Source of the DNA: Candidatus Multivoradales bacterium
Lineage (GTDB): Bacteria > Acidobacteriota > Thermoanaerobaculia > Multivoradales > Multivoraceae
Assembly (NCBI GenBank): GCA_965223325.1
Contig: CBDCWI010000002.1
Coordinates: 64,001-128,000 of the forward strand
Reading direction: 5' to 3'
DNA length: 64,000 nt
A model generated the notes under the pieces. The model saw only the letters and a list, made by a program, of their open reading frames with translations. It did not search any database and was not told the origin of the DNA. The position numbers and the translations under genes were made by a program. Below, piece after piece: positions 1 through 64,000 of the stretch (the stretch's first letter is position 1; every line of letters begins with the position of its first letter).

Positions 1-778
1 CTTCTTCCGGCCATTCGAACTCAACGGCCCGTCGCAGGGTGTAGGCGAGAAGGGCAGCGGCGATATAGAGATCTTCGATGAGCCGGAATGGTTTGACTCC
101 CGCCAGCCAACCGTCGCCATCCCAGACCTCCTCTGTTTGGACTTCGACCCCGTCGAGGGTGATGATGGCGTGCTCGATCTCGGGTTGTACGGCATGGTCT
201 GAGTCAGAGTCCCGAGAGTCGGAGTCCATGGGCGTGATGTCGATGCCGGAACGGTCCGTCGGCACCACGGCCAGGCGCAGCTGGTTGCGGCCGAACACCC
301 AACCCTCCGTCGCCAGCACCACCAGCCAGTCGGCGGCTGGCGCCAACGTTGCCCAGCGCTTTTCGCCGTCGAGCACCAGTCCGGTCCCGTCGGCGTGGGG
401 TGCGGCCGTCAGGCTGGTCTTGATGGTGCGCGGGTGGGCGCCCCGGTCTTCGGTGGCACACATGGCATAGAGGTCACTCCCAGGCCGCCGTCCCAGCACA
501 CGGCAGATGGCATGTTGGTGGCCGGCGAGGGTGGCCCAGGCGACGCGGTCGGCACTGGCGGCGGCAAGAATCGCCCCGACAACAAGCGGGTCATCACTCG
601 CGGTGTTCGCGGCGGGCTGAAGGGCCCACCAGGCTCGTGGGGCGTCGGGGGCTTCGCGATCAACGAGAGGAGGCGCGCTAGCGGCCGTCCACAGACGGGT
701 CAACCAGGTTGCGGCGCCCCGGTCCGTGTCGCTCGGGGAGGAGGGCCTGGGTTCTCGGTTGCTAGTACCCCGTACCAT
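1..778 (-). CDS. Acyl-CoA dehydrogenase-like protein; 3' end runs off the window, 5' end interrupted by the MITE
   Basis: Not in the ORF track. Manual translation is open from ATG 778 to base 1: ...AWATLAGHQHAI...YAMCATEDRGAHPRTIKT...LDGEKRWATLAPAADWLVVLA...DGDGWLAGVKPFRLIEDLY..., resembling the ACAD middle domain. The ancestral start appears to be ATG at 931-929. Confidence 0.7.
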   Translation of the reverse strand, partial: MVRGTSNREPRPSSPSDTDRGAATWLTRLWTAASAPPLVDREAPDAPRAWWALQPAANTASDDPLVVGAILAAASADRVAWATLAGHQHAICRVLGRRPGSDLYAMCATEDRGAHPRTIKTSLTAAPHADGTGLVLDGEKRWATLAPAADWLVVLATEGWVFGRNQLRLAVVPTDRSGIDITPMDSDSRDSDSDHAVQPEIEHAIITLDGVEVQTEEVWDGDGWLAGVKPFRLIEDLYIAAALLAYTLRRAVEFEWPEE

Positions 779-927
779 TGGAACGGATAGTGGCTGAGTG
801 GATGATCGTGCTCGATATCAAGGCGTCACGACGCAGGCATATTGGTGATCTGTCTAGGAGTGACAACGCAGAGATCGAGTGCGAGGAACGCTCAGACGCT
901 GTGCGGTTCAATGGTACGGGGTACTAG
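762..927. mobile_element. MITE copy 1 (166 bp including terminal CTAGs)
   Basis: 19-bp perfect terminal inverted repeat CTAGTACCCCGTACCATTG...CAATGGTACGGGGTACTAG; no transposase; second copy at 19370-19535. Confidence 0.9.
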
Positions 928-1045
928 TCATCGGGGCTCCGGAGGGCGGTACTCGCTCGAGTGTTGCATGTGCCAACAAAGCGACGTCCGAGCGCTATCA
1001 TCCTATGATGCTAGGCGTTCCTCTGGGCCTCGAAGTCGCTGCGAG

Positions 1046-2425
1046 ATGACCGCCCACGACAAAGTCTCCGCCCGTTGGTACGTCGCCTGGACCTTGGTTT
1101 GGCTGGTGGCGACCCTGGGCTTCGCGCTGCTGGTCGCCGGCTGCCAGGTCAAGAGTCTGCCGGCTGAAACAAGGGTAGCCAGGGCGAGCGAAGGCCCGGT
1201 GACGATTCTGCTGGTGACCGTCGAGGGGCTCGGTCCGGCGGCGCTCGCCGACCCCAGGGTGATGCCGTTTCTCGTCGACACTGCGGGTGTCCAGCAGTGG
1301 TCGGTGGCAGTCCTGCCGTGCCCTGATCCGCAGGTGGCGATGGCCGGGATCCTCACCGGCGTCGAACCGTGGCGACTCGGCATTGTCGGTCGACCGTCTG
1401 AGTACCTCTCCGAGCACTACAGGACGCTTCCTGAGATTCTCCGAGACCGTGGCTGGCAAACCACGGCGGTGACCGGTTCCGAGGGTCTTGGTAGTCATGG
1501 TCTGGTGCAGGGAATCGAACGTTCCGACCACTACGACGCGCTGCCGGCGATGTTGGAGGCGCTTCTCAAGTTCGATCCCGAGCGGTCGGTCTTTGCCTGG
1601 GCGCATCTGGCAAGGGCTGCGCCGCCGTGGCGCATCGACCGCGACCGTGCGGCGGCCCTCGAGGCAGCCGGCGCCTTGCCGGTGCCCGCCTCGTCGCTGC
1701 CACGTCGGCTGAGGGCGCAGAATCCTGCGACCTCGAAGCAGAGCGTCCGTCGGCTCGAGCACGCCATGTACCTGAACGGTCTGGCGGTCGTCGATGCGCA
1801 GATCCGTGCGATCAGCGAGGCTGGAGAAAGCCGACTTGCGCACCAGGCGGGCATGGATAGCAGCCGACCGGCGCGCCTGGTCGTCGCGGTGGTGGGAACA
1901 CGAGGAGCCGACTTCGGAGCGCACTCCTCGGTTCCCCAGCGCTCGGCAGCCAACGCGGGCATCCTGGCGCGGCGCGAATCCGTCGAGGTGGTTTATGGGT
2001 CTCTGCCTGGCTCGCTGGCGGAGAGCTCCCTGATCGAGACCGGGGTCCGCCGCTCGACGGACGCGGTTTTCCCGTTGCTGCTCGAGGCTGCCGGAGAGTC
2101 AGTACCGCCGCGCGTCCTGGCGGCTTCTCCGTGGCAGCGCTCCGCATGCGTGACCGACGAGGGCGTGCTCGAGGTCGCTGCCCGACGAGGCGGTCTGCGG
2201 GCGGGCCGCCGGGGTCCCGAAGGCCCGGTGTGGTTCGAAGACTGGGACGATGAGACCTTCATCCCGCCAGCCGTTCCCGGTCAGCGGTTCGCGGCCCACC
2301 TCGAGGTTCTCTCGGCACTCGATGCCGCGATTGCGGCTCCCGGGGTCGGGCGGTCGCTCCCTGAGGACACGACGGCCGCAGAAGCTCGCCAACGCATGGT
2401 GGATGCCGCCGTTCGCAACGAGTGA
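1046..2425 (+). CDS. Sulfatase/alkaline-phosphatase superfamily lipoprotein, apparently degenerate
   Basis: Lipobox LVAGC. Segments ILLVTVEGLG, AMAGILTG, TLPEILRDRGWQT, FAWAHL and YLNGLAVVDAQI follow sulfatase motif order, but there is no CxPxR signature. Confidence 0.65.
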   Translation: MTAHDKVSARWYVAWTLVWLVATLGFALLVAGCQVKSLPAETRVARASEGPVTILLVTVEGLGPAALADPRVMPFLVDTAGVQQWSVAVLPCPDPQVAMAGILTGVEPWRLGIVGRPSEYLSEHYRTLPEILRDRGWQTTAVTGSEGLGSHGLVQGIERSDHYDALPAMLEALLKFDPERSVFAWAHLARAAPPWRIDRDRAAALEAAGALPVPASSLPRRLRAQNPATSKQSVRRLEHAMYLNGLAVVDAQIRAISEAGESRLAHQAGMDSSRPARLVVAVVGTRGADFGAHSSVPQRSAANAGILARRESVEVVYGSLPGSLAESSLIETGVRRSTDAVFPLLLEAAGESVPPRVLAASPWQRSACVTDEGVLEVAARRGGLRAGRRGPEGPVWFEDWDDETFIPPAVPGQRFAAHLEVLSALDAAIAAPGVGRSLPEDTTAAEARQRMVDAAVRNE

Positions 2426-2436
2426 GGTTGCTGGCG

Positions 2437-2949
2437 GTGCCGATCTACGAGTTTTACTGCAGCAACTGCCATACCCAGTACAGCTTCTTCTCCTCTGCTG
2501 TCGAGCCGGAGCGCCAGGCTCGGTGTCCCAAAGACCGCGTAACGGTGCTCGAGCGCCGACCTTCGAGCTTCGCGATGCGCGTCGGGCGCACCCACGCAGG
2601 CGAGGCCGACGACGAGTTGGCGATTCTCGATGGTCTCGATGAGACAGCGGTCAGCGGTGCGCTCGAGGTCCTGGCCGACGAGATCGAGGGCGCTGCGGCA
2701 GCAGAAGACCCACGGCGGATCGGCGAGGCTTTGAGTCGCTTCGGCGAACTCACCGGGCTGCGGCTCGGCGATCGCATGCAGGAAGCGCTGGCACGTCTCG
2801 AGGCTGGCGAGGACCTCGAGGCCATCGAGAGTGACCTCGACGCTGGCGTCGAGGACGACGAAGACCTCAGTGAGTTCTTCGAGTTCAGTCGTCGGCGAAG
2901 AGGGCGCCGACCGCGCGTCGACCCGGAGCTCTACTTCTTCGACGACTGA
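2437..2949 (+). CDS. FmdB-family zinc-ribbon regulatory protein
   Basis: N-terminus (M)PIYEFYCSNC...CPKD; acidic helical C-terminus ending PRVDPELYFFD. Confidence 0.8.
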   Translation: MPIYEFYCSNCHTQYSFFSSAVEPERQARCPKDRVTVLERRPSSFAMRVGRTHAGEADDELAILDGLDETAVSGALEVLADEIEGAAAAEDPRRIGEALSRFGELTGLRLGDRMQEALARLEAGEDLEAIESDLDAGVEDDEDLSEFFEFSRRRRGRRPRVDPELYFFDD

Positions 2950-3003
2950 GCGGGGCACGATGGCAATGGTCCAGACCTGCGGTTTGCCGGCAGGGGTGTG
3001 GCG

Positions 3004-3903
3004 CTACTCTGAGATCGCGGCGGGGACCCCGGCAGCGCGCGCCAGCGCATCGGCGGCGCGTTCGACGAGATCGCGCGGGCGCGCCGTGTCCTCGTTCCAT
3101 TCCGCCACACCGACGACCAACTCGAGGTCTGCTGACAGTGGCGCGATCTGGTTCTGCAGTCGCGCGGCGAGCGACTTGGAGGCGCTCCTGTCGGTGAACG
3201 GTGAGACGACCAGGAAGTGGTCGGGTCCGTGCTGGGAGATCAGATCGGTGGCGCGCACCGAGGCCTCGAGTCGGCTGCTGATTTCGCGCATCGTGGCCTC
3301 GGGGATCTTGTCGCCCGAAGCGGCACGCGGCGAGGCCAGAAGGCAGACCAGCGGTACGCCGTAGCGCCGCGCCATTTCGATCGACTGCTCGAGACGCCGC
3401 AGGGAGTAGGCCTCCTGTGCCGTCGGTCCCGCTCCCGTCCCAGGTTGTTTTCCGGAGTCGCCACCAGCGAACATCTGCTGCTCTCTTCGACGGACCTCCT
3501 GGCGCAGGCGAGCAAGCCGGGCGTTGGCGTCGTCGAGTCGCGAGAGGTTGTGGAGTGCGCGTTCGACGTCGAACTTCGATAGCTTTCCGGCGGGGAGGAC
3601 GTCCCAGGGTCCCGACCACTCGAGCTCGAGCGCCCGCTTGATCGAGCGCCGGTCGCTGACCACCAGCGCCGGGCAACCAGGCCTCAGGCGGCGAAGGGCA
3701 GAGAAGGCATCGTCGGCCTCGCCCAGTGCAACCACCACGAGGGTATGGCGCTCGAGGCGCGGGTCGTGGGGCTCCATGGAGCTGGCGTCTTCGAGGACGA
3801 ACACTTCGGGGCGCTTGCCGCTTTGCGCTTCGAGCACCCGGACGAGCGCATCGGTGGTCTCCCGTTCGACGCCAAGGCTCGCGATGTGGCTGTAGTTCTT
3901 CAC
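3004..3903 (-). CDS. Receiver-like domain + coiled coil + degenerate GGDEF domain protein
   Basis: C-terminal RRLEQSIEMARRYGVPLVCLL...VRATDLISQHGPDHFLVV...VGVAEW...LVERAADAL follows the GGDEF fold, with GPDHF at the active site. Confidence 0.7.
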   Translation of the reverse strand: MKNYSHIASLGVERETTDALVRVLEAQSGKRPEVFVLEDASSMEPHDPRLERHTLVVVALGEADDAFSALRRLRPGCPALVVSDRRSIKRALELEWSGPWDVLPAGKLSKFDVERALHNLSRLDDANARLARLRQEVRRREQQMFAGGDSGKQPGTGAGPTAQEAYSLRRLEQSIEMARRYGVPLVCLLASPRAASGDKIPEATMREISSRLEASVRATDLISQHGPDHFLVVSPFTDRSASKSLAARLQNQIAPLSADLELVVGVAEWNEDTARPRDLVERAADALARAAGVPAAISE

Positions 3904-4046
3904 AGACCCTCTAAGGGTAACGAAGGTGAGGGCCTCTGCCTATCGGCGGTCCTTACCGCAAGGCGCTCCGCCGACGACAACGGGCGCTGGCGCCGGCCAG
4001 AGCAGAAGGGCGAGTGGGCGGGGGCCTACGCTATATTCGGCGGCCC

Positions 4047-4877
4047 ATGAACGCCCCCCACAGTGGCCCTCAGGGTGCTGGTCGGAGTGCCTCCGGCCAC
4101 GCCAGAGGCGCCGGTCTCCATCCCATCGAGGCGACCGCTCTCCATGCGCGGCGCGAGCGGGTCTTCATAGTGTTGGCGGGAATGTTCATCGGTTCGATGG
4201 CGATGCTCAACATTCTGGGCGTGACGCGTTTTCTCGACCTTGGGTTTGAGATCTTCGGCGTCGAGGTGCCGATGCCCCTGGCGATTGGCGTTCTGCCCTA
4301 TCCGCTGACCTTCCTATGCACCGACTTGATTTCCGAGATCTACGGGCAGAAGCGAGCCAACTCAGTGGTCTGGGTGGGGTTCCTGGTCAACGCCTGGCTG
4401 GCTTTCATTCTCTGGCTGGGTGGCGCGCTCCCGGGGTTCGACGAACCGGTCGCCGACGCAGCAGGCAGGTTGCCTCTGTTCTTCGAGATTCGGGTCCTGA
4501 CGTTGGGCTCGATCGCTGCGTCGATGATCGCGTACCTCACGGCGCAGCTCTGCGACGTCCACCTCTTCCATTTCTGGAAGAATCTCACCCGCGGCCGTCA
4601 CCTCTGGCTTCGCAACACGGCTTCGACAGTGGTTTCGCAGTTCGTCGACACCTTTGCGGTGATCACCATCACGCATTTCTGGGCTGGCGCCCTACCGATC
4701 GATCATGCCTTGCCAGAATGGCCACAGCTGTGGGTCTTCATTCTGACCGGCTACGTCTTCAAATTCCTGGCAGCGCTTTTCGACACGTTGCCGTTCTATC
4801 TCGGCACCAGTTGGCTCAGCCGCTACCTCGAGATCGACCCGAACCTAGAGTTCCGAACCGCCAACGGAGGGTGGTGA
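4047..4877 (+). CDS. Queuosine precursor transporter (YhhQ/VUT family)
   Basis: Motifs PYPLTFLCTDLISEIYGQKRA, ASMIAYLTAQLCDV and HLWLRNTASTVVSQFVDT; multiple TM helices. Confidence 0.88.
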   Translation: MNAPHSGPQGAGRSASGHARGAGLHPIEATALHARRERVFIVLAGMFIGSMAMLNILGVTRFLDLGFEIFGVEVPMPLAIGVLPYPLTFLCTDLISEIYGQKRANSVVWVGFLVNAWLAFILWLGGALPGFDEPVADAAGRLPLFFEIRVLTLGSIAASMIAYLTAQLCDVHLFHFWKNLTRGRHLWLRNTASTVVSQFVDTFAVITITHFWAGALPIDHALPEWPQLWVFILTGYVFKFLAALFDTLPFYLGTSWLSRYLEIDPNLEFRTANGGW

Positions 4878-4899
4878 GTGGTGGCACGAAGGAGAAACA

Positions 4900-6294
4900 G
4901 TGACGCGTACAAGAATGACTGAAGAGCCGAGTACCGCTCCGGCGCTCGACTGGACTCCGACCTCCTGGACTACGAAGGAAACCCTTCAGCAACCGACCTA
5001 CGAAGATCCTGAGCATCTGCAGGCCGTGGTCGAGGAGATGTCGGGCCTTCCGCCGCTGGTGACGTCCTGGGAGATCGAGAGCCTCAAGGAACAGCTGGCT
5101 GGCTGTGAGCGCGGCGAGATGTTCCTGCTCCAGGGTGGCGACTGTGCCGAGAACTTCAGGGAGTGCTCGTCCGACAACATCACCAGCAAGCTCAAGATTC
5201 TGCTGCAGATGAGCCTGGTGTTGGTTCACGCCTCCAAGACGCGGGTGGTGCGGGTTGGCCGCTTCGCCGGTCAGTACGCGAAACCGCGCTCGTCTGACGT
5301 CGAGAACCAGGATGGCGTCGAACTGCCGTCGTATCGCGGTGATCTGGTCAACGGGCTCGAATTCGATGCTGCGGTTCGCACCCCTGACCCAGACCGTTTG
5401 ATGCGGGGCTATGAGAAGGCCGCATTGACGCTCAATTTCATTCGCGGATTGATCGATGGTGGCTTCGCCGATCTTCATCACCCGGAGTACTGGGACCTGG
5501 ACTTCGTCGAACACTCGCCGAACGCGCGCGAGTACCAGTCGATGGTGCAGTCGATTGGCGACTCACTTCGCTTCATGGAGACGATTGCCGGTACCGACGT
5601 TGGGCAGATCGACCGGGTCGATTTCTTCACCAGTCATGAAGGACTGCACCTGCACTACGAACAGGCGCAGACTCGGCGAGTGCCGCGGCGTGTCGGTTGG
5701 TACAACCTGTCGACCCATCTGCCGTGGATCGGTATGCGGACCGCCGCCATCGACGGTGCGCATGTTGAGTTCTTCCGTGGTATTGAGAACCCGATCGGCG
5801 TCAAGATCGGTGTTGGGACGACGCCCGAGGGTCTAGTGAAGCTCGTCGAGCGCCTCGATCCCGACGATGAGCCTGGCCGGTTGACTCTCATTCATCGCTT
5901 CGGTGCCAAGAACGTCGGGGAGCACCTCGAACCCCTCGTCGAGGCCGTCAAGGCGAGCGGGCGCACGGTCTTGTGGTCCTGTGACCCGATGCACGGCAAC
6001 ACGCAAAGCACCGAGGAAGGGTTCAAGACGCGCGCCTTCGAGGACATTCTCGCCGAGCTCGAGCAGTCTTTCGAGATTCATCATCGCTGTGGTGGGCACC
6101 TGGGCGGCGTCCACTTCGAGCTCACCGGCGAAGACGTCACCGAGTGCGTGGGCGGTGCGCGGGGGCTGGTCAAAGAAGACTTGAAAAGGGCCTATCGCTC
6201 GCAAGTCGACCCGCGGTTGAACTACGAGCAGGCGTTGGAAATGGCGCTTCTGATGGGCAGGAAGATGGCGGCGCTTCGCGAGCGCGATCGTTAG
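4900..6294 (+). CDS. 3-deoxy-7-phosphoheptulonate (DAHP) synthase, class II
   Basis: LLQGGDCAE, GRFAGQYAKPRS, FTSHEGL, CDPMHGNT, DPRLNYEQ; SD AAGGAG before the GTG. Confidence 0.95.
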   Translation: MTRTRMTEEPSTAPALDWTPTSWTTKETLQQPTYEDPEHLQAVVEEMSGLPPLVTSWEIESLKEQLAGCERGEMFLLQGGDCAENFRECSSDNITSKLKILLQMSLVLVHASKTRVVRVGRFAGQYAKPRSSDVENQDGVELPSYRGDLVNGLEFDAAVRTPDPDRLMRGYEKAALTLNFIRGLIDGGFADLHHPEYWDLDFVEHSPNAREYQSMVQSIGDSLRFMETIAGTDVGQIDRVDFFTSHEGLHLHYEQAQTRRVPRRVGWYNLSTHLPWIGMRTAAIDGAHVEFFRGIENPIGVKIGVGTTPEGLVKLVERLDPDDEPGRLTLIHRFGAKNVGEHLEPLVEAVKASGRTVLWSCDPMHGNTQSTEEGFKTRAFEDILAELEQSFEIHHRCGGHLGGVHFELTGEDVTECVGGARGLVKEDLKRAYRSQVDPRLNYEQALEMALLMGRKMAALRERDR

Positions 6295-6311
6295 GGGACG
6301 GGGAATCACCA

Positions 6312-6336
6312 GAATCCTAGAAGACTGCTAGGATTC
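6312..6336. terminator. Stem-loop downstream of the DAHP synthase gene (possible terminator)
   Basis: GAATCCTAG-N7-CTAGGATTC, 9-bp inverted repeat; no clear U-tract. Confidence 0.35.
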
Positions 6337-6466
6337 AGGGAGATTTTGTCCTTGCGCCAGCTCGGAAACTGCGGGAGTCTCGTGGTCATCGAGCCAGAAT
6401 AGGCCTTCGAAGAGATTCTCCAGAAGGAGGCCCGACGGCGTTCATACGGTCCGGAGTTCCCTCAAC

Positions 6467-8230
6467 ATGAGTTCGAGCGACCCAAAGGGATTTCGCTTCC
6501 GCGAATCCACGCGCGCCCCCCATCAAACCCAGGTTCGAGTGCGCTTCGAACGCGACGGCCAGCCCGCCGTTGGCGCGACCGCGAACCTGTCGATGGAGGG
6601 AATGTTCATCCAGTCCGACGAACCGAAGCCTGTCGGTACGCTGATTCAGTTCGAGTTCGAGATCGAAGATCAAACCGTGCAGGGCTTGGGCGACGTGGTC
6701 TGGATTCGCACGCGCGCACTGGGATCCGACAAGCCACCGGGCATGGGCTTGCAGTTTCGCTACATTGATCCCCAGAGTCGTGACCTGATTTTCAAGGTCG
6801 TCGATCGCTACTTGAAAGACGCCAAGAACAACGGTCTGCCACAGATCCCCAAACCCGGGAGCGGCATGCCCACTGGAGGAACCCTCGGCGCCCCTCCCGC
6901 CGGTAGTGGAAGCGGCGCGATTCCTGCCGTCGGCCACCAGGCGGAACATCAGGACCAAGGGGCAGCGGAAAAAGAACCGGGCTTCGCACTCGACGTCGGC
7001 GAGTCGTACAGCATCGACGACAGCGCCAGCGGAGGCGCAGCACCGCTCGGCGAAGAGGCGAGCTCGCTTCTCGGCGAGTCGGTACCGGCCGAGGATCTCG
7101 ACCTGACGGTCGTCGACCAGCCGTTGCCGCCGCCTGAAGGAGACCCGACCGCCGCAAGAACCGTGGCCACCGACCTCGGGGACGTACCCCCACCCGCTGA
7201 GTCGCCAACGTACGGTTCGGAGGCCTCGACGCTGGGCTTTGACGATCCAATCCAGGCACCCGACTGGGAGGAGCCTCTACCCGCGGCCCAGCCGGGAGCA
7301 GACGAGACTCCGGGCGGATCGTTCGACATCAACAGTCTGGTCGATGAGGAACCCGTTGCGCCGATCGCGGCGCCTCCCGCCGACAGCTACCTGGGCTCAG
7401 GTTCCGCCGATCTGGACTACGACGACGTCGACATCATCGTCACGCGCACGGGCGGCAGCGGGCGCGGTCGCCTGCTCGGCCTGCTTGCGCTTCTCGTTCT
7501 GCCGCTCCTGCTTCTCTTCTTGCTCCGCGAGCGTTGGATGCCGCTCGTGGGTCTGGGCGGTGGAGACTCCGAGACCACGATCGAGGAGCCGGCGCCTTCA
7601 GAACCGGCCAACGATCCTGCTGCTGATTCCGCGGCGGCGACTACCGTCGCCAGTGCAGATGGAGAAACCGGGGAAGACAATGGAGAGGCGGGAGACCCCG
7701 ATTCGGACGCAGTTTCGGAGGACTTCGATGATCTCTTTGACGAGATGGAGCAAGACACCCAGGCAGCCGCGCCCGACGACGATTTCGGGACGCTCGACGA
7801 TGATCTTGCCGACGTCTCCGCCTCTCGGGCCCAGGACGACGTCGCGGCGGTAGCGCCCACACCGGCGCCGCAGGAACCTGCGGTCCGGGCGACGGCTCCG
7901 ACAGTACGCGTCGCCGACATGGCAGCGCGCGAAGAAGGCGGCCAGTCGGTGGTCACCATCGATTTCGATGGCCCTCTCGGTGGTGGCGCCGTGACCAGCC
8001 TGACGCTGCCGTCACCACCACGGCTGTTGGTGCGCGTGCAGGGGGTCTCGACGCGCTACAGCCCGGCGAGCTTCGCATCCGAGCACATCAGCGGCGTGCG
8101 CGCCGGGCTCCACAACACGGCCGAGCGCGGTGCAGAGATTCACTTCGTCTTCGATCTCGCTCAATCGGGGCTCGCCACCGACGTCAACGCGACCGGCAGC
8201 AAAGTCGTCGTACGTGTTTCGAACCCCTGA
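6467..8230 (+). CDS. PilZ domain - acidic linker - TM - AMIN-like domain protein
   Basis: N-terminal RESTR and NLSMEGMFI (PilZ RxxxR and D/NxSxxG); Pro/acidic linker; TM LLGLLALLVLPLLLLFLL; C-terminal LPSPPRLLVRV...VRAGLH...IHFVFDL is AMIN-like. Confidence 0.75.
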   Translation: MSSSDPKGFRFRESTRAPHQTQVRVRFERDGQPAVGATANLSMEGMFIQSDEPKPVGTLIQFEFEIEDQTVQGLGDVVWIRTRALGSDKPPGMGLQFRYIDPQSRDLIFKVVDRYLKDAKNNGLPQIPKPGSGMPTGGTLGAPPAGSGSGAIPAVGHQAEHQDQGAAEKEPGFALDVGESYSIDDSASGGAAPLGEEASSLLGESVPAEDLDLTVVDQPLPPPEGDPTAARTVATDLGDVPPPAESPTYGSEASTLGFDDPIQAPDWEEPLPAAQPGADETPGGSFDINSLVDEEPVAPIAAPPADSYLGSGSADLDYDDVDIIVTRTGGSGRGRLLGLLALLVLPLLLLFLLRERWMPLVGLGGGDSETTIEEPAPSEPANDPAADSAAATTVASADGETGEDNGEAGDPDSDAVSEDFDDLFDEMEQDTQAAAPDDDFGTLDDDLADVSASRAQDDVAAVAPTPAPQEPAVRATAPTVRVADMAAREEGGQSVVTIDFDGPLGGGAVTSLTLPSPPRLLVRVQGVSTRYSPASFASEHISGVRAGLHNTAERGAEIHFVFDLAQSGLATDVNATGSKVVVRVSNP

Positions 8231-8263
8231 TCCAGCCTCCGCCTGACCAGAACGGGCGATTCG

Positions 8264-10006
8264 GTGACTCGAGATGTGACCGAGCGACCCGCTGAACCGG
8301 ACAGAGAGGCCAGCGCTTCGGCCGGTGGGGCCGTGGCGGTGGGCGCCGGCATTCTCACCAGTCGCCTGGCAGGGCTCGTGCGTGAGGGGGCCATTGCGCA
8401 CTGGCTCGGTTCGACGGCGTTCGCCGATGTCTTCGTCGTTGCCCTGCGCGGCCCCAACCTGATTCAGAACCTGCTCGGCGAGCAGGCACTCTCGGCGGCC
8501 TTCATCCCCGTGTACCGACGGCTGGTGCGAAGGGGCGCGGAGGGCGAGGCGCGCCGGTTCGCGGGTTCGACGCTCGGCTTCCTACTGGTTGCGGTCGCCG
8601 TCGCGGCGCTCACCGGCATGGTGCTGGCGCCCTGGTTGGCGATGCTGTCGGCGCCTGGCTACCTGGCGGACCGCGGGTCGGAGGTCGATCGCTATGCGCT
8701 CCTGGTTCGGGCGATGCGCATCTTCTTTCCGATGGCTGCGGTGCTGACGCTTTCGGCCTGGTGTCTGGCGGTACTCAACAGTCACCGACGTTTCGTGCTT
8801 TCCTATGCCGCACCAGCGGTCTGGAGTCTGTCGATTGTCGCCGCCGCCGCGATCGGCCATCGTCTGGGGCTCGGACTCTCCGGGGTGCTCTTCTCGGCCT
8901 GCCTCGGCGGTTTGGTCGGGTCCCTCTTGCAGTTCCTGGTGCAACTGCCGACGGTTCTCGAGGAACTCAACGGCCGCCTGCCGGTCGCACCGCGGCGCGA
9001 CGCGCCCGGAATGAGAGAGGCGCTCACGGCTTTTGGCCCCGCCTTGATGGGGCGTGGAGTCGTTCAGGTTTCGTTCTGGTTGGAGACTCTGTTGACATCG
9101 TTTCTGGCCCCGGGTGCTCCCGCCCACCTCGCCCGCGCGCAACGCCTCTATGCACTGCCGGTGAGCCTGTTCGGCGGCGCCATCGCGGCGGCGGAGTTGC
9201 CCGGTCTCTCCGACCACGAAGCCAGCGATGAAGAAGGTCGAAGGCGCCGTGCCGAACGCCTTTCCGGCGCGCTCACGATCGCTCTTTTTCTCGCTGCCGG
9301 CGCCTGGGTCGGTCTGGTCGTCTTGGGTGGCTCGCTGATCGACGCCGTTTTGCGGCGTGGACTGTTCGGTGTCGCAGACCGTTACACCGTGTGGGTGGTG
9401 GTGGTGTTCTACGCCTTTGGAGTGGTGCCGAGTTCCTGTGCACGTTTGCTCCAGAATGCCTACTTCGTCGACGGCAACACCGCCACGCCTGCGCGCGTCG
9501 CCGCGGTTCGGGTGGGGTTGATGGTTCTCCTGGCTGTGCCGGCGATGCTGTGGCTCGACGGTTTGACGATCGGTCAAACGATAGAGGGCCTGTGGGCGGC
9601 GCTTCCGGCCGCGGTCGCCGATCGTGTCTTTCTCGCCGCTGATCTGGGGGCGGTGCGATTCGCCGAGCTCCGTCTCGGAGCGGCCGGTGTTGCCCTCGCC
9701 GCCAGCGTTTCTGGGTGGCTCGAAATGATCGTCTTGTTTTCGCGCCTCGGTGCCCAATGGATGCGCCCCTGGAAGGAGCTCGTTCGAATCCCGGTCTTTC
9801 TGCTGGTGGCAACGATCGCCGTCGCACCGGCCGCCTGGCTGGGAAGCATCGCCGCGCTGCCCGCCATTCCACGGATGTTGCTGCAGTTCGCGACGTTTGG
9901 CGTTTGCTACTTCTTGCTCGGCTATGTCCTACATTTGCCGGCCGCTCGGGCGCTCGTACAGGGCGCCAGATCCCGGCTGCCTGGGCGTCTCGGGGCCCAC
10001 AGCTAG
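8264..10006 (+). CDS. murJ: Lipid II flippase MurJ (MviN)
   Basis: SRLAGLVRE, ADVFVVALRGPNLIQNLLGEQALSAAFIPVY, AQRLYALPVSLFG. Confidence 0.9.
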   Translation: MTRDVTERPAEPDREASASAGGAVAVGAGILTSRLAGLVREGAIAHWLGSTAFADVFVVALRGPNLIQNLLGEQALSAAFIPVYRRLVRRGAEGEARRFAGSTLGFLLVAVAVAALTGMVLAPWLAMLSAPGYLADRGSEVDRYALLVRAMRIFFPMAAVLTLSAWCLAVLNSHRRFVLSYAAPAVWSLSIVAAAAIGHRLGLGLSGVLFSACLGGLVGSLLQFLVQLPTVLEELNGRLPVAPRRDAPGMREALTAFGPALMGRGVVQVSFWLETLLTSFLAPGAPAHLARAQRLYALPVSLFGGAIAAAELPGLSDHEASDEEGRRRRAERLSGALTIALFLAAGAWVGLVVLGGSLIDAVLRRGLFGVADRYTVWVVVVFYAFGVVPSSCARLLQNAYFVDGNTATPARVAAVRVGLMVLLAVPAMLWLDGLTIGQTIEGLWAALPAAVADRVFLAADLGAVRFAELRLGAAGVALAASVSGWLEMIVLFSRLGAQWMRPWKELVRIPVFLLVATIAVAPAAWLGSIAALPAIPRMLLQFATFGVCYFLLGYVLHLPAARALVQGARSRLPGRLGAHS

Positions 10007-10110
10007 ACTGGGACTCGCGGGCGTGTTTCATCGCCTGGAACAAAACGGAGCCCTCGAACGTAGGAGCAGATGAACGCCGGACCCGCGCGGGTCCAAGGAG
10101 TGAGACGCCG

Positions 10111-10716
10111 ATGGAATCCATGATCGAACCGCTATTGAGCATTTGCCTGGGTCTGGGCCTGGCCGCCGCGTGCGGTTTCAGGGTCTTTGTCCCGTTCCTG
10201 GTCATGAGTCTCGCCAGTCGGGCGGGGGAGATGAATCTCTCCGAAGGCTTTGCCTGGATCGACTCTGACGCCGCCCTGATCGCTTTCGGTGCGGCTACCG
10301 TCCTCGAGATCGGTGCGTACTTCATTCCGTGGGTCGACAACCTGCTCGACTCGATCGCAACCCCAGCGGCAGTCGTCGCCGGCATTGTCGCGACCGCGGC
10401 GGCGGTTGGAGACACCAGCCCACTGGTCGGTTGGGGTACGGCGGTCATCGGCGGTGGCACCGTGGCCGGCGTTGTCCAGGGTGCGAGCACCGTCATTCGC
10501 GGCGCGTCCAGCGTCATGACGGCTGGCTTTGGCAACCCGCTGGTGGCGGGAGCCGAAGCGGTCGGCGCGGTTGGCCTGGCCGCACTGGCGATCGTTCTGC
10601 CTCTGGTTGCGGCGCTCCTGGTCGCGACTCTGTTCATCGCCGCCAGCAGCCGGATGGTGCGCGCTTCGGTGGCCACCCGACAGAAGCAGCGGGCCTTGGA
10701 CAACCCGGTCAGCTGA
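10111..10716 (+). CDS. DUF4126-like membrane protein
   Basis: GLGLAAACGFRVFVP, EIGAYFIPWVDNLLDSIATP, TAGFGNPLV; SD AAGGAG. Confidence 0.8.
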   Translation: MESMIEPLLSICLGLGLAAACGFRVFVPFLVMSLASRAGEMNLSEGFAWIDSDAALIAFGAATVLEIGAYFIPWVDNLLDSIATPAAVVAGIVATAAAVGDTSPLVGWGTAVIGGGTVAGVVQGASTVIRGASSVMTAGFGNPLVAGAEAVGAVGLAALAIVLPLVAALLVATLFIAASSRMVRASVATRQKQRALDNPVS

Positions 10717-10801
10717 CAGCCGGGGCGGCATCGGGGCCAATCCGGCGCTTCGTCCCAGAACCATAGGTCCGGCGTCTTCGGTCGGCCGTAGAATGGCTGT
10801 G

Positions 10802-11995
10802 GTGATGGAGATGGAAGCCAACCGGCAAAGCCGTCGTGCAGCTGGCACCAGGAGGCCTCGAAGGCCCACTGGTCTCCTTGTTCTGCTTGCCGTCGCGGCA
10901 CTCACAGCGGTGGGCTGCTCGAACGCGACAGCCATCCGGCCTATGCATGTCGATGACATGCGCGCGCTGGCCATCGGTCGCGGAGTGAACCAGCCTGTTG
11001 TGCCCTTCGAAGTGACGTCGGCGATGGTGAAGTGGGCTCGCGCCTCGGCGCCGCGCGCGGTTCCAGAGGATCAGCGCATGGTGATGCTGGCCGAGAGCCT
11101 GCTCGACGAGAAGGGTCCATCGATCGACTACAGCAACCACCGCACGCAGACCGCAATCGAGGCCTTCGAGGAGGGCAAGGCGAACTGTCTCTCGTTCACC
11201 TTGCTGTTTGTCGCGATGGCACGCGAAGTCGGCGTACCGGCGTACTTCCTTTCGGTTCGCGACATCTCGGACTATCAACGAGACGGCAATCTGGTGGTGA
11301 TCTCAGACCACATCGCCGTGGGCTACGGGCCGTCGCACGATCTGACGATTCTCGATTTCTCGTCCGAACCCAACAACGGCTACCGTCAGATCCAGCCGGT
11401 CACCGACACCCGCGCCACCGCCATGTTCTACTCCAACCGTGGGGCGGAAGCGCTGCGCGACGAGCAGCTCGACCTCGCGGTACGTTGGTTGTCCGATGCG
11501 GTGCGCATCGACCCCGGTCTTGCGGTGGCTTGGGTCAACCTCGGGGTTGCCCTCAGGCGAAGCGGTGACAGTGAACGTGCCGAAGAGGTATACCGCACGG
11601 CGATCGAGGTCGACCCCGACACCCACTCCGCGTACCACAACCTGGCGGCGCTCCTGCGCATGTCCGGAAGGGACCAGGAAGCCGACGAAGTCATGGCGTT
11701 CACTGCCACGGGCTCGAACCGCAACCCCTTTACCTACGTGCAGTTGGGCGACATGAGCCTGCGCCACGGGCGAGTACTCGATGCCGAGCGCTTCTACCGT
11801 CGTGCGATGCGACTGGGTTCGAAGCTCGCCGAGCCGCTGGCGGCACTCGGCTTGCTGAATCTGGCCGAAGGCAACGAGGCGGCGGCGCGGCGTTTTGCCA
11901 GAAAGGCAACGCGCATCGACCCCGACGACGCCCGTTTGAGAGTCCTTCTCCGCGGGCTCAGCAGGCAGGATTCGAACGACCTCGAACGACCCTGA
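10802..11995 (+). CDS. Transglutaminase-like domain + TPR lipoprotein
   Basis: Lipobox AVGC; KANCLSF...SDHIAV...ILDF gives a Cys-His-Asp triad; C-terminal TPRs (AWVNLGVAL, AYHNLAALL). Start uncertain (10793-10811). Confidence 0.75.
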   Translation: MMEMEANRQSRRAAGTRRPRRPTGLLVLLAVAALTAVGCSNATAIRPMHVDDMRALAIGRGVNQPVVPFEVTSAMVKWARASAPRAVPEDQRMVMLAESLLDEKGPSIDYSNHRTQTAIEAFEEGKANCLSFTLLFVAMAREVGVPAYFLSVRDISDYQRDGNLVVISDHIAVGYGPSHDLTILDFSSEPNNGYRQIQPVTDTRATAMFYSNRGAEALRDEQLDLAVRWLSDAVRIDPGLAVAWVNLGVALRRSGDSERAEEVYRTAIEVDPDTHSAYHNLAALLRMSGRDQEADEVMAFTATGSNRNPFTYVQLGDMSLRHGRVLDAERFYRRAMRLGSKLAEPLAALGLLNLAEGNEAAARRFARKATRIDPDDARLRVLLRGLSRQDSNDLERP

Positions 11996-12059
11996 AGTCG
12001 ACGGGGGTGGCACGCCGGGGCCGGACAGCCCGGTGCCTCCTCGTGACACCATCACTTCG

Positions 12060-14420
12060 ATGTCCTTCTCCGGTTGGCAGTTCTGGATCGACACCGGCGG
12101 TACCTTCACCGACTGCGTGGCGCGTTCCCCCGACGGTGGCCTGAAAGTCGCCAAGGTGCTTTCGAGCGGAGCCCTGCGCGCCGTCGCGCGCCGTCGTCCC
12201 GAGGATGCCGCGACGCTCGAGATCAACGGACTGCCCGATGTTCCGAACGGCTTTCTCGTTGGCTACCTGGTGTCGAGCCTAGCCGGCACTGGCGGCGCCC
12301 GAATCGTTGACCACCGCGCAGTGTCAGGTGCTGTGAGCGGCGGAGGGCCACTCGTTTCGACGGCCGTGGTCACCCTCGACGCTGCCGGCTTCTTCTCAGG
12401 ACTCGAGGAGCCATTCGCCGTCGAGCTGACGGCTGGGGAAGAGGCGCCACTTCTCGCCGCGCGTGTCGTAAGCGGCGCCGGCCTTTCCGAGAACAGGCGG
12501 AGCGGCCGACTGGCCGGTGCGCACATGCGCTTGGCGACGACTCGTGCCACCAACGCGCTACTCGAGGAGAAGGGCGCCGACTGCGCACTGTTCGTCACTC
12601 GAGGTTTCCGGGACCTGCTCCAGATCGCCGACCAGACCCGCCCCGACCTCTTCGCTCTCAGGATTCCGGACCGGCGCGTCCTCTACCAGGAAGCTGTCGA
12701 GGTCAGTGGGCGGCTGGACACCCGCGGCAGGGTCCTGGCGAAACTCGATCTGGGCGAGCTTCGACGCCACGCGATGAGGCTCAGGAGTCGTGGCATCGAC
12801 AGTGCAGCGGTGGCGTTTCTTCATGCCTTTACAAACCCGGACCATGAACTCGCGGCACGAAAGGTCCTTCTCGAGACTGGGTTTCGCCATGTTGCATTGT
12901 CTTCTGAGCTCGTTCCGCTGATCGGCTACGTCGACCGCGCGTCGACCGCGGTGGTCGAGTCGTACCTGGCGCCGATTCTCGATGAGTACCTCGAGGCGAT
13001 TGTCGAGGTGATCGGCGCAGCCGAGCTCGAACTGATGACCAGTGCCGGTGGCGTCGTTCCTGTGACGGGCTTTCGCGCCATCGACAGCCTGCTTTCGGGT
13101 CCTGCCGGTGGAGCCGTCGGAGCTCGATGGTCCGCCCAGCGCGCCGGCTTCGATCGAGTTCTGGGCTTCGACATGGGAGGAACATCGACTGACGTCTCGC
13201 GCTGCGGCGGAGAACTCGAGTTCGATTTCAGTCACCAGATCGGGGCCGCCCGCCTGGCGACGCCGGCGGTCGCAGTTCGAACCGTCGCGGCGGGCGGTGG
13301 GTCGATCTGCCGATGGCAGAACGGTCGCCTGACGGTCGGGCCACAGAGCGCCGGTGCGGCACCCGGACCTGCTTGTTACGGGGCGGGTGGACCGTTGACG
13401 CTGACCGACGTCAATCTGCTCCTGGGTCGCTTTCGCGAGGACCGTTTTCAGCTACCGATCGACGTCGGAGCGGCGGAGGCGGCCCTCGCGCAGGTTCTTG
13501 CGGATATGGCAGCCGACGGCGCGAGTCTTCTGGTCGACGACCACGACGGCCACGCCGATGATGCGAGAAACCGACTCGATGCCCGCAGTCGGCTGCTCCT
13601 GGGTCTTCTCCAGATCGCTAACGAGAGAATGGCCGAAACGATGCGTGAGGTCTCGATTGCACGCGGGTACGATCCACGGGACCACGCGTTGGTCGCCTTC
13701 GGTGGAGCGGGCGGTCAGCACGCCTGTGCGATCGCGCGGCGGGTAGGCAGCGCGGCCGTCCTGGTACCGGAGGGCGCCGGTGTGCTCAGTGCTGTCGGGC
13801 TCAAGGTGGCCGAGGTCGAGCGCTTTGCTCATCGGCAGGTGCTCCGCCCGCTGGAGGCCCTCGGTCGTGAGGATTGGCAAGTCCTGCTCGAAGAGCTCGG
13901 CGAGCAGGCGGGGTCGGCTCTGGCCAGCGAGGGCTACTCCCGTTCAGCGATCGTTCGTGCAAGGACGATTCTCTGCCTACGGCTCGAGGGCCAGGACAGC
14001 GTTCTCGAAGTCGAGCACCACCCGGGCCTGGACATCCGCCCGGCATTCATTCTGCGCTACGAGCAGGTCTTCGGCTACCGCCCTCCAGACCGGGCTGTGG
14101 AGGTCGAGTCGGTGCGGGTGGCAGCACGAGTGCAGGCCGCCCCGGACGAACGTGGCGTCGAGCTTGCGACCGCAGGCGAGCCTGAAGGATCCTGCGAAGT
14201 GGGCGTTCAGCCGACCTGCTTTGAGTCGGGCTGGGTAGACGAGACCCGGGTCTATGACCACTCCGCCCTCGCTCCCGCTTCCACGTCGGCCGTGCTGGGC
14301 CCGGCACTTGTCGTCCTCGAGCATGGCCTCGTGGTTGTCGAGCCAGGTTGGTCGATTCGGCGGTTGGGGGCTTTCAAGGGGGGAGCGCTCTTGCTGGCCG
14401 ATACCACGTTGAAGCGTTAG
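12060..14420 (+). CDS. 5-oxoprolinase/hydantoinase A half (ATP-binding)
   Basis: WQFWIDTGGTFTD, TTRATNALLE, LLSGPAGG, FDMGGTSTDVS, TVAAGGGS, GPQSAGAAPGPACYG, AFGGAGGQHA. Confidence 0.9.
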   Translation: MSFSGWQFWIDTGGTFTDCVARSPDGGLKVAKVLSSGALRAVARRRPEDAATLEINGLPDVPNGFLVGYLVSSLAGTGGARIVDHRAVSGAVSGGGPLVSTAVVTLDAAGFFSGLEEPFAVELTAGEEAPLLAARVVSGAGLSENRRSGRLAGAHMRLATTRATNALLEEKGADCALFVTRGFRDLLQIADQTRPDLFALRIPDRRVLYQEAVEVSGRLDTRGRVLAKLDLGELRRHAMRLRSRGIDSAAVAFLHAFTNPDHELAARKVLLETGFRHVALSSELVPLIGYVDRASTAVVESYLAPILDEYLEAIVEVIGAAELELMTSAGGVVPVTGFRAIDSLLSGPAGGAVGARWSAQRAGFDRVLGFDMGGTSTDVSRCGGELEFDFSHQIGAARLATPAVAVRTVAAGGGSICRWQNGRLTVGPQSAGAAPGPACYGAGGPLTLTDVNLLLGRFREDRFQLPIDVGAAEAALAQVLADMAADGASLLVDDHDGHADDARNRLDARSRLLLGLLQIANERMAETMREVSIARGYDPRDHALVAFGGAGGQHACAIARRVGSAAVLVPEGAGVLSAVGLKVAEVERFAHRQVLRPLEALGREDWQVLLEELGEQAGSALASEGYSRSAIVRARTILCLRLEGQDSVLEVEHHPGLDIRPAFILRYEQVFGYRPPDRAVEVESVRVAARVQAAPDERGVELATAGEPEGSCEVGVQPTCFESGWVDETRVYDHSALAPASTSAVLGPALVVLEHGLVVVEPGWSIRRLGAFKGGALLLADTTLKR

Positions 14421-17400
14421 GAACCGGCGACGATCGTGCCCAGGTTTTCACTTTCGCGGCGGGCACGGGCCGCGAGGTGGAAGAAGCCTTCCTCTGCGGC
14501 CTCCTGGGAGAGCGCGAGAAGACCCTCCCGGGCGCTCTCGGTGCGGCCGTCGAGCGCCTCGAGATGGGCGTTGAGGATTGCCAGCCGCAGGCGCTGCTCG
14601 TGAGACAGCCGCTGGCCACCTTCTTCCTGGGCAAACCGAATGGCGGTGGCCGCCAGGTCGCGGTCGCCGGTCACCAGGGCTGCCCGTGCACGAGCGAGAA
14701 CAGCCGCGACGATGGTCTCCAGGTCCTGCCGATCGCGCGCCCGCTTTTCCGCGGCGACGGCCGCCCGGGTCGCCTGCTGCGGCCGCTCCTGGTCTGCCCA
14801 GACCTCTGCCAGCCAGGCGGTTGCGAGAACCGCGGTCTTCGAAGCCACCGGACGGTCGAGATCGCCAGTGATTTCGAGCAAGAGCTGCTGGGCGCGCGCC
14901 AGGTCACCGACCTGGTGGACCGACCTGGCAAGTCCGAGAGCGGCTGCTTCGTGCTCTATGCCGAGATTGTGGGCGCGGTAGATCGTCAGCGCGCGACCAA
15001 ACGCGGCCTCTGCCTCCGCCGACTGGTCGCGGGTGAGAGCGACGAGGCCAGCTGCCAGGTGAAGGTCACCGGCTGCCGGTTCGAGTTGGAGCTCATGCAC
15101 CAGGCTGAGACCCTCTTCGATCATGCTTTGTGCTTCGTCGAGCTGTGCACGAGCGAGGGCGACCTGGGCGCCGACCGCATACACCTCGGCGGTCAGCCAC
15201 CGCAGCTCACTCTCGTGAGCGAGCGCGAGGGCATCCTGGTAGACGCCCACGGCATCCTTCCACTCGCCGCGCGCCGCGTAGGTGCGCGTCAGGCCGGAGA
15301 GACTTCTGCTGAGCGATCGGCGGTTCCCCATTTCCCGAAAGCTGCGGGCCGCGAGCTTGAAGTTCTCGACTGCCAGATCGGGCTGGCCCAAGCGCAGCTG
15401 GAGAACCGCCAGCTGATCGTTGGCAGCGGCTTCGGCGGCCGTTTGCGCGAGCGGTCGTGAGAGCGAGATCACTCGAGCAAAGGTTCGAGAAGCCTCTTTG
15501 GTGCTCCCGTTGCGCGCCTCGAGTTCGCCGGCGAGCAGGAGGCCTTCGAGCTGTAGGTCGAACCTGCTCTCTCGGCCGGCTGAGGCGGCGGTCTCTGCGG
15601 CCGTGGTCGCGGCGTTCTCGAGGCGGCCGCGCACCGCGGCGACCCGTGCTCTTTGTAGCTTCAAAGCCATGAGCTGCCAGCTGTCTCCGAGTTCTTCGAA
15701 GACTCGAGCTGCGTTCTCGAGGTGACGTTCCGCCTCGTTGGCTTCGCCGAGTCCGAGCGCGCCGCGGGCGAGCGCCAGGTCAGCCAGGGCGACGGTTGAG
15801 CTCACGCCGCGGAGAGAGGCGTCTTCTCGCGCCGTCAGTGCAGATTCCATCGCCCGATCCCAGCGATGGAGGTCGGCCTCGACCTCGAAGGCGGCGAGAG
15901 CCAGGCGAGGGTCGCAGCTCTCTTCTCCGGCGAAGTCCATGAGCGAGTGCAGAGTGGCCCTGGCCTGGTCGAGCTGGCCGGCCTCACGGAGGGCCTCGAC
16001 ATACCAGAGCGCCCACTCGATGTCATCCGGCGTTTCGCGCCAGACCTGCTCAGCGACCTCGGCCGCCTTCTGCCACCGGCCGAGAAGCCTCTGGTGCAAG
16101 TAATCGATCCGCCGCCTTTGATGGGGAGCGACGGTGCCGGCGAACTCGTGGGCGGTGCGATAGTGTTCGAGCGCTTCGGCGCGCGATCCGCGCTCTTCGA
16201 GGGCCTGGCCGAGGGCGAGGTTGATCGGCACAGAGTTTTCGTCGGCGAGGGCAGCGCGCTCGAGGGCTTCGATCGCTTGGTCGGGCTTTCGGAAGCGGGC
16301 GTGGGCGAGCGCCTCGCCGTAGGGTTCGATCGCCTCGCTCGGGAGCCATTCGAACGCCTCGCCTTTTTCGGGCACGGTCCGAGTGGCCATCTCCGGTAGC
16401 GCCTCGACGAGTCGCTGCCACAGTTGATCGACGGTGTCGCCGGCGGTTTCAGGGGAGGCTCGGACCTGGCGGCTCTCTCGGTCATAGATCGTCATCTCGA
16501 GGCGCGACGCGTCGCCGCCGCCGGAGACGAGGACAACTGAATCGGCGCCGACACCGGACGCGAGGCGCTCGAGAGTGGCGGGAAGGAGAGCATCGGCCGG
16601 ATCGGCGATCGCCGCTGCACGCAACACGCGGCCGGATTCTCTCGTGCTGACGACTCGCATGGGCCCCGCCAGTCGCCGCCGGATCTCCTCGGCCGCGACC
16701 GCGGCGAACCAGCCGTCTCGATGGTTGGAAGAGGTCAGGTCGAAGACACCAACCGTCGGCCGAGGTTGCCCGAAGTCGATCGCCAGCCTCGGCGTTTCGG
16801 TGTTCTCCGAGGACGATGGGGAAGACTTCCACAGCGTCCACCCCAGGAGGGCGAGCGCGAGAGTGAGAACGCCAGCGACGATTCTTCGCGTCCAGCCCTG
16901 TCTGGGCTGCTCTTCCTGGATCGGCAGTGGCTCTTCGTGGGCGGAGTCCGGGAACTCTGTGCCGCCGGCTTCGGGGTCGCTGTCGGTGACAAGGAAAAGA
17001 GAGTCGGCGCTCGGTTCAACAGGTTCTTCGGGCGGGGCGGCCTCGGTCGTCGGTTCGAACTCGCGGTCCGCAAGCGACTCCCGGCTGGCCAGAGCGTCAT
17101 CGTCTTCGTGGTGATCGCCTCGCGCATCGTTCGCCGGTAGGCCGCGGGCGGTGCGCGTAGGTGGTTCGGGGTCGAATCGGGCGGCGAGTTCGTCGTGTTG
17201 GGCGCGCAGTCGGTCCTCGAGCTCCACCGTCGAAAGCCTGCTCGACGGCGTCTCCTCGAGTGGCGTCGCGATGATCGGGAGGGCGACGTCGTTGCGGCTG
17301 TCGAGCGGCGCCGCCTTGAGGAGCAGGAGGGCGGCGGAGTGCTCCTCTTCCGGCGCCGTGGCCGGCGCGTCGGCTGGCGCGCTGACCGCGAGTGGCTCGG

Positions 17401-17506
17401 CGCGCCGCCGGTAGCGGGCGCCGCACCCGCTGCATAGGACAACGCCATCCGCGGAGGCCTGGCTTCCGTCGACGACGTCTTGACAGCGGCTGCAGCGAAA
17501 CTTCAT
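14417..17506 (-). CDS. Zinc-ribbon / TM / large TPR-repeat protein
   Basis: N-terminal CSRC...CSGC; acidic linker; TM IVAGVLTLALALLGWTLW; long Ala/Leu-rich helical repeats. Confidence 0.7.
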   Translation of the reverse strand: MKFRCSRCQDVVDGSQASADGVVLCSGCGARYRRRAEPLAVSAPADAPATAPEEEHSAALLLLKAAPLDSRNDVALPIIATPLEETPSSRLSTVELEDRLRAQHDELAARFDPEPPTRTARGLPANDARGDHHEDDDALASRESLADREFEPTTEAAPPEEPVEPSADSLFLVTDSDPEAGGTEFPDSAHEEPLPIQEEQPRQGWTRRIVAGVLTLALALLGWTLWKSSPSSSENTETPRLAIDFGQPRPTVGVFDLTSSNHRDGWFAAVAAEEIRRRLAGPMRVVSTRESGRVLRAAAIADPADALLPATLERLASGVGADSVVLVSGGGDASRLEMTIYDRESRQVRASPETAGDTVDQLWQRLVEALPEMATRTVPEKGEAFEWLPSEAIEPYGEALAHARFRKPDQAIEALERAALADENSVPINLALGQALEERGSRAEALEHYRTAHEFAGTVAPHQRRRIDYLHQRLLGRWQKAAEVAEQVWRETPDDIEWALWYVEALREAGQLDQARATLHSLMDFAGEESCDPRLALAAFEVEADLHRWDRAMESALTAREDASLRGVSSTVALADLALARGALGLGEANEAERHLENAARVFEELGDSWQLMALKLQRARVAAVRGRLENAATTAAETAASAGRESRFDLQLEGLLLAGELEARNGSTKEASRTFARVISLSRPLAQTAAEAAANDQLAVLQLRLGQPDLAVENFKLAARSFREMGNRRSLSRSLSGLTRTYAARGEWKDAVGVYQDALALAHESELRWLTAEVYAVGAQVALARAQLDEAQSMIEEGLSLVHELQLEPAAGDLHLAAGLVALTRDQSAEAEAAFGRALTIYRAHNLGIEHEAAALGLARSVHQVGDLARAQQLLLEITGDLDRPVASKTAVLATAWLAEVWADQERPQQATRAAVAAEKRARDRQDLETIVAAVLARARAALVTGDRDLAATAIRFAQEEGGQRLSHEQRLRLAILNAHLEALDGRTESAREGLLALSQEAAEEGFFHLAARARRESENLGTIVAGS

Positions 17507-17596
17507 GGCAAGGTGACCCACGGGTGTCGCCCATGCCGATGAAGACGGCGACTGGACCCGGGGCCAGCTTACCAGATTTTCAAGATAAACGAGGAA

Positions 17597-19249
17597 TTAG
17601 CCGGTCTTGCGCGAGGGTGCCGCCAATTCAATGACTTCGAGGTCGCCGTCTGCGAAGCGGGCGCGGAGGACCTTCTTGTCGAACTTTCCGACGCTGGTCT
17701 TGGGGACTTCGCTGATGAACGCCCAGCGTTCGGGGAGCCACCACTTGGCGACCTTGTCACCGAGAAAGTCGCGCAGCGACTCGGCGCTCGCACTCGAGTC
17801 CTCGTCGAGGACCACACATGCCAGCGGTCGCTCGTCCCATCGCTCGTCGGGGACCCCGACGACGGCCGCCTCGGCAACCTCTGGATGACCGGCCAGGGTG
17901 TTTTCGAGGTCGACCGAGGAGATCCACTCGCCGCCCGACTTGATGACGTCTTTCGCGCGGTCGGTGATGGTGACGAAACCGTTGCCTTCGACCTTGCCAA
18001 CGTCGCCGGTGCGCAGCCAACCGTCGTGGAACTTCTCCTCGTCATCGACCAGGTAGTAGCTGCCGGTGACCCAGGGACCGCGAACCTCGATCTCGCCGAC
18101 CGCTTCGCCGTCCCACGGCAGTTCATCTCCCTCGTCACTGACGATACGGAGCTCGATGCCGGGCAGTACGCGACCGGTCTTCACCCGCCAGTCGAGCTCG
18201 TCAGCGTCGTCGGCTTCCTTCGGCGGCTTGGCCATGGCGCCGAGTGGGCTGGTCTCGGTCATGCCCCAGCCCTGGGTGACCGTGACGCCATGTCGATCGC
18301 GCAACGATTCGATCAAGGAGCGCGGGACCGCCGAGCCGCCACACACGATACTGCGGAGCGACGAAAGGTCGGCGCCGTCTTTGTCGGCCAGTCGCAAGAG
18401 GTCCGTCAGGACGGTCGGAACGGCACCGCTCAGGGTGGGCTTCCACAGAGCGATTGCCGCCAGGAGCGGTGCCGCCTGGAGGAAGCGGTCCGGCATGAGG
18501 AAGTCGGCCCCGGCCCACCAGCCAACGTGCGGCAGACCCCAGGCGTTGGCGTGGAACATCGGAACGATCGCCAGGATGCGGTCGTATTGATCGATGCCGA
18601 GGGCCGATCCGCTCGCACTCCCCATGGCGTGGAGCACCGAGGAGCGATGGCTGTATGCGACCCCCTTGGGGTTGCCGGTGGTGCCCGAGGTGTAGCACAT
18701 GGCGGCCGCTGCCCGCTCGTCGATCTCCGGCCAAGGGTAGTCGGTGTCGCGCCCCTCGATCAGAGCGTCGTAGTGATGGACTGCCGCCTTGCCTCCCTCG
18801 AGGGCGGCTCCTGCGGCGGGGTCACCGGTCACTACGAAGTGTTCGACAGTGGTGAACTGATCCTTGACCGCCGCTACCAGAGGCAGCAGCGAATCATCGA
18901 CGATCACAACCTTGTCTTCGGCGTGATTGACGACGTACACCAGCTGTTCGGGAAACAGGCGAATGTTGAGCGTGTGGAGAACGGCGCCCATGCACGGCGC
19001 TGCGAAGTAGGCCTCGAGGTGTTCCTGGTTGTTCCAGGCAAAGGTGCCGACGCGATCCGATTCGCCAATGCCGAGGTCGCCGAACGCGTGGGCCAACTGG
19101 CAGGCGCGGTCGGCCACCTGGGCGAAGGTACCGATCTCGGCATCGCCGTCGGCCATGGTGATGACCTGGCTATCGCCGTGTACTCGCCGACCATGCCGAA
19201 AGATCATGTTGATCGTGAGAGGGAAGTCCATCATGGTGCTTTCGAGCAT
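17597..19249 (-). CDS. Fatty-acid--CoA ligase (AMP-binding, DmdB/FadD-like)
   Basis: [64 protein letters not shown]. Confidence 0.93.
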
Positions 19250-19369
19250 CGGAATCTCCAGAGTGTTGACGCCACCTCAATCGAGGTGGGGCCCACGGTC
19301 AAACAGAATGCGTCTTCGACGCGGGCTCCTCATGGGAGACTGCGCGTCGTCGGGCTGGTGGGGAAGTTT

Positions 19370-19535
19370 CTAGTACCCCGTACCATTGAAACGGATAGTG
19401 GCTGGTGGATGATCGTGCTCGAGATCAAGGCGTCACGACGCAGGCATATTGGTGATCTGTCGAGGAGTGATAACACAGAGATCGAGCGCGAGGACCGCGC
19501 AGACGCTGTGCGTTTCAATGGTACGGGGTTACTAG
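19370..19535. mobile_element. MITE copy 2 (166 bp including terminal CTAGs)
   Basis: About 11 differences from copy 1 by manual alignment; TIR CTAGTACCCCGTACCATTGAAACG / CGTTTCAATGGTACGGGGTTACTAG, with one extra T in the right arm. Confidence 0.9.
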
Positions 19536-19631
19536 TATAGGGCCACTGGCGGAAGGACCCAAAGGGCGGAGAGCCTCCCGCCTTTGCTGCTCGAGGCCCC
19601 CCGCGCCGAGCGTGCGATGAAGGATCACACG

Positions 19632-21422
19632 ATGGATTCCACAGCGTCAGCAGGCAGTCCGGTCAGTCCGGTCGATCCGATTGATGCGGAGCTGTTTCGA
19701 AACCGCTTCTCGAACCTCGCGCGCGAGATGGGCGAGGTTCTCTCGCGGACCGCGCTCTCGGTCAATGTCAAAGAGCGCCTGGACTTCTCGTGCGCCTTGC
19801 TCGACGCGCGCGGGCGGCTGGTCGTCAACGCGCCGCACATTCCGGTTCATCTCGGCGCGCTGGGTCTGTGCACCCGCACCGTAGCGGCAGCCGTGACGAT
19901 GAATCCTGGCGACACCGTGGTCACCAACCATCCCCAGTATGGCGGTTCGCACCTGCCCGACGTGACCCTGATCACGCCGGTCTTCCACGGTCCCCCAGAG
20001 AGCCAAGAGCTCCTCGGTTACGTCGCCAACCGCGCTCACCACGCGGAGATCGGCGGCTGCCGACCCGGTTCGATGCCCCCCTTTGCCGAGAACCTGGCCG
20101 ACGAGGGTGTCGTCATCTCGCCGATCAAGCTCCTGGCGGGTGGCGTGCCGGCCTGGGAAGTACTCGAGCGCACATTGACCAGCGGCCCCTGGCCATCGCG
20201 GGCTCCCGACCTCAACCTGGCGGACCTGCGCGCCGGCCTCGCCGCCAACGAACGCGGCGTGCGCGCCCTCCTCGAACTCGCCGACACGCACGGCAAGACC
20301 CTGGTCACCGAGCACATGCAGGCCCTGCAACAGCACGCCGCCTCCCGTGCCCGTGCGGCTCTCGGCGAGCTCCCCTCCGGGGTGTACCGTGCCCGCGACT
20401 CCTTCGACGACGGGACACCCATCGAGGTTGCCATCCACGTCACCCATCCCGAGAAGGGCGAAGGCAGGGCCGTCATCGACTTTGCAGGCACCGGTCCCAC
20501 ACACCCCAAGAGCCTCAACGCGCCGCGTGCGGTGACCCAGAGCGCCGTTCTCTACGTTCTGCGGCTGATGGTCAAAGAGGCGTTGCCCCTCAACGAAGGC
20601 CTGCTCGAGCCAGTGGAGATCAAGGTCCCGCCCGCCACCTGCCTGTCGCCCACCTTCGACGACGATCCAACCCAATGCCCGGCCGTCGTCGGCGGCAACG
20701 TCGAAGTCAGCCAGCGAGTCGTCGAAGTCATGCTGCGCGCGCTTGGCCTCGCCGCCGCCAGCCAAGGCACGATGAACAACACCCTGTTCGGCAACCAGAG
20801 CTTCGGCTACTACGAAACCATCGGCGGCGGAAGCGGCGCCACCTCCGAGGGTTCAGGCGGATCCGCCTTCCACGTCCACATGACCAACACCAGAATCACC
20901 GACCCTGAAGTCCTCGAACACCGCTACCCGGTGCGCCTCGAGCGCTTTGCAATCCGTCAGAACTCGGGCGGCGTTGGCCAGCACCGAGGCGGCAACGGCC
21001 TCACCCGTCACATCCGCTTCCTCGAACCAGTAGAAGTCTCCATCCTCAGCCAACAGAGAGGCCAAGGCCCAAAGGGCATCGAAGGCGGTGGCCCCGGCGC
21101 CCCCGGTCGCCAGGAACTGAGAAGAGCGAGCGGGGGGAAGGAGCCGCTAGAAGCCCTGGCCGCAGTCGAGGCCAATGCGAACGACGTCCTGGTGATCGAA
21201 ACCCCAGGCGGCGGCGGCTGGGGAGAAACCAGCCAATCCGTGGGCGCGCGCAGCGATGCCCATCCGGGCCGCCAGCACATCAATACTGATCAAAGTCGCG
21301 CGCCAAGCGACCCGCGGTCCACAGGCACAGGTGCAGGGCGGTCGCCGTGGCCGTCGACATGCGCCTTGGATCGCTTGCGACTTGCCCCCTTGGGGGGTAC
21401 CAGGGGGGAGAATGCTTTTTGA
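19632..21422 (+). CDS. 5-oxoprolinase/hydantoinase B half
   Basis: [83 protein letters not shown]. Confidence 0.9.
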
Positions 21423-21525
21423 GGAGCCGTGGTAACGAGGAGCCGCTAACCGGTACCCGTCCTGTAACCACACAGGATCACACGAGAGCGCGCACCATCG
21501 GCGACCAACCACGGCTCCTCAAAAA
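21416..21525. repeat. 18-bp perfect inverted repeat (110-bp span) carrying the stop codons of two convergent genes
   Basis: TTTTTGAGGAGCCGTGGT (21416-21433) and ACCACGGCTCCTCAAAAA (21508-21525). Confidence 0.8.
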
Positions 21526-22844
21526 ATCCGATGGAAGCCACCACTCCGGTTCGAAAAGCGTGAGTTCACGATGTTGTTGTAGATCGACCCGAAGGTGTAG
21601 CTCAGCCCGATCCCGAGCCGCAGTCTCGTATCCGTCGCTAGCGCCCGCTGTTCGAGCAGCACTTCTTCGTCGGTGGCACCGCCGGCGGGCAAGAAGATCT
21701 GATCGCGCGTCAACGTTGCGCTACCTGTCAGATTGACCGAAAATCCGCGAACGATCCGCCATTCCAGGCGGCCTGCCAGCTCGACGCGATTGAGATCGAA
21801 ATCGTCGAGGTAGTGGGAGGCCTTGAGGTCGATGCTGCTTTCGCCCCAGGGTTGTTCGACATCGAACGCTACGAAGAGGCCCTGGTCGGGCCTGGTCTCG
21901 CTGAGCTCGCCGAAGATGGTCCGCTCTTCGTACTCGAAGCGGGTACCTCCTAGGAAGTAGGCGAACGTCAGCTCTCGTTCTGATGACTGGGAGTAGGGGA
22001 AGACGTTGTACTCAATCGCTGCGGCGAGGCGGTATGACGGATCGAGGTTCAAGAAGGTCGAGCGGCGGGCGGTGACGCCCAGTCCGACCCCCCAGTGCTC
22101 GCCCACCGAGCGGATCAGTCGGCCACCGAAGTCGCTGCCGCGACTGATCGTCCGCAAAGTGTCACCGTCATCGAACTCGAAGTTGGTCTCGCTGTAGGAA
22201 CTGCTGACGCTGAAGCCCATGCGCCAGAGGTCGGTGGTGCGGCTAGCGCTCACCCAGCCGGAATAGGAGCTCGCGTCACGCCTGTCCTCGTCGCGCAGCG
22301 AGGCGCGCCCGTTGATCCGGAAGACCCAAAAGTTCCACGGGTCGTCTGCCGGTTGGGCGGCGGCGAATTCACCGGCGGGAGCGCGATAGCTGATGCGCAG
22401 GTCGGCCGCCAGGGGCGTCTCGAGAAGGTATCGCACCAGGCCGAGCTGTAGAACTCGCGAAAAGCCGCGGCGCTGCTCGTCGTCTGTATCGGTCGAGCTG
22501 ACGTTGTAGAGGAGCACCTGATCTTCGCCCGCGAAAGCTCCGAGACCATGGAAGTTGAGCGTGTACTCGAGACCGGCGCCGGTTCTCTGATTGGTGACCA
22601 GAACGTGAACCTCGGCGTCGGATTTGTCGCGCACGTAGTTGACGTAGACGACGTCGCGACGCAAGAAGTTGAAGTCGCAGCCGCGATCGCAGTCGAGGAA
22701 GACGCGCAGAGCGTCGGTGCTTTCGGCGTCCCGTACGGCGGTTCGTGACCCGCCGTGGGGAGCTGCTCCGAGGCTGGCTGCGGCCACCAGGCCGGCGGTC
22801 AGGAAAGCCAGGCAGCGGAGTGGTTTGGTCAAGGTGAGGTTCAC
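21519..22844 (-). CDS. Putative outer-membrane beta-barrel protein
   Basis: Signal peptide; VFLDCDRGCDFNFLRR; DDPWNFWVF; alternating beta-strands; YTFGSIYNNIVN; terminal Phe. Confidence 0.65.
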   Translation of the reverse strand: MNLTLTKPLRCLAFLTAGLVAAASLGAAPHGGSRTAVRDAESTDALRVFLDCDRGCDFNFLRRDVVYVNYVRDKSDAEVHVLVTNQRTGAGLEYTLNFHGLGAFAGEDQVLLYNVSSTDTDDEQRRGFSRVLQLGLVRYLLETPLAADLRISYRAPAGEFAAAQPADDPWNFWVFRINGRASLRDEDRRDASSYSGWVSASRTTDLWRMGFSVSSSYSETNFEFDDGDTLRTISRGSDFGGRLIRSVGEHWGVGLGVTARRSTFLNLDPSYRLAAAIEYNVFPYSQSSERELTFAYFLGGTRFEYEERTIFGELSETRPDQGLFVAFDVEQPWGESSIDLKASHYLDDFDLNRVELAGRLEWRIVRGFSVNLTGSATLTRDQIFLPAGGATDEEVLLEQRALATDTRLRLGIGLSYTFGSIYNNIVNSRFSNRSGGFHRIF

Positions 22845-22966
22845 GGTTCGATCGTTGGGCCATGGTCGAGGCGTTGCATTCGGCGGCCTAGTGTAGAGGC
22901 AAATGGCGCGCCCCGGCACCGATCATCTGCAGGCGAGGCGCAACCTGCGAACAGGGGGCCGGGTGC

Positions 22967-23458
22967 TCAGCTCTTGCCGGTGACGGCAAAACGGCGCCGC
23001 CACTCCCAGAGCGCGATGCCGACTGCGGTCGAGAGGTTGAGCGACCGCACCGAATCGGCCTCCATGGGGATCTTGACCAGGCGTGTGCGATAGGCCTCTT
23101 TGATCTCGCGGGGGAGGCCGCTGGTCTCGGCGCCGAAGAGTAGAGCAGTGCCAGCGCTACTCTCGGGCTGGGGGTGAGAGTCGCCTTCCCAGAGCGACCG
23201 GGTTGCGTCGGAAGAGAAGAACCACGCCTCGCCGAGCCGCGGGAGCTGCTTCTCGAACTCCGACCACGCCTCCCAGACCTCAACCTCGACCCGGGGCCAA
23301 TAGTCGAGCCCGGCGCGTCGCACGCGGGCCTCGTCGAGGGAGAAGCCGAGTGGGGCGACGAGATGCAGGGTGGCGCCCGCCGCCAGGCAGGTCCGGCCCA
23401 CCGCGCCAGTGTTCCAGGGGATCTCGGGCTCCACCAGTACAACATGGAGGGCGCTCAT
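22967..23458 (-). CDS. trmL: tRNA (cytidine(34)-2'-O)-methyltransferase, SPOUT family
   Basis: VVLVEPEIPWNTG, RRAGLDYW, LLFGAETSGLP, VRSLNLS. Confidence 0.9.
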   Translation of the reverse strand: MSALHVVLVEPEIPWNTGAVGRTCLAAGATLHLVAPLGFSLDEARVRRAGLDYWPRVEVEVWEAWSEFEKQLPRLGEAWFFSSDATRSLWEGDSHPQPESSAGTALLFGAETSGLPREIKEAYRTRLVKIPMEADSVRSLNLSTAVGIALWEWRRRFAVTGKS

Positions 23459-23492
23459 CGGTGGACTGCCTGCAGAGTGATGGGTCGATTCC

Positions 23493-24818
23493 TCATGGTT
23501 CCTTCCTTGCGACCTCGACCAACGGCAAAGTCGTTCGCGCACAGAGCGCCAGGGTGAGAACGCGCGCCGCCATCAGGGCGACGAGCGCCCACCACAGGAG
23601 CTCGGGTCGTTCGAGCACCACGGCCGCCCAGGCAGGCGGCAGAAAGCAGACTAACGAGAACAACATTGAGTTGCGCAGCACCCTGCCACTGGTGAGCCCG
23701 AGGAAGAACCCATCGAGCACGTAAGCGATCGCGCCGAGGAAGAGGGTTGGAACCAGGAAAACCGACCACCTGCGGGCCAGGGTAGTGACCTCGGCATGCG
23801 AGGTGAGAAGGCCGAGTACGGCTCCGGGTGCGGCGACGACCGGCAAGAGGGCGATTGCGGCCATGACCAGGCCGGCGATCAAGGCGAGACGCAGCAGGCT
23901 CCGCAACATCTGCCCGTCGCGCTTTCCCCAGGCGATCCCAGCGAGCGATTCGGTGGCAAAGGCGCCCCCGTCGATGGCGAAGGCGGCGAGCTCAACGAGG
24001 CGCAGGAGAATGCTGTTGGCGGCCAGGACGGTAGTTCCGAGCAGGGCTGAGAAGTTCGTGAAGCAGGCGAAGGCGGTGATCAAGCCGACCGTGCGCACAA
24101 ACAGGTCACGGTTGAGTTTCATGAGACCCAACAGCGAGTTACGTTCGAGCACCTGGGAAGGGATCCACTCGAGTTCGGCGAGCATTCGCCGGGCCAGCCA
24201 CAGGGCGACGGCGAGCGCTACGTACTGTCCGGCCATCGAGGCCAGACCGGCGCCGCGCGCCGCCCACCCGAGGTGGTAGATGAACAGGAAGTTGAAGGCG
24301 ACGTTCGAGACGTTCGCCACCGCGGTCACCACCAGCGCCCGGCCACTCTGTTCGCGTCCCAGGAACCAGCCGAGCAGGACCATGTTGGCAAGCGCCGCCG
24401 GTGCGCCCAGGATGCGGGCGTTGAAGTAGGAGAGGCCGGCTGCCTCGACTTCAGCGGTGCCGGCGAGAGCAGCGAAGCCGAGAGCGCCGAGCGGCCGGTG
24501 GAAGACCACGAAGAGCGCCGCTGCGCCCGCCGCCAGGACCAGACCGCGCTGCAAAGACAGGCCGATCGCCCGGCGGTCGCGGCGACCGACTGCCTGCGCC
24601 GTCGTGCCGGTAGTTGCCATGCGCAGGAACCCGACGCCCCAGTAGAGGTAGTCGAAGAGCACCGTGGCCAGGGCGACGCCTGCCAGGAAGCGCACGTCGG
24701 GGAGATGCCCGAGCATCGCGGTGTCGACCAGGCCGACCATCGGGACGGTGATGTTCGAAGCGGTGTTGATCGCCGTCAGGCGCCAGAAGCGCGCCGCCAG
24801 GCTCTTGTCGGTCGCCAT
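23493..24818 (-). CDS. MATE family efflux transporter (DinF-like)
   Basis: SNITVPMVGLVDTAMLGHL, FLRMATTGTTAQAVG, LNRDLFVRT, DGGAFATESLAG; alternative start at 24860. Confidence 0.88.
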   Translation of the reverse strand: MATDKSLAARFWRLTAINTASNITVPMVGLVDTAMLGHLPDVRFLAGVALATVLFDYLYWGVGFLRMATTGTTAQAVGRRDRRAIGLSLQRGLVLAAGAAALFVVFHRPLGALGFAALAGTAEVEAAGLSYFNARILGAPAALANMVLLGWFLGREQSGRALVVTAVANVSNVAFNFLFIYHLGWAARGAGLASMAGQYVALAVALWLARRMLAELEWIPSQVLERNSLLGLMKLNRDLFVRTVGLITAFACFTNFSALLGTTVLAANSILLRLVELAAFAIDGGAFATESLAGIAWGKRDGQMLRSLLRLALIAGLVMAAIALLPVVAAPGAVLGLLTSHAEVTTLARRWSVFLVPTLFLGAIAYVLDGFFLGLTSGRVLRNSMLFSLVCFLPPAWAAVVLERPELLWWALVALMAARVLTLALCARTTLPLVEVARKEP

Positions 24819-25060
24819 CTCGTTTCTCGGGGCACTTCTCGTGGCCCTCTCGGAGGGCACCTCAGAGAATCGGGGTGCGGGCTCTCGAAAGAGACCGTGG
24901 CAGCGGCCGGCTCAGAGGCCTGCTGTACGATCCCGGCTGACTCTCGAAAATACCTGAAGAAGCGGGCTGTGCCTCTCGCCTTCGGGGAGCCCTGGCCACT
25001 CCCTGGAGGTGGAGTTCATGACGGCAGCCGAAGGGAGCGCCTACCCTGAACAGACTCGCA

Positions 25061-25600
25061 GTGTTGATCGACCGCCTACAGGGCCGGCTGGGGACGGCAG
25101 TGTCGTGGCTGTTGCTGTTGATGATTCTGCTCGGCGCGTTCAATGCTGTGGCGCGTTACCTGGGGCGGTCACTGGGCACCAACTTGAGCTCGAACGCCTG
25201 GCTGGAAGGGCAGTGGTACCTGTTCAGCATCGTCTTCTTGTTCGCCGCACCCTACGCCCTGGTCCGCGACAGCCACGTACGCGTCGACGTCCTCTACAGT
25301 CGACTGAGTGAGCGTACGAAGGGGCTCATCGACTTCCTGGGTTCGGTTCTTTTTCTCATTCCCTTCGCCTCCTTTGCGGTCGTGTTGTCGATTCCGACGG
25401 CCATGAACTCGTGGCAGGTGCGGGAAATGTCCTCAGACCCCGGCGGCCTGGCGCGCTATCCACTCAAGGCACTGGTGCCCATCGCCTTCGCGTTGCTGGC
25501 AGTCCAGGGCGTCTCGGAAGCATGGAAGGCGTGGTGTCGGTACCGAGGGTTCGAGATCGAACCCGAGGATGCCGGTGGGCAACACGAGGAGACCTCATGA
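25061..25600 (+). CDS. dctQ: TRAP transporter small permease
   Basis: NAVARY, WLEGQWYLF, HVRVDVLY, EMSSDPGGL; the true start may be CTG at 25046. Confidence 0.88.
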   Translation: MLIDRLQGRLGTAVSWLLLLMILLGAFNAVARYLGRSLGTNLSSNAWLEGQWYLFSIVFLFAAPYALVRDSHVRVDVLYSRLSERTKGLIDFLGSVLFLIPFASFAVVLSIPTAMNSWQVREMSSDPGGLARYPLKALVPIAFALLAVQGVSEAWKAWCRYRGFEIEPEDAGGQHEETS

Positions 25601-26916
25601 ACGAGTGGCTCGGACCGCTGATGTTCGTGGTGGTGTTTCTGTTCATCTTCTCGGGCTATCCGGTGGCGTTTTCGCTCGGCGGCACGGCGCTGGCCTTCGC
25701 CGGGATCGGTCTCGCCACCGGCTTCTTCGACTTTGCCTATCTCTACGCCTTTCCCGAGCGGGTCTTCGGGGTGATGGCCAACTACGTTCTGCTGGCGGTG
25801 CCGTTCTTCATCTTCATGGGCACGATGCTCGAGCGCTCGCGCCTGGCGGAAGACCTGCTCACCACCATCGGTCAGCTTTTCGGTCGTCTCCGCGGTGGCC
25901 TTGCACTGGCGGTGGTGTTCGTCGGTGCGCTCCTGGCTGCGGCGACTGGGGTCGTTGGCGCTTCGGTGGTGGCGATGGGCATGATCTCGCTGCCGGTGAT
26001 GATGCGCCACAACTACTCACCCGAGCTCGCCACCGGTGTGATTACGGCGTCCGGGACCCTGGGCCAGGTGATTCCACCCAGTGTCGTTCTGGTGGTGCTG
26101 GCCGATCAGCTCGGGGTTTCGGTTGGCGACCTGTTTCTGGGCTCGCTGGTGCCCGGCCTCATGCTGGCCAGCATGTTCGCCCTCTACGTCGCCGGTGTTG
26201 CCCTGGTCAAACCCGCGGCGGCGCCAGCGCTACCCATCGAAGCGCGCCCCAAAGGCATAGTGAGCCTGGCCAAGCGCACGCTCCTGGTGATGATTCCTCC
26301 GCTGGCGCTCATCTTGGTGGTCCTCGGGAGCATTTTCGCCGGCATCGCGACACCGACCGAGGCGGGCGCGCTGGGTGCTGTGGGCGCGATGGTTCTAGCG
26401 GCGGCCAACCGACGGCTGACCTGGAAGGCGGTTTCCGAGACCCTGGATGAGACCACCAAGCTGACCACGATGGTGATCTTTCTGCTGCTGGGCTCGACAG
26501 CGTTTGCTCTGATCTTTCGGGGCTTGAACGGCGACATCTGGATCGAAGACCTCTTGACCAACTTGCCGGGCGGGCGGCTGGGCCTTCTGGTGGTGGCCAA
26601 CCTGGCGATCTTCATTCTGGGCTTCTTCATCGACTTCTTCGAGATCGCGTTCATCATCGTGCCGCTTCTGGCTCCTGCGGCGCGCATTCTGGGGATCGAC
26701 CTGGTGTGGTTCGGAGTGATGATCGGCATGAACCTGCAGACCTCGTTCCTGACCCCGCCGTTCGGCTTCGCAATCTTCTACCTGCGCGGCATCGCCCCGC
26801 CCGAAATCAAGACCACACAGATCTATCGCGGGGTCGTACCCTTCATTGTCATCCAGCTGATCGGTCTGTTCCTGATTTGCGTCTTTCCGCAGCTGGTCAC
26901 CTGGTTCGGGGTCTAG
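25597..26916 (+). CDS. dctM: TRAP transporter large permease
   Basis: GYPVAFSLGG, LLAVPFFIFMG, ASGTLGQVIPPS, ATPTEAGA, QTSFLTPPFG; ATGA overlap with dctQ. Confidence 0.93.
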   Translation: MNEWLGPLMFVVVFLFIFSGYPVAFSLGGTALAFAGIGLATGFFDFAYLYAFPERVFGVMANYVLLAVPFFIFMGTMLERSRLAEDLLTTIGQLFGRLRGGLALAVVFVGALLAAATGVVGASVVAMGMISLPVMMRHNYSPELATGVITASGTLGQVIPPSVVLVVLADQLGVSVGDLFLGSLVPGLMLASMFALYVAGVALVKPAAAPALPIEARPKGIVSLAKRTLLVMIPPLALILVVLGSIFAGIATPTEAGALGAVGAMVLAAANRRLTWKAVSETLDETTKLTTMVIFLLLGSTAFALIFRGLNGDIWIEDLLTNLPGGRLGLLVVANLAIFILGFFIDFFEIAFIIVPLLAPAARILGIDLVWFGVMIGMNLQTSFLTPPFGFAIFYLRGIAPPEIKTTQIYRGVVPFIVIQLIGLFLICVFPQLVTWFGV

Positions 26917-27687
26917 CGAGGGTCGCGGTGCTCGCCGTTTCCTCGGACCGACGGCGTTCCTCGAAGGGGGATCGCGGTCGGCGGTCCTACCACGACCCTC
27001 GCTAGACGTGCTTCCCGGCAAGCAGCGCCTGGCGCTGCGCCTCGGATTCCTTGACCCCGCGTCGGAGCCTGCTTTCTCTGCAGGCGTTTCAGGGGTCAAG
27101 GAATCTAGCGAGGGTCGCGGTGCTCGCCGTTTCCTCGGACCGACAAGCGTTCCTCAAAAGGGGGATCGCGGTCGGCGGTCCTACCACGACCCTCGCTAGA
27201 CGTTCTTCCCGGCAAGCAGCGCCTGGCGCTGCGCCTCGGATTCCTTGACCCCGCGGCGGAGCCTGCTTTCTCTGCAGGCGTTTCAGGGGTCAAGGAATCT
27301 AGCAAGGGTCGCGGTGCTCGCCGTTTCCTCGGACCGACAAGCGTTCCTCAAAAGGGGGATCGCGGTCGGCGGTCCTACCACGACCCTCGCTAGACGTTCT
27401 TCCCGGCAAGCAGCGCCTGGCGCTGCGCCTCGGATTCCTTGACCCCGCGACGGAGCCTGCTTTCTCTGCAGGCGTTTCAGGGGTCAAGGAATCTAGCGAG
27501 GGTCGCGGTGCTCGTCGTTTCCTCGGACCGACGGCGTTCCTCGAAGGGGGATCGCGGTCGGCGGTCCTACCACGACCCTCGCTAGCCGTGCTTCCCGGCA
27601 AGCAGCGCCTGGCGCTGCGCCTCGGATTCCTTGACCCCGCAGTGAAGCCTGTTTTCTCTGCAGGCGTTTCAGGGGTCAAGGAATCTA
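26912..27687. repeat. Tandem array of four 192/194/194/192-bp palindromic units (REP/BIME- or MITE-like)
   Basis: Units start at 26912, 27104, 27298 and 27492. Each has hairpin A (TCTAGCGAGGGTCG...CGACCCTCGCTAGA) and hairpin B (GATTCCTTGACCCC...GGGGTCAAGGAATC). No unique spacers. Confidence 0.95.
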
Positions 27688-27704
27688 CGCTCAGTCTCCG
27701 CCGC

Positions 27705-28913
27705 TCAGTCGCCGTAGGCGAAGTTCTCGTAGCCGTGCTCGGCGGTAGAGAACCAGTTGTAGCTGGCGTCGCGAAACGCCGACCAGGAGTCGAAGGTCTT
27801 CTTGTAGGCCGGATCTTTGCTGGCCTCCTCGTTCATCAACTCGAAGGCGTGGTCGTGTGCGGCGCGGAGAACGTCGTCGGGGAAACGGTGGAGCTCGACG
27901 CCCTCACCGAGCAGTCGAGCGAGCGCCGGTGGGTTGAGCGCGTCATAGGCGGCGAGCATTTCGGTGTTGGCCTCGTATGCCGCGACGGTGAACATCTCCT
28001 GGTAGGTCGCCGGCAGGCTGTCCCAGGCTTTCTGGTTGACGAACGCCGAGAGGGTCGGGCCGGGTTCCCACCAGCCCGGGTAGTAGTAGTGCCTTGCCAC
28101 CTTGTGAAAGCCCAGCTTCTCGTCGTCGTAGGGGCCGACCCACTCGGTGGCATCGATCACTCCCCGCTCGAGGGCGGGATAGATCTCGCCGCCGGCGATG
28201 GTCTGCACCGAAACGCCGAGGCGGCTCATGACTTCGGCTCCGAGACCGGGAATGCGCATCTTGAGTGCCGACAGCTCGCTGAGCGAACTGAACGGTTGGC
28301 GAAACCAACCCCCCATCTGGGTGCCGGTGTTGCCGGCGGGAAAGTTGATGATGCCGAAGTCGCTGAGCACCGAGCGCATGGCGTCGAGACCGCCGCCACG
28401 GAACAGCCAGGCGTTCTGCTGGCGTGCGGTGAGCCCGAACGGCATGGCGGTGTCGAAGGCCAACGCCGGATTCTTGCCGGTGTAGTAGTAGCTCGCGGTA
28501 TGACCGACCTGGACGGTGCCCTGCTGCGTGGCGTCGAGCACCTGGAGCGGTGGCACGAGCTCGCCAGAGGGATGGCAGCGGATCTTGAAGCGGCCCTCAC
28601 TCAGCGCCTCGACCCGCGCTGCCAGGACTTCAGCCGCACCATAGATGGTGTCGAGTGAGCGCGGGAAGCTCGACGCGAGCCGCCAGTTGAGCTTTGGCTG
28701 GCTGACGACTGCTGGTCCACTGCCGGTCTCACTGCCGCAGCCAGCGACCAGACCACCGAGTGCCAGACCACCGAATGAGAGGCCAGTGCCGAGGAGGAGT
28801 CGGCGACGGCCGATGGGTTCGCCGGTCTGGGCCCGATCGGGTGAGGCCGAGGATTCGTTGCACCCTGAACTCGACGAGCCAGACGACGGGTTGGCGGTGG
28901 ACTTCTTCTGCAT
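27705..28913 (-). CDS. dctP: TRAP substrate-binding protein (TakP-like), Tat lipoprotein
   Basis: GRRRLL Tat motif and VAGC lipobox; WRLASSFPRSLD, AGNTGTQMGGWF, KMRIPG, DATEWVGPYDD, YYPGWWEPG. Confidence 0.92.
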   Translation of the reverse strand: MQKKSTANPSSGSSSSGCNESSASPDRAQTGEPIGRRRLLLGTGLSFGGLALGGLVAGCGSETGSGPAVVSQPKLNWRLASSFPRSLDTIYGAAEVLAARVEALSEGRFKIRCHPSGELVPPLQVLDATQQGTVQVGHTASYYYTGKNPALAFDTAMPFGLTARQQNAWLFRGGGLDAMRSVLSDFGIINFPAGNTGTQMGGWFRQPFSSLSELSALKMRIPGLGAEVMSRLGVSVQTIAGGEIYPALERGVIDATEWVGPYDDEKLGFHKVARHYYYPGWWEPGPTLSAFVNQKAWDSLPATYQEMFTVAAYEANTEMLAAYDALNPPALARLLGEGVELHRFPDDVLRAAHDHAFELMNEEASKDPAYKKTFDSWSAFRDASYNWFSTAEHGYENFAYGD

Positions 28914-28991
28914 CCTGCTCTCTCTTTCTCGGGCGGTCGCGGGGTGTCTGAGATCCTACCTGCCTTACGGTTCTGGTACTGGCGTACCCGG

Positions 28992-30533
28992 TCATTGCTT
29001 GGCGGCGAAACGACCCGGAAGCACGAGTGCCAGGTTGTCGAGCAGGCGACGCCAGAGACTCGGACCGAAGAGCCGCAACGCGACGACGAACGAGAGCGCT
29101 CCAACCGCGACCAGGACGAGCATGTGCCAGGGCTCGCCGAGAGCCTCCAGCGCCTCGATGCGACGGGCGGCCAGCGTCGACGCCGCGGTCGCCAGGGCAG
29201 CCAGGAGAGGAGCGCCCAACGCGCGCAGGTAGGCCAGCGCATCGAGGCCGAGAAGTCTTCGTCCCAAGAGCAGTTCGAGAGGCACGGCCAAGAGAGCAGC
29301 GGCAGCCATCGACCACGCCACCTGCGCCAGATCGGCTCCGAGGGTTGCCGCCCCGGCGAGGACGACCAGGATGAGTGCGGTGGCAGCCAGGTCGAGCCGC
29401 AGGCGTTCCCTCATCCGGGAGATCGCGGCGAGCCCACTCCTGATCGGCGATCCCAGGGTGAGCGCCAGTCGGTACGCGCAGAGAGCCTGAACCACCGGCA
29501 CCGCCGGACTCCAGTCGGTGGCGCCGCGGTAGAGAAAGGGCACCAGCTGTGGCGCCAGGATCATCAAGCCGAACGCCAGGGGCGCAACTGCGACGGCCGA
29601 CAGCTGGGCTGCCTCCTGGACGGCACGGCGGAGGCGTTCCCGGTCGGACTGAAGGCGGCTCAGGGTCGACCAGATGACCGGGCCGACCGCCGCGCCGATC
29701 ATGCCCACCAGTCCGCCGACGAGACCCTTGCCGATCTCGTAGAAGCCCAGCGCGTCCTTGCCGAGCAGGGTTCCGAGGAGTAATACGTCACCCCGTTCCC
29801 GGGCGGTGGTGGCGATCTGCACGCCGATCATGCGGGAGCCGAAGTGCAGCAGCTCGAGGTAGGCTTTCCACGAACAACGGAGCGCCGGGCGCCAGCCGGA
29901 AGCGATCCACAAGACGACCAGAGAGACGGCCTGCGAAACCAGGTGCATCCACACCAGGGCGAAGGCGCCGGCGCCCCGGAGGGCCAGCACGACGCCCACG
30001 ATCGCTCCGGCGAGCCGGCCAATGACCGTTCTGAGGGCGAGAGCCCGAAAGTCGAGATGACGCCGCAGGAGGGCGTCGTGGGTGGCGCTCCCGGCGGTGA
30101 GCAGGAACGCCGCGGCGAGCCAGGGCAGGATCGAGATCAGGTCAGGCGTCCGCAAGAGAGCAGCAATCTGGCCCGCACCGAACAGCGTGGCGACCGCGAG
30201 CAGCGCGGCGAATGCCACGTTGCACCAGAACGCGGTGTCGAGATGAATGCGCAACAGGTCGCGACGCTGGACGATCGCTGCGCTCAGCCCCTGGTTGAGG
30301 AGCAGGGACATCGCGTCGATGAAGGCCAGGGCGAGCGCTACCAGGCCGATCTCGCCCGGCCCGATCAGGGCCGCCAGAACGAGGTAGACCACCCAGCGCA
30401 GGCCCTTGTCGGAAAACTGCTGGAGCGCCGACCAGAACGAGCCGCGAACGGCCGAACCGCGCAGGCCGCCGTCGCTGGCCCCAAGAGGAGGCTCGATGGC
30501 TTCTGAGTCGGGTCCCGGAGGTTCGCGTGGCAT
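28992..30533 (-). CDS. Polysaccharide flippase (Wzx/WzxC-like)
   Basis: LRGSAVRGSFWS, GLSAAIVQR, LDTAFW, LLRRHLDFRALA, GWRPAL, DVLLLGTLLGKDALGFY. Confidence 0.85.
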   Translation of the reverse strand: MPREPPGPDSEAIEPPLGASDGGLRGSAVRGSFWSALQQFSDKGLRWVVYLVLAALIGPGEIGLVALALAFIDAMSLLLNQGLSAAIVQRRDLLRIHLDTAFWCNVAFAALLAVATLFGAGQIAALLRTPDLISILPWLAAAFLLTAGSATHDALLRRHLDFRALALRTVIGRLAGAIVGVVLALRGAGAFALVWMHLVSQAVSLVVLWIASGWRPALRCSWKAYLELLHFGSRMIGVQIATTARERGDVLLLGTLLGKDALGFYEIGKGLVGGLVGMIGAAVGPVIWSTLSRLQSDRERLRRAVQEAAQLSAVAVAPLAFGLMILAPQLVPFLYRGATDWSPAVPVVQALCAYRLALTLGSPIRSGLAAISRMRERLRLDLAATALILVVLAGAATLGADLAQVAWSMAAAALLAVPLELLLGRRLLGLDALAYLRALGAPLLAALATAASTLAARRIEALEALGEPWHMLVLVAVGALSFVVALRLFGPSLWRRLLDNLALVLPGRFAAKQ

Positions 30534-30787
30534 GGAAGTGATGCTCACCCGTTCTGGCTCGGCAAGCAAGTGCTCGCCTGCGGTGGCAGAGCATCTTTGC
30601 GATTTGGTGGCATCTTGCGCATCGCCAGCGGGGGCTAGCGGTAGAATCCAGGTTCCTTCCGCCAATGTCCGCGAGCTGATCGTTCCAGCCCGCTCAGGCT
30701 CACACCGCTTCGCTTCGCCGAAGCATCTGCGGGCCGTAGGAGACCCAAGCCATGAAGCCAAGACCCTCCTCGCACCTCGTCGGTCGC

Positions 30788-32221
30788 ATGCGACTGTTGC
30801 TTCTGGTCGTGATCTCGGCCTCCTTGCTGCCGGCCTGTTCGATGAACCCGGCGACCGGTAAACGGCAGCTCAACTTCTTCTCGGAGGAGCAGGAGATTGC
30901 CATGGGCCGGGAGGGTAGTGACTCTTTCATCCAAAACTTTGGTCTCTACCCAGACGAGGAACTCCAGCAGCTGGTGGCCGAGATCGGTGCCGACCTGGCG
31001 GCGGCTTCGGAGCGGCCACACCTGCCGTGGCGTTTCGTGGTCATGGACGAGACGATCGTCAACGCCTACGCAATGCCCGGTGGCTTCATCCACATCACTC
31101 GCGAGATGCTCGCCCATATGAACTCGGAGGCCGAGCTAGCGGCAGTTCTGGGGCATGAGATCGGCCACGTCACGGCCCGGCACTCGGTCAACCAGATGAG
31201 CAAGCAGAGCATCGCGCAGGGCCTGCTGGCCGTCGGCATGATCGCCGCCGGGCCCGAGTACGCCCAGGACATCGGCCAGCTCGGTGGTGCAGCGGCTCAG
31301 ATGTTGTTTCTGAAGTATGGCCGCGACGATGAGTCGCAGGCCGACTCGCTGGGGCTTCGCTATACGGTCAGCGAGGGTTGGGATCCGGAGCACATCCCGG
31401 ATGTCTTTGCGACGCTCGGCCGGCTCGAGGCGTTTCATGGCGGCGGGCAGGCGATCCCGAACTGGGCGCGAAGCCATCCGACCGGGCAGGAGCGCGTGCG
31501 CCGACTCGAAGCGGAAATCGCTCAGATCGAGCCGATGGACGGTCGCTACGGCAGAGAAGAGTTTCTGGCGCGTCTCGACGGACTGATGTGGGGAGAGAAT
31601 CCGCGCGAGGGGTATTTCAAGGACGGGCGTTTCTACCACCCGGACATGGCGTTCTCGTTTCGCGTCCCGGAGAACTGGCGCAAGCTGAACCAGAAAGACG
31701 CCGTGCGGGCGCTCAGCCCGGAGGGTGACCTGATGGCCCAGCTGACCCTCGCGCAAGGCGGCGACGCTGAAACGGCAGCGCGCAACTTCTACTCGCAGCG
31801 GGGCATCGAGCGCGGTCGCACCGACTTCAGCCCGGTCAACGGAGTCAAGGCGTTCCGTGGCCAGTTCGGAGTGCCGCGACAAGGCGGCAACCTGGCCGGA
31901 ATCGTGGCGTTCTTCGAGCACCGAGGCACCGTTTTGCAGCTCACGACGTTCACCGTCGAAGAGCGCTATCGCAGTCTCGAGCGCTCGATGCTGGCGATCC
32001 TGGATAGCTTCGAAGAGGTCACCTCACCGGCCATTCTCAACGTCAAACCGCGGCGGCTACAAGTCGTGCGCGCCAGCCGAACGGCACCGCTGGCGCAGCA
32101 GCCCGGTCTCGACGGCCAGAACATCGCCGAGCTCGAAGTCATCAATGGGCTCGATCCCGGCGAGTCGATTCAGGCTGGGCAGCGGTTCAAGATCATCCAC
32201 GGCACCCTTCCGGGAGAATAG
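30788..32221 (+). CDS. M48 family zinc metalloprotease lipoprotein
   Basis: Lipobox LPAC-SMNPATG; VNAYAMPGG; HEIGH; YGRDDESQAD; SHP; LysM-like C-terminus. Confidence 0.88.
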   Translation: MRLLLLVVISASLLPACSMNPATGKRQLNFFSEEQEIAMGREGSDSFIQNFGLYPDEELQQLVAEIGADLAAASERPHLPWRFVVMDETIVNAYAMPGGFIHITREMLAHMNSEAELAAVLGHEIGHVTARHSVNQMSKQSIAQGLLAVGMIAAGPEYAQDIGQLGGAAAQMLFLKYGRDDESQADSLGLRYTVSEGWDPEHIPDVFATLGRLEAFHGGGQAIPNWARSHPTGQERVRRLEAEIAQIEPMDGRYGREEFLARLDGLMWGENPREGYFKDGRFYHPDMAFSFRVPENWRKLNQKDAVRALSPEGDLMAQLTLAQGGDAETAARNFYSQRGIERGRTDFSPVNGVKAFRGQFGVPRQGGNLAGIVAFFEHRGTVLQLTTFTVEERYRSLERSMLAILDSFEEVTSPAILNVKPRRLQVVRASRTAPLAQQPGLDGQNIAELEVINGLDPGESIQAGQRFKIIHGTLPGE

Positions 32222-32292
32222 ACCGCGCCGATCGGACGCGCCGCGAGGGAACTCGCCCCCGACGCGCCGACGTTACTCTCAGGTGACGACAG

Positions 32293-33765
32293 CTAGCGGC
32301 CACGGAGGAGCTGAAACTTGACCAGCTCCTTGTAGGAGATCTGGCTGTCGAGGTCTTCGCGTGCCAGCTTGACGTTCTGGTGCAGAGCCTCGAGCACCAT
32401 CTCGGCCAGGAACGCCTGGTCGGTTGCGCTCTCGGTTGGCGCGTGCTCGGCGACCAGGTCGAGGAGACCGGGTACACGGCCGAGCTCCGCTTGGTACTCG
32501 GAGAAAGGAGTTTCGTCGGAGAGGGTGACCGCGTTGCCGTCGGCGAACCAGGCAACGATGGCGGCATAGGGACCACTGTCGCCGTCGCCACCGCTACCAA
32601 CTTCTTTTCCGATCTCAGGGAACTCACGCTCGAACATGGCGCGCACGGCGCGCCCGATGATCTGCTTGACGACCACCTCGATGCCCTTTTGCTCCCCTTC
32701 GTAGACGATCTCGACCTTGCCGGTAATCGCCGGCATGATCATGTGAAAGTCACACAGGCGCGCGGCCGCAGGCGCTTCACCCAGCGTCACCGCCCGTCGC
32801 TCGAGGTTCGAAACCAGCACCTCGAGCGCCGAGATGGCGACTCGCGCGCTGACCCCCGAGCTCTGGTCGACCAGGTCGCTCTCGCGCGCCGCCAGGCTGA
32901 TTTCTTCGATCAGGAGCTGCGCCCGCTCGCCGACCGCGACCTGGGGTGCCGTTTCACCGCGTTCGGTCCACGCTTCCTGGGCCGTAATGCGGGCGGCGGT
33001 CTCGATGTCGGCGGGGTAGTGGGTCAGGATCTGTGACGCGATGCGATCTTTGAGCGGCGTGATGATGCTGCCACGATTGGTGTAGTCCTCGGGGTTGGCA
33101 GAGAACACCATTTGGATGTCGAGCGGAACCCGGATCGGGAAACCGCGAATCTGGAGATCGCGCTCCTCGAGAATGTTGAGCAGGCCGACCTGGATGCGCG
33201 GAGACAGGTCTGGCACCTCGTTGATCGCGAAGATGCCGCGGTTGGTGCGCGGCACGATGCCCCAGTGGATGACCTCCGGATCGGAAAAGGTGAGGTTCTG
33301 GTTGGCGGCTTTGATCGGGTCCACGTCGCCGAGCAGATCGGCGATTGAAACGTCTGGGGTGGCGAGCTTTTCGTTGTAGCGCTGGTCCCGTGAGATCCAG
33401 CGAATCGGAGCGTCGTCACCGTGCTCCTCGATCAAGCGTCGGCCAGTCACCGAGACCGGAGCGAGCGGATCATCGTTGAGCTCGCAACCCACGAGGGCCG
33501 GAATCTCCGCATCGAGCAGGTCGGTGAGGCCGCGCAGGAGACGGGTCTTGGCCTGGCCGCGCAAGCCGAGGAGAATCAGATCGTGACCGGCGAGAATGGC
33601 GTTGATCAAACCGGGAATGACGGTTCGATCGTAGCCGTGCACACCAGGAAAGAGAGGCGTGCGCTGCTCGAGATGCCGCAGGAGGTTCGCCCGCAGCTCG
33701 TCTTTGACCGTTCGGCTCTTGAAGCCGGCGCCGCGAAGACCGCCGAGAGTTTCTGGTTTCGTCAC
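32293..33765 (-). CDS. Mg-chelatase subunit I-like AAA+ ATPase
   Basis: Walker A variant GLRGQAKT; EKLATPDVSIADLLGDVDP; INEVPDL; SANPEDYTNRG. Confidence 0.85.
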   Translation of the reverse strand: MTKPETLGGLRGAGFKSRTVKDELRANLLRHLEQRTPLFPGVHGYDRTVIPGLINAILAGHDLILLGLRGQAKTRLLRGLTDLLDAEIPALVGCELNDDPLAPVSVTGRRLIEEHGDDAPIRWISRDQRYNEKLATPDVSIADLLGDVDPIKAANQNLTFSDPEVIHWGIVPRTNRGIFAINEVPDLSPRIQVGLLNILEERDLQIRGFPIRVPLDIQMVFSANPEDYTNRGSIITPLKDRIASQILTHYPADIETAARITAQEAWTERGETAPQVAVGERAQLLIEEISLAARESDLVDQSSGVSARVAISALEVLVSNLERRAVTLGEAPAAARLCDFHMIMPAITGKVEIVYEGEQKGIEVVVKQIIGRAVRAMFEREFPEIGKEVGSGGDGDSGPYAAIVAWFADGNAVTLSDETPFSEYQAELGRVPGLLDLVAEHAPTESATDQAFLAEMVLEALHQNVKLAREDLDSQISYKELVKFQLLRGR

Positions 33766-33795
33766 ACCTGACCTCGCTCTAGTAACGCTTGGATC

Positions 33796-34731
33796 TCAGT
33801 GACCGTCGAGCCAACGCTCGGCATCGAGAGCCGCCTGACAGCCAGTTCCCGCGGCGGTGATCGCTTGTCGATAGACCGGGTCCATGACGTCACCACAGGC
33901 AAAGACCCCGGCAACGTTGGTGGCCGTCGTCGGCGACTTGACCTTGATGTAGCCAACATCGTCGACGGTCAGGCGCTCCTTGAAGAGCTCGGTGTTGGGG
34001 CGGTGCCCGATCGCCAGAAAGAGCCCCTCGGTGGGGAACTCTTCTTCCTCGCCCGTCACGGTGTCGCGGAGCCGGACGGCCCGGACACCGTTCTCCTGGC
34101 TGCCGAGCACCTCGATGACCTCGGCGTTCCATCTCCAGGCGATCTTCTCGTTGGCTTGGGCACGATCCTGCATGATCTGTGAGGCGCGCAGCGCGTCGCG
34201 CCGGTGGACCACGGTGACCGTCGAGGCGAAGCGGGTCAGAAAGGTCGCCTCCTCCATCGCTGAGTCGCCACCACCGACGACGACGATCTCTTTGTCACGA
34301 AAGAAGAAGCCATCGCACGTGGCACAGGCTGAGACTCCAAAGCCCATCAACTTCTCTTCCGACGGGAGCCCGAGGAGACGGGCCGTGGCACCGGTGGCGA
34401 TGATCAAACTGTCGGCGGTGTATTGGCCCTGATCGCTCGTCACCTGGAAAGGCTGGACGTCGAGGTCGACCGCGGTGACCGTCTCGTGCCTGGCAACCGC
34501 GCCGAAACGAACCGCCTGCTCACGCATCTTCTCGATCAACTCGGGTCCCATGATGCCGGCGGGGAAGCCGGGGAAGTTCTCGACGTCGGTGGTGATGGTC
34601 AGCTGACCGCCGGGCTGCATGCCTTCGAGAATGAGAGGCTCGAGATCGGCGCGGGCGCTGTAGAGCGCCGCGGTCAGGCCGGCAGGGCCAGAGCCGATGA
34701 TGAGCACGGAGTGGTGGCTGGTGTCAGTCAT
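33796..34731 (-). CDS. trxB: Thioredoxin reductase
   Basis: [49 protein letters not shown]. Confidence 0.97.
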
Positions 34732-34893
34732 GACGGAACCTCAGGACACTGGGTTGAGAGAGCAGGTTGAGAGAGCACCCCGCGACGGGTCTTGCGCGGC
34801 GGAGAGTCCCAGGGCTGGTCGGTTCCGAGCGCGCGGTTGTGGCCGGCGATGAGGAGGCGGCCGGCAGTATAGCTTCGCCGGTGCGGGCGGGCC

Positions 34894-35895
34894 TCAGGCG
34901 TCGCTCTCGACCGTTGGTGCGACCTCAGCGAGAACCCCGAGGGTGTTGGATGCCGCCGCAATCAGGTTGTCCATCCCCGCCCAGAGGGCGAAGTGAGAGA
35001 CGCCCGGTCCCCTGTCGAGGACCCGCGGTGCCTCGACGTGGACGTGCTCGCTGCCGGCTATCGTCATCGCGTCGAGACCTTCGCCAGGTTGCGCGAGCTC
35101 GATGGCGGGAGACGACGCGAGCAGCTCGGTCGCGCGCCGGGCGCCGTCGGGGTCACGGCAGGTGACGTGGATCGAGGCACAGAGCGAGTGAAACACACCG
35201 GCGTTCAGGTGTTGGATGGACAGCGAAAGCTGAGGGTTGCCGGCGAAACTCCGCATCGCGTCCGCCAGCTCGTCCCCTCTCCCTGGAGACAGTTCGCTCT
35301 GGCTCAGGTTGAACGCCGTTCGATGGCCGAAGCGTGGCTTCTCGACAGTCTCGAAGGAAAGCATCGCGCGCGTCTCGTCAAAGAGCGCGTCGATACCGTC
35401 CTGGCCGTGCCGTGACACCGGGAGCAGAAGCGCTCCGCTGACCGTCAGAAGCTCGAGCTCGGCGAGGGCGACGACCAGGCGCGCCAGCAAGATCGCTGGA
35501 GCGTCACCGGTCGAGTAACTGGAGCGCGCCGCTGGTGGTCGCGGTGAGCCCTCTGTCGCGGCTGGTTGTCCGGCGATCCACAGCTGCGCGTCGTTTGGTG
35601 GATCTTCTGAGTCGCCGAAGAGCACCGGTACCTCGGTAGCGAGGCGGGCGCGGAACGCGGAGACGATGGCTTCGGGAAGGCTGCCGTCGCAAACCACCAC
35701 CGCACTCGTGTCATCGAGCTCGGCCTGGGTCGCGTCGGCCACCATGGCCGGCGCCCCTCGGACATCGATCAGGGCGCCAACCCCGTCGCTGTCGAGGGTC
35801 ATCGGCACGGCCTTGGGAAATCGCTGGTCGTCGTAGCGGCTCGAAATCTCGCGCCCGAGAAGCGAGCGTGGCTCGAGCAGGACGACACTCTTCAC
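34894..35895 (-). CDS. Aspartate-semialdehyde dehydrogenase-like protein, degenerate (Asd/Usg-like)
   Basis: LPVSRHGQDGIDAL, RTAFNL, AGVFHS and WAGMDNL match the Asd dimerisation domain; the nucleotide-binding Gly motif and catalytic Cys are not evident. Confidence 0.65.
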   Translation of the reverse strand: MKSVVLLEPRSLLGREISSRYDDQRFPKAVPMTLDSDGVGALIDVRGAPAMVADATQAELDDTSAVVVCDGSLPEAIVSAFRARLATEVPVLFGDSEDPPNDAQLWIAGQPAATEGSPRPPAARSSYSTGDAPAILLARLVVALAELELLTVSGALLLPVSRHGQDGIDALFDETRAMLSFETVEKPRFGHRTAFNLSQSELSPGRGDELADAMRSFAGNPQLSLSIQHLNAGVFHSLCASIHVTCRDPDGARRATELLASSPAIELAQPGEGLDAMTIAGSEHVHVEAPRVLDRGPGVSHFALWAGMDNLIAAASNTLGVLAEVAPTVESDA

Positions 35896-36674
35896 GGGGT
35901 CTCCTCTGAGGCCGGTGAAGGGACTCGCTTGCGGCCCCGCAGGAGGGTGTTCGAGCGCAACCAGACCAGCGGTCCCGAGGCGACGTAGACGGTGATGGCG
36001 ATGAGGAAGAAGAGTGCCGGGTTGAAGGCAGCCAGGAGCAACACGACGAGCATTGGCAGGATTGTGCGGTAGGACCAGCGCCGCCGCCCCCCGAGCTCCT
36101 TGAAGCTGTAGTAGCGAAAGGTCGAGAGCATGAGCGCTCCGAGCACCACCAGGGTGGCGAGAACGAAGGCCTGCGAGGTCCGCAGGAGATCGAGATCGCG
36201 TGGGGCGAAGAACAGCACCGTTGCGACGCCACCTGCTGCCGCCGGTGACGGCAGACCCACGAACCACCGTCGATCGGCCTGGGAGACCTGGACGTTGAAG
36301 CGCGCCAGCCGGGTGGCGGCGCAAACCACGTAGAAGAATGGGATCAACCAGCCGATGCGGCCGAGTTCTTCGAGGCCCCAGAAGTAGGCCATCAGCGCCG
36401 GCACGACGCCGAAGGAGAACTGGTCGGCCAGCGAGTCGTACTGCTTACCGAACTCTCCCTCGATCTTCATCGAGCGCGCCACCCGCCCGTCCAGGCTGTC
36501 GAGAATCGCGGCACCGAAAAGAAAGAAGGCGGCGCGCTCGAACTCGTTGCGCGTCGCCAGAACAAGCGCGAAGAAGGCCAGGAACATGTTGCCGATGGTC
36601 AACAGACTCGGCAGCAGGTAGGCACCACGGCGCAGGGCGCGGCCCCTACTCTCGTCCTTTGGGCGGGTACTCAC
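35892..36674 (-). CDS. pssA: CDP-diacylglycerol--serine O-phosphatidyltransferase
   Basis: LPSLLTIGN, DSLDGRVAR, FGKQYDSLAD, RLARFN, FVGLPSP; adjacent to psd. Confidence 0.92.
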   Translation of the reverse strand: MSTRPKDESRGRALRRGAYLLPSLLTIGNMFLAFFALVLATRNEFERAAFFLFGAAILDSLDGRVARSMKIEGEFGKQYDSLADQFSFGVVPALMAYFWGLEELGRIGWLIPFFYVVCAATRLARFNVQVSQADRRWFVGLPSPAAAGGVATVLFFAPRDLDLLRTSQAFVLATLVVLGALMLSTFRYYSFKELGGRRRWSYRTILPMLVVLLLAAFNPALFFLIAITVYVASGPLVWLRSNTLLRGRKRVPSPASEETP

Positions 36675-37354
36675 GACGGGCCACCGGTCGCGTTGGCGTC
36701 GAGGGGCGGTGGGGCGGTCGACGGATCGGTGGGCATGGCCAGCGGAGTCTCGCCAGCTCTCATCCGCTCTCCGACACGCACGAGCACTTCATACGATTCC
36801 GGCAAGATGACGTCGACGCGCGAGCCGAACTTGATCACTCCGAGATGCTCGCCGCGCCGGACCTGATCATCGATCCCGAGGTAGGGCACCACCCGTCTGG
36901 CGACCAGGCCGGCGATCTGGCGAATCCCGACGCGGTCGCCCTCGGTGCGCTCGAGCACCGTGAGTTGGTTCTCGTTGACGGCTCCGGCATCCTCGCGGTA
37001 CGCGGCGACTTTGCGACCACGGGTGAGCAAGCTGTTGACGACTCGGCCCTCGACCGGGGCTCGCTGCACGTGCACATCGAACACCGACAGGAACGTCACG
37101 ACGCGGCGCAAGGTCCCCGAACCGACGTCCGGGTCGTCGACCTCGTCGATCACCGTCACGACTCCATCGGCGGCCGCAGTGACCAGTTCGGGTGGGCCGT
37201 CGTGATCGCGGCGAGGATCCCGGAAGAACCAGGCAATCGCCAGGGCGAGGAGAACGAGAACGGTGGCGAGAATGGGGAGGCCGAGTACCAGCGCCACGAC
37301 TGCCAGAGCAGTCATCGGTAGGACGAAGGGCCAGGCCTCCTTGACGATGCTCAC
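36671..37354 (-). CDS. psd: Phosphatidylserine decarboxylase proenzyme
   Basis: WFFRDP, AADG, FLSVFDVHVQR, QIAGLVARR, IKFGSRVD self-cleavage motif. Confidence 0.92.
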   Translation of the reverse strand: MSIVKEAWPFVLPMTALAVVALVLGLPILATVLVLLALAIAWFFRDPRRDHDGPPELVTAAADGVVTVIDEVDDPDVGSGTLRRVVTFLSVFDVHVQRAPVEGRVVNSLLTRGRKVAAYREDAGAVNENQLTVLERTEGDRVGIRQIAGLVARRVVPYLGIDDQVRRGEHLGVIKFGSRVDVILPESYEVLVRVGERMRAGETPLAMPTDPSTAPPPLDANATGGPS

Positions 37355-37543
37355 AGGGTGTTCCTCATGGCCGCGGGGGCGTCCCACGCGGTTTGGTGCG
37401 GAAGGGCAGGAGAGAGGCGGCGCCCCGACGAGGCGCTGCCCATCGACTCTAACGAACGCTTCGGTTCGTGCGCTGGCCAGGCGAAGCAAGGGTGTGCCCG
37501 GCCGACCCTGAGAGCATGGTTCTCGGCAGTCCGAGGATGCCCG

Positions 37544-37762
37544 CTACGAACTGGCGTGGGCGCGGATCAGCTCTTCCATACGGTCTTTGAGATGCAGCTT
37601 GTGGACTTTGATCTGCTTGGCAGCGATTTCTTCTTCGCCAGAAAGCAACGTTTTCTCGAGCAGCGACTGCAGACGGAGCTCACAGTCTCGGTGCTCTTCG
37701 AAGAGGGCACGGAAGGTCTTGTCAGTTTCCAACAGTTTGTGCCGTGCCGTGTCGTGATCCAT
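37544..37762 (-). CDS. DUF465/YdcH-like small coiled-coil protein
   Basis: FRALFEEH...EEIAAKQIKVHKLHLKDRM. Confidence 0.75.
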   Translation of the reverse strand: MDHDTARHKLLETDKTFRALFEEHRDCELRLQSLLEKTLLSGEEEIAAKQIKVHKLHLKDRMEELIRAHASS

Positions 37763-38198
37763 GTTCGAGGGTTCCTTCGAGGAGTGGGTGTTGGGTTGGA
37801 ACCCTCAAGATCGAGCGGCGTGGCTGCAGATCAGCCGCGGCGCCCCTCCCGCTTGCCGTTGGCGCGCGTGAGGAGCTCACACTGCTTGCTGTGCAGTAGG
37901 AGCCGACCAGATCGGTTCCGCTTTGGTGGATGAAGACGACGCTTGCGTGGCGTTCGGCCGGCGGGTCGGCCGCCCTCCGAAGGCACGTGATGTCGCTGCG
38001 GGTTCACCCGGATCGTGTGCCCGGACCCTGGTCTCGAGAGCCTGGGGAGGCGTGTTTCGGTGTGCGCGCAGCGCGTCATCGTCATCCCAAGAGGGTAGCA
38101 AAGGCGCCCTTCTCTCGGCAACCGAAGAGCCTCCAGAGGGCGCCGTCGCAAGACGGCCCACGGCCCAACCGCAGAGGGGCTTTGGAGCCGTCGGGTAT

Positions 38199-38681
38199 TC
38201 AGGGTTTTGCGAGGCGCAGGACCAGCGCGTCGGTGCCGTCGGCGTAGTAGTGGGGGCGGATCCCAACCTCTTCGAAACCGAAGCTCCGGTAGAGGTTCCG
38301 TGCGGCAAGATTGTTCGATCGGACCTCGAGTAGCACCTGGGCCGCACCCCGCCCGAAGGCGTCCGCGAGCGCCGCCTCGACCAGGGCATGCCCCAAGCCC
38401 TGGCGACGCCTACTGGGGTCGACGGCCACCCGCAGGAGCTCGGTCTGGTCTCCGACCGTGCGCGTCGCGCAGTAGGCGTGGAGCTCATGCGGGTTGGTGC
38501 CACTGTGCGCGACGAGCAGAAGCGCCCCTTCGTCCTGGTGCAGAAACAGAAGCGACTCATGAGACCAGCTCTCGCTGAAGCACAGAGCCTCGAGGGCCGC
38601 CAGCTGCGGGAGGTCGGTTGAACGGGCACGCTCGATGAGGTCCGGGCCGCAGGCGGAGGAACGGTTGCGCGCCGCTCCCAT
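38199..38681 (-). CDS. rimI: Ribosomal-protein alanine N-acetyltransferase
   Basis: VAVDPSRRRQGLG, LEVRSNNLAARNLY, RPHYYADGTDA; follows tsaB. Confidence 0.88.
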   Translation of the reverse strand: MGAARNRSSACGPDLIERARSTDLPQLAALEALCFSESWSHESLLFLHQDEGALLLVAHSGTNPHELHAYCATRTVGDQTELLRVAVDPSRRRQGLGHALVEAALADAFGRGAAQVLLEVRSNNLAARNLYRSFGFEEVGIRPHYYADGTDALVLRLAKP

Positions 38682-39376
38682 CAGGCACCCGATGGTGCGT
38701 CCGCTTCGGCTTTCTGGCCCACCGAGGGCTCAACCAGGTAGAGCGGGTGCACAAGACTTCGAGGGTTCCACTCGAGGGCCGGTCTCGGAGGCGCACCGCT
38801 GGCCCAGGCGAGGGCGGTGGCGGCCAACCCGGGGGTAAAGAGCGTCCGCTGCGATTCCGGCGTCCTTTCGACCAGGGCGTCGGGCCCGTGGCAGCTGATC
38901 AATTCGGCTGTTCGAGACAGAAGCTCCTCCTCGGTGAGCGCCTCGGGTTCGGCGAGCGCTCGGAGTCTGTCTCCCTGGCGCTGGAAGCGCTGGCCGACCC
39001 ACAGATCGCGCCGAATCCTGACCACCGACAGGAAATCGTTCTCGCCGGCGACTCGCGAGGTGGCCGCGCGCGCCAGAAGCTCGAGTGCGCTTTCTGCCGT
39101 CGCCGGGACCGCGAGCGCACGCGCGAGACCGAGGGTCGTCGCGAGACCAATGCGAATGCCGGTGAAACTGCCGGGCCCCGAAACGGTGACGATGCCGGCC
39201 AGCTGGCGTGCTTCGAGCTGGCGCGCCCGGAGGAGCTTCTCGATCTCGGTGAGTAAGAGCTCTGAGGTGCGGCGCTGGGGAACCTCCGACACCAGGGTGT
39301 CGTGGACGCCAGTGCCGATCGCGACGGTGACGGTCGGAGAAGCCGTGTCGATGCAGAGATAGTAGGGAGGCACCAT
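38681..39376 (-). CDS. tsaB: tRNA threonylcarbamoyladenosine biosynthesis protein TsaB
   Basis: LCIDTAS, GPGSFTGIRIG, C-terminal PLY. Confidence 0.88.
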   Translation of the reverse strand: MVPPYYLCIDTASPTVTVAIGTGVHDTLVSEVPQRRTSELLLTEIEKLLRARQLEARQLAGIVTVSGPGSFTGIRIGLATTLGLARALAVPATAESALELLARAATSRVAGENDFLSVVRIRRDLWVGQRFQRQGDRLRALAEPEALTEEELLSRTAELISCHGPDALVERTPESQRTLFTPGLAATALAWASGAPPRPALEWNPRSLVHPLYLVEPSVGQKAEADAPSGA

Positions 39377-39459
39377 GGCTAGGGCATGCTAACGCCCCCC
39401 AACCGCTGGCGGTGGGAGAGCCCTGAGGACACGCCGCAGGCGCTCTCTATACTGGTCTC

Positions 39460-42138
39460 ATGCCTGAGACCTCGCCATCCGAGCCGCCGGCGGACGAGCC
39501 AGCCGCGCCGGCTCCCGAAGTCGCGCGCCTGACGCCGATGCTGCGCCACTACATGGAAGTCAAAGAGGCGCACCCCGATACGATCCTGCTCTATCGGATG
39601 GGCGACTTCTTCGAGTTGTTCTTCGACGACGCGGTGCGCGCTGCGCCGCTTCTCGAAGTCTCGCTGACTGCCCGGCAGAAGGGAACACCATCGGAGGCAC
39701 CGATGTGTGGCGTACCGCATCATGCGATCGAGGGCTACATCGGAAAGCTGCTCGCCGCCGGTTTGCGCGTGGCGATCTGTGACCAGGTGGAAGATCCGAG
39801 GGAGGCCAAGGGGCTGGTCAGACGCGAAGTGACGCGCATCGTTTCACCGGGGACGATCAGCGAGCCCGATCTGCTCGAGGGTGGGCGCTCGAACCGCCTC
39901 GCGGCGATCGTCAGGCCGAGCCCGGCGGTGCCGGGTGCGGGGGCCTTCCTCGAGGTCTCGACCGGTGACTTTTTTCTCAGACCGTGGCAGAACGACCCCG
40001 CCATGCTGCAGGATCTCGAACTCTGGGCGCCCAGCGAACTTCTGATCGCTGCCGGCGAAGACGCGGCGGCGATGCGCTTCTGGGCGGAGCAGAACGGGGC
40101 CTGCGTCACCCGCCTCGAGGCCAACGAGGTTCCGACGGCCACCGAAGCGACCCGGCGTCTCGAACGACACCTGGGCGTCGAGTCCCTGCGTGGCTTCGGG
40201 CTCGAGGAGGGCGATCAGGGTGCAACGGCGCTTGCGATCGCGGCCGCCGTGGCGATCGACTATGCCGCGTCGGCGACGCGCTCCGAGCTCGCCCATGTCC
40301 GCGGCCTGCGTGTCGACCGTCGCTCCGACTTCGTCACCCTCGACGAGGCGACCGTTCGCAACCTCGAGCTGTTTCGCAATCAGCGTGACGGCGGCCGCCG
40401 CGACACCCTGCTCGCCAGCGTCGACCGCACCGGCTCGTCTGCGGGAGCGCGCCTGCTTCGTGACTGGCTGGCTCAACCTCTGCGCCAACGCCAGGACCTT
40501 CTGGCACGCCAGGACGCGGTCGCCGAGCTGACCGAGGAACATGCGGTCCGCGAGCGCCTGCGCCGTAACCTGGCCGGCATCGCCGACTTCGAGCGCCTGG
40601 CGGGCCGCGCCGTCCTGGGGTCGATTCGTCCGCGAGAAGGCGCGGCGCTCCGCGACGGCCTGGCCAGTCTTCCCGCGCTCGCCGGCGAGCTGGCCGGTTG
40701 TCAAGCGGATCAGCTGCGGGCGCTCAGTCGCACGGATCCGGTGGCAGACCTGTGCGAAAGGCTGCAGGTAGGCCTTGTCGAGACACCCTCTCTGAAAGTC
40801 GGCGACGGTGGTGTGATTGCCGAAGGGCTCGACGCCGAACTCGATCGCCATCGCTCGCTGGCGCGTGACGGCAAGCGTCATCTCGCTGAGCTCGAGGCGC
40901 GGCTCCGCCTGGAGACGGGCATCTCGAACCTCAAGGTGCGCTACAACAAAGTCTTCGGCTACTTCCTCGAGGTCACCCGATCGCATCAGGACAAGGTGCC
41001 AGAGGCTTGGACGCGCAAGCAGACGCTGGCCAACGCCGAGCGCTACATCAACGACGAGCTCAAGGAGCTCGAAGACAGCATCCTGGGTGCCGAGGATCAG
41101 CAGGCCACCCGTGAGAAGGACCTGTGGGAGATGTTGGTCGGCGAGATCGCGGCGCAGGCGATGCGGCTGCGCGATGTGGGGTACGCCGTTGCCATGGTCG
41201 ACGTGTTGGCCGGTCTCGCCGAGGTCGCAGCGCAGAAGTCCTGGTGCAGGCCAACGATTGCGGCGCCACGTGCGGCCCTGGCGGTCGAAGACGGTCGGCA
41301 CCCGGTCGTCGAGGCGGCAGTGGGCGGTGAGTACGTGCCCAACGACATTCACCTCGATCCCGAGAAGGAGCAGATCGTGCTCCTCACCGGGCCCAACATG
41401 GGGGGCAAGAGCACCTATCTCCGCCAGGCGGCGGTGATCACTCTACTGGCCCACACCGGTTCTTTCGTGCCGGCGCGCGTGGCCTCGGTGCCGATCGTCG
41501 ACCGCATCTTCACGCGGGTCGGCGCCAGTGACGACCTGGCGCGGGGCGAGTCGACGTTCATGGTGGAAATGATCGAGACCGCCAACATTCTGCGCCACGC
41601 GACCGCCGACAGCCTGGTGATTCTCGACGAAGTGGGTCGCGGGACGGCGACGTTTGACGGCCTGTCGCTAGCGTGGGCGATCGTCGAACACCTTCACGAA
41701 CACTCGGGTGCGTTGACTCTCTTTGCGACCCACTACCACGAGCTGACCGAGCTGCAGGCGCTTCTCGAACGGGTGACCAATCGCACAATGGCGGTGCGTG
41801 AATGGGAGGAGCGCATCGTTCTACTTCATCGGGTGGTCAATGGCTCAGCGGACAAGTCCTATGGGCTGCAGGTCGCGCGTCTGGCCGGGGTGCCCGAGAC
41901 GGTGGTTGCGCGCGCCGGCGAGATTCTCGCCAATCTCGAGGCGCACGAGTACGACCCCGGCGGTCGGCCGCGCCTGGCACGCGGCCCGGGGGCGCCCACC
42001 GACGACCGTCCGGGACAACTCGGTCTGTTCACCCCCGACGACGAAGTGGTCCTCGAGTTGTTGCGCGACCTGGACCTCGATCGCTTGACTCCACTCGCGG
42101 CACTCAACTTGCTGGCGAGTCTCAAAGAGCGCCTGTAG
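39460..42138 (+). CDS. mutS: DNA mismatch repair protein MutS
   Basis: TPMLRHY, YRMGDFFELF, TGPNMGGKSTY, STFMVEM, DEVGRGT, ATHYHEL, SYGLQVA. Confidence 0.98.
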   Translation: MPETSPSEPPADEPAAPAPEVARLTPMLRHYMEVKEAHPDTILLYRMGDFFELFFDDAVRAAPLLEVSLTARQKGTPSEAPMCGVPHHAIEGYIGKLLAAGLRVAICDQVEDPREAKGLVRREVTRIVSPGTISEPDLLEGGRSNRLAAIVRPSPAVPGAGAFLEVSTGDFFLRPWQNDPAMLQDLELWAPSELLIAAGEDAAAMRFWAEQNGACVTRLEANEVPTATEATRRLERHLGVESLRGFGLEEGDQGATALAIAAAVAIDYAASATRSELAHVRGLRVDRRSDFVTLDEATVRNLELFRNQRDGGRRDTLLASVDRTGSSAGARLLRDWLAQPLRQRQDLLARQDAVAELTEEHAVRERLRRNLAGIADFERLAGRAVLGSIRPREGAALRDGLASLPALAGELAGCQADQLRALSRTDPVADLCERLQVGLVETPSLKVGDGGVIAEGLDAELDRHRSLARDGKRHLAELEARLRLETGISNLKVRYNKVFGYFLEVTRSHQDKVPEAWTRKQTLANAERYINDELKELEDSILGAEDQQATREKDLWEMLVGEIAAQAMRLRDVGYAVAMVDVLAGLAEVAAQKSWCRPTIAAPRAALAVEDGRHPVVEAAVGGEYVPNDIHLDPEKEQIVLLTGPNMGGKSTYLRQAAVITLLAHTGSFVPARVASVPIVDRIFTRVGASDDLARGESTFMVEMIETANILRHATADSLVILDEVGRGTATFDGLSLAWAIVEHLHEHSGALTLFATHYHELTELQALLERVTNRTMAVREWEERIVLLHRVVNGSADKSYGLQVARLAGVPETVVARAGEILANLEAHEYDPGGRPRLARGPGAPTDDRPGQLGLFTPDDEVVLELLRDLDLDRLTPLAALNLLASLKERL

Positions 42139-42432
42139 AGGCTGTCTAGAGGCGGCACCGCAGAAGGTCGTGCAAGGTTTCAGACCGGTTTTGCGTCTCT
42201 TCAACAGAGAGGCCGACAACGGGTCGGCCTGCGGTCCGAACGCCCTGGGGCGCCCGGCCGCGTGATATGTTGCACGGTCTTCTGAGCAGTCCACAGCCCG
42301 AAGCACCCCAGCCCTCACCTAGAGCGAGGACCTTTCGCGAGGACAGGGTGCACCAGCCGTCCGGTTCGACATCGATGGCCGGCGGGGAGCGAGTGGGCGG
42401 CCGCAGACCCACACGAGAGAGTTAGGTTTCAC

Positions 42433-42870
42433 ATGGTCAACAAAGTCATCCTCATCGGCAACCTCGGGCGCGACCCGGAGCTCCGTACCATTCCCAGCGG
42501 TCAGGCGGTGGCCAAGTTCAGCCTGGCGACCAATCGGCGGTGGAAAGACCGCGATGGCAACCGCCAGGACGAGACCGAGTGGCACAACATCGTCGTCTGG
42601 GGCCGTCAAGCCGAGATTGCCGGCCAGTACCTCAGCAAGGGGCGCAAGGTCTACATCGAGGGTCGGATCCAGACCCGGTCATGGGACGACAAGGAGACCG
42701 GTCAGAAGAAGTACATGACCGAGATCATCTGCGAGAACTTCCAGATGCTCGGCGGCCGCGACGACGGCGGCAGCTACGGCGGTGGCGGTGGCGACCGGCC
42801 CCAGCCTCCCGGGGGGAGCCACGATCAGGGCTTCGACGCAGGCGGCGCCGACGACGACATCCCGTTCTAG
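42433..42870 (+). CDS. ssb: Single-stranded DNA-binding protein
   Basis: [23 protein letters not shown]-terminal DDDIPF. Confidence 0.98.
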
Positions 42871-42880
42871 GAGTCTTCTG

Positions 42881-42949
42881 ACCACGCCCCTTCCTGGAGC
42901 GGGGACCCGAGAGGCCGAACGGGTTGCACTGCGAGGGAAGGGGCGCGGT
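42881..42949. terminator. Branched stem-loop between convergent ssb and S2P genes
   Basis: CGCCCCTTCC (42885-42894) pairs with GGAAGGGGCG (42936-42945); internal ACCCG/CGGGT stem. Confidence 0.4.
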
Positions 42950-42980
42950 GCGCTCTCTTTCCTTCGCCGACGGGTGCCGT

Positions 42981-43940
42981 CTATGAGCCCGCCAGCATGC
43001 GAATCGGACTGGGGGAGAAGGAGAGCACGAAGATCGCGAGGGCGAAGAGGGCGATGGCGAGGCGGGCACGCCCGAGTGCAGGTCCCTGCCTCTCCAGCGG
43101 TGGATGGCGAAGCTTGAGAACCAGCGCGATCAGTGCCCACAGCCACCAGCCAGGCCAGGCCAGGAAGCCGCCCGCCACCAACGCCAGGAGCGTGCCGTAG
43201 GCGGCGATTCGGTGCAGCCGTGGTGACAGGGAGTAGAGAATATGTCCGCCGTCGAGTTGTCCGATCGGCAACAGGTTGAGGCAGGTCACCAACATGCCGA
43301 CCCAGCCGGCGAGGGCGAGCGGGTGGAGCAGGACGCGGGCCGGGTCGAGGTCGGGACGTAGCCAGGTGACCAGAAGGTCCTGGCCCAGGGTGCGACCCGG
43401 CAACAGCCATGCCATGGAGTCCGCCGGTGCACCCAGTAGCGGGCTCGATTTCGCGATGCCGATCGCCAGAATGGGGACCAGGACGACGAAGCCCGCGATC
43501 GGCCCCGAAACTCCTACATCGAACAAGCTGGTGCGGCTGGGAATCTGTGACCGTACGCGGATGAAGGCTCCGAACGTCCCGAGGCCTAGTGGTGCCGGTA
43601 GGAAGCGGGGGATGCTTGCGGCGATGCCATGGCGACGGCACGCCAGCCAATGACCAGCCTCATGGGCACCGAGGATCGCGATCACGCCGAGAGCGAAGGT
43701 GAGTCCGAAGGAGCGCGCCGCCGGGTCCTGGAGGAGACGACGAACCGCAGTCGGACCGAGCCACAATGGGTCGTCATCGTCGACCAGGCCGTCCGACCAC
43801 GCCGGCGCCAATGTCGTCATCGTCAGCAGAGTGGCGACCACCAAGAGGGCGCCGATGAAGACCTCGCGCCTCTCTGACGCCGGTCGATTCCTCGGCTGCG
43901 CCGGTCGAGGGCTTTCGGGGGACGGACCATCGGGACGCAT
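42981..43940 (-). CDS. Site-2 protease family (M50) membrane metalloprotease
   Basis: HEAGH, GTFGAFIR, NLLPIGQLDGGHI. Confidence 0.9.
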   Translation of the reverse strand: MRPDGPSPESPRPAQPRNRPASERREVFIGALLVVATLLTMTTLAPAWSDGLVDDDDPLWLGPTAVRRLLQDPAARSFGLTFALGVIAILGAHEAGHWLACRRHGIAASIPRFLPAPLGLGTFGAFIRVRSQIPSRTSLFDVGVSGPIAGFVVLVPILAIGIAKSSPLLGAPADSMAWLLPGRTLGQDLLVTWLRPDLDPARVLLHPLALAGWVGMLVTCLNLLPIGQLDGGHILYSLSPRLHRIAAYGTLLALVAGGFLAWPGWWLWALIALVLKLRHPPLERQGPALGRARLAIALFALAIFVLSFSPSPIRMLAGS

Positions 43941-44008
43941 GCCCCCGAGTCCGAAACTTCCAGAACCGTCGACGCTCGCGCGGCGTCCCGACGGCGGCCG
44001 AGACTGGA

Positions 44009-44275
44009 TCAGATGTCCCTCAGGTCCTTCCCAGGTTTGAAGCGCACAGTCTTGCCGGGTGCGATCTCGACCTCGACACCGGTCTTGGGGTTGCGACCAA
44101 CACCCTTCTTGCGATCGCGTACCTGAAAGACACCGAAGCCGCGCAGTTCGATGCGCTTACCCTCGGAGAGTGCGTTCTTCATGGCGTCGAGGATGGTGTC
44201 GACGGCGACGGCCGCTTTCACCCGCGAGACATCTGAGGTCTCGGCGATCTTGTTGACGATGTCGGCTTTGATCAT
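44009..44275 (-). CDS. HU/IHF family DNA-binding protein
   Basis: MIKADIV...RIELRGFGVF...GRNPKTG...VRFKPGK. Confidence 0.93.
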   Translation of the reverse strand: MIKADIVNKIAETSDVSRVKAAVAVDTILDAMKNALSEGKRIELRGFGVFQVRDRKKGVGRNPKTGVEVEIAPGKTVRFKPGKDLRDI

Positions 44276-44448
44276 TCAGGAACTCCAGGAAAGGGGAAGC
44301 AGAATAGCAACGGCAGGGACCTCTGTCAATTCAGACAGCGTCATGTAAGCCACACGAAACAAAGGATTTAGCGAGCCGAAGCAGAAGTCGCAGGCGAGCC
44401 TCGCTCGGCGAGTTTCAGAGCGTTCAGAACCAGTCGAGCGGTGCCCGC

Positions 44449-45768
44449 TCAACTGGCGACGTTGGCCTCGCGCTTCTTCGAGCGCATGATACAAGCCGCC
44501 AGCGCACGGCCTACTGCGTCGGCAACGGTCTTTTGTTCTTCGAGCTCATTGGCTCGTGTCGATCGCCCGTTCAGGTCCGAGAACAGGACGGCAACGACGC
44601 GTTCGCCGACGCGAACGGGGAGGGCGTAGCAGCTCTCGGCCAGGGGCGCATTCCAGCACGCCATCAGGCGGATGTTCGCGTCCATCGGAGGTAGCGGTCC
44701 AAAGAAGAAGTCCGACCCGAGTTTGACGTTGAGGAAAACGGATGGTTCGGCGGGAGATGTTCGCCATTCGCGCAGGCTCTCGAGATCGAGATCGGTACCG
44801 CTTCCCGCCAGGCCTCGGAAGCAGCCGTCGGGTGTCGCCAGCAGCATCGCGACGCGCCGATAACGAGTTCCAAGGTAGGCGACCGCTTGTTGGGCGATCT
44901 GTTCGCGACCTGGAGCGGTAACGATCTTGTCGAGGAACTCGTCGAGGGTTGCCGCCACCGCCAGGGGAGCGGTGGTCACTGGCTCCTCTGAGTCCGGCAG
45001 GCAGTCGGGATCGAGCGCCGGGAAACTGTTGGTCTCGCGGGTTGTCGCGTGCGCTGCTTCGATCTCGTGGACGTCGGGGTCATCGCCCGCCGGGCTTGGT
45101 CGGGTCGTCACGCCGAGCGCGCTGGCGGCGGGCGGCAGTTCGAGGCGCGCTGATCCCTCGAGCGACTCCATCGGCTCGATCTCGTCATCTGGTACTTCGA
45201 AGCTCGTCCCGTCGAGCCCCAGATCGAGACCGCTCAGGTCGAGCGGGCGGGTCGTGACCTGAGGAAGGTCAGGATTCAGCGTCACCGCGGTTGGGTCCTC
45301 CTCCTGAAGGCGGTCGAAGAGTCGCCGGAAGCGCTGCGTCGTCTGTCGCTGGTAGTAGCGCTCGAGTGCGATCTCGATACGGTGCTCGTTGGCGACGTGT
45401 GGCCGGATCCCGTGACCGCAGGCAAAGGTGATCTCGTCGATGGCCAGCAGATCCTTGACATCGAGCATCGCGACCCAGAGCTCGCCACCCAGTAGCCTGT
45501 ACGGCACCGCGCGACAACGCACGGCCGTCTTGCGGTCGAGCACCGACAAGATCTGGCGCGGAACGTTCTGGAGATCGAGCGGTTTGACCGCGTCGGTGCC
45601 CAGCTGTTTGGCCAGCGCCTGGTTGAGCAGCTGCTCGTTGAGGGCGTCGACCTCCAGGAGACAGGTCCCGAGGCGCCCGCCGAGCACACTCTGAGCCTGA
45701 AGCGCCCTTTGCAGGTCCGTTTCGCTGATCCATCCCAGTTCGAGGAGGAGCTGTCCAAGGCGTTTCAC
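44449..45768 (-). CDS. MshEN/GspE-N domain protein without ATPase, with GAF-like C-terminus
   Basis: RLGQLLLELGWISETDLQRALQAQ-x5-RLGTCLL tandem motif; RAVPY...VAMLD; no Walker A; C-terminal ALPVRVGERVVAVLFSD. Start uncertain. Confidence 0.72.
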   Translation of the reverse strand: MKRLGQLLLELGWISETDLQRALQAQSVLGGRLGTCLLEVDALNEQLLNQALAKQLGTDAVKPLDLQNVPRQILSVLDRKTAVRCRAVPYRLLGGELWVAMLDVKDLLAIDEITFACGHGIRPHVANEHRIEIALERYYQRQTTQRFRRLFDRLQEEDPTAVTLNPDLPQVTTRPLDLSGLDLGLDGTSFEVPDDEIEPMESLEGSARLELPPAASALGVTTRPSPAGDDPDVHEIEAAHATTRETNSFPALDPDCLPDSEEPVTTAPLAVAATLDEFLDKIVTAPGREQIAQQAVAYLGTRYRRVAMLLATPDGCFRGLAGSGTDLDLESLREWRTSPAEPSVFLNVKLGSDFFFGPLPPMDANIRLMACWNAPLAESCYALPVRVGERVVAVLFSDLNGRSTRANELEEQKTVADAVGRALAACIMRSKKREANVAS

Positions 45769-45997
45769 GGGGATCTTGGGGAGGAGTGGCCTTTGGCGTT
45801 CTTTGGGTGAGGACTCGCTAGCGTCGTTCGAGCGTTGCGATTCCAGAGAGCAGGGGAGGGGCGGTGTCATCGGGCTGGCAGAGGCCTGAATGCCGCTGGA
45901 AACTCGCAATTATAGTGTTCAGTTGACGGCCAGACAATCTCAGCGAGGTGCGCGAGCCTTGTAAAGCTCGTCGCCCGGTTGATACTGTTCGCCTCCT

Positions 45998-48154
45998 ATG
46001 CGTGTGGTTTCGCCCACTCTGAGCGCCCTCAGAGCGCCCCTCCCGCCTGCCCTCTGCGCCCTTTTGATCGCGCTGTGCCTGGTGCTTTCGGCCACCGGCC
46101 TCCTGGTTGCTCCGGCGCGAGCCGCAGAGGACGCCCCGGCAGGCCGGCAGGAGGCGGCATTCCAGTTCGCCACTGCCCGTGAGGCAGCCGCCGTCGGCAA
46201 GACGGGGGAGGCGCTGGCGGCGTTCGAACGGGCGCTCGAGCTCGATCCCGAGGCCCCCTATCTGCGGGTCGAGTACGCCGATCTGCTGTTCCGGCTGCGA
46301 CGGTTGCCTGAGGCTGCGGAGCAGATCGAGGCGGCCCGTGCGCTCGGTGGCCCCAACGACTTCGACGTGCTGTCGCTCTACGGTCAGATTCACTTCGCCT
46401 GGGCCTCGTCAGAACCAGCGGCGGGCGAGAAGGCACTCGAGGCCTTCGAGCGCTTGCGACGCGAACGCCCTGAAGACATCTCGGCGATGCTCAGTCTTGC
46501 CCAGTTGCAAAGTGGCATGGGACGACCCGACGCGGCGATCGAGGTGGTCCGAGAACTGGTCAGTTACCACCCGGCGAACCGCCAGCTGAGCCGGCTGCTG
46601 GTGCAGGCCCTGCAGGAAGCAGGCCGCAATGAAGAGGCTGAAGCGGTGCTGGCCGACATCCTACGTCTCGACGACGAGGCTCTCGAAAGTCGACTCGAGT
46701 TGGCGCGTCTACAGAGTGAACGCGGCAACCACAGTGCCGCCATCGACGCCCTGTCCTCGGCTGGTCCCGAGATCCGCAACGACGCCCGCCTCAGAAGCCA
46801 ACTGGCCGAGGAGCACTTTCGGCGTGCACTGGCACCTGGAATCGTCAACCAACAGCGCCAGAGTGACCTGGTCGACTCCGAGCGCATACTCGATGCGCTC
46901 TTGACGGACCACCCGGATTCGCTGCACGCCCGTTTCCTGCGTGCCCGGGTGCGCGGCCAGACGGGTCGCTTCGCCGAAGCGGTCGACGACCTCGAAGTGG
47001 TGCATGAAGGCGCGCCACTCGATCCCACAACAGTCGGTCTCCTGGCGCGCTACCTCGAGGAAGCGGGCCGTCAGGACGAGGCGGCGGAGCTCCTCCAGGG
47101 AGTCGCCCAGGACATTGCGATGACCCGCGAGGGCGCCGCCGCACCGCGCGCGGGCGCCGACGACCTGCGCGAGCAGCTGCTCGGACTCGAAGCGCGGCGG
47201 GGGGGCTGGGAGAGCGTCGCGCGGCTGTCTCGCGAACTCCTCGAAAACCGCGAGCCGGGAGTCGAGAGACTGGCGCTCCTCGAGTTGCACCTGGATGCGC
47301 TGGTGAGACTGGGCGAGGGTAGGAAGGCACTCGACGCGATTGCCCGCGAGGAGAAGCGTAGTCAGTCCAACGTAACGCTCTTGCTGCTACGCGCCCAGGT
47401 GCAGAAAGACATGGACCGACCGAGCAAGGCCGTACGCACGCTCGAAGACCCGCTTTTTGATCAACCACTCGAGCGTCCGGTGCTTCTTCGGCGTGCCGAC
47501 CTGCTTTGGGACCTCGGCCAGGAGGATCTGGCACGCAGTTCACTGCTCGAGCAGGCCAAGATCGGATCACTCGACGAGACCTTTGCTGCAGGCCAGTTCT
47601 TGTCGCTCAAGGAGGAGTATTCCGCGGCGACACCGTTGCTCATCCAGGCGGCTGAAGGAACACCGGAAGACGAGACCTTCGCCCATACGGAGCGCTGGTT
47701 CTGGCTTGGCCAGGCACACGAGCGGTTGGGGCGCCATGACGAGGCCGCGCGAGCCTTCGAGAAGGTCCTGGCGCTCGAACCACAGCACGCCCCGGCACTC
47801 AACTATCTCGGCTACATGTGGGCCGACCTGGGCATCAATCTCGAGCGTGCCGTGGAACTGATCCGTCAGGCGGTGGCCCAGCAACCCGACAACGGCGCCT
47901 ACGTCGACTCCCTCGGCTGGGCGCAGTTTCGTCTTGGCGAGCTCGAGACTGCGCGCGATACCCTCGAGCGCGCGGTGGAACTGGTCGGAAGCGACGCGAC
48001 GGTGCTCGAGCACCTCGGAGACGTCTACGTGGCGCTCGGCGAGCTCGATCGAGCGCGCGAGATGTACCAGCAGGCACTCGAGATCAACGACGACGAGAAC
48101 GTCGAGACGGTGCGCGAGAAGCTCTCTCGCATCGATCGCGATCCACCGCAGTAA
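45998..48154 (+). CDS. Exported TPR-repeat protein
   Basis: Signal peptide; ALNYLGYMWAD, NGAYVDSLGW, EHLGDVY, typical of the TPR gene upstream of lolB/ispE-prs clusters. Confidence 0.85.
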   Translation: MRVVSPTLSALRAPLPPALCALLIALCLVLSATGLLVAPARAAEDAPAGRQEAAFQFATAREAAAVGKTGEALAAFERALELDPEAPYLRVEYADLLFRLRRLPEAAEQIEAARALGGPNDFDVLSLYGQIHFAWASSEPAAGEKALEAFERLRRERPEDISAMLSLAQLQSGMGRPDAAIEVVRELVSYHPANRQLSRLLVQALQEAGRNEEAEAVLADILRLDDEALESRLELARLQSERGNHSAAIDALSSAGPEIRNDARLRSQLAEEHFRRALAPGIVNQQRQSDLVDSERILDALLTDHPDSLHARFLRARVRGQTGRFAEAVDDLEVVHEGAPLDPTTVGLLARYLEEAGRQDEAAELLQGVAQDIAMTREGAAAPRAGADDLREQLLGLEARRGGWESVARLSRELLENREPGVERLALLELHLDALVRLGEGRKALDAIAREEKRSQSNVTLLLLRAQVQKDMDRPSKAVRTLEDPLFDQPLERPVLLRRADLLWDLGQEDLARSSLLEQAKIGSLDETFAAGQFLSLKEEYSAATPLLIQAAEGTPEDETFAHTERWFWLGQAHERLGRHDEAARAFEKVLALEPQHAPALNYLGYMWADLGINLERAVELIRQAVAQQPDNGAYVDSLGWAQFRLGELETARDTLERAVELVGSDATVLEHLGDVYVALGELDRAREMYQQALEINDDENVETVREKLSRIDRDPPQ

Positions 48155-48165
48155 GAAGCGCCTCG

Positions 48166-48957
48166 GTGCTCGAGCCAGCACGTTGGTGGTGCGACTTCCT
48201 GCCGCGGCAAACGGGGATAGCGCTCGGAGTGGTCACAATCCTCTCTGGCGGTCTCTTTCTTGGCTGTGCCGGCAGTCGGGGAGTCGGCGTGCCCACGGCC
48301 GGTCTCAGTGCGGATCCGCCGGAGGCGTCGGCCGCTGACACCGTCTTTCTCCTTCCGGCGGCCTGGAGTTCTACCCAGGCGATTTTCCGGCTGCGCTACT
48401 CCGGCCCAGCAGGAAGTGCGACCCCACGTCTCGTCGTGCGTATTGAAGAGCCCGGTCGATTCCGGTTCGATGCCACCGAATTGGGTCGCAAGATCTGGAG
48501 TCTCGAGGTCTATGAGGGGGGAGCGCTTTCGCTCGATCATCGCAACCGGACCTGGTGTTTGTGGCGGGGCGCAGTCGACCTGGGAGTGGTGCCTCTAGGA
48601 CCGATTGCACCGGTCTCCTTGCCGCTCCTGTTGGCCGGTCGATTGCCGGTCGCGGCGGCGCGCGATGTGCGTTCCGGCGACGGGCAGTTGCACTTCGTCG
48701 ACTCCCGTGACCGCTCCTGGGACGTTCTGCTCGATGCAGCCGGCGAGCCGGTGTCATGGATGGTGCGTGAGGCTGGAGAGCCCGCCTTCTGGTTCCGTGC
48801 TCTCGGGCCGAGTGGAGGCGTTCTATCGGCCGCCGAAGGCCTGCAACTCGAATGGCACCGCAGGATGCGCGAGGCGCTCGAGGTCGCTCTCGAAGATTCT
48901 CCTCGACCACCGACCGGTTGGTCGGAAAACTGCGAAGTCATTAGCGCAGATGCCTGA
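48166..48957 (+). CDS. Lipoprotein of unknown function, possibly LolA/LolB-like fold
   Basis: Lipobox FLGC; beta-rich sequence; sits at the lolB position after the TPR gene. Start uncertain. Confidence 0.5.
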   Translation: MLEPARWWCDFLPRQTGIALGVVTILSGGLFLGCAGSRGVGVPTAGLSADPPEASAADTVFLLPAAWSSTQAIFRLRYSGPAGSATPRLVVRIEEPGRFRFDATELGRKIWSLEVYEGGALSLDHRNRTWCLWRGAVDLGVVPLGPIAPVSLPLLLAGRLPVAAARDVRSGDGQLHFVDSRDRSWDVLLDAAGEPVSWMVREAGEPAFWFRALGPSGGVLSAAEGLQLEWHRRMREALEVALEDSPRPPTGWSENCEVISADA

Positions 48958-49210
48958 AACTCAATAGCGATCTGTAAACGGGGCGATGAAATGAAAACGC
49001 CCATCATTGGATCCCATCATTGGATATGATGGAGAAGTAGTCGCCAGCTACGAGCTTGATTGCCTCACGTTCTGATCCCGGGAGTTCGGATCCAGGAAGT
49101 TCCGATTCCGGAGGAGATCAGTTCAACCGACCGTTCGAACCCTCCCGACCGACCCGCCCTGGGAGGGGCGCGTCAACAACGGGGCGAGCGGTTGGGGCGG
49201 AAGCCGGAAG

Positions 49211-49576
49211 GTGGCTACATTGGAGATCACTGAGGTGCGCGTTCAGCCGGTTCGGGAGGCGAGGCTGCGAGCCTTCGTCTCCGTGGTACTCGATGGCTGC
49301 TTCATGGTCCATGACATCAAAGTGATTCGGGGCTACGAAGGTCTCTTTGTGAGCATGCCGAGCCGTCGGCAGCGCAACGGCGAGTTCAGGGACATCGCAC
49401 ACCCCCTCAACCAGGAAACGCGCGACTGGCTCGAGAACCGGGTACTCGACGCCTACCTGGCAACGGTGCCCGATGAAGCGCTCGAGAACCTCGACGAAGC
49501 TGGCCAGAACGTCGACTGCGAGGCGGAGCCATCGGCCAGCGAGGAGCGGTCCATCGAGGCTTCGAAGGGGCTTTGA
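49211..49576 (+). CDS. spoVG: SpoVG family nucleic-acid-binding protein
   Basis: LEITEVRV, LRAFVSVVLDGCFMVHDIKVI, GLFVSMPSR, FRDIAHP. Confidence 0.92.
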   Translation: MATLEITEVRVQPVREARLRAFVSVVLDGCFMVHDIKVIRGYEGLFVSMPSRRQRNGEFRDIAHPLNQETRDWLENRVLDAYLATVPDEALENLDEAGQNVDCEAEPSASEERSIEASKGL

Positions 49577-49703
49577 AGCGGTGGGTTTGAGCGAGTACTT
49601 GTTGTAGACTGCCGGCGGTCCCGGACAGGTTCCTGCTGCGCAGTCGGCCCACCCTACTTCAGGGTGAACTGGTGGGACGTGAAGATTCGGCCTGTGTGAC
49701 CAC

Positions 49704-49778
49704 TGGGGCGTCGCCAAGTGGTAAGGCACCGGACTTTGGATCCGGCATTCGGGGGTTCGAATCCTCCCGCCCCAACCA
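49704..49778 (+). tRNA. tRNA-Gln (anticodon UUG)
   Basis: TGGGGCG acceptor stem; CCAAGTGGTAAGG D-arm; CCGGA-CTTTGGA-TCCGG anticodon arm; GGTTCGAATCC T-arm; encoded CCA. Confidence 0.97.
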
Positions 49779-49832
49779 GACGTCTCTTGTCGGCCTCGCT
49801 CACGTTCTCCGAAAACTATCTCCGCGCGAAAC

Positions 49833-50774
49833 ATGTACAGCGAGCTCAAGGTCTTTGGCGGTCGTGCGCATCCGGCCCTGACGCAGGAAATCTGCGACTA
49901 CCTGGAATTGCCCTGCGGCAAGGTCACTGCCTTCGACTTTTCGGATGGCGAAACGTTCTGTCAGATCGAGGAGAACGTTCGCGGCTCGGACGTGTTCATC
50001 GTCCAACCGACTTGTACGCCGGTCAACGACAACCTGGTCGAGCTGTTGATCATGCTCGACGCGTTCAAGCGCTCGTCGGCGTCGAGGGTGACAGCGGTCA
50101 TGCCCTACTACGGCTACGCGCGCCAGGACAAGAAGGACAAGCCACGCGTCCCGATCACCGCCAAACTGATCGCTGACCTGCTCTCGGCGGCCGGCGCGGA
50201 CCGCCTGCTCACCATGGATGTTCACGCGGCACAGATCTCCGGCTACTTCGACATTCCAGTCGATCACCTCTTTGCTGCCCCGGTGCTGCTCGACAAGGTT
50301 CGCGAGCTCGAGATCCCCGACCTGACCATCGTGTCGCCCGACGCCGGTGGCGTCGCGCGCGCTCGCGCGATCGCCAAGCGGTTGGACTGTGACCTGGCGA
50401 TCGTCGACAAACGGCGGGTAGCCGCCAACCAGGCAGAAGTGATGAATGTCATCGGTGACGTCGAGGGTCGCAGCACCCTGATCATTGATGACATCATCGA
50501 CACCGGCGGGACCCTGGTCAACACCGTCGAAGCCCTGCACGAGGGCGGTGCCCGGCGGGTCTACGCGGCCGGTGTGCACGGCGTGCTCTCCGGGCCCGCT
50601 CTCCAGCGCATCAACGAGAGCCGGCTGGAAAGCGTTCTGATCAGCAACACGACACCCCTGGACGACAAACTGGCGGCCTGCGAGAAGCTGGTGCCAATGT
50701 CGGTCGCTCGCCTGCTGGGTGAGGCGATCCGAAGGATTCACGACAACAGTTCGGTGACCTCTCTGTTCGTATAG
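49833..50774 (+). CDS. prs: Ribose-phosphate pyrophosphokinase
   Basis: FSDGE, PYYGYARQDKK, VSPDAGG, IIDDIIDTGGT. Confidence 0.98.
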   Translation: MYSELKVFGGRAHPALTQEICDYLELPCGKVTAFDFSDGETFCQIEENVRGSDVFIVQPTCTPVNDNLVELLIMLDAFKRSSASRVTAVMPYYGYARQDKKDKPRVPITAKLIADLLSAAGADRLLTMDVHAAQISGYFDIPVDHLFAAPVLLDKVRELEIPDLTIVSPDAGGVARARAIAKRLDCDLAIVDKRRVAANQAEVMNVIGDVEGRSTLIIDDIIDTGGTLVNTVEALHEGGARRVYAAGVHGVLSGPALQRINESRLESVLISNTTPLDDKLAACEKLVPMSVARLLGEAIRRIHDNSSVTSLFV

Positions 50775-50861
50775 CCTCTCTGTTCGCGTAGAACGAGGCT
50801 CGTATCGAACGAGGCACCGTGACCGGCGCTCCGCCAGATGGGCGCCATGAGGAACCGATCG

Positions 50862-51536
50862 ATGAGCGAAGAAACGACACTCCTGGTTGAGAACCGGGAA
50901 GAGAAGGGCAAGAACACCAACCGTCGGCTGCGCGCCACGGGGCACGTCCCCGCGGTGGTCTACGGGGGTGATCGCGATGCGGTCGCCATCAAGGTGTCCA
51001 ACCGCGCGGTCCAGAAGCTCCTACGCGAGTCAGGCGACAACGCCGTCTTCTTGCTGCAGCTCGAAGGAACCGACCAGAAGCGCCACACCATGGTTCACGA
51101 GATCCAGTACGACGCGCTCACCGGCGGTCTCGTGCATATCGACTTTCTGCGGATCAATATGGACGAGAAGGTCCGGGTGTCGGTGCCAGTCGAGATCGTC
51201 GGCACGGCCATCGGCGTCAAGAACGAGGGCGGCGTTCTCGACCACGTCCTGCGCGAAGTCGAGATCGAGTGCCTGCCGGGCGACATTCCATCGAGTCTCG
51301 AGCTCGACGTGTCCGAGCTGCACATCAACGAGCATCTCGAGGCAAAGGACATCGATCTGGCCGGCAAGCTGGAGCTGCTCGAGGAACCGTCACGTGTCAT
51401 CGTTTCGATCGCGGTTCCCAAGCGTCCGACTCTCGACGAGGAAGAGGCAGCCGCTGCCGAGGAGGAGCTGCTCGAGACCGAGGAAGCCGAGCCCGAGGTT
51501 GTCGGCAAGGGCAAGGACGACGAAGAAGAAGCGTGA
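50862..51536 (+). CDS. rplY: 50S ribosomal protein L25/Ctc
   Basis: RRLRATGHVPAVVYG, HIDFL, GVKNEGG, acidic tail. Confidence 0.96.
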   Translation: MSEETTLLVENREEKGKNTNRRLRATGHVPAVVYGGDRDAVAIKVSNRAVQKLLRESGDNAVFLLQLEGTDQKRHTMVHEIQYDALTGGLVHIDFLRINMDEKVRVSVPVEIVGTAIGVKNEGGVLDHVLREVEIECLPGDIPSSLELDVSELHINEHLEAKDIDLAGKLELLEEPSRVIVSIAVPKRPTLDEEEAAAAEEELLETEEAEPEVVGKGKDDEEEA

Positions 51537-51593
51537 CTGGGGCCCGCGGGTCGTCCTGGTGCTGCCCCGCCGGTTGAGTGCGGCGCGTAGACC

Positions 51594-52286
51594 ATGACTG
51601 AGAAGCAGCATGAGAACGCGCGGGTCAGCGAGAAGCCCGGTGATGAGGCCCCAGGACTGGCCGGCGATGAAGCCTCCAAGGCCTCTTTGCCGTGGCTGGT
51701 TCTCGGCCTCGGTAATCCGGGGCTGGAGTATCGGGAGACCCGTCACAACCTGGGGTTCATGGTGGTGGAGGAGCTCGCGCGCCGCGACAATGTGGAACTG
51801 ATCTCCGGCCCCTGTTCGACCTTCTTTGCCTCGACCGCGTCCTTCGATCTTGCCCAACCGCAGGTCTACATGAACCGCAGTGGCCTCTCGCTGCGCTGCC
51901 TGGTGGAGCGCTCGGCTTATCCGGTCGATCAGGTTCTGGTCGTCTACGATGATGTTTCACTGCCCTTGGGAACGCTCAGACTGCGTGGTCGTGGTGGTCC
52001 GGGCGGTCATCGCGGCATGGAATCGGTGATCGAGAATCTGCGAACGTCCGACGTTGCCCGCCTTCGTCTGGGCATTGCCCCCGAAGAGGGTGCGCGCGAC
52101 GAGGGGAGCGGAGGCTTTAGAGGTGGGGGTAGAGACTCGGGCACAGACCTGGCAGAATTCGTCCTGCAACCCTTCGAGGAAGATGAGTGGACCGCCGTCG
52201 CTGCCCTGGTGCAGAAGGCAGCGGACGCCAGCCAGAGCTGGAGGTCGGAAGGCGTCCAGGTCGCGATGAATCGCTGGAACGGCTGA
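51594..52286 (+). CDS. pth: Peptidyl-tRNA hydrolase
   Basis: LGLGNPG, TRHNLGF, YMNRSG, VVYDD, GGHRG, RLRLGI. Confidence 0.93.
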   Translation: MTEKQHENARVSEKPGDEAPGLAGDEASKASLPWLVLGLGNPGLEYRETRHNLGFMVVEELARRDNVELISGPCSTFFASTASFDLAQPQVYMNRSGLSLRCLVERSAYPVDQVLVVYDDVSLPLGTLRLRGRGGPGGHRGMESVIENLRTSDVARLRLGIAPEEGARDEGSGGFRGGGRDSGTDLAEFVLQPFEEDEWTAVAALVQKAADASQSWRSEGVQVAMNRWNG

Positions 52287-52509
52287 GCAGGGGTGGTGCT
52301 CTAGAGAGTTTGGCTCAGAGCTTCGGACTGGGCTGGCGCCGGGGGCTCGCGCCCGGCTGCTGCCAGAGGTTTGGCGGACTGAATCTCGGTAGCGCATGGC
52401 CCGAGCGGTCACCATCGCATGTTTTGAAACGAGAGCAATAAGAAATCACAGGTGAGGGAGTGTGCGGCCGGTGAGGCCGTGTCTCAGGATCTCGCCGGGA
52501 GGAAGAATT

Positions 52510-54600
<2,091 letters not shown>

Positions 54601-54612
54601 CGCAGCAGGTCT

Positions 54613-54643
54613 GGAGGCCGTCCCTCGAGCGGGGCGGCCTTCC
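54613..54643 (+). terminator. GC-rich hairpin after hppA
   Basis: GGAGGCCGTCCC-loop-GGGGCGGCCTTCC; no U-tract. Confidence 0.35.
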
Positions 54644-54764
54644 GTGCCGTGGGTCTTCGGTTGTGGCAAACCGCCGACGACTTGTCGTAGACTCTTCTGG
54701 TTTGCCGCCTGCCAGGTCTGGCCTGAATTGAAATCGGGATTCCTGAAAGGACCCTCTACCTATC

Positions 54765-54866
54765 GAGCGGTCTTGGGCGGTTGTTCGCTTGCCTCGGAGC
54801 GAGGTAGCGGACGGCGAGCGGAGGGGCAGTCGCCCTGCGGGACGGTCGATCAGCAAGACCGCGCTC
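54765..54866 (+). promoter_or_regulatory. Structured 5' leader of the rpsF-rpsR-rplI operon
   Basis: GAGCGGTCTTG pairs with CAAGACCGCGCTC and encloses hairpin CGCTTGCCTCG-GAG-CGAGGTAGCG; it follows a TTGAAA-containing promoter-like region. Confidence 0.45.
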
Positions 54867-55025
54867 TCTCCCGAGGGGTCGCAACGCCAGGGACCACGCT
54901 CGGGGCAGACTCAACATTCCTCCGCACCGATCGATGGAACCAGGACACCCAACTCCGGAGCTCCCGAACGCCAAGCAACGCACCATGCGTCGAGCTCGGA
55001 GCAGGAACGTTAGAAGGAAGAAACT

Positions 55026-55397
55026 GTGAGGACTTACGAACTCGTTTTTGTCGCCGACCCGCGGCTCTCCGATGAGGAGGCCGTCGAGCTCGCCGACACC
55101 TACAAGGCCCAGATCGAAGCGGACAAGAAGTCCCGGGTCACCAAAGAAGAGAGCTGGGGGCGCAAGAAGCTCGCCTACCCGATCAACAAGCTGACCGAAG
55201 GTCGCTACCACCTCTACTACATCGATGCGCCGGGAGACAACGGTCTCGCCGAAGTCGAGCAACGCCTGCGCCAGAACGACAAGGTGCTTCGTCACCTGGT
55301 CGTGCGCACCGACCTCGACCTGAAGCGTGCGGCCGCCAAGGGTAAACCGCCACGTGAACCACAAGAGGGCGACGAGCCCGAGAAGAAGTCCGCCTGA
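55026..55397 (+). CDS. rpsF: 30S ribosomal protein S6
   Basis: MRTYELVFV, WGRKKLAYPI, VLRHLVV. Confidence 0.96.
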   Translation: MRTYELVFVADPRLSDEEAVELADTYKAQIEADKKSRVTKEESWGRKKLAYPINKLTEGRYHLYYIDAPGDNGLAEVEQRLRQNDKVLRHLVVRTDLDLKRAAAKGKPPREPQEGDEPEKKSA

Positions 55398-55419
55398 GGC
55401 GGCTCAGGAGAACTGAACC

Positions 55420-55650
55420 ATGGCAAGACGCCGTACATTCTTTCGCCGCCGCAAGGTCTGCAAGTTCTGTGTCGATGGGCTCGAGTACGTCGACTACAAA
55501 GACATCGCGCTGCTCAAGCAGTACACGCCGGAGCGGGCCAAGATCCTGCCGCGCCGCATTTCGGGTACCTGCTCGCGTCATCAGCGACTGCTGGCATCGG
55601 CGATCCACCGGGCGCGTCAACTGGCACTGCTTCCCTTCGTTTCGGACTGA
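55420..55650 (+). CDS. rpsR: 30S ribosomal protein S18 (Zn-binding form)
   Basis: [38 protein letters not shown]. Confidence 0.97.
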
Positions 55651-55775
55651 GAAACGCCTCGAGTCCTTTTCGCGAAATGGCGCCCGGAACGGCGCGTCGC
55701 AACCAAAGCAACTCCGACAGAGATTTCGCCGCGCCTCGAGCGTCCCCACGGACCGCGCGGCTCAGGTAGGGAACC

Positions 55776-56225
55776 ATGGAAGTCATTCTGCTCACCGATA
55801 TTCGCAGCCAGGGTCGTCGTGGCGAAGTCATCAACGTCAAACCAGGCTACGCCCGTAACTACCTCATGCCGAAGGGCATGGCCTTGCCTGCCACGAAAGG
55901 CAACCGGCACTGGTTCGAGGAACAGCGCACGAAGATCGAAGCGCGCCTCAATCAGGAACGGGACGCCGCTGCTCTGGCCGGCGCCGAGATCCAGGGCACG
56001 GTCATTGAGATCGCCAAGCGTGCCGGCGAGACCGAGACGCTCTACGGTTCGGTCACCCCCTACGAGATCATGGAGGCGCTGGCAGAGCGTGGCATCAAAG
56101 TGTCGCGTTCTCAGCTCGACCTCGCGGGCGGCATCAAGACCCTCGGCGAGCACCCGGTTGGTGTCGATCTTCACACCGAGGTCACCGCCGAGATCATCGT
56201 TCGAGTGATTCCGGCAAGCGGCTAA
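55776..56225 (+). CDS. rplI: 50S ribosomal protein L9
   Basis: MEVILL, VKPGYARNYLMP, LYGSVT, IKTLGEH. Confidence 0.97.
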   Translation: MEVILLTDIRSQGRRGEVINVKPGYARNYLMPKGMALPATKGNRHWFEEQRTKIEARLNQERDAAALAGAEIQGTVIEIAKRAGETETLYGSVTPYEIMEALAERGIKVSRSQLDLAGGIKTLGEHPVGVDLHTEVTAEIIVRVIPASG

Positions 56226-56233
56226 GGCGAGCG

Positions 56234-57445
56234 GTGGAAGACCGGTCTCCTGCGGCCACCGGCGCACCACCGACCGGTGCCCCGGCGGGCCGTTCTGTCG
56301 AGGACTTTCTCGGCGAGCCGACACGTCGTTTCGAAGATTGGCGCTGGCTTTTCGAACAGGACGAGAGCTTTCCGATCCGCAGCCACCGGGGGCTCTTCGG
56401 TTCGCTGGTGGTGGCCTGGAAGCGCATGCTGCGGCCGTTGGTCGTCACTCCTCAGCGTGACCTGTGGGAGCGTCAGCGGATCTTCAATCTGATCGCGCTC
56501 GAGCATCTCGAGCGGCAAGCGCAGCGGCTCGACCACCGCGAAGCGCTTCTCGAAAAGGGCCTCGCCGAAATCATGCGGCACACCGACGCGCTGTACTCGC
56601 GAGTCGATCAGAAGCTCGACGCCCTGAGGCGCGAGTCGAGCGACCACTCTGCGCGTCTGCGGGCCGCTCTTGCATTGGTTGAGGCGGGTGAAGTCGATGC
56701 TGCCGGCGCGCTCCGGCGGGCGGAGGACGAAACCGACTATCGGCAGCTCGAAGAGCGGTACCGCGGCAGTCGCGAGGTCATCGAAGCGCGGGTCAGAACG
56801 CACCTGGACCGGCTCGCCGGATGCACACGGGTTCTCGACCTCGGCTGCGGCCGAGGAGAGGCCCTGGCTGTCCTCGCCGCCGCTGGCAAGGATGCGCTGG
56901 GGGTCGACAGCAGTGAGGAAATGGTGCGCGCATGTCGGGCCGAGGGGCTCGAGGCCGAGGTCTCGGATCTCTTCGAGTACCTCTCTGGGCAAGAGGCCGA
57001 GAGCTTCGATGCCGTGGTGTCGTTTCATGTCATCGAGCATTTGCCGACCGATCGGCTCGATGGGTTGCTGCGCCTCGCCTGGAGGGTGCTCCGGCCCGGC
57101 GGGGTCTTGCTGCTCGAGACGCCAAGCCCCCTCAGTCTGGTGGCTGGGGCGCGCAACTTCTGGCTCGACCCGACCCACATTCGTCCAGTGCATCCCCAGT
57201 GGTTGGCTTTTGCCTACGAGCGCGCCGGCTTCGATGACATCGAGCGCATCGACTGCAACCCGTTCGCGGACGGCGATCGACTACCCGAGCTCGGCCGACG
57301 AGAAGATGGCGAGCTCGACGAGCACAGTCAGAGGATCCTCGATCGGCTTGGTCGCCTGCGGGATCGGCTCGACGATCTGCTCTTCGGTGCCCAGGACTAC
57401 GCGCTCTTCGGCCGCCGGGGCGGGAGTTCTTCAGGAAGCCCCTAG
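56234..57445 (+). CDS. Class I SAM-dependent methyltransferase with N-terminal coiled coil (surface-glycan associated type)
   Basis: YRQLEERYRGS, VLDLGCGRGE, SFHVIEHL, LRPGG, NFWLDPTHIRPVHP, GAQDYA. Confidence 0.85.
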   Translation: MEDRSPAATGAPPTGAPAGRSVEDFLGEPTRRFEDWRWLFEQDESFPIRSHRGLFGSLVVAWKRMLRPLVVTPQRDLWERQRIFNLIALEHLERQAQRLDHREALLEKGLAEIMRHTDALYSRVDQKLDALRRESSDHSARLRAALALVEAGEVDAAGALRRAEDETDYRQLEERYRGSREVIEARVRTHLDRLAGCTRVLDLGCGRGEALAVLAAAGKDALGVDSSEEMVRACRAEGLEAEVSDLFEYLSGQEAESFDAVVSFHVIEHLPTDRLDGLLRLAWRVLRPGGVLLLETPSPLSLVAGARNFWLDPTHIRPVHPQWLAFAYERAGFDDIERIDCNPFADGDRLPELGRREDGELDEHSQRILDRLGRLRDRLDDLLFGAQDYALFGRRGGSSSGSP

Positions 57446-60417
57446 GAACCTGCCCGGGCTTCGCGTTCTTCTTCGACCAGGCTCCAGTCTTCAATGTCCT
57501 CTGGCATGTGCTCACCCTCTTTGGCCAGGCCATAGAAGGGGCGCTGCTGGTACCAGGGCAGGCCGAGGATCTGAAGCCAACGGGCTTCGTACTGGATCGT
57601 CGGTTCGGTGCCGGCGATGAACGCCTCCTCGACTGCGTTGGGCGAGGCCTCCGTCGCCAAGAGGCCGGTGTCGTGATCGACCCAGCGCTTGGTGATCTTG
57701 CCCGGGACCACGAAGCGCTCGCCGCGGGTGATCCAGCCCTCTTCGATGCCGCGTTCGAAGATCGCCTTCCAGATCGGTAGCGCCGCAGCAGCGCCGGTCA
57801 TGTTGCGCCCGATCGAGCGCTTCTTGTCGTAGCCGACCCAGACCACCAGGGTGTAGGACGGCGAGAAGCCGGCGAACCAGGCGTCGGTGTAGCCGTCGGT
57901 GGTGCCGGTCTTGCCGGCGAGGTCGAGGTCGAGGCCGGCAACCAGCCGCCCGGTCCCTCGATCGATGACGCCTTCGAGCATGCTGGTCAGAACGTAGGCG
58001 ACCTCGGGCTCCATTGCCTGACTGGCACGTGGCGAGTGCTGCTCGAGGAGGCGGCCGGACTGGGTGGCGACCGACTCGATCAGGTAGGGCTCGACGTAGA
58101 AGCCCTGATTGGCAATCGAGGCGTAGGCACCGGCGAGCTCGAGTGGCGACAGCTCGATCACCCCGAGCGCCAGGCTGGCGTAGGGCTGGAGCTCGGTGCT
58201 GATGCCGGCGCGCTTTGAGAAATCGATCACCCGGTCGGCCCCGATCATTTCCTGGATCTTGACCGCCGTGACGTTGGCTGACTTCTCGAGCGCCTTGCGC
58301 AGGGTCAGGATGCCGTGGTAGGTGCGGTAGAAGTTTCGCGGACTGTAGTTCGGTGTGCCATCTGCGCCAGCGAACACCACCGGGGCGTCGAACAGCGTGT
58401 CGGCGGCGGTGTAGCCGTTCTCGAGCGCGGCGCCGTAGACGAAGGGCTTGTAGGCCGAGCCCACCTGACGACGCGCCTGTGAAGCGCGGTTGAACTCGTT
58501 GCGCTCGAAGCTCCAGCCGCCAACCATCGCGCGCACTGCTCCGGAAGACGACTCGAGCAGAACGCCAGCGGCCTCGAGCTCGGGTTCCTGGGTGAGGTTG
58601 ATGGTCAGCTTGGCAGGATCGATCGAAAGAGCGGCGGCGGGATCGTTTTCGCCGGTGGATGCGTCCTCGGTGGCGGCCGTCGCCGAGGCTGGCTCGGGCG
58701 GCGGTCCGAACTCGAACCACGCGATGTCGCCCGGCGAAAGCACCCGGTCGGCGTTGGCCTGACGAGTCCACTTGTAGCCTGCGGACTCGAGGGTGTAGTG
58801 GTGGTCGCCTATGCGAACGGTCGCCGTCTTGCGGTCAGTCGCCAGCACCACGCCCTGGGCCCAGGTCCCGGGCAGGGGTTCGAGAGACGGCCAGCTCGTC
58901 AGCTCGTGATCGGCGGGCTCGATGCCGTCGGGGACCTGGTCTGGAGCGCCACGCCAGCCCTTCCTACGGTCCAGCGACAAGAGCCCGGCTCGCACGGCGT
59001 CTTCCATGGCCCGCTGGGCATCGGCGTGCAGGGTCGTTCGTACCTGCAGGCCGCGCTCGTAGAGGCTCTTTTCGCCAAAACGTTCGTAGAGGTAGCGCCG
59101 AACCTCCTCGGAGAAGTAGTCGCCCATCTGCGCTTTGGGGCGGAAGCGAACGACCTCGAGCGGTACCAGGACGGCAGCGTCGTGCTCCTCTTTGGTGACA
59201 TAGCCCTCGGCGAGCATCTGGGCGATGACGCGGTCGCGGCGGGCACGGATGAGGTCGGGCTTCTGGCGCGGGCTCCAATGACTGGGGCGGGGCAGGATGG
59301 CGACCAGCGTCGCCGCCTCGGGCACCGTGAGGTCGCGGGCGTTCTTTCCGAAGTAGTCGCGCGAGGCGGCTTCGATCCCGTAGTTGCCGTCGCCCATGTT
59401 CATCAGGTTGGCGTAGAGCGTCAGAATCTGCTGTTTCGTGAACTTGTCTTCGAGCTCGGTCGCGAGCACCGCCTGGTTGATCTTGCGTCGCCAGGTTTTC
59501 TCAGGGCTCAAGAACAACTGCTTGGCGAGCTGCATGGTGATCGTCGAGGCGCCCTGTCCGCGGGTGCCGGTGATCATGTTGCTGAGCATGGCGCGCGGAA
59601 TGCCCAGGACGTCGATCCCTCCGTGACTGTAGAAGTTCTTGTCTTCCATCGCCAGCAGGGCATCGATGAAGACCTGCGGAACCTCGCCGTCCCTGAGCAT
59701 CACGCGGCGTTCGTGCGAGTGATAGGTGCGAATCTGCCGGCCCTGAGCGTCGTGCACGCGGGTGATCACCGCCGGGGCGAGATCAGAGATCGACTCCACA
59801 TCTGGAATGTGAATCGAAGCCGCAACCAGGGCGCCGGTAATGCCACCCAGAACGAGCGCCAGGAGGGCGGGCACGACCCAGCGCCGCAGGATGCGCTGGC
59901 CGGTCGAGGGCGCGGTGGCGGCGCTGGCGCTGCCCGCATTGGGGTCGCGTCGCCTCCGGGGGCTGGTGGTGGTTTGGCGCTCGGGCCCAGGTCCGCCGGT
60001 CGACTCTCCGGAGCGGCGGTTGGTGCGCACGCGAATAGGCCCCGGTCCGGTGCTCTTCCCACGCTCTAGAGGTTGATCGCCGACGTTTGGTGCGCTCCCG
60101 GGGGAAGCGAGCCCATCCGAGGCCGACCCGTTCGAGGTCGGTTCGCGGGGGAGGTCGGCCGACTCGGCAGTCGCGCTCTGTCGCGGAGTTCGTGGTGTCG
60201 ACGTCTGTGGCGTCGAGTCCTGTGGCATGGACTCCGGCGTCTCTTCTGGCGGGAGGCCCACGGGCGCGGGCGCTCGCTCGATCGATTCGCTCGCTCCGTT
60301 CGCCGCGCTCAGGTGGGTGGGGTCGGTGGCTGTCGCTTCCGCTGTGCGCTCGAGAGAACCGTCCTCTGAAGCGTCCCCTGGGTCGATTCGTTTGCCGTCT
60401 GGCGCATCGTTTTCCAC
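57442..60417 (-). CDS. mrcA: Class A penicillin-binding protein 1A
   Basis: TG motifs EDKNFYSHGG, GASTITMQL, RKINQ; TP motifs SAYK, SAN, KTG; long disordered N-terminus. Start placed at GTG 60417 from promoter spacing. Confidence 0.92.
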   Translation of the reverse strand: MENDAPDGKRIDPGDASEDGSLERTAEATATDPTHLSAANGASESIERAPAPVGLPPEETPESMPQDSTPQTSTPRTPRQSATAESADLPREPTSNGSASDGLASPGSAPNVGDQPLERGKSTGPGPIRVRTNRRSGESTGGPGPERQTTTSPRRRRDPNAGSASAATAPSTGQRILRRWVVPALLALVLGGITGALVAASIHIPDVESISDLAPAVITRVHDAQGRQIRTYHSHERRVMLRDGEVPQVFIDALLAMEDKNFYSHGGIDVLGIPRAMLSNMITGTRGQGASTITMQLAKQLFLSPEKTWRRKINQAVLATELEDKFTKQQILTLYANLMNMGDGNYGIEAASRDYFGKNARDLTVPEAATLVAILPRPSHWSPRQKPDLIRARRDRVIAQMLAEGYVTKEEHDAAVLVPLEVVRFRPKAQMGDYFSEEVRRYLYERFGEKSLYERGLQVRTTLHADAQRAMEDAVRAGLLSLDRRKGWRGAPDQVPDGIEPADHELTSWPSLEPLPGTWAQGVVLATDRKTATVRIGDHHYTLESAGYKWTRQANADRVLSPGDIAWFEFGPPPEPASATAATEDASTGENDPAAALSIDPAKLTINLTQEPELEAAGVLLESSSGAVRAMVGGWSFERNEFNRASQARRQVGSAYKPFVYGAALENGYTAADTLFDAPVVFAGADGTPNYSPRNFYRTYHGILTLRKALEKSANVTAVKIQEMIGADRVIDFSKRAGISTELQPYASLALGVIELSPLELAGAYASIANQGFYVEPYLIESVATQSGRLLEQHSPRASQAMEPEVAYVLTSMLEGVIDRGTGRLVAGLDLDLAGKTGTTDGYTDAWFAGFSPSYTLVVWVGYDKKRSIGRNMTGAAAALPIWKAIFERGIEEGWITRGERFVVPGKITKRWVDHDTGLLATEASPNAVEEAFIAGTEPTIQYEARWLQILGLPWYQQRPFYGLAKEGEHMPEDIEDWSLVEEEREARAGS

Positions 60418-60523
60418 CCACGAAGTATGCCACGCGGTCGACCTTCCTTGCCGAGGCTCGCCCGTCTTCGGGGGCGCGGGAATGTCCCCCCAACCGAGGT
60501 CCAGTGGCCGATAGAGTGCCGCC

Positions 60524-61027
60524 ATGGATCGTCCAAGCGATGCCGAAATCCCCCCGATCCCAGAGCCCTTCACGCCGATTGGGCCGGAGCTTCCTGCGCC
60601 CGGCCCCAGCGGCTGTGGACTACCCATGCTGGTGGGTTGCGGCGTGCTCACCCTGGTTGCACTGGTGATGGCGGTTGTGGTGACGGTCAACGCACCGAGG
60701 TTGGTCGCCTGGGCCTTCGAGCAGTCACGGATCGTGGTCTTCGACGCTCTGCCCGAGGACATGCCGGCCGAGGAGCGGCGTGAGCTCGAGCGGGTGTGGG
60801 CAGAGACGGTGCGCGGCATGCAAGAGCAACGCATCCCTGCCGAGCGGTGGGCCGAGATCCAGTCCGCGATTCAGAGGGCGGTCGAACAGGCCCGCGACGA
60901 CAAGCTCACGCGGGAAGACGCGGCACGACTGACCGCCGACCTGCAAGCGGTCCTCGAGAGTGCGAAGCCTTCGGTCAACGCTTCGCGCGGGTCACCGAGA
61001 GAAAGAAGGGGCGGCTCGCGTGGCTGA
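60524..61027 (+). CDS. Hypothetical single-TM membrane protein
   Basis: [11 protein letters not shown] + TM helix + helical C-terminus; overlaps the uvrB start. Confidence 0.65.
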
Positions 61028-63008
61028 GCGTTTTCGCATCGTTTCGCCGCTCGAGCCGCAGGGCGACCAGCCCCAAGCGATTCGGGAGCTGAGCGAAGGT
61101 GTGCTGGCGGGTACCAACGAGCAGGTTCTGCTCGGGGTGACCGGCTCCGGCAAGACGTTTACCGCCGCCAAGCTGGTCGAAGCCGTCAACCGGCCGACCC
61201 TCGTGTTGTCGCACAACAAGACGCTCGCGGCGCAGCTCTACCAGGAGTTCAAGAGCTTCTTTCCCGAGAACGCGGTCGAGTACTTCGTCTCCTACTACGA
61301 CTACTACCAGCCCGAAGCCTACGTTCCCCAGAGTGACACCTATATCGAGAAAGAAACCTCGATCAACGACGAGATCGATCGTTTGCGACTCCGGACGACG
61401 ACTTCGCTCGCCGAGCGGCGCGACGTGCTGATCGTTGCCTCGGTGTCGTGCATCTACGGCCTCGGTTCGCCGGCGGCCTTCTATGGCATGTTGCACTTCT
61501 TCGAGGTAGGTCGCGATGAAGCGATGGAGAAGGCCCTCCGTCAGCTGATCGAGATGCAGTATGAGCGCACCCGGCTCGATCTCTTTCACGGCAGCTTTCG
61601 GGTGCGTGGAGACGTGCTGGAGATCCTGCCTGCGTACGACGACCGCGGAATCCGCATTGAGTACTTTGGCGACGAGATCGAGGCGATCTCGCGCTTCGAC
61701 GTGTTGACGGGTTCGGTCGCCGAGCGCCTCCAGAAGGTGCCGATCTACCCGCGGCGTCACTACGTCACCCCTCAGGAGACGCTGCTACGGGCGATTCGCA
61801 CGATCGAAGAAGAGCTGGCAGAACGTCTGGCCGAGCTGCACTCCGAAGACAAGCTGCTCGAGATGCAGCGCCTCGAGCAGCGCACGCGTTTCGATCTCGA
61901 GATGCTGCGCGAGACCGGCACTTGCCACGGCATCGAGAACTACTCGCGTCACCTCACCGGTCTCGCGCCGGGCCAGCCGCCGCCGACCTTGATCGACTAC
62001 CTACCTGACGATTTCCTCCTCTTGATCGACGAGAGCCATCAGACGGTGCCCCAGGTACGCGGTATGTACAACGGTGATCGGGCGCGCAAGGAGGTCCTCG
62101 TTGAGTATGGCTTTCGCCTGCCGAGTGCGCTCGACAACCGGCCGCTGCGCTTCGAGGAATTTGAAGAACGCGTCGACCAGCGGCTCTACATCTCGGCCAC
62201 TCCCGGCCCCTTCGAGCTCGATCGAACCGGCGGCGTGTTCGTCGAACAGGTCATCCGGCCGACAGGTCTGCTCGACCCGCCGATCGACGTGCGCCCCTCG
62301 CGCGGGCAGATCGACGACCTGGTGGACGAGATCCGACAGGTGACTGAGCGCGATGAGCGTGTCCTGGTGACGACCTTGACCAAGCGGATGGCCGAGGAGC
62401 TCACCCAGTACCTCACCGAGCTGGGCATCCGGGTGCGCTATCTACATAGCGACATCGTGACGCTCGAGCGGGTCGAGATCACCGCCGGTTTGCGACGTGG
62501 AGACTTCGACGTTCTGGTGGGGATCAACCTCCTGCGTGAAGGCTTGGACCTACCCGAAGTCTCGCTGGTGGCGATCATCGATGCCGACAAGGAAGGCTTT
62601 CTGCGCAGCGAGACCTCCCTGGTCCAGACCGTCGGGCGGGCGGCACGCAATCTCAATGGTCGAGTGATCTTCTACGCCGACAAAGTGACCGGTTCGATGC
62701 AGCATGCGATCGACGAAACGCGTCGTCGCCGCGAGAAGCAGACCGCCTACAACCAGGAGCACGGTATCGAGCCGGCGACGATTCTCAAGGAGATTCACAA
62801 CCCGATGGTGCAGATGGCGAACCTCGACTACGCGGCGGACGCAGCGACGCCACTCGTCGAGCTGTCCGAGGCTTCCCACCTGCCGTTGCGCAAGCGCATC
62901 GAAGCGGTGGAGAAGGCCATGCGCGAAGCCTCACGCCGGCTCGAGTTCGAACAGGCCGCCGTCTACCGTGACCAGCTCAAGCGGCTCAACGAACAGAAGG
63001 TGATCTGA
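61020..63008 (+). CDS. uvrB: Excinuclease ABC subunit B
   Basis: [51 protein letters not shown] domain. Confidence 0.98.
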
Positions 63009-63039
63009 GGGCCGCACTCGGCTGCGACAGTCGGCTAAC

Positions 63040-63057
63040 CTCTGTCCATGGACAGAG
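63040..63057. promoter_or_regulatory. Perfect 18-bp palindrome over the uvrC start (candidate operator)
   Basis: CTCTGTCCATGGACAGAG, overlapping a TAACCT -10-like hexamer and the ATG. Confidence 0.4.
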
Positions 63058-64000
63058 CGGTCACCGAACGGATTCGCGGGCTGCCTGACTCGCCCGGCAT
63101 CTACATCTTTCTGTCCGAGGATCAGTCGCCGCTCTACATTGGCAAGGCCGGGTCGCTCAGAAAACGCGCCGCGGCCTACCTCAAGCCACAGCCCGATGCT
63201 CGGCTGCAGGCGATGGTGCGCGAGGCCCACGCTCTCGACTTCGTGGTCACCGACTCGGAAGCCGAGGCGCTGTTGCTCGAGAACAACTGGATCAAGCATC
63301 GCAAGCCGCGTTACAACATTCGACTGCGCGACGACAAGACCTACCCCTACCTCAAGCTCACCCTCGGTGAGCCCTGGCCCCGGCTGGTGTTTACGCGGCG
63401 CATCATCGACGACGGTTCGGAGTACTACGGTCCCTACCTTCCGGCTGGGCGGGCGCGCAAGGCAATCAAGCTGACCCAGAAGTTGTTTGGTATCCGGGTA
63501 TGTCGCATCGAGATCGACGGTCAACTGCCGCGCCCGTGCCTCTACTGGGACATGCAGCGTTGTCTGGGACCCTGCGTCGACGGTTTGACCGATCACGAGA
63601 GCTACTTGGAGGGAGTCGAGCGGGCTCGCTCCTTTCTTTCCGGACGCACCCAGAACCTGGTGGCGGAGCTCAAGGGGCAGATGCGTGCGGCGGCGGATAC
63701 CCTCGAGTTCGAGGCCGCGGCACAGGTTCGCGACCTGATCGCCGAGATCGGAACCCTCGAGGAGCGCCAGAAACTCTCTGAGAGTCGCGGGGATGACGTC
63801 GACACCTACGGTGTGCATGTGCAGGGTGACCACGCAGCGGTGGTCATCCTGGTGATGCGCGCTGGGCAGGTGCTCGATCGGCGCGAGCTGTTCTGGGAGG
63901 GCGAGGGCAACGTCGATCCGGCGCGCCTGCTCTCAGAGTTGCTTCCGCAAATCTACGATCGCACCACCTTCGTTCCCAAAGAGGTGCACCTGCCGATGCC
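63048..64000 (+). CDS. uvrC: Excinuclease ABC subunit C (partial, runs off the window)
   Basis: Not in the ORF track. Manual translation: MDRAVTERIRGLPDSPGIYIF...LYIGKAGSLRKR...EAEALLLENNWIKHRKPRYNIRLRDDKTYPY (GIY-YIG). Confidence 0.95.
   Translation, partial: MDRAVTERIRGLPDSPGIYIFLSEDQSPLYIGKAGSLRKRAAAYLKPQPDARLQAMVREAHALDFVVTDSEAEALLLENNWIKHRKPRYNIRLRDDKTYPYLKLTLGEPWPRLVFTRRIIDDGSEYYGPYLPAGRARKAIKLTQKLFGIRVCRIEIDGQLPRPCLYWDMQRCLGPCVDGLTDHESYLEGVERARSFLSGRTQNLVAELKGQMRAAADTLEFEAAAQVRDLIAEIGTLEERQKLSESRGDDVDTYGVHVQGDHAAVVILVMRAGQVLDRRELFWEGEGNVDPARLLSELLPQIYDRTTFVPKEVHLPM

What the first reader, a model, noticed from the sequence alone, without database searches (positions are those of the whole stretch)
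700..945. MITE inserted into codons 2-3 of a gene supplies a new in-frame start codon from its own terminal repeat
Seen in sequence: removing the element and one CTAG rebuilds, on the minus strand, GGAG-CCCCG-ATG ACT AGC AAC CGA... This is a good SD plus MTSNREPR..., in frame with the acyl-CoA dehydrogenase-like ORF. With the element present, the original ATG (931) gives only MTSTPYH-stop. The distal TIR reads outward as ATG GTA CGG GGT ACT AGC (ATG at 778), in frame with the rest of the gene. The net insertion is 162 bp, a multiple of 3. The opposite TIR ATG (911, + strand) is also in frame and stop-free into the sulfatase-like gene. Inference: the TIRs carry outward-facing ATGs that can rescue or rewire genes the element hits. 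The new ATG has no obvious SD, so the gene may instead be silenced.
Basis: partly seen in the sequence, partly recalled or inferred. Interest (0 to 1): 0.8.

Follow-up and report, generated by a model that had tools for sequence, protein, structure and literature searches.

The report
Hairpin mini-transposon inserted at gene start
A 162-base gene-less jumping element landed in the second and third codons of an enzyme gene, and by chance its end offers a replacement start codon in the right frame; this is a real but probably accidental one-off, not a built-in rescue device.

Summary
Window 762-927 is one of 38 near-full copies of a CTAG-bounded hairpin MITE. It splits codons 2-3 of an acyl-CoA-dehydrogenase-like gene on the minus strand.

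- **Effect on the gene:** the old SD and ATG (931) now give only MTSTPYH-stop. The far inverted repeat has an ATG (778) in frame with the intact ORF. The predicted protein differs from the reconstructed original only by Val-Arg-Gly after Met1. Public gene calls already use this ATG.
- **General inference not supported:** 25 element ends face a gene start within 300 nt. Eight are in frame, which is chance level. Only 2 are in frame and open, and both belong to this copy.
- **ATG not conserved:** the ATG-bearing repeat occurs only in this genome among 201 genomes of the order searched. Only 7 of 94 ends of related elements carry an open outward ATG.
- **Where copies sit:** 24 of 38 lie exactly on TAG stop codons, and 1 of 38 lies inside a coding sequence.
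- **Translation doubtful:** ATG 778 has no SD and is buried in the repeat stem (unpaired probability 0.002). In a fold with the 7-codon leftover ORF held open, this rises to 0.63.
- **Not obtainable:** no empty allele and no RNA data were found.

This scan had already noted the wider element superfamily on other DNA.

The parts
762..927 (+). Hairpin MITE copy, including both flanking CTAGs. Net insertion 162 bp. Belongs to subfamily B and has one private substitution.
762..765 (.). Left CTAG. Either a target-site duplication or part of the terminus; a 4-bp CTAG duplication and a 2-bp TA duplication cannot be told apart.
   Evidence: by my reading, 33 of 38 copies have CTAG at both ends and 5 have a one-base change at one end.
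924..927 (.). Right CTAG. Together with 928 it overlaps codons 2-3 (ACT AG.) of the interrupted gene.
766..798 (+). Left inverted-repeat arm. On the minus strand it contains the new ATG (778-776).
   Evidence: arms 762-798 and 891-927, 37 nt, 84% complementary.
891..923 (+). Right inverted-repeat arm. It contains the plus-strand ATG (911-913) and, on the minus strand, the TGA (910-908) that ends the leftover ORF.
819..869 (+). Apical core, conserved across phyla: CAAGGCG, 4 variable bases, GACGCAGGCATA.., then ..GTC[G/T]AGGAG, 4 variable bases, AACGC. This copy has a private G-to-T change at 855.
937..940 (-). Native Shine-Dalgarno GGAG, 5 nt upstream of the original ATG.
908..931 (-). Leftover 7-codon ORF from the original start codon: ATG 931, MTSTPYH, TGA 910-908.
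1..778 (-). Acyl-CoA-dehydrogenase-like ORF read from the repeat's ATG (349 codons in all). Its stop lies outside the window, 270 bases before window position 1.
701..703 (-). In-frame TTG. An alternative start that would give a protein as long as most homologues.
   Evidence: my codon-score gene caller picked it; most homologues start 3-5 residues before the conserved LxxLL.
1046..2425 (+). Putative lipoprotein with a weak arylsulfatase match. Its own ATG at 1046 is the likely start; ATG 911 in the repeat is merely in frame with it.
19370..19535 (+). Second copy of the same MITE in the window (main subfamily), lying between two divergent genes.

Best explanation
A young copy of a non-autonomous, CTAG-targeting hairpin MITE inserted into the CTAG formed by codons 2-3 (ACT AGC) of an acyl-CoA-dehydrogenase-like gene.

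**Shown:**
- The native SD and ATG now translate only a 7-codon leftover ORF that stops in the near repeat.
- The far repeat happens to contain an ATG, and the net insertion is 162 bp. That ATG is therefore in the gene's frame and would give the original protein with Val-Arg-Gly added after Met1.

**Inferred:**
- The fusion is a by-product of the repeat sequence and the target's phase. It is not a function of the element.
- Transcripts still come from the native promoter and read through the element, which has no terminator-like tail.
- In that mRNA the new AUG is locked in the 20-odd-bp repeat stem. Output is therefore probably reduced and, if it occurs, depends on ribosomes translating the leftover ORF and melting the stem. 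The UGA of that ORF lies base-paired opposite the new AUG.
For: **Element identity and copies**
- 38 near-full copies, most 0-4 changes from the consensus.
- This copy shares 8 diagnostic changes with 4 others and has 1 private change, so it is young.

**Target preference**
- 24 of 38 copies sit on a called TAG stop, against 780 of 4785 free CTAG sites (p = 1e-10).
- 1 of 38 lies in a coding sequence, against 2380 of 4785 (p = 2e-10).
- In-silico excision finds no other copy that splits a real gene: 1 of 38 was flagged, and I read that one as a shadow frame opposite a called gene.

**Native start**
- SD and ATG.
- Homologue N-termini.

**Chance-level frames**
- 8 of 25 in frame; 2 of 25 in frame and open, both this copy.
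- the repeat is found in 1 of 201 genomes.
- 7 of 94 foreign ends carry an open outward ATG.

**Structure**
- the mRNA-sense strand folds at -70.3 kcal/mol, z -4.6.
- AUG 778 has an unpaired probability of 0.002, rising to 0.63 when the leftover ORF region is held single-stranded.
- no terminator-like and no sigma-70-like site in 600-1150.

**Initiation next to this element is tolerated**
- an old, decayed copy at contig C2:2490092 sits between the SD and the GTG start of an intact 528-codon FHA-GAF-cyclase gene.
- an SD motif precedes only 1712 of 4802 called starts (36%), against 13% of random 15-mers.
Against: - No expression data exist, so use of ATG 778 is neither shown nor excluded.
- No empty allele was found. 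The insertion is inferred from the repeats, the flanking CTAGs, the copy number and the restored reading frame, not from a filled/empty pair.
- The only intragenic copy among 38 is the one that restores an in-frame ATG. The prior chance of that phase was about 0.2-0.37, and the other end is also in frame and open (roughly 1/3 x 0.35). This mildly favours selection for a rescuing insertion over pure accident, but n = 1 and the case was picked because it is in frame.
- The gene calls behind all the counts come from my own crude codon-score caller, and its start positions are approximate.
Confidence: 0.62

Rival explanations
1. Functional rescue by a stop-restart arrangement. The insertion persists because the element's two repeats act together. 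The native SD-AUG drives the 7-codon ORF, the ribosome melts the repeat stem, and initiation or re-initiation at the exposed AUG 778 makes near-normal amounts of a protein carrying three extra residues.
For: -: unpaired probability of the AUG goes from 0.002 to 0.63 when the leftover ORF region is held open.
- the UGA (910-908) lies within CAUUGA, opposite CAAUGG in the stem.
- the phase needed had a prior of only about 0.2-0.37, yet the sole intragenic copy has it.
- the ORF is intact, deviating at 5 of 48 otherwise invariant family columns, similar to other divergent members.
- another gene has kept its frame with this element abutting its start codon.
Against: - There is no SD before AUG 778, and 130 nt of structured RNA separate the stop from the restart.
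- The copy is young (1 private change), so an intact ORF says little.
- The same-genus genome lacks the gene with this query, so the gene may be dispensable.
- No RNA or protein data exist.
Confidence: 0.2
2. The gene is silenced, as a fresh pseudogene or a strongly down-regulated gene. The insertion uncoupled the ORF from its SD, and the in-frame ATG is irrelevant.
For: - Read: no SD before ATG 778.
- the AUG is paired in 99.8% of the ensemble.
- intragenic insertions are otherwise purged, which implies they are usually harmful unless the gene is dispensable.
- the gene was not found in the same-genus genome G001.
- the copy is young, so decay would not yet show.
Against: - The frame is kept, and the filled allele is the one seen in contigs from both samples.
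- SD-less starts appear common in this genome.
- An old copy at another gene's start has been tolerated.
Confidence: 0.3
3. Translation now starts further in, at the in-frame TTG (703) or another internal site, so the frame of the repeat's ATG does not matter.
For: -: most homologues begin only 3-5 residues before the conserved LxxLL helix, which is where TTG 703 lies, and the first ~24 residues are not conserved.
- the codon-score caller preferred 703.
- TTG 703 is more accessible than AUG 778 (0.45 against 0.002).
Against: - No SD lies at a suitable distance before TTG 703 (read).
- It would replace a nearly invariant Leu with the initiator Met.
- TTG is the least used start among the called genes (649 of 4802).
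Confidence: 0.1
4. One reading: the element family has evolved outward-facing ATGs in its repeats as a device that rescues or rewires genes it hits.
For: -: both ends of most copies in this genome carry the ATG (20 of the 25 gene-facing ends).
- both ends of this copy are in frame with the neighbouring ORFs.
Against: -: in-frame 8 of 25, which is chance; in frame and open 2 of 25, both from one copy.
- 24 of 38 copies sit at gene 3' ends, where an ATG is useless.
- the repeat is restricted to 1 of 201 genomes.
- 7 of 94 ends in other lineages carry an open outward ATG.
- the plus-strand neighbour is called from its own ATG at 1046, which by my reading is followed by a signal peptide.
Confidence: 0.04

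Closest known systems
The unnamed CTAG-targeting hairpin-MITE superfamily with a conserved core, noted earlier by this scan on other genomes (AI notes e1-5271045, e1-2429575, e1-4992939, e1-782552, e1-1452539)
   Same: - About 165 nt, bounded by CTAG, and often exactly on TAG stop codons.
- Arms that differ between lineages but stay self-complementary.
- An apical core conserved across phyla, folding better on one strand.

All of these were re-found here independently.
   Different: - Those notes link the ends to IS5/IS1182 or IS630 elements. In this genome none of five transposase profiles gives a hit.
- The repeat here is a private variant with an ATG.
- None of the eight summaries that one search returned mentions an insertion in the first codons of a gene.
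Correia elements (CREE) of Neisseria
   Same: Short hairpin-forming MITEs that are co-transcribed with neighbouring genes and can change their expression. I recall this from own knowledge; PMC3184786 and PMC10969869 were read only as passages.
   Different: Correia elements have other repeats and targets, and documented promoter and processing sites. None of these was shown here (one search found no promoter-like site).
REP2 repeats of Neisseria
   Same: A repeat that supplies a start codon to the gene behind it. [quoted passage not shown]
   Different: Here there is only an ATG, with no RBS and no detectable promoter. It is used at one locus at most, not as a family habit.
Repeat-ORF fusions at gene ends (BOX, RUP and others), and Rickettsia palindromic elements
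   Same: Small repeats fused in frame with chromosomal ORFs, including 5' extensions, are described (PMC3184786 and PMC10969869, passages).
   Different: RPEs are translated through as a peptide insert. This element stops the incoming frame after 7 codons and only offers a restart.
Chunjie MITE of Geobacter uraniireducens
   Same: A hairpin MITE in a group (Geobacter relatives) whose MAGs also hold relatives of this element.
   Different: Chunjie is 178-235 bp and A+T-rich, with 21-bp repeats and 9-bp direct repeats (PMC3184786, passage). It is not the same family.

Membership tests
MITE (non-autonomous inverted-repeat element) | Short, with no transposase or other gene | tested here: met
   166 nt. 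The frame entering from the gene stops after 7 codons. The only ORFs lying within the element are two 49-codon frames (762-911 minus, 778-927 plus); longer frames listed there merely cross it.
MITE (non-autonomous inverted-repeat element) | Terminal inverted repeats | tested here: met
   19 of 19 perfect including CTAG; 37-nt arms at 84% complementarity.
MITE (non-autonomous inverted-repeat element) | Flanking direct repeat of the target | tested here: inconclusive
   CTAG lies at both ends in 33 of 38 copies (my reading). Because CTAG is a palindrome, a 4-bp duplication, a TA duplication and no duplication cannot be told apart without an empty site.
MITE (non-autonomous inverted-repeat element) | Many dispersed copies | tested here: met
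   38 near-full and 9 partial copies on both contigs.
MITE (non-autonomous inverted-repeat element) | Filled versus empty site showing insertion | tested here: inconclusive
   - No near-identical locus in 41 related genomes.
- No contig joins 761 to 928 in four runs.
- 0 hits for either flank in the metagenome contigs.
MITE (non-autonomous inverted-repeat element) | Repeats shared with an autonomous insertion sequence | tested here: not met
   - No hit in the own genome (98.2% complete) with PF13358, PF01609, NF033581, NF033551 or NF033545.
- All extra repeat hits are truncated copies.
- 12 IS630-type loci fetched from relatives lack the repeat.

This was not tested beyond those genomes.
IS630/Tc1-mariner-mobilised MITE | TA duplication, classically within CTAG (recalled from own knowledge) | tested here: inconclusive
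   Compatible but not distinguishable from a 4-bp duplication. No IS630 transposase in the genome.
IS5-group-mobilised MITE | 4-bp duplication of CTAG/YTAR (recalled from own knowledge and from the scan's earlier notes) | tested here: inconclusive
   Compatible. No IS5 or IS1182 transposase in the genome.
Repeats that supply expression signals (REP2-like) | Promoter, ribosome binding site and ATG within the repeat | tested here: not met
   The ATG is present. No SD lies before it (read). No sigma-70-like site in 600-1150. A weak inward-facing match occurs only in the other subfamily.
In-frame coding palindromic elements (RPE-like) | Element read through as part of the host protein | tested here: not met
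   The incoming frame stops at TGA 910-908.
Acyl-CoA dehydrogenase family (the interrupted gene) | N-terminal, middle and C-terminal ACAD domains | tested here: inconclusive
   Only the middle domain PF02770 scores (E 5.5e-10). Homologues of 287-350 aa carry the same single domain.

The most novel reading that the evidence does not exclude
The two inverted repeats of this MITE variant work as a translation-coupled stop-restart cassette. For a CTAG in the nCT-AGn phase, the incoming frame stops at a UGA in one repeat. That UGA is base-paired directly opposite an AUG in the other repeat. Because the net insertion is 162 nt, the AUG is in the same frame. Ribosomes on the short leftover ORF would then unmask the AUG, making 5'-proximal insertions of this variant nearly harmless. 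The same hairpin belongs to a cross-phylum superfamily whose 50-nt apical core is more conserved than its transposon ends, which hints at an RNA-level role that is still unknown.
Probability: 0.18. Interest if true: 0.6.

Novelty: new member of a known kind. Interest (0 to 1): 0.3.

Why it matters
**As found.** This is a clean natural example of how a MITE landing in the first codons of a gene can leave the reading frame usable. It also shows how automatic annotation then quietly adopts a transposon-derived start codon: the public 349-aa protein begins in the inverted repeat.

**Annotation.** Start codons that lie inside repeat elements deserve a flag.

**Biology.** The value is modest unless the restart is shown to work. 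In that case it would be a compact, testable model of structure-gated translational coupling created by a mobile element.

**Wider context.** The element belongs to a CTAG-targeting hairpin family that prefers TAG stop codons and keeps a core conserved across phyla. That family is the more interesting object, but this scan had already noted it on other genomes.

Tried and rejected
- **Empty allele.**
  - DNA search of 41 related genomes found only other copies of the element, not the locus.
  - A protein search found orthologues at no more than 51% identity and none in the same-genus genome.
  - The closest protein among 5.8 billion is 46% identical.
  - Both flanks gave 0 hits in the metagenome contigs.
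  - Laying four runs showed only the filled allele, and contigs drop rare variants.
- **Expression.** No RNA holder was listed among the sequencing runs. This is no evidence either way.
- **Rfam.** Only chance-level hits: ROSE at E 3.7 and a plant microRNA precursor at E 1.6.
- **Parent transposase.** See the membership test.
  - The multicopy 1.9-kb repeat encodes a protein that I read by eye as a group II intron reverse transcriptase.
  - The 1.2-kb repeat encodes a protein that I read by eye as a possible tyrosine (Y1) transposase.
  - Neither was scanned against a family library, and neither carries the repeats.
  - Two IS630-like genes in genome G007 have unrelated ends.
- **Chunjie identity.** Rejected.
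- **Literature.** No paper in the held library contains the core as text (four spellings, 0 papers). The Chunjie/Geobacter/MITE search gave reviews only. Supplementary files were not opened.
- **Promoter or terminator in or near the element.** None at 600-1150.
- **Orientation relative to the flanking transcript.** By my reading, about 14 copies are sense and 13 antisense at stop-codon copies, so there is no bias.
- **Orientation relative to replication.** Copies are 29 plus to 9 minus on the contig strands (p = 0.0017). By GC-skew regions they split 24:6 and 5:3, with no clear reversal. This is left unexplained.
- **Decay of the interrupted gene.** Not informative.
Full report
**What is there**

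The plus strand carries CTAGTACCCCGTACCATTG at 762-780 and its exact reverse complement at 909-927. The complementary arms extend to 37 nt at 84%.

On the minus strand the sequence reads GGAG, five bases, ATG (931), then MTSTPYH and TGA. The far repeat read outward gives ATG (778) GTA CGG GGT ACT AGC ..., which opens a stop-free ORF of 349 codons running past the window start. The element plus one CTAG is 162 bp.

On the plus strand, ATG 911 is in frame and open into the next gene.

**It is a mobile repeat and the assembly is sound**

A blastn search of the element against its own 6.69-Mb, two-contig genome gives 38 near-full and 9 partial copies at 92-100% identity. A second copy lies in the window at 19370-19535.

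By my reading, 33 of 38 copies have CTAG at both ends, and sequence beyond the CTAGs is unrelated between copies. Most copies differ from the consensus by 0-4 bases.

This copy belongs to a subfamily of five defined by eight shared substitutions, and it has one private change, so the insertion is recent.

Contigs from runs of two samples of one study extend from each flank into the element (200-791 or 809; 899-1500). No contig joins 761 to 928.

**The gene and its original start**

The ORF matches only the acyl-CoA dehydrogenase middle domain (PF02770, E 5.5e-10). It has 18 homologues of 287-350 aa, at best 48% identical.

P0002, the top-scoring homologue and the only one that covers the N-terminal extension (46% identity, 97% coverage), begins MTTSKIPTPEPQD..EAWLTALL. 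This resembles ..TSNREPRPSSPSD..ATWLTRLW here.

Most other homologues begin only 3-5 residues before the conserved LxxLL, which is where an in-frame TTG (703) lies. The first ~24 residues are therefore dispensable in the family.

Read from ATG 778, the protein would differ from the reconstructed original only by Val-Arg-Gly after Met1. Exactly this 349-aa sequence is already in the public protein collection, so automatic annotation uses the transposon's ATG.

**Where the family normally sits**

I called genes with a self-trained codon-score method. It gave 4802 genes covering about 88% of the genome, with approximate starts.

CTAG is rare: 4785 sites outside the copies, against about 22,000 expected from base composition. 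Of these, 780 lie on called TAG stops, 2380 inside coding sequence and 1625 between genes.

| Position | MITE copies (of 38) | Free CTAG sites (of 4785) | p |
|---|---|---|---|
| On a called TAG stop | 24 | 780 | 1e-10 |
| Inside a coding sequence | 1 (this copy) | 2380 | 2e-10 |

- Of the 24 stop-codon copies, 12 have the stop at the left end and 15 at the right. Three have both, where two converging genes share the palindrome.
- In-silico excision flags one other copy, which I read as a shadow frame opposite a called gene.
- The family thus behaves as a CTAG-targeting element whose intragenic insertions are removed by selection.

One outward frame of the repeat always ends in TAG, so only two frames are open.

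Within coding sequences CTAG is CTA-Gnn 1918 times and nCT-AGn 481 times. The phase that meets the ATG therefore had a prior of about 20%, or 44 of 120 within the first 30 nt.

- Of 25 element ends that face a gene start within 300 nt, 20 keep the ATG and 8 are in frame (p = 1.0 against 1/3).
- Only 2 of the 25 are in frame and open, and both belong to this copy.
- With up to two mismatches, the repeat occurs in this genome only among 201 genomes of the order.
- In 47 related elements from other lineages, 7 of 94 ends have any open outward ATG within 30 nt.
- The plus-strand neighbour has its own ATG at 1046, followed by what I read as a lipoprotein signal peptide. That form, not the one from 911, is the public call.

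The general claim is therefore at its own refutation criterion.

**Can ATG 778 be used?**

No SD precedes it (read).

The mRNA-sense strand of 740-950 folds at -70.3 kcal/mol (z -4.6), with the two repeats forming the basal stem. In a 351-nt model transcript the AUG is unpaired with probability 0.002. The figures are 0.56 for AUG 931 and 0.45 for UUG 703.

If the stretch from the native SD to 12 nt past the UGA is held single-stranded, as a ribosome on the leftover ORF would do, the value for AUG 778 rises to 0.63. The UGA lies within CAUUGA, opposite CAAUGG in the stem. This geometry follows directly from the palindromic repeat.

No terminator-like or sigma-70-like site lies in 600-1150, so read-through from the native promoter is likely. 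That is an inference.

Two further observations bear on tolerance of such insertions:
- SD motifs precede only 36% of called starts, against 13% of random 15-mers.
- An old, decayed copy at contig C2:2490092 sits between an AGGA and the GTG start of an intact 528-codon FHA-GAF-cyclase gene.

Initiation right next to this element is therefore tolerated in this organism.

**Weighing the readings**

The parsimonious reading is a recent, accidental insertion whose in-frame ATG is a by-product.

One point favours selection. The single surviving intragenic copy has the one phase that restores a start (prior 0.2-0.37). Its other end is also in frame and open (roughly 1/3 x 0.35). This favours rescue by a factor of a few, but it rests on one case that was noticed because it is in frame.

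The gene may also be dispensable, because it was not found in the same-genus genome.

My probabilities:
- Accident of sequence, not a device: 0.62. This is separate from the three outcomes below, which concern whether the gene is still expressed.
- Restart actually works: about 0.2.
- Gene silenced: about 0.3.
- Internal start used: about 0.1.

**What the element is**

- Related copies occur in other genera: at least 41 matches in G007, 6 in G039, 2 each in G003 and G013, and none in the same-genus G001.
- Between genomes the arms differ but stay self-complementary. A ~50-nt apex is nearly invariant.
They lie in MAGs labelled Thermoanaerobaculia/Acidobacteriota, Geobacteraceae/Desulfuromonadales and Gemmatimonadota.
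- Of these, 47 yielded a complete CTAG-to-CTAG element. The 22 non-redundant ones are 162-168 nt long.
- An alignment of 24 representatives gives one long hairpin of 58 pairs. Of these, 43 show compensatory changes, and there are many G-U pairs on the plus strand.
- The plus strand folds far better than the minus strand: -114.6 kcal/mol (z -10.1) against -70.3.
- Rfam has no match.
- The literature library has no paper with the core as text.
- It is not Chunjie.

This scan's earlier AI notes describe the same superfamily on other genomes. I re-derived its main features independently here. I could not confirm any parent transposase: five profiles gave no hit in this 98.2%-complete genome.

**Compared with what is known**

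Fusions of small repeats with the 5' or 3' ends of genes, and a repeat (REP2) that brings a promoter, RBS and ATG, are described in reviews that I read as passages (PMC3184786 and PMC10969869).

This case is a new instance of that kind. It has a neat stop-opposite-start geometry but no evidence of function.

**Limits**

- All gene-context counts rest on my own gene caller.
- There are no expression data.
- There is no empty site.
- The transposase is unknown.
- Supplementary files of the papers were not opened.

Noticed in passing
window 819-869, and loci L038-L153: The element's ~50-nt apex is conserved across MAGs of three phyla while its arms covary. The plus strand folds much better than the minus strand. 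There is no Rfam match and the role is unknown. This scan noted it earlier on other genomes.
   Followed up: partly
G000:C2:2490092-2490286 (locus L025:1693-1887): An old, decayed copy with mutated ends and a 27-nt insert lies with its CTAG overlapping the GTG start of an intact FHA-GAF-adenylate-cyclase gene. It separates that gene from its AGGA ribosome binding site.
   Followed up: partly
G000:C2:630555, C2:997482 and C2:2196140 (outside the window): At three copies, both flanking converging genes end in the two CTAGs. Before insertion the two genes must have shared one palindromic CTAG as the stop codon on both strands.
   Followed up: no
whole genome G000: Copies are oriented 29 plus to 9 minus on the contig strands (p = 0.0017). 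Splitting by GC-skew region gives 24:6 and 5:3, which shows no clear link to replication direction.
   Followed up: partly
G000:C2:2902343-2902427: An 85-nt deletion derivative that is 100% identical to both ends of the finding's copy (positions 1-39 and 116-166). Together with the 97.6-98.8% identical sister copies, it suggests recent activity although no transposase was found.
   Followed up: no
window 19386-19413: The main-subfamily copy has a sigma-70-like match (TTGAAA, 16 nt, GATGAT; 9 of 12) that reads inward on the strongly folding strand. By my count the finding's copy scores 8 of 12. This is a weak lead for an element-borne transcript.
   Followed up: no
G000:C1:63300-65400 (L023) and at least 13 other sites: A ~1.9-kb repeat, 98-100% identical in about 14 copies, encodes a 521-aa protein. 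I read it by eye as a group II intron reverse transcriptase/maturase; it was not scanned against a family library.
   Followed up: partly
G000:C1:205050-206400 (L024) and three other sites: A ~1.2-kb repeat at 91-94% identity encodes a 335-aa protein with an HHH motif that looks like a tyrosine (Y1, REP-associated?) transposase. This is read by eye only.
   Followed up: no
G000:C1:1-60543 and C2:1-50264: The first ~60 kb of contig 1 and the first ~50 kb of contig 2 are inverted near-copies (93-100% identity). C1:1-9635 is also repeated exactly at C1:46710-56344. This is either a large duplication or an assembly effect, and it lies just outside the window.
   Followed up: no
L057, L118, L145 (foreign copies): Some copies in another genome carry the same ~22-nt insert inside the conserved core, as if a still smaller element nests there.
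   Followed up: no
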